Assembly: GCF_000150275.1 (NCBI RefSeq)
Contig: NW_002060956.1
Coordinates: 525,379 to 589,378, forward strand
DNA: 64,000 nt
From: Trichoplax adhaerens
Taxonomy: Eukaryota; Animalia; Placozoa
Direction: 5' to 3'
Made by a program: the position numbers and the translations under genes
The notes under the pieces: model-generated
Told to the model about the DNA's origin: nothing
The model's database searches: none
The model's input: the letters and a program-made list of their open reading frames with translations, nothing else
In this document: positions 1 through 64,000 of the stretch, in pieces
How the letters are laid out: each line of letters begins with the position of its first letter
How positions within the stretch are numbered: position 1 is the first letter of the stretch

Positions 1-3000
1 TGGAATGCTTCGAAATTTTGTTCTTCCACGGGTTTCTTACCCCACTCCAAGCATAATTCCTTTATAACATAAGAATCAGCCAAATTGTAAAACAATTTAT
101 ACATAATATTATTAAATAATACGATGTATATTTACTTATTCGTGCTATATGGACATTGCAGAGTTAGTATGTTATAATTCAATTATATAATAATCAATAT
201 GAGAATAAAGATGAAAGGATAAAATATTTTTTGCTTTGAAAGTTTCCATAATTACATGTGATACTCTGTCTGTATCAACTATCGATTATTAACATGTACT
301 GCACTTCATATAAGGCTTTTCAAAGAGCGATGATTTTTGCAATTCATATGGTTCACTAGAAATGAACCTGTAGCGATACAGAAAAGTTAAGAGTATAAAT
401 ATTTACTTGAATACGTTTTTCTTTCTTTTGGAAGATATCTTGCTTTCTTTTTAGAGCCAATAATTCCGCTTTAAGTTGAGAAACTTCACCACCATCATTA
501 CCTTGACCAGGTATCACTGAAGCCCTACGTGTATTTGAATCTTGAATACTGTCCATTTGGCGTAATTCCTTTGTGAATTGATGAATTATGGCGTTATGTA
601 GAATAGCCGTTTGAGTTAAAATTTTGCAAAGAACAACGAATATCATAGTTGTAATTTACCTTCGTGGACATCTTCAATAATCTTGGATCAGCGACACTAT
701 CTTCTTGACGACCAAACATTTGCAATGTGACGCAACCTTGGTCGAACCAGTCTAGATGGTCTTGAGTAATTGTTGCTAAAGTCACAATGCGAGTATGATT
801 ATACTCTGGTGATAAAGTACCAGATTTGGTTTCTGTTTGGGTTAAGGTTTCTTCATTATAACATCTGTACTTGACTGTTAAACCTTTACTAAATCGAGCT
901 TTATGGATTTCAGCATTCCTAATTGTGACCTAAAGAGTGAAAACGATATGATTTGCAGAATTGTTGTACTAGGTAAGCAAGCTAGAAAATTTTTGTTATT
1001 GTAAAAATTTATTACTTCAATAATCAAGTAGTATCTTAATATCTACATCAGATCTATATCGTAACAGTAGTTACTATTTATACAAAATTATAACGATTTA
1101 CATAATTTTGAAAGTTTTCATTTTTCAAAATACACAATTTAATTACCTTGAAGTGATATGGCTTGCCAAGCAGATCACCCGGCTCCTCAACAAAGTAATC
1201 ATCTCCTAGAGGTTTACCATTTGCTAAACATGGTGTACAACTAACGGAGATAAATCCTTCTTCAGCGCCCTAGTTTTAATATAAAATTGAATTATTTCAT
1301 TAACTATGAGATATAAAATAGCCTTATATTGCTTCATCAGACGCCTTTACAACTACAATCGTAGATACAATACATTTTAAACTTATTGCAACTAGTTATT
1401 AAATATACAAATACGATATTCTTCTATAGTAAATACATTTATCTAAACAAACTCTATCCATAGTCGTACCTTATAATCTGTAATTGTTAATCTATCATCA
1501 AAATCTAAGCCGTATGCCAAACTCTGTAAAAATATACTAGCAGTCCCGATAAGAACGTCTTCAGGAGGTTCCCAGAATGGATCTTCTTCGTTCGGAATTT
1601 TCTTTACGTCTTCATCTCCGTCTAAGTGACGTTGGTATAGGTCCTAAACGATTTATAAAATGAGCTGTTATATCTCAAGATAACTTGTCAAGTATATTAG
1701 TAATTGACTATTAGTATGAGACTAATTATACCTGCATCAAATAACGACGATTCATAAATTTGCCTCTCTCCCAGACCCATGTATTACCATTCAGTAGGTC
1801 TTTCATCTTCACCATAACTTTAGTAGTTTTATTACTGGATATACCTTCCATTGCAGCACCAGAAATCAAAATTACCTCAAAAGATCTATTATAGGTATAT
1901 AGAAAAATCAATAATAATTTAGATAAACCATACTAGTACAAAACGGTTGAATTACTGTTCTAAACTATATTCTAGATATAAACAGAGTAAATATTTGTAG
2001 TTACAACTTACTCATATCATTTTACATCAAATTTCTACTATACTATAATTCTGTACAATGTACTTATCTATTGTGCTAGTTGAATGTTACTAGCTTGATC
2101 AATAAACTATACCAAATAAATACTATACATGTAAACAATTATATCTTTTGAAAATTACCTATGCTTATCCAATTCTTCACTGACAGCATTGACTTCACTG
2201 ACAAGTGGGAGCAGTTCTAAAACTTGTTCTTGAGCAATTTGTTGTTCTATAATACGATTTTATCACAAATATGAACTATACTATCTTAACACTTGTCCTC
2301 TCCTTATTCTATACTCTAATAGTAATCAATACAACTAATGTAATATACTTCAGTTTACGATAGTACAAACCTTTACTTAATCCTTGACCTCCTGTACTAA
2401 ATCCTTTACTAGCTGCTAATTCTTTCTGTGCGAATTCGTAATCGATTTTATCAGGAGTACCATCCGGTAAAACTGGGTTCTTAGGATTGTTGAAAACGAA
2501 CAAGTTGTTAGAACCGAACAGGACGCGATCAAAGTGTTGTAACACTCTTTCGCCGGTTAGCGGTGCACCATTAATCTTAGTCTTAGCGCCAGGTACGCCC
2601 GGTTTAATGCTAACTTGATCGTTTTCTAGCGTCATAATAGAATGCTGCTTTTGAACACTAAAGCCAAATAGACGACAATACACAGTAAACTGATTAGTAT
2701 TATAGCTTTACCCTCGTAACTTAGATCTATTTATCTAAACTAATTTTTTTATCAATAATTACAAACATAGTAATCTATTAGTATTGTCTGTATTATACGT
2801 GTATTATATATCTTTAAATTATCTTAAATACTTTCCCTTACCCTAAACCACTAATGGCGACATCAGGACTTGCATTAGCTAATCCGATAAAGTTCTCTCC
2901 TATACAATCGCAATAATAAAACAAACAATACCAATTAGAAAATCTTAACACTATTACAACTATTCCAATAAATCTAATACATAAATCTACTATATTAAAA

Positions 3001-6000
3001 TTAATTTAATCTAATCTAATCTGCAGTACGAGTCGACATACCTGATTTGATAAAGTGAACGATAACTCCTGATAACTGTGGATCTTCGTTTAAGTTTGTA
3101 AGGTGTGGCTCTGTCTTCCTTCTCATAGCTGCATTCTCTTTTTGTGATGTCTTCTCACTGTAGTTTTGTTGAGATTCTTTGAGCTAAGAATAATTACAAA
3201 AAATTACAACAAAATTCATTTACTATCTAACGAGTTTAAGCTCTATTCGATATGCATTAAATGATACATGTTATTATTGTAATTCGAATAGTTGCGTAAC
3301 GAAATAGCTTACTTTGTCATCCCAACTAGTAGACATTTCTTTCATTGCATCCATGTTAGCTAATAACTGAGCTTTAATTTCTTCCTCCATCTCTTTCTTT
3401 AGTCGTTCTCGTTCTATTTACAATCATTAGAATATAAATACTAAGCTTAACAAATTCTATTTCTAACGGTATCTTTAAGTTTACGAGAAGCTGTTGTATT
3501 ATTTATATTTACGTATAATTGTATCAATCTATCTAAAAGTTTTGTAATTTAGTCTTACTTAATATTGTTTATTAATATTATTATTAATATTACGATAATC
3601 TTACCTCCAGGATCGATTGCTGCTCCGCCTTCCGATGGAATCATACCGCCTTCCATTGCTCTTTTTAGTTTTTCGTTTTCTTCTTTTAATTCGCGAATCA
3701 GTTTCTCCATAGGATTCTCATTGACAGTGGCTTTATTTTTAATCTTCTTCGCACGATCAGCATAACTGAAAATGTTCGTAGTAACCATATTAACTCATAA
3801 ATACATATAAAATCATAAACTAAATTATACAAACAATTCGTTCATTAATTAATATATTTTATACTTTACCGTAGTGTGCCGAGTGTTTCGTCGAAGTTAA
3901 TATCAGCAGGCGATAATGCAGCAATCATCACAGTTTTACTATTTAGTACATTATTATTAACAAATACAAAGGAAAAGAAGTATTATATGAGTTTATATTC
4001 GCCAGCGAAAATAGAATAATCACATCTTACTTCTGTTTAACACTATCTAACGCTTACCTGTTACCGCCAAGAGCGTTTTGTAATAATTTAGTCAAGACCG
4101 AATCACGATAAGGTACTTTTATCTTCTTCTTACTAGTAGATAACTCGGCAAGAGCCTAATAAATCGTTAATTACTTTAGACCAAAAATTGAAGACTCACG
4201 CTCTATATTAGTATACGAGTAAAATTATCGATAAAGTTTTATATATATACTTACAGATATAACGTTACCCAAAGCAGATAAACTCTTGTTAATTTGTGCA
4301 CCTTCTTTTAAACGATCGCCAGTAGCTCCGGTACTATCAGCTCTTTCGCTTCCTATGTAAAATTTTATAAAGATATTGTAAGTTATTATCAACTTAATTC
4401 TTCACACTCCTTACTTAGCTCATTTTTACTCTGTTACTCGTCTATATTGTTATACTTATTTACAGACTCTTACCTGCAAGATCGACTAAATTTATAACAC
4501 TAGACTTTTTAGTTTCTTCGCCAGCGTCGTTTTTCTTAATTTGATCGAATGTAATTGTGACGACAGTATGAGCTCGAGAACTCGTCGCATTCATGTTAGT
4601 TGCTGCAACAGTTCGATTTGCGGTTCCTATTACGAATATAGTAAAGTTAAGTTATCATATTTTAGATTTGATAATAATACATCACCTACATAAAGTATTT
4701 AAAATATTTAAAATATTACATACTAAGAATTTTAAATTTATAGTTGATTGTAATAATACTTGTTTACATTTATGATTATCTAACCTTCTGCGGTTCTTCT
4801 TTCTATTTCTTCGTAGCTGCCAACAGCAGTTTTCTTTAAATCTACAACGTAGAAAAGCCCTAACTTCGGATTTTCACGAACCTGAATAAAATATATAATA
4901 TATCTTATCTTTACTTGTTATTCAGTAATATAAAGAAGGAATCGCTAACAAACATAAACTAATCATAAAATAGTTATATACAATAACACGTATGTAAATG
5001 ATAATAAATTATCTATTATTTTCTATACCTTTAATCCACCCTTAGGATTGTTTCGGATTAATAAATCGCGAACTTGTTCATTGTAAATTTCCAACATACT
5101 GAACGTAACTTCATATTTCTGTCCAAATCCAATATAACAAATATCAGTAACTCGTCAGTATAGAGTGCTATTTATTATCTAAGAGTCTCGAAGTTTACAA
5201 TCTTCGATTTGTGTTACTTATTAATTAATTACTCTATATAGTAGTTTATTACAGTTAGATTTATCTATTACCGTATCTCCTTTATCTGCTTCGATTGCTT
5301 TAAATAATTCGTCACAAGTGATAGGTACGATTCCCCTTAAAGTTATGTAGTACTTATGATTAGATAGTAGATATTTATAAAATCGTACTGAGTCTATTAA
5401 ACTATTATAAACTTATAAAAGCTGACAAGATCGATATTAGAAGTTTTTTAATATCGTAAAGAAACGCGATCGTATACTATTTAGTAAGTAGATTAACTTA
5501 CTTATTTGGACCGTAACCGACCATAGAATAAGATTTACCAGACCCGGTCTGACCATAGGCGAAAAGTGAACAGTTATAACCTATATCAATACAGTAGTGT
5601 TAAAGTATAAATCAGGTTATGAGACCAGCTCCTATTTTATTATACTGTATTCTATTATAAGTATCGATTTCATAAAGTATTAATAGATCAATGACAAGGC
5701 GATGATGATAAAATATTAATATCTAGATCGTAATACCTTCGAATGCGTTATTTAAAACACCTTGTCCAAGATCGTCAAATACAGCACGTTGTGATGCATA
5801 CTTGGGGCCCGTACCGACAAGGACACCATTATCGTCTTCGATGAATCCATCATGAGACCTTTAATAAATACAATAATCAATTTTACTTTTATTACACGAA
5901 ATACGAATAAACTGTATATTAGTATATGCCAGTATTAAAGTACGAGTATATACAGTATAAGAGCTAGCATGAATTATTACTCTACTTCGTATACGCGTAT

Positions 6001-7294
6001 AGTATAGTTATTTTATCCCATTTCTTATACGATAAATTTATAGTTCGCTATTACAATTACAAAACAAACAAATATCATGTGGATCATTAAATTTAATACT
6101 ACAGATTGATGAATTATTTTTTATGATATATAATAAATTTACTTACCAATACGAATAATCAAATGTGAACTTAATTTTGAATGATGAATTAGGGCAGTAG
6201 ATAGTTATAATGTAGTAAAGAAGAAAAAGTTATGATTATCTCATTTATAGACTATTATTACTATATTGATACAATTGGCTGTATAGTATAGAGTAGACGA
6301 TCTGAAGTTAATTTGCATTATTCTCAGCCATAATTTACGATATTATACAATTAACTGCGGTTATTTTCCACACTTACTCGTTTCGGTTCTGCCTCTGTTC
6401 GATTCCATCATAAAATTAGGAAATTAAATAAAAGCAACATTCGATTAAATCGCAGATTGGAACAAAGAAAAAATCAGATTATTAAAAGCTATGAAGGATT
6501 TGATTGCTGTACGGGATATGTGTAGAATACATACGTTTATGTACCGTACCGTATTATTAATTCAATTTTATAAAATAGATTATAAGAATGGACTACTTGA
6601 TTTGTAAATACGTATTGATGTTATGAGAAAAAATTAGGTAATCCATCCATAAATAGTCATTGTTGTTGAAGTAATCAATGACAGCCTATTAATCCCATTA
6701 GTTTAGACGTACTAGTATTTTCGGGATCAATTAAGGAGGTCTGAGGACCAGCCATTTCCACGATAAGCTTGGCATTTCTCTCTTTCTCACTAAAAAAATG
6801 AAATATAATATCGGTTAGAATAGTCGTTTTGAGTTAGCTTGATTGGCAACAACTATGGTACAGTACAGAGTGTTAATACTATCGTTAATTTTTTTAACTA
6901 AATGTTGTTCTTCTACAGCAGTGTTGAAAATGAATAATTTTTCGCTTGATGAAAAGATGAGTAATATTACATTACGCGTAATATAAAAGTGAGATATGTA
7001 CGCTATCTGATTTGTCATCATCCATCCAGGTTTTATATTGTATCGTGATCGGACGAATGTATCATTCTGGGAACACTCTTACACAAAAGAAATGGAAAGT
7101 TTATCCCTTACCGAGAGTTGAAAGGACGAACACGAACGGCTACTTTAACACTATATTGAAAGAAGAAAAATTAATCATTAAACATGATGACCACTACCGT
7201 ATTAAAACGATGAAAAGTAAAACAATCAATAATCCATATTCTTCCAATTTATAAATATCATTTGATTTTAATTTGCATACGCTTCTCCGCTCAT
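1..7294 (-). CDS. KIF28P: Kinesin-3 family motor, KIF28P-like (motor domain + FHA), multi-exon, 3' end beyond window
   Basis: Spliced translation [18 protein letters not shown] (ATG 7292-7294; exons 7281-7294, 7112-7150), [22 protein letters not shown] (P-loop ~5520-5580), [44 protein letters not shown]-like exon 2371-2657, [16 protein letters not shown] and DPFWEP motifs. Coding still open at position 1. Confidence 0.88.
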
Positions 7295-9981
7295 TTTTGG
7301 TGCTTGTTTATAGTTTTTTTAATAGATCTGTTAACGTGTAACTGGGATGGAAATTGCTATATAATCAATAAAAAAGCAAGATGACGAAAGGTAACTCGTC
7401 CTCTGCTTAAACAATTGCCTTGGATCATGCTGATCAGCAACGCCATTGGCTAATGGATTGCAATCTAATGATGGATTCCATGAATAGAATTTCAATTTTT
7501 ATTATTTTGTTGCACATAAGTAAAGGGAAAAAATAATATCCAATACATGCTGTCAATGATTTTAATCCAGCACAGCATGAAGTCCTTGATATGGACACAG
7601 AATAGCAGGTCAAGGAGGAGTAAACTGTATTATACTTATACTGCAATAGCAAGCAGCAGGTAGTAAGCCGTATTCATCTTTAATTGTCTGTGATTACGAT
7701 GGGTTGATAGTGATTGAGATGATGATGGTTGCTATGTATGATAGACTGGTAATGTCTAGGAATTTGGGCAGATAAATTGCATAGCTGCCTAACTGATAAA
7801 ATAACCGCATAATACTAATACCGTAACTGTATTGACACGTTCACTAGTAATTTACTAATACGTATGTAATATATACATAACCTATACATATATCACTTAT
7901 GGCGAAGGCAACTCAGAATAAAGAAGTGGGCTCCATGCTTCAGGCTACTTTGCAGTGTCTAACCTAGTATTGCGTGATTGACCTAGTGTCGTACGAGAGA
8001 ACATAACGATGGTTAGACTAAGTCTCTAGATTTGAGCTAAATAATGCTATCATCAATTCTGTAATAGTAAATATAGATTCAATTAAGCCTTCTTGATCTT
8101 GTCACCAATGCTGTTGTACATACTTAATTGGCAAGAAATAGCAGTAGCATTAATGCTATCATTAGCGAAGAAAATAATCCGATTCATGCAATGTTGCTCA
8201 TATTTATCGACTTTAAAGAAATCCATTTTATGTACTCTTCTATAGTATACGCGTATATCCAATACAGAAAGATAACTAGATGTACAGTAGAAACATCATT
8301 CAAAGGTAGTTGGGGGAGTCTAAATACGTCTCGCCCCTTTAACAGAGTTGTACATTATCCAATATTGAATTCATTTATTATGGACTCCATTCATTTGGCG
8401 ATATCCTATTTTTATTTTTATTTTATTTTGAATTCTTTATTTGATAACATGAAAGGTGATATATAAATAAATAAATATTCAGATTAAGTCCTGTGCTAAT
8501 GATACTCAATGCCGGATGACAGTGATGATGTAAAATAAAAAGTGCAAGTACAGTATGCGAAATATCACGGGCGATGTCAAACACTGTTAATATTATTGTT
8601 TATTACTTGTGAACCCAATTGTGCTGCTCGATAGCGAGACGCAACTGTCATAATGCTCAACTGTAGATGTAAAATCGATATTTGAAATTCGTATCTTTCT
8701 ACGCTTTACTATATTACAGTGTTCCAAGGATAAGCAGTCAATCTTGCACACCTAGCCATTCACGATAAATGCAGTGTTGCGCATTCCTGCTCCGACGCAG
8801 TTTTTACTGGCCTAAGGAACGGCAGCATGATGCAAAAAAGTGTCTGCCTACTACGTTGCTAACTGTCTATTATATTCCTACTACTGTACGTCGCTAACTG
8901 TGTTAGAACTGTTCGTTATTAGAGTCTGTAGTACTTTATACAGTAAAGTGAAACAATTTTACTTATTCTTAACAACTGACAAAAATAGAAGCAAATTTCA
9001 CAGCGTATACTAACAGTACTGCTCTGGTAGTTTTACTAAAGCGCAGTCTAGTTATATACCGTAGAGTTCTGTGAAATCCCAATTTGTTGCTATGATACCA
9101 TGCTATGACACTGTCAAGTTACAGTAGGTTACATAACTTACTCATAGTAACTGGTGTAACTGGTGTAACGTAACCATAGAGATTTTTTGACCTTCTTTCG
9201 GTGCGGGCAGAATCCGTACCGTCCGTCTCTTTCTCTTCAGTCCCTACTACGTTACTCTCGTGCTATATGGTATACGATTTCATTGATACGGTATAGTAGA
9301 ATGAGGGAAAAAATGATAACCTCCACAATATTTTGCGCTCAAGCCCTTTCCTTTACCGTCTCTTTCTTTTTTGTACAGTACAGTACTGTAGTGTATGATA
9401 CTGTACACTGTACCGTGTACTACCTACAATCAGGCATTCTCGCAGAATCCATCCATCCGTCCTATGAAACTTTCGATTTTTCTTTCTTTTCTCTTTTATT
9501 TATTTCGGAAAAAAGTTGAAGAAAACTTTGACTGGCTCCTTAACCTTTCATTTTATTAATTCCATTTACAGCGGGATTGAACTCTGTTAATGCGTAAGTA
9601 GAACTGTTAGAGAATTTCATTTTTAGTATTGGATAAAGATACTGATATCTTGCTTAGCAATTAGACCCGACCGATATCGATAAACGCATTAGGTGTTGTG
9701 ATAATCTAGTAGAACTAGAATTAATTAATATTTTTTTGTTTGAATTAAGAGAGAGAGAGGAAAAAAAATAAATACAACCACAGAGTATTATTATTAATAA
9801 AACAGCAACGATAACACAATCATAATAGCCACTCATTCATCATCAGAGCAGCAAGTCATCGTCTAATTCATCTTGTAACACATAGGTTGTTCCGTCATTT
9901 ACGAATTAATTAAATTGGTCATTGATTTGCCTACAACAACTTTCTTTTTCGATCGCCTCAGTTGAGTTGTCCTTTTTAACC

Positions 9982-10728
9982 ATGATCTGCTTCTCCAATA
10001 ATAAAATGTGGATTAGAAATGTTATAGAACCACTCAGCCAGCAACACTACGTTATCACGATCCGTTTACGAGTGGATGTTGGATTATGTGGGTGTCAAAC
10101 ACCGTATTTATTTATCAACGAATTTCCTCACGATATCGATATTTCTTGGTGTAATTATACGCCATTCTATAATGATACAAGAGGTTCATTTAAATTTGAA
10201 GAATTAGGCCATGCATTCGAGATAATTTGTAATTCTTGGCTGCCTAGTATTAACGCTTCAAATTATGTTATGTTTATTGATGGCAAAGAATATTATAGTG
10301 ACGCTACTAAAAGAGATTATTATTTACGTTACTTCGTTAAAATGTTGGCAATCAGTGTCTTAATTTTAGTTCCTACTATCATGTTGAGTGTTTTCGGTCT
10401 ACTTAAATATTGGTCAATAGCATTAATAAGCGTCTTGCTAAGTTTTGCAGTAATTGCTTTCATTTATAGCGTGATCGGTTTAATTGGTACAGTAACTTTC
10501 TTATTGCGACCGAAGGAAATCTTTGATATGGCTGCTCTGTGCGATCAATCTCAAATGATGATACCCTCGCCTCATGTTGTCCTCTCAACAAACCCTACTA
10601 ATAACTCCAATAACAATAATATACTTACCGAACGAGAGGAACACAATCATGATGAGACTTCTCTAAATGAACTATTAATTAAGCCCAAGAGTACCAATAA
10701 TAATATAGGAAGTATACAGCTATTATAA
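9982..10728 (+). CDS. Uncharacterised single-coding-exon membrane protein, family copy A (248 aa)
   Basis: Uninterrupted ORF from ATG 9982. Shares GH-x-x-EI-x-x-N and FIDGKEY..K.DYY motifs and two hydrophobic segments with ORFs 15003-15638 and 17863-18429. Confidence 0.8.
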   Translation: MICFSNNKMWIRNVIEPLSQQHYVITIRLRVDVGLCGCQTPYLFINEFPHDIDISWCNYTPFYNDTRGSFKFEELGHAFEIICNSWLPSINASNYVMFIDGKEYYSDATKRDYYLRYFVKMLAISVLILVPTIMLSVFGLLKYWSIALISVLLSFAVIAFIYSVIGLIGTVTFLLRPKEIFDMAALCDQSQMMIPSPHVVLSTNPTNNSNNNNILTEREEHNHDETSLNELLIKPKSTNNNIGSIQLL

Positions 10729-11336
10729 ATTTCAACCTTTTGATTTCGCTGTTGTGCAATTTAAGGCTATCCGCACGCTATGTTAGTATAGGAATAATGT
10801 TTCTTATGGATGATTAATGATTGACTTAATCCTAAATGCATCTTTCTTGTATATTATATCTATGAAGCCTACTAGCTTGTAGCTACAATCGTACTGAATT
10901 CAGAAACAGCACTATCATCATATTTTAAACTATCAAGAGAATATTTAAAAAAAAGCGTAAATCAACCGTTGTATCTTTGATTATATTACACTGTTACACA
11001 ACGGGTAGCACACGATAGCGTGTTTACTGAAATCTTAGAAGAAGATTACTATATCATATGTAAGTACTCTGGCATTATGTATTACCTGTAATATAAAATA
11101 AAAATAATCGAGTGCGGTGGCATATATTTCAGTAATAATATTACATATACGTATTTTATTTGATCCTTATGACTGGGTGATATTATAAAGGAGTGTATTA
11201 ATGTAGAAATCATTGTTCTACCGTTTTTAATAAATAAATTTATTTAAAAATAGCCTAAATCATTGTTTGATGTTCAATATCTCTTCTCCTGCAAATAAAT
11301 ATGTCTTCTCAAAGCATTAACTACAATTATAAGCAT

Positions 11337-11387
11337 TTGTGAGTAACATTTTGTCATGTCGTTCCATCGACAAAATGTTACTCACAA
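11337..11387. repeat. Perfect 19-bp inverted repeat, 13-nt loop
   Basis: TTGTGAGTAACATTTTGTC (11337-11355) / GACAAAATGTTACTCACAA (11369-11387). Confidence 0.9.
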
Positions 11388-12249
11388 TTGATATATCACG
11401 TATCAATGACAAAAGATTTTTATTATCCAGTGTTCGCTTACATTGATATAAATAGAAATAATCGTAGATAGACATAAAGATATAAATCTTGTTAAAAGTA
11501 CTTATACGATAATACCTTTATTACAAATCATAAATAACGATGTACTTTTTATTGTAAGTTTCAGTGGGATTTTGCAATAAATCAGCTGCAGATACTAAAT
11601 AAACTAACGAAAAGAATCACAATACAGTAATCTAATTAAAGCGGTTCTGTTGGCTTATCATTGCTTAGTCGATATCGCACATAACATTATGATACGAGAA
11701 ATGGTTACTTATTAAGGCTGAAATTATCGACAATTGCTACTATTAAGCGGAATAAAGTATCATTGTAGTAAAATGGCTTGGCTATGTTACAGCTATGTCC
11801 TCTATCAAATTTAAGTAGTGATCAAAATAAAATACCAACTATTTACAGATTTGTTTTATATTTCTACTGTTATTTCTGTAACCTAATGACTATAAAATTG
11901 CAATAAGGGAATAATACTGTAGAAATACTAACAACATTGGTATTATGGAATACTATAGAATTAAAGTAAAATTCGAATTCAAAATTTAATATAACTCATA
12001 TTTACAAGGTAATGAAATTTTAATAGGTAAGTAGTGATTAGCATTATCTTTCTAAGTGTATTTTATAGGTTATGGTCATGAAGCGACTATTCATAAGGAA
12101 GTACTTATCTTATTTTCAGTAGATGCCACAGCTTACTATCTACTTATAGTAATAAGGTTATCTAAAGATCCATACGTTTAGTATTAGGACAGATAACAGC
12201 ATGTTTTACAATTTTATCAAGTAACATCGATGTTTAAGTAGGAAGGTAA

Positions 12250-12505
12250 AAATTGATTCAAATTTCAACAAAATTTGATTTTTCATAGTTTAGTCAGAGG
12301 GAGGCGTGTGATTACAGTGGGCTCCTTATGATAGATGATCGTCAGTATTTGAGTGATACTGTAGGCAAATGTTCAGGAGGACAAGCCTAACAGCAGATAT
12401 ATAATGCATAATTCCCTTAAAACAAATTTTAGTTTGTAACAGTAGTAATCGTTAAGTATAATGGAGAGTTTGATAAGCCAGCGGTAGAGGACTTCGTTGC
12501 CATGG
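12250..12505 (+). pseudogene. Possible decayed CUB-domain fragment
   Basis: KLIQISTKFDFS*FSQREACDYSGLLMIDDRQYLSDTVGKCSG then SSNR*V...SGRGLR resembles the CUB pattern F-x-x-F-x-LE..C-x-YD..I-x-DG..G-x-x-CG..SN-x-L..SGRGF. Contains stops. Confidence 0.3.
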
Positions 12506-15002
12506 AGAGAATTACACAAATATTTTAGTAAAAAAGAGATACTTCATTGCAGATTATAATTGCGCGCAATGAGGTAGTCACGGTAGAGCAGCGTGTATAG
12601 CTGTCGTGAAGTAACGTGAGAAAATACTAAAGCTGTGACTTTTACAATTAACGAAGTCTGAGGTAGAAATTGGTGGTACTTATAGTTTAGATACAACACG
12701 TACCATAACGGATTGTATAATAGCAAATGATTGTAGAGAATAGCGAAGACTATAGTGCTAAAGACGATAAACTATATTTGGCTATAATCCAATAAGACTG
12801 TAAAGATCTCCATATTTAAGAACTATATTAAATGCATATATTTAAGAATATTTTCGAGCTACACTACAATCGAAATATACTACTTAAGGCATGTTAATAG
12901 AATCTTAAAAATACTTCGACATACAGTAATGCTTGTTATAAAGTGTAGTCCTACAGTATATATATGTACAGTACTCCGAAATGAATATTTTTAAGAAATG
13001 AGAGTATTGCTCCTGAAACACTGATTACTAAGGTATTATACTGTATAGCTTACTGTACATACTAGTATTCTAACTTAATTACTAAATCACATGGTACATT
13101 TGAATAAAATTCATATTTGGTATCGTCAAACATACTGATATTATGTTGTAATATTATATTGTAAGTACTATTAACAGCATTGAAGAATAATAAATTATCC
13201 TAAGCCGGACTTTACATTTCTTTAATTAAAACATCACAATTAGTATTACAAAAAATAATATTTATGGTATGAAACTACAGAGTATGAAATAAAAATATTT
13301 AAAATAATCATTAACTTCCTTAATTGTTTGAAACTTCATTAATAGGATCTAGATAGCTGTCTTCAGTTAGCCTTTCATAAAAGAAGATAAATATAAAGTT
13401 TTGAACAAGTCATTATTATTCATTAATATTAACAGGAATATGCCATTAACAGAAAATAGAAATAATTGACTATACTTAAATAAAAAAATCCATTAACTAC
13501 AGTGGTGGTTAAGACAATATCACAAATACATAATGCAAGTTCTGCTAAATAACAGTGGCAATAACAATGCAGGTACCCAAAATACGCTTTCATTTATAAT
13601 GCGATCTTGATAGTAAATGTCACACCATGTAATTATTATTTATTAGAAGTATATTTGATACACAATCTTCATAGAGTATCATGAACAGAGCTTGCAGAAG
13701 AGAGACATTGGCTACAGATATAGACGTTCATGCAAGGGCTATGTTGTAACGATCTGATAGGGTATTTAGCGGTGTAGCTTCGAGAACACATCAGTTTTTT
13801 CATCTGCTTGTATAATATTTATAGCTGAGTGCAACAACTGTAGATAAATGTAAATCTCTGAATAGTAGAAATGCGAATTAATGTGAGTTTAAATTATCAA
13901 GATATTTAAATTTGTAGATAAAAGATGTCACATTGATATAAAATTTAAGACAGGCTATCGATACTCTTTGGAGCATTATAATGTTGCCTAAAACCAACAA
14001 AAATGACGTCTTGAGCAACAGCTAAGGTATGCACACGTTAATCTAACACTATGTTGTACTTCATAAGTTCATCTTCTATAATACCATCCTTAAAATTAAT
14101 TCTGGATTAATTGGACATTTTTATTATTTCAGTTCTCAGTTAGATACATCATAGAGTATAAGGAAAAAGGGTCAGAAATTCCGTTCTTTTTTAGTTAGTT
14201 TAAGAATGTAATAATCAACAAAAAATCCTAAAGACTATTTGGAAATTGTTATTCAATACTGGCAACCATGGCAATTAAAACCAATCGTAATACTAAATAA
14301 TTACGGCAAATAGTATGTTCAGCCAGGGATACCAAAAGGGAGAAATAGTCCCTAGTTTAGTTAGTACAAAAGAGAAGCCACAGCTCGGTGACCATCCGAA
14401 AGGATAAACTCTTGAATTTAGCCAAATACGTACTTGAAGTAATCCTATGTTTCACTATGCCCATCTTTGTAGAATTATTGGTGGACCATGAATCCAACCA
14501 CCAAAACTACGAAAAAAACGTAGTAAAGAAGGATACGCGTGTATGTAGAAAAGCCTAAATACTTAGATCAATGTTATAGTGTAGGAAGTTAACATTCTAT
14601 CGTTACTTCTGAAAATGCTTATACATCATTAAATTTCGAAATGAGAACGTATCGTACGATAAGAATTCAAGATTACATAAGATAAATCTATCCTACATAC
14701 GCCTCGTACTTGCATATTGTAGTAGCATAGACCACTATACGAATATTTTTAGATATTCTACGACGTAGATTATATTAGTGTCGATTTGTTCAACTTTTAG
14801 TAATCCTTTATCTTATTCTTTAAATATTGCAAGATAATCCTATCTATACTTTTGTTTTGGTGTAATTACTGTGGATCTTACGCTTTTCTCGCCCAGCAAA
14901 GTCACACCTATGACTGTGTTGGTTCATGAAATTACACTTAAAAATTCGTTCAAGTAGAAATCGTGATCAAATTCTTCAAGGGTTGAGAGCAATATCATAT
15001 CG

Positions 15003-15638
15003 CTAAACTAAAGATTCCATTGCTATAGAAAAACCTTGCTTTGCATCCATACCACGTGAATTGTGCTGTTTCCCGAAATAGTGAAATCGAATCAGTGCGG
15101 CTAAAGACGAAATCATTAACATGCCGAAATATGAGAAAATTGAACCAGATACTATAGCACTTGCTAATAGCAATTTTCCATAGCGATCAACGGTCGACAT
15201 ATCCGTTATGCCAGTCAACGTTGTCAAAGATGTGATAAATATTATTGCGAAGAGAATACAACCAAAGAGGCTACGCGCAACTGAAATGATGGAAAATTTT
15301 CTGTAATATTCGGCTTTGCTAACATTTGTTCCATGTAGATGACCATCAATGAATAAATCGAAACAACAAGTGAATGGACAGCCCAAACTATTGAAAACAA
15401 TTTCAATATTATTTCCTTCGACAGTAGCTTGATACGACCATTCCAAATGTGGTGACCAATGGCATAGAATACAAACGTCAAATTTTCTTCCTTCTTGCTT
15501 AACTCCGTCGATATATAAGCCTCGACCAAAAGTTAAAAAAGTAATAATGTAAGCTTCAATGCATATTTCTACCGACCGAATCTTTTTAGTTTTCGGATTG
15601 GTTACGTCGATAGTCCAAGTGTTGCCAAACCAAAACAT
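15003..15638 (-). CDS. Uncharacterised single-coding-exon membrane protein, family copy B (211 aa)
   Basis: Intact ORF with CHWSP, EGNNIEIVFN and FDLFIDG..SKAEYY, two hydrophobic helices, ends MESLV. Confidence 0.8.
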   Translation of the reverse strand: MFWFGNTWTIDVTNPKTKKIRSVEICIEAYIITFLTFGRGLYIDGVKQEGRKFDVCILCHWSPHLEWSYQATVEGNNIEIVFNSLGCPFTCCFDLFIDGHLHGTNVSKAEYYRKFSIISVARSLFGCILFAIIFITSLTTLTGITDMSTVDRYGKLLLASAIVSGSIFSYFGMLMISSLAALIRFHYFGKQHNSRGMDAKQGFSIAMESLV

Positions 15639-17862
15639 GGTTACTATTTCTTTTTCACCCTAGCATGTAAGTAGACCAATAAAATTCTTCAAGAGAAGCC
15701 GATCACTTGCGCGTGTATGATAAATCTTCCAATTCTATACCCTTATATACTCGTCGACGACGAAATGAGTATTTTACTTGATCGCTGGGGGGAGTCTTTA
15801 CGGTTAAATAGATATTTTTACTATCATACGTGTACATATGTCTGGCTGTTACGCAATTTTTCTTATATTATTTTACTACATAAAATGCGCCTTTTAAAGA
15901 AAACTCTCAGTGTAGTCTAGTTGTACATAATCTCTCATTGTATCGTCAATATAGAGCACCAATAAAAGAATAAAAAAAATGAATAGAGTAAAACTACTTG
16001 TAACTAAACTGGCTGACCTACTAAAATTCATAAAATAGAATATGCATATAGTGGAATTTACTAAGCATACCATACAGTAATGACTATACCGTTTATAAAT
16101 TCTATATGTTATATATAGAAATAATATAGAATTGGATACTATACAATACTGCCAAGTATTGACAAGCCTACAAGATATTGAATTATAACTAATGTCAATA
16201 TTACTTAAGAAACTCCGCTGATTGTATAAGACCGTTCTTTATTACTGATGAGCTACTGACGAGAGGTATAAATTAGAAAAATTTCGTTTAGTAGTCTCTG
16301 TTTGTGGTCTAGAAAGATAAAAGGCACTAGATACTGTCAATTTTGAACATGATATAGTGTAATATCATATAAGGTCATTCGCTGCTATACCTGAAATAAT
16401 CACAAGAGACCGGCATGGAGAAAGAAGCTAAGCAGTTCATATCAATTATGAAATTTTTAATATCTTATAAGCTCATTTATTATTTATTGCTAAACTAATA
16501 GCGGCTACGTACAGGGTAACATGCACTTTTCTTACAGATAAAACTGGACAGTTGACCTCAATTTTGGAAATTTCTCGGTACTTTCTAAGATCGTGCAATG
16601 TTATTGTGGAGCTAAGGACTACAAATTAGAAAAGGAGGTTGGATAGTTAATGGACTTTGTTAGGGAGTGATCCAATGTAATATCCTGTAAGATCATATTA
16701 TTATTACTGAGCGGTAATAATTAAGGGCAAACACAAAGAAGAGGTTGGTCAGCTGTTATCAATCTCGAAATTTTATTATCAATGAAGAGAATATCTAGAT
16801 TCTGTCTCTAAACTCTCCTGGATCCGAGATATTTTGCTAATGACTACTAAATAATGCAAAGGATTAAAATCAGACGTTGTATAGTGTAAAATTTTATCCT
16901 AAAGGTGGTCAATCAAATCACTGCAAAAGCAACGAAAGTAATTTAATGTTCACAGCTAGTAATAAAACTAGTACATCACAATTTCTGGTTTTAGGGTTAT
17001 GTTAGAACAGAGGCTGTGTGTACGTATACACCGACAGATTTTAGAAGACATAGTCTACGCTTAATTGAAATTGTACTGTAAAAATAATTTAATAGTTATG
17101 CAATAAAATATATGTAATAGAAAACGGGAATATATTCTTAAGTGCACTATACTACTGTAAATGATTAATTCACTCTACCTTTGCTTACTTATCATTAATT
17201 CAATTTAGAAATAATATGAAAGATAAATATAATAGTAACGGACATAAAAGTTGATAAAACAATTGTAATTTCAAATTGATGAGTTCACTGGCCTGAAGAA
17301 CTTTACCTATGATTGCTGGTAAGAAATAGTTATAATGCCGTCGACAATATACTATTCATTTGATAGTACAGTGCATCTACTACTCTGAGTAATTCACCCG
17401 TATATCAATTATTGGTTAATAATCACCATGTTAAACATGGCGCCAAATATAAATGCCATTCAAATTACAAGGTTATCACCATTTTGTATCGTTAATCACT
17501 GTACCTTAATTTTATGTATTATAGCATATCTGGTTATTAGAAACTGTTAAAATTAATGTTAAGATTGTTATTTGTTATATTTATCAATTTAGCGGAGAAA
17601 AATAGTATTGCAACATTGAATCCCTCTCATGATATCAATTTTACATGTATATGAGCTAAAGATAGATTAAAATAGATTAGCAATCTAGACAAAGAAATCG
17701 AATGATCTCTCAAATGTATTAGCTTTCATTATCAATTTTATCGTCGCTTTGCTATAGGCGAAGGAAAATAGTATAACCCTTTATTGTTGAAGATACTGAC
17801 TTTTAATGTAATAGAAGTTTATAATGTTTAACTGAAGTACTATACGAGTAAGTAGCCTTTTC

Positions 17863-18429
17863 TTAAATGGGGATCTCTTCATTATCAATTAAGCTTGATC
17901 CATCGCGTTTCCTACGAAACGTCATGTAACCAACCAACGCCTTTAGAGTGAAATACAAAGAGATTCCAGCAATGATGCTGAAAACGATAATAACACCAGT
18001 ATTCCATGCTAATGCAGCACTAACTATAGCAATTACACCACAAGATCCGGTTATAATAGAAGTAAATGTTAAAATACGGGCGAAATACTGTGTGTAGTAC
18101 TCGCCCTTGGCAACACCAGAGTGATATTCTTTTCCATCGATAAATAAATCAAAATTGGAAAAAAATGGAAGGGTCCAAGCATTGTAAATTAATTCAAGAT
18201 TATGACCTTCTTCTTCAAATTGATAACAGCCCCATTCAAAGACCGGCGACCACGTACAAAAGTTGACTTTATAGCGGTAACGTGTATCCTTAATTTTTAA
18301 TTCTAATTCCCATATACTTAATATCGGCATTATACAACCGTATAAATTGATGAGAAGTATTGTCTCTTCATCACTATTTGGCGCCTTTAAACTAGGTCGC
18401 CATTCGTATTCATAATCGCACAGACGCAT
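17863..18429 (-). CDS. Uncharacterised single-coding-exon membrane protein, family copy C (188 aa)
   Basis: Intact ORF with CTWSP, EEEGHNLELIYN and FDLFIDGKEYHSGVAKGEYY, two hydrophobic helices then a basic RRKR stretch. Confidence 0.8.
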   Translation of the reverse strand: MRLCDYEYEWRPSLKAPNSDEETILLINLYGCIMPILSIWELELKIKDTRYRYKVNFCTWSPVFEWGCYQFEEEGHNLELIYNAWTLPFFSNFDLFIDGKEYHSGVAKGEYYTQYFARILTFTSIITGSCGVIAIVSAALAWNTGVIIVFSIIAGISLYFTLKALVGYMTFRRKRDGSSLIDNEEIPI

Positions 18430-19455
18430 ATTGGACTCTACTTGTGTATACTGCAGTATAATAATTATTTAGCTTACAAAGTCTAAGAAAGAATACACAC
18501 GTAGGGCAGTCTCAACGTTGTCTACTATGACAAGACACTCTCTTGGCCAATCGATTGGTTCTAATATTGCAAATTATACGAGTACAATTTATACTATTTG
18601 GATACGATGAATAGCCTTTATAACTGCAATCACCATATAACATACGCGTCTATACTTCGTATATGTATTTTATCAATATAATCGAGAGTTTTAGGTAGTA
18701 CAGTGTATGAATATATTGCAAGAGTAATTTAATATATAATATAAATTATCTTAGCTTTGTTGTGATTGGAATTCGAGTATTGTATAGATGTTATATATAA
18801 GAGCTGTATTTTGCGATGTTGCTAAATCGAGGTGTGTTTGTTCACTTTGCATTCGCTATACCCTATTATATAAATTTAGTTTAGTATCACAAGTTTGTAT
18901 TCAAGTTCGATATCGACAGTTTGTATCCATATATCCTTGAAATCAAAGTAAATGCTTCAATGTCTGCCACTCTATTAACCGGTATGGATAAACGCTCACA
19001 ATTCTAAACAAATAATTAATATCCAGCTAGCGATAATGATAAGACTTTGATACCAAATGATTCAATCGCTAGCTATCCGCTGCAACATCTATCCAATATC
19101 GTATAATAGGAAAAGTTTGCCTCGGGCGCCTTAAGTTTTAACTTATCCTGTCAATAAGTTAAGAGCCGACATAAAGTTTAACTTTGGATTCCCATATGTG
19201 GTTGCCACACTGACATCAGCAGAAATTTTCCACTACTGCTTACTGCTTACCGTACTCTGGTGTACTCTACTGTAGCCATCTCATACTGTACTATGTATGG
19301 TATGGGTGGTACAGGCCAGCATGGTTTAACTTTACCTCATACGTACTTTAGCTAGGATGGACTGACTGCTTAAAGCTAATGGGTTACGGACCGAACCAGA
19401 CCGGACCAGACCCCGTGTCATTCTCTGTACAGTACGAGAAAAGTTTTCCACAGTT

Positions 19456-19550
19456 TGTACTGTACAGTACAGTAAAAAGTATGGTACTGGCTGGACTGTA
19501 CAGTACTGTACAGTACAGTACTGTACTGTACTGTACTGTACGTACTGCAC
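19456..19550. repeat. Low-complexity TACAG/CTGTA pentamer cluster upstream of gene start
   Basis: Runs such as actgtacagtactgtacagtacagtactgtactgtactgtactgtac. Confidence 0.85.
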
Positions 19551-19705
19551 TGTGGACTTCGAAGAGGAAAAAGCTTGTCGACTTTCGCCTTTACCAACTA
19601 CCAATTGCACTTCTAAAGTAAAAAGTAAATGATTTCGTGTTAGCTCCACCACTGAATTGTTGCTATTCATTAAGCAGTTTATTATTGATATCGTGTATTA
19701 CTGAG

Positions 19706-20924
19706 ATGCCGTCCAAACGTAAATCAAATCACAAAAATTCCCCATCTAAAGCCGCTTTTAAAGTTACTAAAAAGACCAATAAAATTAGTAGAGATAATCC
19801 CAATCGTAGCCGAAATGATAATTATAAGAAGAACAACAAGGTAAGCATAAGATCTTGGTATAACTTTGCATGTTGAAATGATAAAAATGAGACGATTGCA
19901 AGTACTTTACTTTGCATTATTATCAGGAACATTGGTCAGCAGTTTTATTTTGCTTACAAATCGATCTCGCTGCGGCAAATGATATCACCGTAGTAACATT
20001 CTTTTCTACATGATACGCTCGTAGATACCAAATGTAACCAACTCGCTACGATGATACAGTATGTAAGAATACAATAGTTGCAATCCAAGATACAGTATAA
20101 CACAGACATAAATCCTATATCAAGCACCCTCGCGTCATAAAATTAAAATTCATACATTGTGGATTAGATTAAATTTCAAGAACTACAGTACTACAAAAAG
20201 TAAGACAGCAAATACAGTATCTGTTATGCTGTTAACGTTTGATATGCATGCACAATACTGTAGAGTAGGTGTACAAGAAGAGCGAAAACTGTCGAGTGCA
20301 TACTGAAAATGACGTAATATTCTCTAGCTTCTACTATACTGTACAGTATTATAATGTTACTACATTATACGTATTTGAAGATGCACCATGGCCCTATGGC
20401 TAGTCACTGATTTGTAAAGTAGTTCTTAATATAATTATTGACCTTTTCTCAGGTAAAACATCAAGCTAAGAAGATAATGGAAGAGTTAACGCATGGAAAT
20501 GATCTCTATAACATATCACAGACACCAAAGAATCAACAGAAGACTAAGGAAACAACAGTTCGGGTATTTACGCAACGATCTAATAACACTAGTAAACAGC
20601 ACTTCTAGTTTACATTCTGTTTACTCAAAATCATGCTTGGTAGAATGAATAAACAGTAACTAGAGCTTTAAATAACTGTATCAGTTCAGTCAGCTATAGC
20701 AGTGTGTCGTATCTATATAGTGTCATCATGACATTCGTATATTATCCTAGGCTTTTTTGATGTATAATTAAACCAATAATACCATGAAAAATCTGCATTC
20801 TACAAAAGTAATTAAAAGTATTTACTATTTGTAATTTGTTTTAATATAGAAATCCGTACTGGACCGCATCCAGAAAAGCATCGTCGATATAAATAGCGCT
20901 ATTGATGCATTTGAGAAGCTATGA
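19706..20924 (+). CDS. Small basic protein (~106 aa), possibly RBIS/C8orf59-like ribosome biogenesis factor; 3 exons (19706-19840, 20453-20563, 20850-20924)
   Basis: In-frame GT-AG exons: MPSKRKSNHKNSPSKAAFKVTKK...|VKHQAKKIMEEL...|KSVLDRIQKSIVDINSAIDAFEKL*. Size, Lys-rich N-terminus and C-terminal amphipathic helix recall RBIS; identity not verified. Confidence 0.55.
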
Positions 20925-22160
20925 CTTAGATTAATTATTTTGTATTTCACAAGTATAACATGATAACCCTCAAGATATTTTGCTGGCCGAAGATTATCCT
21001 AATATTATTAACGATTCAATCAACAGTAACTCTATCGGTGTACCCGTGTTCCTAGAAATATATGCAAACCAAGACTTGCAATTCATATATACATCATAGG
21101 GTGCAGTACAACATTATTATTCCAACTGTACAGTTTTAGCTTCTTTAGATATGAGCCGTACTGATGATACTGTAAATTATTATCCTGCGATACTACATTA
21201 CACATTACATAGTATAATTTATCTACTAAAGCTATGCTGTATGTGTAAATAAAAGCTTTTTATCTAGGAACTAGCTTTATGCAGTACTGCGTCAAACCTA
21301 TTGTAATCCCACATGCATTGAATTCATACAGTTTACATTTTACATTACATTCAATGCTGACATTGTCTCACGTACTTGTAGTAATTTCACTAATTTTGGC
21401 ATCAATACATTTTACAATACAGTACTACTACAGCATATCTACGCTGTTAATAAAGCCTTGTCATATAGTATCGTGAAAAGCTTTCTTAGGAAATTGCCAA
21501 TCAGTTTGATCATTAAAATTACATTCTCATTCAATTTACATATTTATTGAAAATCTTATTACAATTATTCGTCCATGGCTCTTTGTGCAATGCCAATAAT
21601 ATTACTGAATTATGTGTCAAATTACTCCGCAACTCTTTAGCAATGTCAAAGCAATGCAATTTGTTTAATTCTTACTAAGACTTAGTAGGTTCTAGCTGTA
21701 AACACATGACAGATAATAAAAGTTCAATACAGATTTTTCTAAGTTAGTTCTACAAGCGATTCTTTGCCGGTACTAGAATAAAGCTAAATAATTCAAGTAA
21801 ACACTTCGTGTCGAAAATTTACCACAAAGTATACTTTAAAAAGATACTTTAGAAACAAACTAATAATTGTAGTCACTGCCAATCTACGCGGTGGTGCATG
21901 TACATACAGTAGAAATAAATGTTTTTATGTTTTAAAATGTAATTAATTACTAGCAACATAATCTAATAAAAGATTCTATCGTATTTATAATGATCGTAGT
22001 AAATTCGCAACAAAGGAATAAACAAACTTTAGCATTCATTAATTCATAAGCGTCACGCTATGGTACTTATACGTTGAAAAACATTGTTAGCAGTAATCGT
22101 AGACATTCTTTATCGATTACAAAGAACAGGATATTTGGATAAAAATATCAATTTCTAAGT

Positions 22161-25100
22161 TTAGTTACATTCAGCTGGAAAATTATTTATTTCACCCTGA
22201 TCTTGTATAGTATTACCATTCATATTGAAAGACAACTTAACCCTCATCCGGATGTTTTGCTAAAAAAATATGGTGATACTTAGAAAGTTGCATTTAAAGA
22301 ATTAAGATCATTTGAAACGCACTTGTCTATAGTTTATACCTTATTTGGATTCGAGACTTTTAAGACTTGTGTTATCGAACCAGAATTGTTAGGCGGAACT
22401 ACAGCTCCAGAAGGAGCAAGAATTTGTAACTGAAAAGACTTCAATAGTATAACAGCATATATCAATTTACAATCATTATTTTAACACAATCGTGTATAGC
22501 TAGAACAATATAGCAAATAAACCTACTCTAGGGACAGCAGCTTGAAATACAAAGTCAGTAAAAGGAAAAGCTGTAGAGTTTGTAGCATTAAGTGTCATCT
22601 GTACAGTATTGTCAGGGTTAATGGTGGCCTTTTCAAAGTTAAAGTCTATTCTAAGACCATTTTTATCGTAAATATTCAAAGGTGGAATTTCTTTAATTGT
22701 AAGATATAAAAAAGAGCGACATCGACACATTAGCGAAAATTATCTTATTTATTATCAGATGTATGTGACAATAGCTATATATATACTGTATATGCATTAT
22801 TAGTCAGTAAACACTAATTATTTGTACCTGGCGGCATAGCAGCAACAGGCTGGACCACTGAATCTTCATTGCTACTGCTACCTAATAGATCTAATAGTGC
22901 ATTTCCTCCTACTAATGTTGAACACATTGAAAGTTAATGCATAGAATATAGTCGAACTGCGAGGCTATTATGGAATGGCAAGTAAAAGTATTTAAAGAAA
23001 TTAATTTCATACTAGATGGGATATTATTTCCGCTCAGGATATCAGAACTAGCAGCACTATTATTTTGAGGTTGAGTTGGTTGCATCGATGGTATATCATC
23101 TCCAAGAAGATCAAGCAAGTCATTCGCCTAAAGTAGTTCATTTAGTGAAGAATTATAATAGATTACAAGATGGTCCAATTATAACTAATGCAATCCGAAT
23201 TTTCAATGTTTATTTAATGAGTTAATTCCAATTACCTGTCCTCCAGTCGATGCAGCTGCAATCGGAATTGTATCTAGAATAATTCAATTTAATAATATTA
23301 ATATCACATTATATTTGGCATTAATAAGTAAGTTTATCATTATGTTGCCGCTAATGAAAATAAAATGCTTTTAAATTACCACTAGTAGTTGCATCAGCCG
23401 ATACAGGTGCTTCTGTTCCATCATTTTTTCCAATGCGGGGCATTCTTTCCAGTAGGCCAGGTCTGAATGTATAACCCATATGTTAAACACAATAAATAAA
23501 TAGCTTAGTCATTTTATTCAACAAACATGATCCACAAATATCATAAATTGTACTTGTGCTCAGTCTATTATATCACATTAAAGGTATTGCATACCGAAGA
23601 GTATCATAACTTTTAAAGAGCGCACTATACTCAACGGAACGTTGCTGCAACTCTAGATCCAGGCTATTAGTATATCGAGCAACTACTTCCTTGATACGGC
23701 TACAATAGAAAAGTGATTCAATAAATGCTGGAGCTATGGCGCACAATATCAAACTGTAAAAGAGAAAAGGTATCTACTATTTACCCTGCCGCTTTTGGAA
23801 AACGGGTACTCAATTTCATTAGGGCATTTAACGTGAAAGCCCGTGTTATAAATGACGTAACGGTATCGTTTAAGACGCTTTGTAGTAGATCCAAAACCCC
23901 ATCTTCGTCAATCTGAAGCATAACAGCAAACTTCTATTGTTACTAACAGAACTTATGCAGTCAATCATCAATAACATCAATTTTCTATAACCTTATGCGA
24001 GCCTTCTTCAACTGTTCCAGATATGAGTAAATCTCCATATTCTCCTAAGCACCAAATTGCTACCTGAGCAAGAGGTTGCTAAAATTGGCAGTAATGATAT
24101 TATCGTAATATGTTTCAATCAAGTACGCATACGCTACACTTAAGGCCATATGAAATTGCAATCAAAAGTATTGAAGCATTATTTCAGACAGGCTCTTACC
24201 TTTGAGATATCTGCATACATTGCAAAGTATAGCTGTTGTGTTATGTAAGCGTGTAAATCACGCGATTCACTAACGGCATGGATAGAACTTGCTACAACTT
24301 CGTCATTGACGTAACTACCGCCCTATGTTGACATGGATTCGGAAAATATCGTATTAAATGCCGCTAGCATTCTATTATCATATTTTGTTTTACAGTACTT
24401 ACAGCCTTTAACATTTGTAATATAGTATCTAATTGCCATTTCTTGTCAGGCGCATATCTATAGTTTGGGTAATAAAAATTAATTATTACAGCCTAATAAT
24501 AGATAACCTTACTTTTTTCTCTGATATCGACAGCTTACTTGATAGCTGCTTGAAATATCCTGAGTGTTGCGAATGGCTTAAATTCGGAATCGGCTCTATT
24601 AAGGAAGTCTAATAATTCCTTTATCATAGTTTTTACGTTAGATTCGTTGATTAAAGCAAACGACAGCTCCATTGCTCGCCTATGAAAACATTCGTTACGA
24701 TAATTAATCCATTAGTACATATCTTAGTAAGAATTGTTGATGCCAATAACTAACTTTCTAATGGAGATATCGTGATCTTTTAAGCAGTCAATTATAGTAT
24801 TACGATGACGTTGCACGGCCGTATGGTCAATGCTAATCGTCTTTTGTAACGTTTTCAAAGCCACGTATCTAAACAGAGGTAAAAATATTTCAAAAACAAA
24901 GATTCCACACTAGCTTTTGAAGCAGTACTAAAAGCAATTATATATTGATTACCTGATATTCTTATCACTATTTAATAAGAATCTTCCCATGATGTTTACA
25001 GCAAGCACCTGTATAAGATTCATTAATTATTTAACTGATGTAAAATTGTTAACCTATGTACATAAACGTAAATTATACTTACACGTAATCCACTTTCTGC

Positions 25101-26833
25101 TTTAATATCCATGATACACTGAACAGTTTGATATAAAACAGCATTACCAGCATTATGACTACTCTCAGTGTTTGTGGCAACCTGGTGTATGATATCATTA
25201 AGGTATTTATTGAGAAACAAGAATTAATACAATCTTTATATTATACGAGTATATAAATTAAGATAAGAAATAATAAGATGAACGTCATTACTTGAGCCAG
25301 AATATCATTCATAGCCTCACTGCACTCTTGATCTTCTTTACCGAGAATTCTTAGTAGGTTTAGGATACGAATCTGAGTTGCAAGTAAGCAATATCTAGAT
25401 ATTATTCATCTGGAATATACCGTGCGTATGAGTGCTATAACCTAATTTAGGAGTATCATTAACCTGTAAGAAAGGATCACTAATGCCAGAAACATCATGA
25501 TCTGGAGCATAGCCGGCCATAATCAAATTCTTCAGTAAGCGTATCAACTGAGGTGTCCACTAGGCATAACAAAATAAAAAAGTACACATTATTTAAGCAA
25601 GACTTTATCAATATGGCACTTTTAATGAAACTAACCCTTCTGAAATGTGGCATAGTATCTGGCTTGACAGTACATATTTCCGTGATCAAAGCTACTGCAG
25701 TTAGTAGAACACCTGCAGGCATAATCATAAAAACAATTAACACATCAATCGTTTCATAAAAACTTTAATAACTTCAATTTTCTAACCATGATTTTTTTCA
25801 TTAAGCAATGAACGGGTGACAGGGATAAATATTTCAGATAATTCAGGAACCTTACGAACCATTCGTGTGGCACATAGAGCAGCCTATTTCATCACATACA
25901 AGATGTTTATTTATAATTTATTGAAAGGTGTAGAATATTTCTATCTTTCTGAAAGAGCGTAATGTTTCAAAAGTAGGTTTGACCTTTTTCTTAATGTAAG
26001 CATTTGCTGACTTTAACAGTTTTTCCACTTCATTCGCGAGATCTCTACTCATCTCTGGAGAGCAAATGCTACAATAAAATGAAAATAAATCTCCCTCAGA
26101 GCTACGCAAAAGTAGTATAATTTATAGGCTAAGGTATAAATAGATTGTCCAGAGTAAATTACCTTCCTAATGTACATAAAGCAAGCCCGACAATGAACTG
26201 TGTTGAGTTATTCATATCACTGAAATGGAGTAGTAACAAGTTAGATAAGTGAAGCCAAGACATCATATTTCATTCCATAAACGTTCTAGTTAATTCTTGT
26301 ATTTTATGCTACCGGAAGTTAATTGCATACTTTTTTAAGGAATTGGTGATAAGAATGTGGACATCTTGACGTTCGTCTAACAGAAGCATAGCGCCAAGAT
26401 AACCGATTCGTTTATCCATAAAACGATTTGATGCAATCAACTTAAGGCACTCCAACTGTAGAGAAAAGGGCATTGATTACTAAGATTATTACTAGCCATT
26501 ATAAAGACAATAAAATACAAATTGTTAATTTCATGTAATTTATATCTATGGATAATAGAACAGTACCATTGCAAAACAGTTTATAGATAGTAGTCCTACA
26601 AATTAGTAGCTAAAAATCTAGATATGATATACCTGCCCGAAATGCGCTGGATAACCAAGCATATGGATATATAATAACTTAGCAACATTTCTGCATCTGA
26701 ATTCGTTGTCTTCTTCTTTAAATGTGGTACGAATAAGTGCACATTCCTTGTTGACAGCAGTACGCTCTTCCGCTGCGGTCTTGCAAGACCTTATTAGTCG
26801 TATTAATTCTTTCAAACGCATAGGAATCGGCAT
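22161..26833 (-). CDS. AP1G1: AP-1 adaptor complex gamma-1 subunit, multi-exon
   Basis: [91 protein letters not shown] hinge motifs, gamma-ear [12 protein letters not shown]. Stop TAA at 22161-22163. Confidence 0.96.
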
Positions 26834-29800
26834 AGTGCTCAAATTTCACCTAGTTATAGGGCTGAAATTAAGGGGAGGGTTAGTCATAATTTTATAAAAT
26901 TGATGTACTCAAAAACATGTAAGCATGATTTTTAAAAACACTCTTTTGCTATTAGCAACATTATGCATGTCGATGTAAAATAGATAAAGTCTATAAGAAG
27001 AGTGGATATCATAAATTACTAAAAACACAGTTTACGTATATTACTGTAGTTTATAATCATATTAAATATCAAGCATTACTAATTTATCACAAATTAGCTA
27101 ATTGCCAAACTAATGAATATATTTAAATCATATTGACAGAGCATCTGACTACATAGCATTTAATTATTTGAAGTTAAAGTTGAAATGTAATCTATTTTGT
27201 GTACCAATAGTTGGTTAAATATATCAATATAAATTCTAGCGGCACAGTGCAAAGTAACTCTATGGTATGGCTTCGAATAATGTCGAGGCACAGACAATAT
27301 TTTAGATGATTCCTTTTTAAAGAATGTCGATATTACTTTTAGTAATGAATCGCTACAGGATTATAAAGCGATGAAGCTCACTAAAGCACAGATTATGTAG
27401 CACAAATAAAACTTTTATCTTTGTCGCAAGTAAACCGCAACTATGACAAATCTTAAATAGTTTATATACTGTAATAGTAATAGTTAAGTTATACAGTACA
27501 TTAATATCATGCTGACAATATGTTCACATATATTCTTTTACACGCTGCTGTATACAGTTGTGTCAGCGTTGAAGCCTTTGCTCTAATAGCGAGCAGTGTT
27601 ATAAGTCTCAATAATAGCAACTCTTTTAAAACTGCTTCATGAGCCAGGCTGATTTTACAGCTTCCGATTCTCCTTAAATTTCTCCAAATCTTCCACATCA
27701 TGTAATCACAGTTTGCTACGCAATTACCATAATGATAAGTAATATTGATTCTACTGTAAGATTGATTGTGTAATTATACGTCAATATTATCGATGGCCAT
27801 GGTAATTTTGAGTGCAAACTACATGTACCGTGGACAGCAGTCTAGGCGGTATAGTTTATTATTGCTGGTTCTTACGAAGAATTTGAATTAATAACAAAAT
27901 GCCTAGCCATCCACGTTGTAATGGTAACAAATTCAATTAGGATGATACGTAAGTCAAGGCGTTATCACAATGTTTTAACGTACTGAAAAAAATTCTTAAA
28001 GTTCCGTATGATCCAAGAATGGCATTACATTATCACTATGACTACATATCGGTCTTCTTATATTGTAGAATGCTCGTTAAGATCTATGTTGCACTACCTA
28101 AGGGATTACTGTAACTTGTTGTGTTCAAATACCAAGAGTTGATTAATCCACATTGTGGTGTGGCATAATCTCGGTATTCTCAATGCGGTTTATCAACAAG
28201 TACGCCATTCATAGAATTATTAGTAAAATCCATTGCTTTTTCATCAAACGATCTCATTTTACTATGGAAAACTCAATATGAGCATATCTGCAAAAAAGGT
28301 AGCGACAGTATAAGAAAACTGACAATGTTCTCGATCCATCGCTACACGGAGATTAGGGTCTCGCTGTTCTTTCTCCTGAAACGCCAACACCGTGATGATA
28401 TACAGTAGTAGTAGTATCGAAGTTTGTATTATTCAAATCTAAGATTTATTCTTTGTATGACTTTGACTTGATTATCATCGTTTAGTGTTGTCTTATCCTA
28501 CAACAATTATTCTATATTGAACTACAGTAAGTGTCTATGCAGTTTCTATTTTTGAAACTCAGTAACAGTAGCGTCATGATAGAAGACTATCATCAGCCTA
28601 TAGTGTCAAGTATAAAAAGTTATCAATGTAAAGAAAGCTAAAGCATCCATTAATGGTCATTCATTAAACTTATTCCTCAGTAGTTTCTAGCTAGACAGTA
28701 CATCAATTACGGCCAAGGGTAGGTAGGGGTGCAAAGAGTTTCGCCAGAAAATACAGAACAGAATCAGCAGATTGTGCTGTACAGTAGTATGACTATCAAC
28801 TTTAGACAGTCCAGCAGGAGCGTTATCTTTTTCTCTATTTTAGAGTAGACTACAACTGGTCAGAGCGACTATAGATAGATAGATTGGCAATTTATTAGCG
28901 CTCTCATTACCTTACAAAGCTTTGCACTATTCAAAACATTAATAATCTTGGCTTAAAACAAGACACTACTGGATTTGACTTTGACGACAGGATGCTCAAA
29001 TACAAGTCAAATCAAGGCGGTTTTTATCATCCTTTCTATACGAACAACATGTCTATTCTACAAGATGAAATACAACTTACCACTGTAGTAATAATAACAG
29101 AAGGAATAAATGACTTGGATAGAGTGATTGCTATCACACAGTTGAAGTTTATAAGTTCAGAAAATAGTGAAAATAATGAGTTGAAATTTCCACTTGCGAA
29201 CTCAGATGGTGGCCATCTTCTCAGAGGAAAAAATCACGCATGCGCACAATACCTGAACAGCCCATGGGCGCTCCGATAGTTGATACTGTGTTAGTATGGT
29301 ACACGGAAATTATGAGAGGTTGAGCTGTCAAGTGTTTTGCACAGCACTCTATACTCTACAGTGAATACTACGCTCTATGCATACTGTACTATAGGCTATA
29401 GCAAAGTATACTTGGAGTATAGTAGTACTGGATACTTCTGGACAAAAATTGATGACACCTGTAATATGTACTCAAGGATAGATAGGAAATTTATAGTACC
29501 AGAGATGACTGTACTGAAGAAGACCTTGAAGTAGCCCACCAATTCATGACTAAATTTTACCTTTCACTTTAATCCATGAATGCAGTCATGGCTGTTCAGT
29601 GAAAAGTATAGAGAGAGAAAATCACTAGCAAAAGTGATGTCACGTAGCTAGAGTGCTGTCGTGGCGCATCCATAGAGATATTTTTTGCATACATTTTTTT
29701 CATACATCTACTACTTGTAGGAATGGGCGCATCAAACAGTCAATATTTGGAGGACCGACGGTGAACATGTGCTGGGTCATTCAGCACTTGTTACACTCTA

Positions 29801-29895
29801 AACTCACTCACATAGGCGTGAGTCACAACCCTGGGCAATTTGTGATGCTATACTGTGATATACAGTAGTAATACAGTACAGTATGGTACGGCTAC

Positions 29896-30594
29896 TACCA
29901 GGGGCTACTCGATCGAAATGATACTTCGTGCATAATAGATTGTCATCCCTGCCCTGGAAAAGAGAATGTGATAGGCTCGTACTTTGGAGGGGCTGGGTGA
30001 CAATTCTTATGCACAAGACTACACTTTTAATTGAGCAGCCCACACCGGGTGGTGTAACTTCCATACTGTACAGTGTACAGTCAGTACGTATACGTATAGC
30101 ATACAGTACAGTATGCTCCGACGGAGCAGCCCCATTTGTAATACCAGGGGCTACTCCATCGAAATGATACTTCGTGCATAATAGATTGTCATCCCTACCC
30201 TCGGAAAAGAGAAAACGATAGGCTTGTACTTTAGGGGGCTGGGTGACAATTCTTGTGCACGAGGCTACAATTTTAATCGAGCAGTCCCACACCTGGTGTT
30301 GTAACTTCCATACTGTACAGTATACAGTACAGTACGTATAGCATACTGTACAGTATGCTCCAACGAAGCAGCCCCATTTTGTAATACCAGGGGCTACTCC
30401 ATCGAAAAGATACTTCGTGCATAATAGATTGTCATCCCTGCCATGGAAAAAGAGAATGTGATAGGCTCGTACTTTGGAGGGGCTAGGTGATAATTCTTAT
30501 GCACAAGGCTACACTTTTAATTGAGCAGCCCACACCTGGTGGTGTAGCTTCCATACTGTACAGTGTACAGTATGCTCCGACGAAGCAGCCCCAT
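29896..30594. repeat. Tandem array of three ~245-bp GC-richer units with terminal and internal inverted repeats
   Basis: Units start TACCAGGGGCTACTC at 29896, 30142 and 30385. Each ends CG(G/A)AGCAGCCCC and carries an internal imperfect IR GTGCATAATAGATTGTCATCCC...GGGTGACAATTCTTATGCAC. Confidence 0.92.
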
Positions 30595-30619
30595 GCCCCG
30601 TACAGTACGTACACTCATC

Positions 30620-30641
30620 GATGACGTAGCATTACGTCATC
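30620..30641. promoter_or_regulatory. Palindromic pair of CRE/bZIP-like sites upstream of MCUR1-like gene
   Basis: GATGACGTA-GCAT-TACGTCATC, a 9-bp perfect IR ~200 bp upstream of ATG 30844. Function inferred. Confidence 0.4.
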
Positions 30642-30843
30642 AGAGACGACAGATCACGAACCAGCGACAAGGCAGAAATGAATTAACTCCATGCAATCGG
30701 CGACTGTAAAAGCGGCAGCAAGGCCAAAACGCCATTTTAAAGCTATTTTCTCAGCTATATCTTGTCAATAAATTATTCATTAGCTATACTGCATAGGCAC
30801 TGGTTAATTTTTCTACCTCAACGTATTGATCGATCAAGTTATC

Positions 30844-33650
30844 ATGATGGTAAAAGCGAAAATATGCAGGATATTATTGCGTCGTTTTCATACACGAGCG
30901 ATGTACCTTCAACATGGTAAATTGATGATATTGCCTAGCATTAATGCTGCATTCTATAAATTCAATACAATTTGAAAATGATATTCTTAATCCAACAAGT
31001 GATTGATAAACTATTCTCTATGGATAACTTTGGGGTTCGCCCGTCACTTTTATACTGTATAGTAACAATCTAAACGAAGTAATACTGATAGACTATCTGC
31101 ATAATATAGCAGAGCTGTAAAATGATGGTCATATTGCACATTAAGAGTCTATACAGTAGTACCACATTACTTGGATGTGTGTTAATCCAACAAATTATTA
31201 ATAAACTATTCTCTATGGATGACTTTGGGGTTCGTCCATCACTTTCACACTATATATTAACAATCTAAATGAAGTAATACTGATGGACTATCCGCACGAT
31301 ACAGTAGAGCTGTACAGTAAATGATTGTCGTAATGCCTATCGGAGTCTATAAAGTATACGTATAGCAGTGGCACAGTACTTGGATGTGTGTCCATTTGAG
31401 TCTAGACTTATTCACTAAGTGTTAATTGTATCGCCTCTAATTAGCTGTCACATCCAGCAATGTAAGTCCGATGGAAGCTACTACAAGCATCAGCACGTCC
31501 GCCGCCTTTGATACCCTTCAATTTGTAAAGACATTGACCAATCGAGGTAATGTCAGAATGACATGGTGAATAGTAAGTGTAAACTCATGAAATCGTTCTT
31601 CTGTCAATACAAGTACGGCAAGCAGTAAAGTATCCATAATTTAATGCTATTCTAAAGAGAAGCCAATATCTACCATGCTATATTCTTCACTAAAATAGTC
31701 TGTAGCCAATCAATCACTGTAGCTAATACGACTTTATTTGATTTAATGGTCAATGATTGATCTTAGTCATACTACTCAAGTAAACACTCTAGACGAGTAT
31801 TACTACTTTGCGGCTTATGACAATCGGTTATGTTAGGATTTCAGACACAACAAGCTGAAGTACTATCGCAAACGTTAAATCAAGTACTGGCTAATTTACA
31901 GTTATCTTTTATGGAAAAAATGGTTACCAAAGATCAACAGGTAAAAAGATTGCCAAAAAATTAGCCTTAAAAGTAATTTAACCATACATAATAATATAAT
32001 TTATTTTCATGATAATACACAAATTGATAGACCTCTGTAAATAATTATTCTAATTTCAATTTAATCGTATTATAGGACAAATTAATCTTAAAATTAAATT
32101 CGGATATTACTTCTTTAAGGTAAGTAAATAATCCATTAGGTGGTAATATTAGTAGTCTAAAGTGACTCTAATTTCGATGCGACAAAGATAACGAGGCTAC
32201 TATACGATATTGAACTAAACTGTAATATACTGCATAAGTCTTTATTGCTAACCTATAAGTAATGCCATTATATTTTAATTATGATAACTCTCTATATTGC
32301 AGCATTTATTGCATTGAATATAATCAAATTTAATTTTGACTTGATTAAAGTAATTTCAATTATGCGCTATAATAAAGGGGAAAAATACGGTATTAATTTT
32401 AGTATACGTGTACTTAATCTTGCATATCTGTGTCAGACCAGCTCAATGCAGATATCCTTTTGAAGCTTTCATATGAAAAGGCATTAGCGAGGCAACTTTA
32501 AAGTAAATGTAATGAAACTTTTTCATTATAGGAAAGACATGTTTATACTAGAGAAAAGTGAATTTGACGCGCTAAAGAATGAGAATGAGGTAGGCAAGCA
32601 GATTCAAGCCATGAGTTACAGTATCGTATCATTTTTATCATATCTTTTCTATATACCACTGTAGAAGATACTGTTTCTAATTTTCTGTATCCATTAATTA
32701 TACAATCTATTTACATAGAAGTTAAAACATGAAGTGGAATCCATTAGAAAACTGCTTAAGGTCTAACTATACTGCTTATAAATTTTACCATTTTAGTTAT
32801 CCGCAATAGCAATAAATGAATATATAAGAGTCGCATTGTTAACGAATGAAATACTTCACCGTTCTAATCAACATTTATTTCTAATATCACGCCTTCCATT
32901 CTCATGTTTCTCTTCAAAACTGCTATACTATTTTCATAGGATGAATTATCAAAAGCCAATGCTAATTTTTCATTAGATGTCAGCATGGAAAGAAGCAGAC
33001 AAAAGGAAGTTGTATGTATACGTTTTTACTCCCTACAGCGGAGATCATTTAAATTTAAATTTTAATCATATCTTACTTTACGAGTATTTCTAAATTATCG
33101 TTTACATTATTAGTGACGCTACGAAAGAATGTGTCGTATATTCAATTTGATGTAATCGTTAATTCTGATAAGTATCTATTATTAGGCTGCTGATCAAGAA
33201 CAAAAAATTAGAAATGTCAATACTAAAATCGAAACTGAGGTTATTAAAAACGTATTTCAAACATTAAAATTCTACATTCTCTCATGTTGCCTTGTAGAAT
33301 TTATTGCTTATGCCTATTTGTATGATTGTTACAATATATTTTTATTGTTCAGATCGCTAGTCTAAAAACTAGCCTAGAAAGCCACAAGTTAGATGTTATG
33401 AAGTATCTTGCAGGTACTGTTTTATTACAACATCTGTGAGTTTTTAACGAAAATAGGATGTGTACGCACTATGCAGCTTGTATAGCATTCATTGTACTGT
33501 GAAGGTCTAAGTAATAATTAATAAAGAGTTTATATACCTTAGAATTGCGATTTATCATTGTAATTAAGGAGTTTGCTGCTCTCATCTATTTTAGGTTCCT
33601 TTGTATCGTTTTTAACGATAGGATTGGCTGTCTGGAGACTGATAAAATGA
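30844..33650 (+). CDS. MCUR1: Mitochondrial calcium uniporter regulator 1 / CCDC90 (DUF1640) family, ~10 exons
   Basis: Arg-rich presequence MMVKAKICRILLRRFHTR, FDTLQFVKTLTNRGFQTQQAEVL, MVTKDQQ, RKDMFILEKSEFDALKNENE, IASLKTSLESHKLDVMKYLAG, C-terminal TM SFVSFLTIGLAVWRLIK*. MCUR1 vs CCDC90B not resolvable. Confidence 0.9.
30987..31390 (+). repeat. Diverged tandem duplication (~195-bp unit x2) in MCUR1-like intron 1
   Basis: ttaatccaacaa...aaactattctctatggat...ctttggggttcg...cttggatgtgtg occurs at ~30987 and ~31182. Confidence 0.85.
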
Positions 33651-34738
33651 TTCCTACTATTCATCTGCTGTACATGACAAGTGCGATGTTTTTATTATAG
33701 TTTGATAAGTTCCTGAATGTGCACCGATGCATACCTTTGTATAACTTAAAGAGTCTGGCTATTCAGTATTTATTTTGTAAATTATGAAATTTGAATGATA
33801 AATTTTGGATTGTGTAGTAACAATAGGAATAGCCGTGTATTTTGATGCTTACGCTGTACCTGGGGCCTATACATAATACAATATTGTGTGAAGATATGTA
33901 TAGCATTTATGTATATTATTGAATTTATGTATCAAATGATGATCCATTATAATCACATAAGAAATTTGATAGCGGATTGAACGTATCTTAGGCTCATTAG
34001 TATTATCGAAGTCGTTATCATTTTTAATGCTGCCTATTATCATCTCTATTCTTTGCATTGAATCAGTCCTATTAATATGCACCAGAGTATTTGCAACATG
34101 CTTATCTTCCTTTTTCTAAGTGCAAGTAACACTGTACTGTACTCGATCGTTTATTATGAATGAGTACATGCTGGGGCTACAAATACTGATAATAAATTCT
34201 GAATTTAATTGAATATTTCTGATTTTATTTGTGTTACAAGCAACAGTTCACATAGGATAAAATTATGAGAAATTCGCAATTTATGCAGTAAAATGTTACA
34301 GCGGATTGGTGTGGAACGCCTTCATAGATCATTCGTGTAGTATATTTGCACTCCAGCCAAAATTAAAATACGTTGCTATCATTTATCACACTTAAATTCA
34401 CATACAAATATATAAAAGTATATCAATAAGCTCTTATCGGCAACTAATAATACAGCTATGTCCTTATTCGTATATAATCCTATAGCATGTCTCTTATCAA
34501 TAGTTAAATAAAATGTTCCTAATATTGTAGTCTTTAATGCAAAGTGCATTAAGTTATTGAAAAAGGTATCAAATACTTATTTTATAGTACTACAGTAAAT
34601 AAACCGTTATTCAATCAGTCATTTATAGAGTTCAGTATCGGATTTCGAAGATTGTAATTTATTCATCCTATAGTAAAAATAAGTGTAGTAAAAAGGTTAT
34701 AAAGACATATACAGTATAACTTTTAATTTGTTAAAAAC

Positions 34739-37700
34739 TTACTTATTTGAATGGAATCTTCTAAAATAGCTTCTTGCTCTTCTAGCAGGTTTTCCTCCAT
34801 GAAACTATAGAAAATAAAGAATGTATAGATCATTCCTTAAATGGCTATAACAAAAAAGAAACAATGTCTTCTGATTGATATTAGCATATTGCAATTTTAG
34901 CATATTAACATAGAAATACTTGTTAAGACATTTGCGTATATCAATACACTATTTTACTTAATACTACAATCATTAAAACTTCAATAAACTATAGTAATCA
35001 GCGATTTCACTTCAACTCACTGTTGCATACTTCTCTCTTAAGTCAATTATCTCAAATTTTTCTCGTTCGTATGTTCCTTGCTCTTCTTGATACGACGATT
35101 CAAATGTTCCTTGATCTTCGTGATACGATCTACATTTTTCCATCGTATTCTCAGGCGATCTGAACAATGTACGAAGTGTAGAAAAAGTTTTCTGTCGTCC
35201 ATACTGTGACTTTGTCGCTTTTCCTTTTATAGTCGATACAATTACTAATAATAACGTATTCAGTAAAAAAATGTTCGAAAAGCAATAATTCAGAATAGAT
35301 TTTATATAACTCCATAATTATTTATATATTTCCTTCTATTGGCTTTCCGCTTCATTTGGTTAGGAATAAATTATTATGCTTCTGACAAAGCAAGATTAAC
35401 AAGAATATCTTAAACATAAGAGTTCGCTCACAAGTTATATTGTATTAGAAATCTTACCACACAATAAATTGTTAGCTTTATATATATGTACTACAGAAAG
35501 CGTTAAATTTATTTAATATTAAGAAGAGCTTGTTAGTGTTAGATGAAAATGCCATTAGTTTTAGTGAGTTTTATATAAATTTATGCGCATCAATAATACA
35601 GATTTTCAATATATACAACTTTAAAATACTGTATCTTCCATTAATATAACTTAAAGGCTTCATTAAATGAATTAAACTATACATGAGAAATGTTAGAAGC
35701 GACAGAAATATTCAAAAGTATAACGTATCAGAATTAGGGACTCGTGATAAGTGACAGTTTTTATTGTAAAATTTTTCCAATTAATCCTAAACGTGTATGT
35801 AAGACTTCACAGTAGATACATCAAAAGTCGCATCAGACTTACGATCATCCTAATACGATATTGATATCGTAAAGAAAGATGATTTGCATTAGTAGAGTGG
35901 TTAGAAAATATTGCAGCAGTTAGCAATTAGCGAAATCTGCGGTAGCAAAGATGTAATTTCTAGTAAGATCAATTGTCAGCGCTAAACTGTTGACATAGAC
36001 TTTTTAGGGGTTACTGGTGAGGCAGGTAAAGCAGCAGCAGCGACAAGAGCAATAGCGGTAGATGCAAAAGAAGGCGCAGCTGAAGAAGAATCTTTCTTAC
36101 GGTTTGCATTTGCTGAATGTAAATTCATAAAGGATCCTGGCCTTTTGCCGCTGTAATCCCTAATGCTAGGGTCTGCTTCTATAAAGACGAAGAAAATCAA
36201 CCATTGATGTGATAGTTAATTTTTGTGTTGAATAAAGATAACCAACTTACTGTATTTAATGATTAGCAGCTTTGCAATATCCTCATGATCATGCATTAAA
36301 GCCAAATGCAACGGTGTGTAGCCCTACGTAGAAATAACATTATGAACGTTAGCCTCCAAAAAGTAGCTCTTCCCGATAGAATTAAGCAATAGACGATATT
36401 ATACGTTGTGTAATATCAAAACATTTACCCCCTACGAGTGTTTGCGGTTGATTTTCAAAATTTAGAACGCGGTAATTATGTTAACAAAAGAGACGGATAA
36501 TAAATAATTGGTTAAAACATTTTTTAAACAGATCAAGTTAATTATGCTAAGAAATAAATTGAAATTTACATTCGATACTATAATACAGTACGTTTAAGGA
36601 GAGCTAGCACTTACATTCTAATTGAAATTGAGTTCCAGATTGTAGTAATGTTACATACGTCGTATAGATAAAAAGAAACAGTGATGGTTAAGCATAATTA
36701 TACAATACACGGAAATCTATATCATAAAACTAACAGATCTGATATTAGCATCAGCTCCATGGCCACATAGAAATCCTACCACATCGGCGTTGCCTTGCTT
36801 CGCTGCCCAATGTAATGCAGTCTATGACATTAAATGATGTGTTAAGTATTGTTTCCATCAGATCAAATTAGATCCAGCAAATCATGATTGTAGTCTATGG
36901 TATCACTTACATACTACGAAATATGCCCGGGTACGACGAATATCCAACATTAAATTAATTTAAAATAGATTTAGAAAGCATTACTCTAAATATCATCTAT
37001 CCTTATTAGTAAGTTCTAGTGTATAAGCGCTAGATATTATATAGGCTGAAAGAATATAGCTAAACAGACATTTTATATTCGAAATTGAAGATAAACGATT
37101 TGTGCTAAGAGAGGATAATTCCTATACTAATATGTTAGCAAGTAGTTGTGAAGCTTGAGCGATTCTTATTTCAACTCACCCCCTATATCGAAGATAAATA
37201 ATAAGTATGATTTACAGATATATGATCGATAGCATAACCTAATAATATTTATTTGCAACACATCATAATATATACTGTATACTGTATATAGTAAGTCTGT
37301 ACTGTATTCAATCAGGATCAAACGTACCGAAACAAAATCTCGTCTATCAAGTAAAGATTCATCTTTCTCTAAAAGCGTCTTTAATAAATGAATATTACAC
37401 ATTGATGACCATCTCATCCAGTCATGTTCCTCAGCATCCAGCTACAACATCCAATAACATCAACAGATAAAGTATGAGTTATGTTTCTATACTATATTTA
37501 CAAATACAGCTATTAAAATACAATAGAATAATCGGAGATTCATACTGTAGTGAATAATGATTTTAATTATTTTGATGCACTACTAAGGAGAAAATATCAC
37601 TTTTCAGCTAAATGTAGAATACTCAACAATCATACAGTTCTATGCATAAAATCTGTGTAATTACATGTAATAATAGATACACGCATAACAATCTTGAAAT

Positions 37701-40005
37701 CATAGTAACTCACTAACCCCGTAATAATAATCGTCTTCGACGCTGTCTGCATCTCCCTGAAACAAACGCGATTCATTACAGTAGGTTAGATTATTCTAAA
37801 TTGTAAGTTTTTAGTTAGAAATAATATATCAATAAATGCTAGAATAGCGATTTGTTCGTATAATTATTTTAAGCGCTGTGTCTTATTCATAAAAAGGTTT
37901 CAACCGTTGATGTTTTTACATCGTTATTGACAGAACTGATATTATCAATTATAAATAGTCTATAACACTTACATCATCAAGCTTGGGGGAAAATAACGCA
38001 AAAAATGGAGAACATGTACAAGAAATAGCACAAGCAATTATAAAATAAAAAGCAGCAATTTTATGTGTTAATATTTTAAAATCAACTTTCTCCTACAGTT
38101 GGTCAAAAAAAGGAATTCATATATAAAAGAAACAATATTGTTTATACTAACTTCCACTAATTCACTAGTCGGCTGTTCTTCAGAAATGGCTGTTAAATCA
38201 GCAATAGTGCTCATTTTTGTAGATCTTAATATCGACGGTGAATTGGTCATTCCGTTACCACTCGGTTTTCTTCTTAAAGACATCCTTCCTTTAGTGTCGT
38301 CGGTTGTACTCCTTCCTATAGGACCTGCAGTAGTAATACTAGATTTCTTGCGATTGGGTGTACGTACATATTCAGAACCCTAGTTTAGGTGTGTAATGAG
38401 CAATTTTCTTTTTGAATATTCATTTCTCAAATGTTACGAGAGCGCAAAGAGAGAAATTACCAATAACTAGTCAGTCATACCATTGCTATAATCATTTTAA
38501 TTTTAATTGAATATATATCGTTTTCACCTTTGATGCTCGACGCTTCGAAGTAGTGCTATAGCCTCCAATGGTTGAGACTTTGGGTGTTCTATCTAATGAA
38601 TCGTATTTACTCATTGATCCATCAGCTATCGCATCTTCCGAGATGGTTGTTAAACTTTCGTCTCTTCCAACCGGTACAGAATGAGATTTATCATAAATTT
38701 TCTTGATAGGAATATCATCATCCTCATCAATACTTGCACTGCCCGCCATCGATACTCGTTGATCGGACGAGCTATCGTCGTTTCTAGTTGAATTTGAGGT
38801 TAAAGAATGATTGTCATCACTTTCATCGTCATTGTAAACAGTGGCAGGTGCTGCAGTAGTGGTCCCTTCATATTCTTTGTTTCTGAATTCGGGCTTCAAA
38901 ACGAAGTAGTTGATTTGCTTGATATTAAAGTATTTAGAAAAGAGCTCAAATTAGTCCACTTTTTATGTTATTATATCGTTATGGACATCGTGTAAGGTAT
39001 GCTAGAGTGCTCGCTCAAATGGGAATATTGATTATGCAATTAAAAACATTTACGCGTACACCGTATAATCTATTTTTGTTTGATTTAATTGATACTTTCA
39101 TCAAGATGGCAGTCAGCAATTTCGCACTGTATTAGTGGTATACGCCAAGTGTTATCAAGATTTCTGTGAAAAAGAGTTGATGCAAGGTGTTCTATTCTTA
39201 CTCATTCTGTATGCTTGTCCAGTAGAGCAGAGATTTAGCACTACACCAGCAATCCAGTTTTAATATACTCGTAAACACTTTAACACGATTGCGTATCTAA
39301 GAGTATCACTACTAAGAGTAAGATAGCAGCATCACCAGGTCGACAGAACCTTTCCCGAACCCTAATTTATTTCATTTCAAACGAGTTCATGCTAATCTAT
39401 CGTACGATACAATCTAGACAAAAATAGCGAATCCATCCATGATGGCTTGTAAAACCAGTGTTTATTGATACTATATGATGTTATTAGGGATCAAAGTGCC
39501 TATCTACTGAATATGGCAAGTTTTTACCATGTAAGATAACGAAATATTGTCAAATTACTGCTAAACTTATTCATCGTTTTCTCGATTATTCCTGTCGATA
39601 TTCTTTATTCCAGTACAGTACGTAGATCAACAACGCTATCCTAGTGACTAAAATCAATACTAGGATATTGCTGATTTGGAAGAGCACACGTAAATTATAG
39701 GCTTATACTATTAATGCATAACAAGCCATTGTAAAACGAATTGCTTTTGATAGTCTACTTACATCAATTTTCTCAATAGTTGTTAAAGCGTTTAATCCGT
39801 GACGGAAATCGTCCCGATGTTCTATGTAAAATTAGGATATTATCAGTTTTATGACAATAACATGTGATAGAGTATTCGTTGATGATATCATACCTCGAAT
39901 AGACTGCTTGAAATGCTTACTAAATACTTCATCTTTGACCCTAAAGTTATGCTCAACAAAGTACTGCTTAATTGCCTCTCTGACTTCTTGACTTGTGCTA
40001 GCCAT
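34739..40005 (-). CDS. SOWAH: SOWAH (sosondowah)-family ankyrin-repeat protein, multi-exon with microexons
   Basis: N-terminal MASTSQEVREAIKQYFVEHNFRVKDEVFSKHFK..DDFRHGLNALTT..YFVLK resembles the SOWAH N-terminal domain. Ankyrin core LDAEEHDWMR..RRDFVS-G-Y-TALHWAAKQG..ANIRS-N-G-GYTPLHLALMHDH..KYKADPSIRDYSGKRP. 3' exons 35021-35244 and 34739-34804 are less certain. Confidence 0.85.
36429..36431 (-). CDS. 3-nt microexon GGG (Gly) of SOWAH gene
   Basis: Minus strand cactcgtag|GGG|gtaaat; completes RS-N-G-GYTPLH. Confidence 0.75.
36615..36617 (-). CDS. 3-nt microexon AAT (Asn) of SOWAH gene
   Basis: Minus strand tttcaattag|AAT|gtaagt. Confidence 0.75.
36911..36913 (-). CDS. 3-nt microexon TAT (Tyr) of SOWAH gene
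   Basis: Minus strand atttcgtag|TAT|gtaagt; completes DFVS-G-Y-TALHW. Confidence 0.78.
37180..37182 (-). CDS. 3-nt microexon GGG (Gly) of SOWAH gene
   Basis: Minus strand tcttcgatatag|GGG|gtgagt. Confidence 0.78.
37973..37981 (-). CDS. 9-nt microexon (LDD) of SOWAH gene
   Basis: Minus strand ttttcccccaag|CTTGATGAT|gtaagt, between phase-0 exons. Confidence 0.6.
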
Positions 40006-40207
40006 TGCCACTTTATCGATTAGATTAGTTGATGATTTCTTTTAACAGCGACTAGATGGTATAACATCCATGTACTATACAATAGTGATAGGTATCCCTT
40101 TGCCACGTTAAGCAAAGCAGTTTAATCGTTAATCTTTCTAACTCTAAATCAATTAAAGTTAGCTAACTGCGCCCAGCGATATTTCGACAGCAACAGCATC
40201 CGGATCA

Positions 40208-40256
40208 AGGCCTAGATCTGATCCTATGGCCTAGATCGAGGATCAGATCTAGGCCT
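40208..40256. repeat. Perfect 18-bp inverted repeat, 13-nt loop, upstream of SOWAH ATG
   Basis: AGGCCTAGATCTGATCCT / AGGATCAGATCTAGGCCT; the loop carries another GGCCTAGATC copy. Confidence 0.9.
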
Positions 40257-40768
40257 AGACCTGACAGCTACCGTAGGGTACAGTGCGGTACAGTACAGTA
40301 TGAAGAATCCCCGCGTTACAGTACTGAGTACTGTACTCGAAATCATCACAACTGGAGAAATCCTTGGGTGTGGCTATCGAAATCACGGTTCCAATGGACG
40401 ATATCGCTGTACAGAAGGGGGGCTCAAAGTAGTTTTTGGAAGAAGAGTGGGCCAAAAAATCATTATTATTTTACCTTCTATCATCAGATCAATCTTTTAT
40501 GCATACCTAGTTTCAACATTCAATAGCAGAGTGGCAGAGAATAGTAGTATACTTCTATGATAGCTAGGATACTGTGCTAGACTGCATGCTCGTACTGTAT
40601 CGATCCATCGCCCTGCTATGACGCTTATCCATTCGTTTTATCTAGGAAATCGAACTGTTATATCTGATTGAATTGAAATTAAATAATTACTTCCATGATG
40701 GGATAGACACTTTTGGAGGTGGCGATTGAATATGACAAGGTGCTATAAAATGACCAACGCAGCATACA

Positions 40769-40977
40769 GTATGCAGGACTGTGTAATGAATGAATATAGA
40801 CAGCTACTATTCGCGTCTACTATCAATCGATACCCAGCTATGTTAGTAATTGTGGAATAGGAGGTGATATAAACTGATTAGTATAGCATGCAGGATTGTG
40901 TCATGAATGAATATAGATAGCTACTCTTCTTGTTTACTGTCAACCAATATAGAGCTATATTAGCAGTTGTTGGAGAG
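40769..40977 (+). repeat. Diverged tandem duplication (period ~117 bp)
   Basis: atgcagga.tgtgt.atgaatgaatataga.agctact occurs at ~40771 and ~40888. Confidence 0.8.
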
Positions 40978-42093
40978 CTCAAGATATAGATATACCGTAG
41001 AGCTTTAAAGACACTTCGTTGAAACTCCGACCAAAAGCAAGAGACTGTCGAGTAAGGATGATGTAAATTAAAGACTCTTAACGAAGGGTGTCTAATGTAA
41101 ATGTGTCACTTTTAAATACAACCGTACGCGTATGTTTATAGTACTGCAATGTTATCCGGTTACTGATTTGCTAAATCGTGTTATAAATTTGTAAAAGGAT
41201 ATTGGGTAAGTTTGTAAGGAAATGCAATATTAATAAAATCCGAATGGAAACTTTTTATTTATTTGCTGTCATATTGGTCATGAATAGCCTCATCCGGTAA
41301 AGGAGACGGAGCAGAGTCTTATATCCGGTTGTAAAAATTGTCCTAAAATAATTTTCATGGACTGCAAAATTTAATTTTTGTCCATTTTTTTTTAAATTGA
41401 AATCAAGTGGAATGAAAATGTTTATGCAGAAAAGTCTAGAGTGTTTTAAGTAATATCATGATCCAGCTCGATCGATCATATCGTTATTATGAATCAATCG
41501 AGCTATACCATACGAACGGAGTAAAGTATTCATAGTACTGTAGCTATACAAGGTATGGTATGACTATAAGTGCGCTCATGGAAACAGTGTATAGCACTCA
41601 GTATTAAATAGATTTAGAATTTTTATATCAAAAACCAATTTGAAATCAATTTTATAAATTCTATGAAATCAACCAAACCATTTTATTCAGCCTTAAGCTT
41701 AATACATCATATAAGGAGTAAATGCGCAAAAAATAACATTTTTAAGCCTATAATTTTCCCAATATTGAATAGATTTCAGATTTTTGATTATGTTACAATC
41801 CATAAATGCATTCGCCATTTTCATACTAATCAATATAGTACAGTACCAAATCTACTGTACTTTATACTGTATCATCGGCCATCTCTGCGGCAGCGCACCA
41901 AAAGGTGTCTCGCCCACTAAAGTTTCTAGTAGTCCATGCATGTACTAGCGTTTGATACAAGTTCTACTGTATTTGCTAGTCAATTTAACTGTACTTGACA
42001 TCTGTAACAGTCATGGTACAGTACTTGGGAGAAGCATTTGAGCAATCGCAGAAGCAGACCAACCCTTGAGCCAGCTTCGCGTGAAAATCGCTG

Positions 42094-42107
42094 GTTGCCA
42101 TAACAAC
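42094..42107 (+). promoter_or_regulatory. RFX X-box
   Basis: GTTGCCATAACAAC fits the X-box consensus (GTTGCCATGGCAAC type), ~330 bp upstream of the DYDC-like ATG. Confidence 0.6.
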
Positions 42108-42432
42108 AATAAAAAAATACGTTCTCAATAGAGAACATATTACTATATCAGGCACTGTAGAGGTAGAGTCGATGTTGTACAATGTTTTTATACATATAGA
42201 TGACATACACAGCACATATCAAACTCTCTTCCTATCGTCCTAATCGCATAGAGTTAAATATTAAGATAAGCGAAATAGAAGAATCTTAATTTACCAATTC
42301 GTCCATAATTGCATACTTATAGGTATTACTGTATAACGCAATCGGAACTGCAAACCTCTTGTAGTTCATAAAGTACTTCAATATCAGTTTATTGCATCAA
42401 TTGCCTTGTCATAATACAATCTTAGTCCTAAA

Positions 42433-43717
42433 ATGGATGTCGATTACTTAAAAAAGAATGTTAGTGATGCATTGGCAGAAGGATTGAAAGAAGTCGTCGA
42501 AAAAAGACCAGGTGATCCTATTGAATTCTTGGGACATTGGCTGATCAAGTACAGGCAAAACCAACTCGATAATCAAAAGGTTAATAAAATGATAATATTT
42601 ATCAGTTAAAATTGGGGTGCAAATACCCTAAAGAATTATATTAATTATAGCCTCGACATAAGACGTGCTAAATCAATTCAGAAATCACTGTATACGTGCA
42701 TCTAAAACCGTTATAACGTAGCAGTAATAAGTTACATCAACATCACAATTATTTTACATCAGATCCAAAATATTATTTTAGCAGGCGATCAAGATAAAGT
42801 ATGTGCATTGATATAGAAATAAAAATTAATTGTGAATAACTTTTTATTCTTAGTTCTATATAAAATTTACTGCTATATAGTAGTAGATGCCCAAAAAGTA
42901 ACCGATATACTATATACTTATATTGTTAAGTATTAATATTATGCCTCGGAGAATCATGCATTATCTTCAAATCTGAAGTAAGGTATAGAACTAATTTCAA
43001 TCTTGAATGCAAACTAACAATGATACATAACTGTAGGAACTTGAAGAAGAAGAGAAAATAAGACAAGAAATTCTAGAGATAGAACGTGAAGAAGAACGAA
43101 AGCGAAAAATCCAAGAAGAAATACTGAGATTAGAGAAGGCGAGAGAAGAAGCTAGGAAAAGAGAAGAAGCAGAATTAGCTGCATCAATCCAGGAGGCTCG
43201 TATAACGAATGCTGACCTTGTTGATAAAAAAGAAGAAGAAAAAGTAGAGGTGCCACAGTCGCCTATCATTATTGGCGATGGAGAGGAAGAAGGTGAGAAT
43301 GGCTATGGCATTGATTTTATAAATACGTAATCTAGCCTTAAATCTTATGTAACTCATAGAGTGCTATCTAAAGCAAGCAACCTACTTTTTACAGTCTCTG
43401 TATCGGATAATTTTATTTCTTAGTGAATCTGCAATTTCAATAACTTTCTTTCATTGAATACGTGTATATAGAGAGAGATGATGACGATCAATCTAGAGGA
43501 AGCTCCAGATCAGTAGCAGATAGCAGAGATGGAGAAGAAAGGCCATCAACTGTAGATAAAGAAAGTGAAATTGATCCCGAAGCTGGTAAAGATTAATTCC
43601 ATTGCTAAATTTTTATTTCATAGCTGATTAATTATAGTTGATTTTTTTAATATACCATTGTCAAATAAACTACATCATTACTAATATTACAATATTTATG
43701 GTATAGCCGAGGAATAA
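42433..43717 (+). CDS. DYDC: Dpy-30-motif protein, DYDC1/2-like, with Glu-rich coiled coil and acidic tail
   Basis: MDVDYLKKNVSDALAEGLKEVVEKRPGDPIEFLGHWLIKY (Dpy-30 motif). Exons 42433-42579, 43037-43292, ~43472-43585, 43707-43717; alternative read-through stop near 43596. Confidence 0.85.
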
Positions 43718-45104
43718 GATAGCAATGCACCCTTGAAATAATTTCGACAGTCAAGGCTGTAAATAATAATATAACTGCACCTTATGGCTCCTGAAAGAAA
43801 GAATAAAGAAAACACAATTTTCTGACTATCAACATGTACGTAAATTCTGTTAGTATACGGTATTGTGAAGCTAAAGGTAATTGATTACGATTATCCTTCG
43901 ATCTTATACCAATCTTGTTCATAATTTATTAATTAACTAAACGGAACGGTTGTTTACTTAAAGTTGGAGATGCGATTCATGCATGAATACTAATCCAGTA
44001 ATGATATTTGCTACCAATTCATTTGTATATTATAAGGTCATAACATTTAAACTGTCCTTACTAAAATAAAGTGTAAATCGTACTTGAATCTTAAGGTATA
44101 TTTTCGATTTTGTACAAAAACCGCTATTTTACTATAAGCGTGTATTAATTTAAAGCTTGCATAACATGAATAACCATGTAAAAGTAAGAAGTTTAGCTAG
44201 TGCTTAAATTATATTCCACAATAATATTTACAACCTTGTAATTTATAAAATAATAAGAGTACGAAATAGAATTAGTAAATAATTGAGACTTGGCATAGAT
44301 TTTCATTATACTTTCGTTTACCATAAAACTTATAAGCAAGCGCCCTATTCTGTAAGTTATGGACCAAAATATCAAACATGAATAACATTGGTTATAATAA
44401 ACTGCTTATGTAGAGCTTTTACGCTTTTGATAATGTGAAGAACTAAATATTAAAATTACAATTTGTGAAAAATGATTCTGATGTACTTTATCATAAGAAG
44501 CAACAAATCATGAATCGTTAACACGTAACTGTAATAATGTCTGCTATTAAAATTACATATAATTGTGCGTTGCACATTAGTAATTAGCATGCTAGCTAAT
44601 TAGTAATCCTATATAGTGCTTCAGCTAGTAGTTCAATTACTCTTCACTATATCGATGAATATATCTCTAGAAGACACATAATATCAAATGCTAGAATAAA
44701 CTCGTGCAACTATAGTTAGATACATTTTGTATCGTCTGCATTTCTCGACAATGTTAATGAATAATTCTTCTTAGATAAATTTGGTGACAATATTTTTTAG
44801 TCTAATTAGTAAAGACTGCAGCATTGTTATGGTTGAATCTAGATATGTAAATCTTACTCGTACGTTTTATTCATACCCCTATTATTTTTTGTTCGATTGT
44901 TTGTAACTAATTTACACCAATATATTAAACTTATCTGCTATTAATTGTGTGATAAACGTAATTTTATTCAGTACTATTTTTCTACAAAATTATCAGAAGA
45001 CAAAGTTACGAAATTGGCTATTCAATAATCAAATTTACTTTATTTAACTTTTATTCAATTCTTGAGTAGTTTAAATAACACATTGTAGCAAAACGATATC
45101 CTGT

Positions 45105-47235
45105 TTAGAATTGGAACTCTTGTTTGTAATTCTTGATGTTGGGAAGATTTGCAATACGATCACGCAATGCGGTTAATTTTGGAAATTTATCTGCCCATTC
45201 TCCTCCATCAAGAATTTTCAGCAAGTTATTGGAAATTTCGTAAAAGGCAATGTCAGCATATGTTAACTGTTACAGAATTAGAATTAGGAGAATGTGCAAT
45301 TAGTTTAAAGGATGATAAGATTATTAAACTCAAATATAGGCAAATACGATGCAATTGTATCTTAAAAGAATTTTATCAGTGTAAATTGTTTCTCGAAGTT
45401 GCAATTTATAGTATATTTACATTGCCAGTAAAGTATTCACCACCAGCATTTTCTAAGCGACGTTCCAAAAATCCCAAGCCTTTCGGGGCAGTTTCTTCCA
45501 CAAACTTCTTTCTTAACTGCTCTTTCTTCTCTTCGTCCTTCATCACATAGAATGTAATCATCGGCTCCCTAAGATCGACGGTTAGGAAGTCATAGATTTC
45601 ATCAGCCTGAGCTTGTTCTAGATTAGTTTTTCCGGCTAAGCCTACCATTTTTGGGTTAAAATTCATTTAGAATAGTCTTTATTGCAAAGAATACATCATT
45701 ATATGTGCAGTTCAATTATCATGCAAAATTATTCTAAGATTAAATAGCACGGTAATTATAATATTATGGAGGGAGTATCCGATAATAAGGTGCTTTTCAA
45801 CAATAATTATTTATTTTCGGCTGCACCCGACAAGCAGATAATGTTAAAAAGTTTTAAACCTACCCGTAAAGCCTGCAGCAGCACGAGTAATGGCCCCACT
45901 CTGAAAAAAAACATTCCCATCAATTTCTAGGACTGGTATTTGTTGAAACGGAAACCTACCAGCTATAATGAAGGAAGAAATTTGCGCAACGTCATTAACA
46001 CAATTGTTTTAAATTATTTGACAGTAAAATATAAAAAATTCTTTTTTAGTCACATTGGTATTACTTCGTATCAGAAGCAAAAACAATAACATTAAATTAT
46101 CGTACCCTTTTATGTATCAGTAATAAGTGAAATATTATCAACTCTCCCATTATAAAACTAAGAAAATATCTTCCCATTATAAAACTAATAAAATATCTTT
46201 CTATGCAAATAGATTATTGTTGATAAGGATTAATAAAATTTGATAATTTTCCGACTCGGAAATGAATAAGGAATCGTTAGCACCTTTGATCATGAACTTG
46301 ATGGATGCATTATTACCAGTATCCATTACAGGTGTTCATCTACACTGACGTTCAGTAATAAAAAAATATGAATCAGTGGTATATCTAAGAGTACTGATTC
46401 TCACTAAACGTGATAGGCCCAGCAATTTTGATAGCATACACTCGCATACACCCTATAGGTAAGTATTTACTGGCGTCTTTAAATTGATTTACTTAATTAA
46501 TTGAGTATTTGATCTTTTACTAATGGCTGTTGCATGGTAACCTCTGGTGAAAAAAATTGTCCTGAGTCATTACCTCTACGCACTGCAATATCCTGTACAA
46601 TAGAGCACTTTATGGAATAGGACTCTCTTAAAAGCACCTATATCTTAGTATAATATGCTTATTTATTTTAGAGGGATTCTCACGCCGTATATTTGTACTG
46701 TAATGTCTATAAAGTAGTATATACCAAAGGAAACGAATCTTTTGTGAGTTTTTGCGTAATACTTAATTTGCACATGAAATACATATCGTGATAGTGATTT
46801 ATTTAACCAGCTACGGAGAAATTGCACGATTAAATATCCAAACTTTGAAAGATGAATGTGCCTCAACTCGATGTATTCACCGGCAATCAACTAATAGTCT
46901 TCACTATATATTAAAGTACTAAATTAAATTTAAATTTAGTGAACATTCTTTTATACATTTTCTATCATTTCTCGCTTCATTATAAATAGGACAATCATCT
47001 CAAAATATTATGTGTGAGTAAATTAAACTAATGCGACAAGAAAATCGATAATTTTTAGAACTGCTGATGCCACAAGTGTGTTACTGATATGATAAAACTT
47101 ACAAGTTTTGAGTTCTGGCCAGTCACTTTTTTCAATCCTCTCATCAACGTACTCTAATCCAGCTTGAGTAAAGATAAGGCGAGCAATTTCAGCTCTGCCG
47201 GGTATGTTGAAGTACGTGAGTTTTATAGAAGGCAT
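45105..47235 (-). CDS. Glutathione S-transferase, sigma-like, copy 1 (4 exons, intact)
   Basis: MPSIKLTYFNIPGRAEIARLIF, FPFQQIPVLEIDG, GLAGKTNLEQAQADEI, LTYADIAFY; stop TAA at 45105-45107. Confidence 0.93.
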
Positions 47236-47679
47236 GTTTAATATAAGTTCTTATCACTTTAGTAAAATAAAAGTAAGATCAATCAGAGCAACACCATCAA
47301 GGAAAAAGAGGGTGTATGAACAGGTTAAGTCTAAACTAGAATCCTCATACTATTTAGAAAAGTATTGTTCTATCTTACTAGACAATGACAGCTGCTTGTT
47401 TTTTATTCGAACCCTTTCTACCTTTTATTCTTCTGATTTTAATAATTGCTACCTACTGTGCATTATGATGTTGATATTTTTCGACCAATAAGCTTCCCTT
47501 TCATATTATACTGGATTTTACAGAATTACTCCACGTTATTAATACTGCTCTAAGTGATTCAATTATAAATTCCTTAGACTACTACAACTAGTTGATACTC
47601 AGAAATACTATAAATAGGGAAAGTTTAATTAAGCAACAAGCATGTGTGATAGTGATCAACTTTTTACAGTGCTTGTGCG

Positions 47680-47966
47680 TTAGGATTTCAGATACTGAGG
47701 TAATATTATCAGTATTAAATCAAGTATTGTTTAATATACACCTCTCGCTGAATAAATAACAACCAAAGATTAGCAGGTAAGGATTGCAAATAGTCAAGAT
47801 CTAGAAATAAATCTGTCTTGCTATAATACGATGTGCAAGAAGGTCATTGATGATCATCATTGCTCGAAATGATGAAATTCCGCAAGGAATACCTTAGTTT
47901 CATTCAATTATATTATTGGACAAATCAGTCTTGAAATTAAACTTGAAAGTGAATCTGTAAGATAAA
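47680..47966 (+). pseudogene. Decayed genomic copy of MCUR1-like exons 3-4
   Basis: ttaggatttcaga..ttaaatcaagta..accaaagat..caggtaa matches 31833-31945, and ggacaaat...cttgaaattaaa matches ~32075-32125. Deletion and stop in exon 3 copy; splice sites of exon 4 copy lost. Confidence 0.75.
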
Positions 47967-49168
47967 TTACCAAAAGCACCAATCATATAATATTAATGAA
48001 TTATTATTTGAAGAGGGTAAAGTAAAAATTCTACTAAAGCATGGGATGCTAAACCGAGCTGCTCTGCACTATGCACGCATTAAACTCCGTATTTATCCTC
48101 GAAGATATTTGTTGTATCGCAATCATTACAATATCACCGTACCTATTACAGTATTTGTATGATAATAATACTATTAACAGTAAGTCTCTCTAGAATTTAA
48201 AAATAATCTTACGTAGTGTTTTGAAGTTATATTCTTTGTTAACAATAAAAAATCTTACAATTTATAACATATGATAATGACTTAAAACAAAATTACCAGG
48301 GACCCAATTAAAATTTGATATAGATGTTCATTTATGCTTTTCTGCTGATAAGAAACTAAATATTTTATGAGTTATAGGCCAAATTATCAACAGGTTAATA
48401 AAACTTGTTGTCACAAGCTTGCTTAAATACAACTTTTCCGTTTGTCGATGCTGTGATATCAAAAATATTAATTCTATATTATGGTTTGTAAGGTACGTTA
48501 TGTTTTTAGATGTGCTTTTTTACACGAGATAGGTATGCTGTAGGTTCGATGAATTGCTAGTACCTTACCTATATAATACTTTAAAATCTTGACTACTAAA
48601 ATTCACATTAAGGCGAAATACGTTTACACATTAAAATTAACGTGGTAGTAAACTGTTTTTAATACTCTGTATTTATGCGTAGCAAGATACCTCGTCAAAA
48701 TGTTTAATTACTTGTCAGTGTGTCGATAAATGTTTTCTATGGTACATGTAATAGTAACACTAGAGTAATCTTATATAGTCATCGTTAAATTTACTGCCTA
48801 TTGAATAGTTCTCTCTAGTATAATTTTTCAATAACCACCCCTCAAATAAAGCTATCGCACCGTAAACTGTACGCGTATGCTTCTTACTGCTTACAGTATT
48901 GTATCTCTTTATTATTCAATCGTTTACTATCAGATTATACTATCACAACAAGCTAATCCAATCTCAAATCAATACTGTAATAACCTCGATTTTATTTACG
49001 ATCATTTTCTACAAAAGAATTATTTCAAGACGGGGTTATAAATCAATAGTTATTCAATAATTAAATCTACTTTATTTAGAGATTAAAGAATATCCAAAAA
49101 GTTTAGTACTAAATGGGCTCTTGAGTACTGTACTCTAAATAACATAATGCCGTAAGATGGCATTCTAT

Positions 49169-51661
49169 TTAAGATTTGTGCTCTTCTGCGTACTTCTTGA
49201 TATTGGGGAGATTTGCAACACGATCATACAATGCAGCTAATTTCGGGAATTGCGTTGCCATTTCTTCTCCATTAAGGATATTTTCCGTAAACTTAACAAA
49301 TCGGTAAAAGCCAATGTCGGCATATGTCAACTATTGCAAGAATGAAAATTTGGAACAGTATTAGATTTTAATTGGTACATAGGCAAATTAATTAAACAAT
49401 ATATTAAAGTTTCCATCAAGGTAATTCCTTTTACTTGACTATCATTTACGATATACTCACACTGCCAGTAAAGTATTCACCACCGGCCTGTTCTAGACGT
49501 TTTTCCAAAAATCCTAAACCTTTTGGAGCTTCTTCTTCAACAAATTTCTTTTTCAGTTCTGCTTTTTTATCTTCATCTTTCTCAACGAAAAGGAACTTGA
49601 TCATCTTTTCCTGAAGATCAGCTTGCAAAAAATCAACGATTTCATCTGCTAAAGCTTGTTCGAGGCTAGTTTTTCCGGCCAAGCCTGCAATTTTAATTAC
49701 AGGTTTATTTTACGCTGATTCTCAATGCACCTAATGGGCTACAATGCCTACTTCATTACCATATGAAATTACTTTAAGTCTAAACGATAATGCACTTGTA
49801 TCTTTAGTAACTAATCATCTTGTATGAATGAAAATAGACTTTAAATATTATTACTCTAGGCTACGTCATATTCGCTAGGATATAATCGATGTATGAACAA
49901 AGAAATATTAACTAAAATTTACCAGAAAAGCGCGCAGCAGCACGAGCAATAGCTGTACTTTGAACATAGACGTGGCCATCAACCTCTAAGATTGGTATTT
50001 GTTGGAAGGGAAACCTACCAGCTATAGTAAAAGAAGAAATTAATACAAATTTGTTAAAATTATTTTAATAGAAACTGTAAATTATGTCATTTTGTTTCTT
50101 TGCCGTACTCATGTTACTATACGTATATCGAAGGCAAGAAGGATGATCAGGCTTGACTGGTAGGAAATAATATGGGAGACGCTATGAACGATTCTCATTC
50201 TATAAATTGGTAAACTATCTTGTATGCTGAGTGCAAGAAAAATAACAGGTATACACTCGCATACTGTATAGAATTTCACATGGTTCTGTACCTCTTAATA
50301 ATATCATTGGGATTACTCAAAGTGATAAAGAATAGTTTATCACTGATAAGGATGTAAACGAAATTACTAAGCTTACAATCTGGAAACAAAATTAGAATGA
50401 ATAGTATTGCTATTACTAGTCACCAGCTTCACGAATAAGCATCGATATAACATTAATAGTGATTAATGAACTTTATAAGCGTTCATCATTTACGTCGTAT
50501 CATTTATCTGACTACAAATATCGCATGAAAGTATTTCCACCGCACACTAATACTGATCCTTACTAAATAGACATGAGCTTATCGATAGGAATTCCACATA
50601 CTCCCTACAGTTAAATCTATCTAATCCCATGCACAAAAAATTAATTTATTTAATTACTCTACTTTTCTGATCATAACTCGTTGCTTAGTAACGTTGAATG
50701 AAAAATCATCCAAACGTTACGTTTTACACCGTAATACGGTACAGTACTTTTTAAAGTTAAAGGGACTGTAGCCTTATGGACTGGTATAAGGTGTTGTACT
50801 GTATGATACCCTCTATAGCAATAATATTAAAGTTTGTATACCACACCAGGGCGCATTCCCTGACATAATTCTAGATAGTTAATGAGAACATCTACGGACA
50901 GATGCAAGTAGAATTTATTTGATATATTGCCATGATAGATGGAGTTAAAATTTTTTTTGCATGTACCGGATAATACTGTTATTCGATGTCTCTGTCCTTT
51001 ATTAACTTGGCTTTCATCATACAGTATATTAAAGCCCCATCTAGTAGATATTTTTTACTGCGTTACATCTCATTCTCGACTAAAAATTTTGCATTTAAGA
51101 GGAATGTATCCGCTGAAGATCGTAATGAGAGAGTTAGCAACTATCTAAAGCTAAACTTGTTTAACTAAATAATTGTTATCTAAATTACAGGATTAAACTA
51201 AATTTTATTCGATCTGCTACCTCTGCTCTGTTCTAGACTGATTATATAAACGTCAATTAAACGAACATAGATAACATTGCTGAATTCTGAAAAGCATTCT
51301 AGACAGTCACAGTACGTACTTTGCAAAATCACGAATAAATAAGGTGTATTGCAATGTCACTGCTTTTCTAAATTTAGTTATCTAATGCAAAATAAGATAA
51401 TTACTTTTACACAGACACTCAGTTGGTAAATGTAAGCAAAATTGGTGTGAAAAATATTAATTTGCAACTATCAAAAGGTTATTGAAACAAATTGGGCGAT
51501 AAGATGGAGTAATTAGATGAAAACTTACATGATTTAAGTTCTGGCCAGTCTTTTCCTTCAATTCTTTCATCCGTAAAATCTACGCCACCTTGTGCAAAGA
51601 TAAGACGGATAAGTTCAGCTCTGCCGGGGCCGTTGAAGTAGGTAAGTTTAATGGAAGGCAT
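49169..51661 (-). CDS. Glutathione S-transferase, sigma-like, copy 2 (4 exons, intact)
   Basis: MPSIKLTYFNGPGRAELIRLIFAQGG, FPFQQIPILEVDG, GLAGKTSLEQALADEI, LTYADIGFY..HKS*. Confidence 0.93.
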
Positions 51662-53820
51662 ATTTGGTGTGAGTTACAAGTACAATCTGCTGCAATAAAA
51701 ATAAAACAAGAGCAATCAAAGTAACACCGTCGAGAAAGAAGGCGTGTGGGCCAGATCAAATTTAATGCAGCGTCTTTATATTGTAGGTTGGCATTGTTCT
51801 ATCTTGCTGCGTAATGATGTTTGGTTGTCATTGTTCACACTCCATCCACCTTTTATTCCACTCATTTCATCATTTGTTTTCTACAGTGTCATATGACATC
51901 AGCAATTTTCAACCAATCGATTTCTTCCTCATTTAATGATATGTAAAGTCTGCAAAGTTAATAAATTATACATTCATATGAATATTGAGCTTTTATGATC
52001 AGTCATATTATTATACTTAAGTAGTATTATAGATCCAGTTAGAAATATTTAGCGATGTTGAAATCATAGCATGTATACGAGAATGCAATTTTGAGTAAAA
52101 GTTGAGATCAATCTTTCTGATGATGTTTAATAAATTGTAATGGAGACATACTGCCACATAGCGATGCCGATGATTTGAATATATAAAATAAGCCAATGCT
52201 GTAGCAAGATATAAGCTTGTGAATAATAGAGCTGAGCTATTTTTTGATACTGCATAACTTAAAATGTTTAGGATGCTTTATTTACAAATCCATGACAGGA
52301 TTCAGGTTGTCAGCAAATCAATATTATAAATAGTTGTACTGCATTGACATCGCTACAGCTGAGTATGGCCACAGTACAATATATGATATAAAAAAAATCC
52401 TGTACGATATTAAGATATCAGACGTAAGAAGCTGAAGTGATTTAATTTTCTTTGCTGTTAATATTGTCATAAGTGATTTGCTCACACAAATACCATAGAA
52501 GTAATGAGGTAGTTGTACGTGTATAGTATTACGATATTGCTGCTGAATATTAGTATTATTATAGAACAGGCATATGATACTATGGTTCAGGTAGTAATTA
52601 CGTAGTAGTATCCAGATAGAAGCTAAAATACTTTCTGTAAGCGTTACATGAAATACTCACTAATCTGCAATATCTTTTACATAAACAGTACTGTAATTAC
52701 TAAAGATCAGTAGGTAAAGATTGCAAAAGATTAATCGTAAAAATAAAATGGACTGTGCTATAATACAATACAATGTAAATGTAATAATAGTATTTTTGAT
52801 GATGGTCTTATGATTTATTTCTATAATATTATGCCGAATGAAAGACTTGATAAACAAATGCTTTAATTTCAATTTAATAATATTGTAGAATAAATTAGTC
52901 TCAGAAAATAATTCAGGATGCACATCTTTAAGATATATTATCTACTAATCAAGCGATATCAGTCGGCTAGCATTTGAATATAGTAAAATAAAAACCTTTA
53001 AGCGATAAGTAGCTCAACTGAACGGTGCTTTACTCTTCTAGTAATTATTAGTAACCTATAAATAATCTCGTTCTAATCCTATCAAGACAAAACCTTTGCA
53101 GTAACTGTTAACTAAATACAGATTGAAGCTACCTGATTAGCTGTACTTTAAGTAAGTAACTGAATTTATTTTAACTACGTTACGTTCAATATGTGGAGAA
53201 ATACAAAGTAATTCTTAATGTAACTGTATTTTACGTTGTTTATCTGCGTTAAGTTGGCTCAATGTATGTATCATTTTAAGTCTATTTTCGATTTTGCAAT
53301 AATGGCCAATGGCTTCTTCTGTGCATTACAGGAAAGATATGCTAATACTGAGAAACGTAGATTTGACCTACTAAGAATGAGAATCAAGTAGCCGCTTGAT
53401 TTATATTATGTCATTAATATGCACGTAGACCCTAAAAGAAAGTAATTACAGAGCCGTGATCATCATTATGGTCACAGAGCTGTACATTATTGGTTTTCAA
53501 TATCCATTAATATTTTACGTGACAAGTTGCAAAGGTGGAATGCAGAATAAAATCTAGGTATTATAATTGATCTCATCATTTTTTAATTAGTTAATAAGCT
53601 ATTGCCTTATATCGAAGCAGTAATTTATTGGAATATTTTTAATTTAATTTAACTCCTTGTAATACACGTAAATTCTAAGACCGTCTTTTTACGCAAAAAT
53701 CTGAACGTATAGTGGCGGTAAAATGTAAGCGAAACATAATCTATAGCTGTAGCTGTAACTGCCTGCAAGATTTTTATGCATGAGGGACTGTGCGATCAGT
53801 AGGTATGTGACAAAACTTAT

Positions 53821-53953
53821 AAGCTTTTACTTGTTCCTAACCTTTCCCATCAATTCTTTCATCAACGTATTCCACCCCATCTTGAGCAAAGATGGAACGG
53901 ATAATTTCAGCTCTACCGGTGGCATTGAAGTAGTTGAGTTTAATGAAAGGCAT
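53821..53953 (-). pseudogene. Orphan GST exon 1 pseudogene
   Basis: [43 protein letters not shown]. Same 133-nt length as the other exon 1s; conserved Trp is TAG (53837-53839); donor mutated to ATAAGT; no exons 2-4 seen downstream. Confidence 0.88.
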
Positions 53954-55018
53954 ATTCGATATAAATTAAATGTAATAAAAATATAAGTAGAAGTAAAGTA
54001 ATGCGATGAAATAATACCTTTATAGCGCATACGTAAGAGCTAGATTACGGGTAAGCTAGAATTTTTATACAAGATGTGATATCTTGTTGGGTGGTAATAT
54101 TTGGCTATCATTGTGCCCTCTCATTCTGCCTTTTTTGTTCTGTTCATTTTATTGGTTGTTACCTATAGATATAGTATACGACATCAGCAATTCGATCAGG
54201 GAATTTGCCTCTTATTTTATTTCAATAAGGCTTAGGTTGCTGCCTTTACGCGGTGAACTGATAACAATTTGGTAATCGATTTTATTTAGTGCATGTATGG
54301 ACATAGAGAATTAATAAAACTGATGCAATGATGTTGTATTGTACAGTCACGAATATCCTATTTAAATGCAGAATAACGATTAATTGATATTGAGATCATG
54401 CATCAGTTAAACAGTTAAAATACCGGATACAATTATGCAGGTAACCCAGCAAATTAAAGTAAAGAGAGCAGTTATCATACTTTATAGTATGCTGTATATG
54501 TAATTGCTCCATATATAACAGTAGTGACTAATCCAATTCAAGTTTAATTATTAAAATAATATTGAAGTACCTTACTGCTAGTGCATTCTAAATCGTTCGT
54601 TACGAAGTTTAATAGCATCGATGTAGGCTATTCTAGTGAATCTAAGACATTCTGGACTATTATCGCAGAGTATTATGGTGCAGTAAGGATAGTATACAAC
54701 AAAAAATGCGATTACGGCTGTACAATATACGTATATGCTAGTTAATTAACTAGCTTACCCTCTCTACTCTATATGCCGTCAAAAATACTGTATATTAACA
54801 GATATTATAGACTGGCGATGTACAGGCTGTCAGATAAAATAAAAGGAGTGTATGATAATGCTTTGGGAGGATCTTCGCGATAAAAGGCAGTACTACGCCA
54901 TTAGTCTAGAACATTATAGTAGTATATATAAATGTCATATACGAGTACAATAGATAGTAAAAGAAGACAGTGAGTCAGCAGAAATGTACAATAAACATAA
55001 AGTACTGTATACTGTAGG

Positions 55019-55205
55019 GTGTGTTTATTTTATTTTCAGATTACCAAAATCCTTCTCGAGGTGCTTTAAATAATGTAAAAGACCTCTAAATTTCATACCA
55101 GTGTGTAAACCATTACCTACGGGTACATACAATATTTAATATGACTATTACTTAATATAGTCTGTTTAATTTATGAACAAGATTGTGAAAATAAAATAAA
55201 CACAC
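55019..55205. mobile_element. MITE-like element (187 bp) with perfect 20-bp terminal inverted repeats
   Basis: GTGTGTTTATTTTATTTTCA (55019-55038) / TGAAAATAAAATAAACACAC (55186-55205). No ORF; target-site duplication not clear. Confidence 0.55.
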
Positions 55206-56867
55206 TGAGTATGTGTATATACAGTATATACATCTAGTACTACATACTGTACACAGTGTACATCTAAGGGTCTCTAGTGTACAGTATACAACGTAGAGCA
55301 AACAAAACGCCATATTATTCCTAGTTAATAGTGATAGCTATCCACATACAGTACAGATATTGTACTAAATATACGTATAGCGACAAAAATGTTATTAACT
55401 GTCAAAGCTATTCTTATAAAGTTCAGTATGCTGTAATTCTATAAATCGGGAATGATAGATGTTATTATGGCGCAATGCGATGTTTGAGTACTACTATTAT
55501 ATTTTACTCGAGATGTCACGCCCTTGGTTTGAACAGTATTCCTTCCTCAAGCTTTATATTAAAAATGTAAAATTTTATCATAGCATTCGAATTCAAATCT
55601 GATACTACGTATGATATCATCGAAGTTAGCCTACAATATAGTAAAAAATTTTGAAATGCCGAATTTTGCAAATCATCCAGATAATGTATACTGTACCTGC
55701 ACTTTACTGTATGCCGTATTACTCGTATACTGCATAGAACGTTAATTATACAAAAATTCCACGCTATTCGCAATTGAAAAATTTGAAGGAATTCACTGCT
55801 ATGCAGCACTGATTGTATCATAAATCATATAGTAGGCATATGTTGGCGGATGTTGTGAAATTCGAACAATTGCAAAGGTCCTATGGTCCGAATTTCGCGA
55901 GCGTCGGCTAACATTTATTGTGTATGTACATTGTACGGTAATAATTGTCTACATAAATATGATAATAATCGTATTAATTGAGCGTAATATATGTATCGTG
56001 GAAGTTCTATTTTATTTATCAATCATATAATTTCTTCATTGCAATGAAAAGTAATATCTATCATAAGATCACTCAATTAGCACAATATTACCTTGTATGA
56101 ATAATTCTATAGTATTATAACATAATTATAATGTTCGTTATTACTTTTATATTAACTAATAAAACCTAATGATCTTCATGGCTGCATTTCATCTTAACTT
56201 CACTTTTTTAATTACAGTTTCTGATTGTTAAAGAATCGCAATCGTCGTCTACTATTTGTCTACACATGTATACAGCATTAGATGATAATCCAATCCTGTT
56301 CTCATCGGTAATTTTATTAATACCGCTTGTAATATACTAAAGTTAGAATTATAGTCGGCGTTAAGTAGAAATTTTAGCGCTTTTCATTTGTAACGTGATA
56401 GTTTTCAAGTTATAACTTGCTCTTTCGTGAGTACAATATCTTTATGCCTCAAACTTACTGAAGGAAAAGGTTGCACTCGATCAGCATTATCGACTTTTGG
56501 CTATGTACGTATATTGGGTAGTACTATAATATCCTTCAAGCCCATTACTAAGGAGATACATTTAGATATTTTTATAATAATACAACATGAACCTTTATCA
56601 ATCTCAAATATTCAACTAACGTTTTCTTCTACTTGCGTTATAATTTGTTATAATTTACTGTTTACAGATACACGTACAATCGTACGATAGCTACATGAAG
56701 CTTACTCCTGAGTAGCCTGACTTTCTACATTGAACATATTTATATGGATATATTATATATATATATTTATACATGTTGGGTAGTTAAATAATACACCACA
56801 ATAAAGTGACTATCACCCAAAAAATTTTAAATATAAGTTGATTCCAATACCAAATGATTTGAATGAT

Positions 56868-58717
56868 CTAAAAAGGTACATGATTTTTCGGTTTACTTTC
56901 TTCCCACTTCCTTATATTTGGAAGGTTGGCAATTCTTTGGTACAAAGCAGTTAATTTGGGGAATTTCTTAGCTGCCTCTTCGAAGTTAAAAAAGTCTTTG
57001 ACAACATTAGCGAATCGATAGAAGGCTATATCGGCATAGGTTAACTGTTGATATAAAATGAAATAGAATTAGCTGCCGACTGATGATCATATTTTGCCCA
57101 TAAAGAATTCCTAGTTGTTTCGTTAGGTTATAATGGCCTACTGTATTCATATTTAACCTGCTACCACATGATACCATTTATCCAGCTCACTTACTTTACC
57201 CGTAAAATATTCTCCTCCGTTTTCAATTAACATATTTTCAAACTTTTCCAAATGGAATGGAATAGCTTCTTCAAAGCACTCATGCCATTTCTCTGCTTTT
57301 TTTAATTCTTCATCTTCCAGCATATACTGAATATACTGATTAAGAAGATCACTTAACAAATATTCTGCAATTTGATCAGCTTTTGCTTGTTCCAAACTAG
57401 TTTTTCCCGCTAGTCCTATATGAAGGAAATTGCATGCAAAAGTATTAATTGCTAACTAGAAGAATGACATTATAGAGTGTAAAAGGTCATTATGAATTAT
57501 GTTGAATTCAAGAATGAGTATACAGTATAAGTATAAGCTGTACTTGTAAATTAATGAATGACAATTACAATACACTGATGATAGTATGCATTTGATATAA
57601 CTTACCTCCCATACGAGCAATGTATCGAGCTATAGTTGCACTTTGACATATTGTATGGCCATCTACTTCTAACACCGGCAAAACTTCAAATGGAATTTTT
57701 CCGCCTGCATGATAACACGGAAAATTATTCATGCTAGATGACCACACCGGTAATACACTTACGGTTTTAATTTATAGCTAAACATATCACTTCCTCTTTT
57801 AAGGAGATAAATGTAGCAAGTAAGCTATCTACTCCATTTCTATCGAGTTTTTTTTGTTAGAAATCAATAACAAAAATTTTACTTAAAGATTTTATTGGTA
57901 TAGGCTGCCGATAAATAAAAGTAATCAATAAACTAAATGCAAATACGTAAATGTAAAAGAATTGGCTTAAATGCCGAATGTTAAATTTTTGACTGGATTA
58001 TAATGACTTGAAATTCTTTGATTCGTTATGTAATCTATAGGCTAAAGAGATTTTCTAGTTTATTTATGAATCTTTAAAAATTTCTATGATTCATGAAGCT
58101 AACCTTCCACTGGGAATGATAATTGCCCTTAAGGCATAACAGTTCAAAGCTATAACCGTCGATCTTAATTGCATAGCATCAAATTACGACTATCAGAAGT
58201 ATTTTCACTAGCGTATGCTATTACTTAACCCTTATAGTTTAAGAAATGTGAATCGGTAGTCTTTTAAACTATGTATTATTCAGAAATTGAAAGTGGTAGC
58301 GTAGTATCTGATAAGAGTGTTGAAATCTATTCTTAACTCCATTCTTTTAACGAAACATTTAACTTAATCGATACGAAAAATTAACTGGCAACTTGAAAAT
58401 GATTCAGTTCAATCTTTACCATTAAGCACGTATAAAATTTCATTCGATCGCATCATTTCATTTAAAATATTACCGTACTAATATCAGCGAGACTTTATCT
58501 TAATCGGGTTAAGTCTTCTAAGGTCAACCATCACAAAAACTGCAGTGATGCTTTATCTTTACAAGTCGCAATGAATAAACTTACTTTTTCTCAGTGTGGG
58601 CCAATCTTCTACTTGAATTCTTTCGTCTTTGTATTTAATATCACTCTCTGCAAGGATTAATCTTATAACTTCTGCTCTTCCTTCGCCGTCAAAATAATAT
58701 AATTTTATATTTGGCAT
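56868..58717 (-). CDS. Glutathione S-transferase, sigma-like, copy 3 (4 exons, intact)
   Basis: MPNIKLYYFDGEGRAEVIRLILAE, IPFEVLPVLEVDGHTICQSATIARY, GLAGKTSLEQAKADQI, LTYADIAFY..HVPF*. Confidence 0.93.
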
Positions 58718-60990
58718 TATGAGCAATTACTAAAATATATGTTTTCGATAAATTTCATCGAATTAGGGATCGAGAAATATTACAATATACTACACGGACT
58801 AGCGTTATATCTACCAGACAGCAAAAGGGAAGATTAAAAAAATACCAATACAATCTATGATTTATCGATAGTAGATATTAATACAGGCGTAACAAGCCGA
58901 AAAATTATTGGATAGTCTTTCATTAGACTCGATGAGTATTTGATGAAGATACAATACCAAATTATTACTGTAAATTCATCAAATCTTTTAGACTTTTGTA
59001 CTTCTTTATAATTCTAGGTTAGTTACTATAGTAACCGACATTTTTCGATAGTGATAATCAATAGAGTAGAGCACATAAGAGATACCCAGCTAACACAACA
59101 ATAGAAAGTACCCATTTGATAACAAAAAATGATATATAACATTTACTATGAACTTTATGGCTCTTTTTTATTAATAATTATGGGCTCTTGAGAAAAGATG
59201 TATAATTATAAATCTATTAAAATATTTAAAAGATAACTGATTGCAAGGTATACTGTAAGAAGCAAATATTTAAGATATACTAGTACATTTGGTTATTGTA
59301 GTACCTAAATATAAACTTTAGGCATTGAATATCTCTGAAATATCGTGTCTTGCATCTGAATATGTACCTCGTAAACATATGCTGAGTTATAAACATGATC
59401 ATAGTATAATAAGGTACTGCAGTAATCGTAATACCGGTATATTGTAACATCTTGATTTATCGTCGAATATTGAATCCTATAAAGGTGATCTCGACGGTTG
59501 TCAAGATTGTCAAATTATTGTAGTCGATATGCAAATAGCCTCAGTATAAGTACTGTTATTAATTCTCTTAACTCAAGCTATCATTATAGTGCATTATGAG
59601 AGATTCCATACTGAACGAGTCACATGGTTATCATAGGTAGTAAACTGATGAATGAGCAAATACGCGAATTAAAATACTTGCTAGTAAAACTGTACTAATG
59701 TTGTTATAAATCTAATACTATCTATCTCTTTAACAGGGTAGAATATAAATGTCTTTAAAATAAAATGCTGCATGAATTGCGCCAGCACTATAATACATAT
59801 GTGTTTCAGTTTGTAGTTAAATAAATACTTATGCCGCGAAGGGCATTAGTTGATGATAATTCTATGATATCAGGTATAGCATTTTCCTGATTTGCGTATA
59901 CATAAATTTATTTAATTCATCATTCAGTGATATTTCGTGCTATGCAAAATTCCAATTATTAGTTGACGATACACGGTCTATTACGATAATACCCACATAA
60001 AAATAAATTAAACTCGCACATTATCACAGTTTATTGATATTTGGTATCACTTTGCCATTAATCTAATGTTTATAAATAACATACAGTAGTTACGAAGCTA
60101 GGCAAAACTATTTATTACTGTTGTAAGGATTGATAGGGATCTACCCGCATATTGAAGTGATCATATTACCAGTATAGATTAAAGTTTGGTGGTTTCTCTT
60201 ATTTGAATGTTAGCATTCAGTAATCTTGTCAGTCAATTGCTGGTGTCGCACTGATGTGTGCTATCTAAGCGAATATTATCATATCATCAGAAAAGCTCTC
60301 GTGCATCTTGTAATTAATGGAAATATTCTTGATAATGTTTTAATGTCAGTGTTTAATTCAACACATTTCAGCTCCATTGCCTATCATATACTGTATATTC
60401 CGACAATTAAAATACATGTTTGCCGGATGCAAACTGGGCTAAATGATACTGTACACCGTACAGTATTGCACTCATCATTATTTTTAACTTAAAGGGTAAA
60501 GCAGTAAATAGCTGAACTAAGAAAATTAAATCCACAGAGTACGGCACTAAGAAAGGCAACTTAGCCTCTCTAAAGATTTCCTACCAGTTTGATTTCATAG
60601 CTAAATACTTGTTTTAATGTTCTTTTTTTATTATTAAGATCAAATCTGCTACGAATATAGCAATTTCTAAAATATTTCTTATACAACATAATTTAGTTAG
60701 TAGGATTTTATCAGTTTTTTCCGTTTTAGTTTCTGAGATACTACTAATCTACGATATTATAATATCAAGATCTTAAGTAAAAAAGTTACCGGTATACTTT
60801 AAAAATGTACCTAATTACGATATTCTTTGTTTACGATTAGTGCTATAGAAGAATGATTGTAATAGTAAAATTAATCAAGTAAATTCTACAAATTACGATC
60901 ATCTTTAATTTCGTAAAACAAATAATTGAATTGATAACATGCACTGTTGCAATACTTTGCCAGAGCTATGCACGAGATACTATTATTTAA

Positions 60991-63049
60991 CTAAAAAGGA
61001 GTATTTGGCTTTCTGCTTTCCCAGTCTTTAATACCTGGTATCTCTTTAACTCGAGAGTATAGTCCTGTCAAAAGGGGATACTTTTCTGGCTGTGGCTTTA
61101 GGTCGAGTGATGATATACCAACACTGATAAAGCGATAGAATGCTATATCGGCATAAGTAAGCTAAGAATGAAAACGAAAATTTTATTATTAAGATGATAA
61201 ATGGGCCTAAGAATTTTAAAATTTTGCCTCCAAAACAGTCAAGGTATGAACTATTTAAGAGCTTACAGAGCCAGCGAAATATTGTCCGCCATTTTCTTGC
61301 AGGATTTTCTCTAATTTGCCAAGGTAAAAGGGAATAATTTCAGTTGTATATGTAGTTTTTATTTGTTCTTTTTTAGTTTCATCTTTTTCGAATGTGAATG
61401 CAATAAATTTATCCAATAAATCATGCAAGAAGCAATCGGCCACTTGATCGGCAACAGCTTGTTCTATGCTGGTTTTACCAGCTAAACCTAAATAATACCG
61501 GAATAAATTACTTTGAGCTTATGATTACCATGTAATGGGTAGATTTGATAGCTATAACAAATGGATTTCTTTAAGTACAGTAATTTATTTATTTTATTTG
61601 CTATGTTACAAAGCATTACTAGAAATAATTAGATATGTCCTACTGGAATGCATTAATTCAAGTAATATTATCGATACCTGCTAGGCGTGCGGCAAATCTG
61701 GCAATAGTAGCACTCTGACCAATAAGGCGACCATCGACTTCTAAAACCGGCAATTGATCAAATGGGAACTTGCCACCTGTAGTAAAATTTGGGAATTACC
61801 TTCCAGTTGATTAAGATATAGAAAATATTTGCAATAACACAATACTTGTACTGCTTGATAATTCTCGTTTTTACAACTATAAATTGAAAGCATTAGGATG
61901 CAAGTTCTCATTACAAAACTAGTGACAAATCTCTATTTGCAATCAGTTATTTTTTAAATTTGAGCCATAATCAAAATAATTTCTAAAGTTCTTTTAACTA
62001 GTTTAAGTAAATAGGTATGAAGATTCTGGGTATTAGTGATTCTTTAATTAATGGCGATGATTATAAATTACATGAGTTTTTTAAATAACAATAATCATAG
62101 CCTAGGATACTTTTCACATTGGCCTTATATTACGCATATTTTCATCAATATCAAGCAAGCTTCAGAAATTGCTTAGTCGATTTTAGCTATCAGTTACTAC
62201 CTCATCTGGGAGAAGAGAACAAATACATATATAAATATAACTCTACCCTAGGATGAATAATGCTTTCATGCATAGGGGAGGTCTAACACAAGAGACATCT
62301 TATTAAAATTCGATATATTGCATAAGGACAATAAAACTTGAAGCTTCCATTAGGCAATTCCAGTGCAAGTATGTAAAACTGTAACTGTAGCGACTAAACC
62401 TGTATGTTGTTATGTAGTGGTCGAAACCTTTATGCAATGCTACTTAAGTTAGATGTTACTGTTACTACCTGATTTATTTATATACGTTTAGCAAATTTTC
62501 ACAATTTGTTACATCAGTAAAAGGAGTGAATTGTTTCTGAAACAGTGTTAGTCTATATTCTGCCAATTTTAATTACTCTAACAGATTACTTGATTAATTA
62601 TAAGATGAAATGCTATCGTCTACAAATATGGGTAAAATTACGATTTTAGAATGACTTTCAATATTAATTTTATACTGACAAATTATGTACAACTGTACAC
62701 TTCATAATAATGATAAAATTAGATTATCTAAGTGTATGCTGGATATGTACTGTAGGCCTTTTTTATGATCGATACTGGTGAAAAAGAAGCAAAAGTGAAT
62801 TCTTGTTCCTATTGTACAGCAAGTTATCTTATTTAGAGGATAGACTACTTTGCAGCTTGTGCAATTTGATAAAATAAGTTGTCATATTAGAATAAAGTAT
62901 AGATTATGGGACTTACTGGCTTTTAACGTAGGCCAATTTTCTTGTTCATATCTCAAATCTTTATAATCAACTCCTCCAGCGGCAAAAATTAGCCTAATAG
63001 TCTCTCCTCTAGCTGCTAAATTGAAATAGTGCAATGTAATGGCAGGCAT
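60991..63049 (-). CDS. Glutathione S-transferase, sigma-like, copy 4 (4 exons, intact)
   Basis: MPAITLHYFNLAARGETIRLIFAAGG, FPFDQLPVLEVDGRLIGQSATIARF, GLAGKTSIEQAVADQV, LTYADIAFY..KPNTPF*. Confidence 0.93.
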
Positions 63050-64000
63050 GTTTATGGTTGTTGTTCTAAAACGTCCTTGATTTTAGCTAATACCAACAAG
63101 TCAAAGAGGAAAAGTTTTGATCTTGATTCAGCTTTTATACCGTTCGAATCAGATAGATAGCATCTGTTAGAATTGACTATCTGAAGATTTATCAACCAAT
63201 CAGGACTGAAATAGAATTAATTGATTGTTTTGATTATTTATTATTATTTTTCATCTAGATGCATTATTGTTTTTTCTACGCCTAGTTTATAGATTGTATC
63301 ATAACATATTAATACTAATGGTGTCTAATCAACACCTAGCAACTAAAAGAGTCAGTAATTACAATTCTCATCCCATATCCGATCATTGAATAAAGTTACA
63401 GCGTCATGGTTTACCTTATGACATGATATTTTGCTGATTGAGAGACAATAATCATCAACATAACCTCAATCGTCATTACTGTAAGGTCATATCTAGTATT
63501 TATGTCATATGGAATAATATTAGGGAAAGAAAAGTAGTTCTATATGCTTACTCAGCAAATTATGCTGCAAGTTCTTCTACTACTTTATTTCGCAAAAAAG
63601 AAGTTTTAGCCATAGGCTTCGGGGTAGAAATAATGAATGAAAGAAATTTTAAATACAAGACCAGCCGTTAATACTAATAGTATTGGACGTTATTCAACAC
63701 ATTAGATCACGTATGTGATAAAATTCATTCAATTTTTACATTTGCAAACATGTAAGTATTTATCCTTATAAGTCTTTGTCTTCAAATCATTTATTATTAG
63801 GTTGGCATATAGTGATGACGTGAACAGTATATGTATTGATGATCAACTGGTTTCAGTCTTGTAATAATAAAAGGTCAAGTTATTGACAGTGAATAATTAG
63901 AAAAAATGCATTATCATCCATTATATTATGCATAATAACTGATGGACTTAGGTAGCTAGTGAAACAAGCTATCATTAATTTTGAATACAATTACTGTAGT

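Follow-up and report, generated by a model that had tools for sequence, protein, structure and literature searches.

Single 3-nt microexons have been described in several animal genes, namely mouse Ncam, Drosophila TnT and homothorax, and human cytohesin-1, MAP4K5, and RPS24. Each consists of one codon between canonical introns; such exons are frequently conserved, and aligners and annotators often overlook them. They occur singly or beside longer microexons (3, 18, and 22 bp in RPS24) and are mostly alternative. Recursive splicing at the ratchet points of Drosophila and vertebrates is related in its logic: a donor follows almost immediately upon an acceptor, and a long interval is removed in steps, the first of which exposes a 5' splice site. 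In plants, constitutive coding microexons of 1–15 nt sit within conserved protein motifs, have been maintained through long spans of evolution, and are absent from annotations; they have strong GTRAGT donors, and their flanking introns are removed consecutively, leaving retained intermediates and detained introns (Yu et al., 2022, PMC8831610).

Here, we describe a placozoan gene in which four 3-nt exons, arranged in two adjacent pairs, are genuine and included in the main mRNA. In contrast to the animal cases listed above, the 3-nt exons are direct neighbors, occur twice in one gene, appear to be constitutive, and belong to a non-bilaterian; full-text literature searches returned no report of a tandem 3 + 3-nt exon pair. 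The locus resembles the plant microexons in being coding and apparently constitutive, in its position within a conserved protein motif, its strong GTRAGT donors, its conservation, and its consecutive intron removal with retained intermediates. However, the plant examples belong to another kingdom, and the adjacent ones reported measure 5 and 12 nt (PMC8831610). With recursive splicing only the stepwise logic is shared: ratchet points are zero-length exons within very long introns, whereas each site here leaves three bases in the mRNA and the introns span 89–266 nt.

The window analyzed is a stretch of 64,000 nt of Trichoplax adhaerens DNA. Its minus strand carries an ankyrin-repeat gene with 14 exons (CDS 40005..35982, approximately 439 amino acids), a candidate SOWAH gene, as it is named in the earlier note on this DNA. 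The layout fits a SOWAH-like protein with a short N-terminal domain, a Ser/Asp-rich middle part, and C-terminal ankyrin repeats. When exons were searched singly against Pfam, exon 1, exon A, and exon 4 gave no match, and Ank was found in exons B and C only. Exon A alone yielded neither a self hit nor a SOWAH homolog in a representative protein library; the hits were translated-repeat junk and a generic ankyrin protein, which inform neither on family identity nor on annotated models. The genome holds one copy of the locus and no paralog of exon A.

Transcripts were available as assembled contigs, not as raw reads, from four runs (X6, X7, X9, and X19) of four studies. X9 is recorded as RNA, and the other three are RNA by content, as judged from contigs lacking all introns they span. 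RNA joints, translations, and orthologous matches define four upstream coding exons on the minus strand (40005–39894, 39821–39763, 38917–38528, and 38379–38152). They are followed by a 9-nt microexon, CTTGATGAT (LDD; 37973..37981), whose letters appear as ATCATCAAG on the plus strand at the joint 37756->38152 in X6, X7, and X9 and whose site, AG/CTTGATGAT/GT, is unique in the window. A 39-nt exon, GDADSVEDDYYYG (37718..37756), is established by RNA contigs, translation, and an orthologous match. Next comes exon A (114 nt, phase 0; 37328..37441), which encodes LDAEEHDW...DRRDFVS, is delimited by the joints 37441->37718 and 36821->37327, and ends in ...GATTTTGTTTCG at 37328. Exon B (87 nt, TALHWAAKQGNADVVGFLCGHGADANIRS, encoding TALHW...NIRS; 36735..36821) was recognized by its Pfam Ank match and contig pieces. 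Exon C (73 nt, GYTPLHLALMHDHEDIAKLLIIKY; 36251..36323), which starts with GYTPLH at 36323, likewise matches Pfam Ank and is connected by the joint 36178->36251, present in all four runs, to the last coding exon (35982..36178), which is documented by RNA contigs and translation and ends in the stop codon TAG.

The earlier note had proposed that two pairs of one-codon exons lie between these larger exons, and its reading of coordinates, intron lengths, and donors agrees with the sequence in every detail. Exon A (donor GTACGT) is followed by intron I1 (145 nt; 37183..37327), microexon 1 (GGG, Gly; 37180..37182, as AG/GGG/GTGAGT), intron I2 (266 nt; 36914..37179), microexon 2 (TAT, Tyr; 36911..36913, donor GTAAGT), and intron I3 (89 nt; 36822..36910). 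Downstream of exon B (donor GTTAGT) lie intron I4 (117 nt; 36618..36734), microexon 3 (AAT, Asn; 36615..36617, donor GTAAGT), intron I5 (183 nt; 36432..36614), microexon 4 (GGG, Gly; 36429..36431, donor GTAAAT), and intron I6 (105 nt; 36324..36428), which was delimited from the sequence. All six introns are GT-AG introns in phase 0, each microexon has AG immediately before it and GT immediately after it, and the donors of three of the four microexons are GTRAGT. The two intervals contain no AG-NNN-GT heptamers other than these four units. An ordered pair encoding the right residues arises in approximately 0.3% of shuffles of each interval. The motif TAGNNNGTRAGT has 1503 sites on both strands of the 105.6-Mb genome, a density at which approximately 0.007 would be expected in the 917 nt concerned; three are observed, with the correct strand and order.

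The same motif does not lead to further 3-nt exons. The genome-wide scan that the earlier note had suggested produced no excess over a reversed control, neither for TAGNNNGTRAGT (1503 versus 1972) nor for YYYYYNYAGNNNGTRAGT (58 versus 74), a pattern so strict that it misses even the four real microexons. Thus, the motif alone is unable to reveal other members of this exon class.

Usage of the four exons is evident from the transcripts. Mature contigs in all four runs carry six extra bases at each junction, reading TCG-GGG-TAT-ACT between exons A and B and TCT-AAT-GGG-GGC between exons B and C. The first joint shows ATACC on the plus strand, i.e., GGTAT on the gene strand, with the further G absorbed at 37327; the second shows CCATT, i.e., AATGG, with one G absorbed at 36324. 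The direct junctions TCG-ACT and TCT-GGC were found in no contig of the four runs. Partly spliced contigs furthermore place GGG (37180–37182), TAT, and AAT in their genomic context. Two of them (X6 record 7 and X7 record 12) run contiguously from I2 into microexon 1 and share the joint 37181->37327, which skips the 145 nt of I1 with the cut shifted by +1. In X7, the joint 36821->36911 skips the 89 nt of I3 and leads directly to TAT. X19 record 1 passes through exons D and C, GGG, and AAT and continues for 44 nt into the 3' part of I4 (joint 36324->36614 plus C). Microexon 4 was found in genomic context in none of the partly spliced contigs, and I5 is skipped in every contig; the GGG of microexon 4 is present in the mRNA of all four runs, and its position at 36429–36431 follows from conservation and from its being the only AG-NNN-GT unit left in the interval.

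Fully spliced joints show only which letters lie between two exons, with one G ambiguous per joint. In principle, the extra bases could therefore stem from non-canonical splice sites, from one 6-nt exon located elsewhere, or from an allele or paralog that has these bases in its large exons. We regard such a source as highly improbable. For three of the four microexons it is contradicted by the partly spliced contigs, which are contiguous with an intron on one side and have a canonical joint on the other. Extending exon A or exon B into its own intron would add other residues, and an in-frame upstream extension of exon C meets a stop codon. Moreover, the genome has no second copy of the region, and two other lineages conserve these units.

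At the protein level, exon B matches the Pfam Ank profile PF00023 at positions 4–31 (E 2.3e-8) and exon C at positions 2–22 (E 4.2e-7). The microexon residues fall into the gaps left by these matches: GGG and TAT fill ankyrin positions 2 and 3, AAT fills position 33, and the second GGG fills position 1 of the next repeat. They thus supply G-Y before TALHW and N-G before GYTPLH, as the earlier note had anticipated. Arithmetic on the separate matches of exons B and C gives 33 residues from G-Y-TALH to G-Y-TPLH; with the four residues included, the 33-residue ankyrin register is restored.

Inclusion of the four microexons looks constitutive. Among animals, 3-nt exons are in many cases alternatively spliced, as in cytohesin-1, homothorax, Drosophila TnT, and RPS24, and all four exons described here are in phase 0, so that any combination of skipping keeps the frame. 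Skipping specific to a cell type or state might accordingly tune the length of the ankyrin hairpin and loop, an idea close to the frame-neutral switch put forward in the earlier note. However, the four residues belong to the core of the ankyrin repeat, among them the conserved Gly of position 2, and their loss would break the 33-residue register. A skipped junction is present in no contig of the four runs from four studies; contig assembly drops rare skipped isoforms, such that absence from contigs is not proof of absence. The switch thus finds no support in these data, and we consider alternative splicing of the four exons improbable.

We then compared the region with orthologous genomic contigs from two other placozoan-like lineages, L003–L005 and L006/L007. 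All four microexons and their splice sites are kept in L003–L005; in L006/L007 the first pair is kept, and the contigs end in exon B. Exon A shows 89–92% amino-acid identity in L003 and L006. Microexon 1 is conserved as TAGGGGGT in both, and TAT lies within a 17-nt island, TTTCGTAGTATGTAAGT, which is invariant in three lineages, reaches 8 nt upstream of the codon, and is the longest invariant run of its alignment (A1). In the second pair, AGAATGTAAGT around AAT and a 12-nt island, TAGGGGGTAAAT, around microexon 4 are conserved in L003. The microexon islands (17, 8, 12, and 11 nt) are the longest invariant runs in otherwise diverged intron alignments. The other exons share 80–84% nucleotide identity and use the same codon at only approximately 64% of conserved residues. 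All microexon codons are identical across the lineages, which is not significant on its own (0.64^4, approximately 0.17). The 9-nt microexon upstream of exon A is absent at the aligned place in L003 and L006.

An origin of the arrangement by insertion of a repeat or introner, or by tandem duplication, was considered and rejected. The 1004-nt region has a single genomic copy, and the mutual similarity of the six introns does not exceed that of shuffles (z at most 2.8).

The order of intron removal can be followed in three intermediate contigs. In X6 record 7, I1 has been removed, and I2 and I3 are retained; in X7 record 12, both I1 and I3 have been removed, and I2 is retained, at a word depth of 41.7 compared with 48.1 for the spliced form. 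In X19 record 1, I5 and I6 have been removed, and I4 is retained. The order differs between the first and the second pair, and a single splicing rule is therefore not shown. A detained intron was measured on fractionated RNA in plants (PMC8831610), whereas the corresponding state is deduced here from these three contigs.

It is very probable, in our view, that the locus contains four genuine 3-nt exons, for which we propose stepwise splicing by intron definition, independent of an eMIC-type enhancer. The mechanism most likely consists in the successive removal of short introns, each of which would be recognized as a unit. In other systems, a 3' splice site and a donor separated by 3 nt are known to exclude each other sterically. 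At each microexon the acceptor and the next donor are 3 nt apart, and their simultaneous occupancy is probably impossible, which would force the introns to be removed one after the other. A microexon may first be ligated to a neighboring exon of normal size; the remaining intron would then gain an ordinary exon context and be spliced last. In the first pair, this last intron would be I2, between the microexons; for the second pair, the single intermediate observed still contains I4. The signals for recognition might be the intronic halves of the donors, which are strong (GTRAGT) at three of the four microexons, together with the conserved acceptor-microexon-donor islands. RNA structure does not appear to bring the two microexons of the first pair together, as I2 does not fold more stably than shuffled versions (z +1.37) and the consensus structure of I2 across three lineages is weak (-7.35 kcal/mol).

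Alternatively, a dedicated placozoan trans-acting activator, functionally analogous to SRRM3/4-eMIC, might operate in place of ordinary intron definition. A 3-nt exon leaves no room for exonic enhancers, and the acceptor tracts are pyrimidine-poor (0.6–0.7 in the three scored) and visibly purine-rich before the second GGG; moreover, the conserved stretch at TAT begins 8 nt before the codon. However, the conserved islands hardly exceed the splice-site consensus, and no conserved structure was found. The locus has the exon size class in common with the bilaterian neural SRRM3/4 eMIC program (3–27 nt), which is tissue-regulated and needs an acceptor-adjacent UGC and the eMIC domain. In contrast, none of the four acceptors has a UGC (TGC) motif within the preceding 25 nt, the contigs, in which rare variants are lost, contain no skipped form, and a six-frame search of the whole genome gave no match to SRRM_C (PF15230) at E<=1, which is weak evidence of absence because a short intron-split domain could be missed. 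The absence of UGC and of an SRRM_C match fits the view of the earlier note that this is not the bilaterian program. We judge a dedicated activator to be unlikely, and the undescribed mechanism that the earlier note had offered is unnecessary: all six introns are canonical short GT-AG introns, and the partly spliced contigs show a stepwise removal resembling that of the constitutive microexons of plants (PMC8831610).

The four one-codon exons are an extreme but canonical form of the splicing of microexons, here understood as internal exons of at most 30 nt between canonical introns. They show that a canonical spliceosome, in an animal whose genome gave no sign of an eMIC-type regulator, can faithfully join introns whose splice sites abut only three exonic bases, and this twice in one gene; divergent placozoan lineages have preserved the arrangement. 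Gene prediction programs would probably overlook these 3-nt exons. A protein model made by fusing the large exons directly would lack four core ankyrin residues, and similar losses elsewhere would go unnoticed unless junction-level RNA evidence is consulted. With approximately 1 kb, the region is a natural substrate for the study of intron definition, of the steric limits between splice sites, and of splicing order. More speculatively, and with rather little expectation that either holds, the tandem microexons might impose an ordered, slow splicing that gates mRNA output, or they might mark a locally targeted gain of introns. In the first case, an intron beside or between the microexons would act as a detained intron controlling the mRNA output of the gene; in the second, six phase-0 introns would have entered a stretch of 12 coding bases before the divergence of the placozoan lineages sampled. 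If either were true, the gene would, in an animal lacking the eMIC system, provide a natural test of minimum exon size under pure intron definition.

The ankyrin-repeat gene with a SOWAH-like layout on the minus strand of the window contains four 3-nt exons arranged in two consecutive pairs, and the coordinates that the earlier note had read from the genomic sequence all match on re-inspection. Exon A (37441-37328, minus strand, as for all features of the gene) ends in TCG, followed by the donor GTACGT. The interval between exon A and exon B (36821-36735) holds AG-GGG-GTGAGT (microexon 37182-37180) and AG-TAT-GTAAGT (36913-36911), while the interval between exon B and exon C (36323-36251) holds AG-AAT-GTAAGT (36617-36615) and AG-GGG-GTAAAT (36431-36429). 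The six introns, termed I1 to I6 in gene order, measure 145, 266, 89, 117, 183 and 105 nt. Each is a phase-0 GT-AG intron, and all six sit within 12 coding bases. Apart from these four units, neither interval contains an AG-NNN-GT heptamer, and shuffles of each interval returned an ordered pair with the right residues in ~0.3%. Furthermore, the 105.6 Mb genome (assembly of 105,631,681 bases in 1414 contigs) has 1503 occurrences of TAGNNNGTRAGT when both strands are counted, a density from which ~0.007 copies are expected in the 917 nt of the two intervals versus three observed, all of them correctly oriented and ordered.

Contigs from four sequencing runs of four different studies (X6, X7, X9, and X19) provide the RNA evidence. 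X9 is recorded as RNA; for X6, X7, and X19 this label is only a guess, and they are cDNA by content because their contigs lack the introns that they span. At the joint of exon B and exon A (36821 to 37327), all four runs show ATACC on the plus strand, which is GGTAT on the gene strand, and one more G 5' of it has been absorbed by the aligner at 37327. The mRNA thus reads TCG-GGG-TAT-ACT. Likewise, all four runs show CCATT (AATGG on the gene strand) at the joint of exon C and exon B (36324 to 36735), and with the following G absorbed at 36324 the mRNA reads TCT-AAT-GGG-GGC. Both joints carry the six bases predicted by the earlier note, and no direct exon A-B or B-C junction was seen in the contigs of any of the four runs.

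Three partly spliced contigs show the first GGG, TAT, and AAT in their genomic context. X7 record 12 is unbroken over 36911-37181 (TAT, I2, and GGG) with canonical joints to exon B (skipping 89 nt) and exon A (skipping 145 nt), X6 record 7 spans 36793-37181 before it joins exon A, and X19 record 1 leads from exon D through exon C, GGG, and AAT into 44 nt of I4. We infer the position of the second GGG from its being the sole remaining candidate and from its conservation. Unspliced contigs of low depth (3-12) over gene introns at 37727-38181 and 38888-39494 (X9, X6, and X7) indicate that the runs hold some pre-mRNA or genomic DNA, which is why such intermediates are visible. Single-base differences from the window occur at 37367, 37445, 37671, 37825, 37862, 37959, 38837, 38850, and 40012 in the runs assigned to organism B and C and in some assigned to A; amounting to ~1% or less, they mark these runs as very close relatives or strains. 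None falls in the microexons or their splice sites.

According to contig joints and translation, the gene comprises 14 exons with a coding sequence of 1320 nt (~439 aa) that starts with the ATG at 40005 and ends with the stop at 35982. Another microexon, the fifth, is the 9-nt CTTGATGAT (LDD; 37981-37973, minus strand), found in mRNA contigs of X6, X7, and X9 as the letters ATCATCAAG at the joint 37756 to 38152; its site occurs once in the window, and a 39-nt exon comes next. Two other lineages (L003 and L006 groups) do not conserve it at the aligned position, and their exon 4 seems to be joined straight to the 39-nt exon. X6 and X7 contigs also join two 20-nt pieces, 38433-38452 and 39393-39413, that lie 940 nt apart; the ends are non-canonical (GA..GC) and the contigs extend for 131-255 nt into sequence outside the window, probably a chance match of a transcript from another locus.

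In an exon-wise search, exon B matches positions 4-31 and exon C positions 2-22 of the Pfam ankyrin profile. The microexon residues would therefore occupy positions 2 (the conserved Gly), 3, and 33, and position 1 of the next repeat. Arithmetic on these matches gives 33 residues from G-Y-TALH to G-Y-TPLH with the microexons versus 31 without, suggesting that they supply residues missing from the repeats, as had been proposed. Exon-wise Pfam scans found nothing beyond ankyrin repeats, and exon A had no informative match in a representative protein library.

The open frame of the largest exon, used as a protein query, yielded three fragment proteins, and their contigs are orthologous genomic loci of two further lineages (L003-L005 from three Logan assemblies, L006 and L007 from two ENA metagenome assemblies). 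Amino acid identity to the window is 60% for exon 3, 74-78% for exon 4, 89-92% for exon A, and 79-81% for exon B. L003 contains AG-GGG-GT, AG-TAT-GT, AG-AAT-GT, and AG-GGG-GTAAAT in the same order as the window; L006 and L007 contain the first pair and stop within exon B. The units thus recur with their splice sites in orthologous introns. Two extra AG-NNN-GT units in L003, CTC (2442-2444, donor GTTGTC) and ATA (2954-2956, donor GTATAA), are probably unused decoys, given their poor donors and the lack of any equivalent in the window. The intron alignments are diverged and gap-rich with only 41-49% invariant columns, and it is precisely the microexons with their splice sites that form the longest invariant runs: TTTCGTAGTATGTAAGT (17 nt), TAGGGGGT (8 nt), TAGGGGGTAAAT (12 nt), and AGAATGTAAGT (11 nt). 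The flanking exons share 80-84% nucleotide identity, with the same codon at only ~64% of conserved residues.

All splice signals follow the canonical pattern. Three microexons out of four have a GTRAGT donor, whereas the upstream large exons have weaker, variable donors, a contrast already drawn in the earlier note; the exon A donor is GTACGT, GTAGGT, and GTATGT in the three lineages. With only 3 nt between acceptor and donor, steric limits make simultaneous binding very unlikely, and intron removal should therefore be stepwise. In the first pair, I1 would be removed first, I3 second, and I2 last; in the second pair, I5 and I6 would leave ahead of I4. The order of removal in the contig intermediates fits this stepwise model. 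In X7, word depth is 41.7 for the I2-retaining contig, not far below the 48.1 of the mature form. Introns flanking constitutive plant microexons are removed consecutively and often detained (PMC8831610), resembling the placozoan intermediates. In contrast, nothing points to the bilaterian SRRM3/4-type eMIC system: UGC is absent near all four microexon acceptors, SRRM_C has no match in the genome (only weak evidence that it is absent), and the contigs of the four runs contain no skipped isoform. Folding found no significant RNA structure for I2, and the six introns belong to no repeat family in the genome and lack mutual similarity. The undescribed mechanism suggested earlier is not needed, and stepwise removal, as in plants, is most likely the mechanism.

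Single 3-nt exons, known since work on Ncam and TnT, are documented in cytohesin-1, homothorax, MAP4K5, and RPS24, and 1-nt exons exist in plants. Consecutive microexons are on record in RPS24 (3, 18, and 22 bp) and a plant gene (5 and 12 nt). Full-text literature searches found no report of a tandem pair of 3-nt exons, and the only placozoan microexon paper found concerns the mitochondrial cox1 gene. Elsewhere in the window, AG-NNN-GTRAGT units with acceptor-like tracts upstream are present at 15664-15666 (plus strand; ...ctttttcaccctag-CAT-gtaagt) and 4200-4202 (minus strand; ...tactcgtatactaatatag-AGC-gtgagt) and could be ordinary exon ends or more 3-nt exons. Motif counts, a test with little power, revealed no genome-wide excess of such units, so that the gene's 3-nt exons seem to be an exception and not the rule. 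The tandem 3-nt exons are verified, unusual, and conserved, yet spliced by known rules; single 3-nt and consecutive microexons were already known, and what appears to be new here is the back-to-back pair of 3-nt exons.
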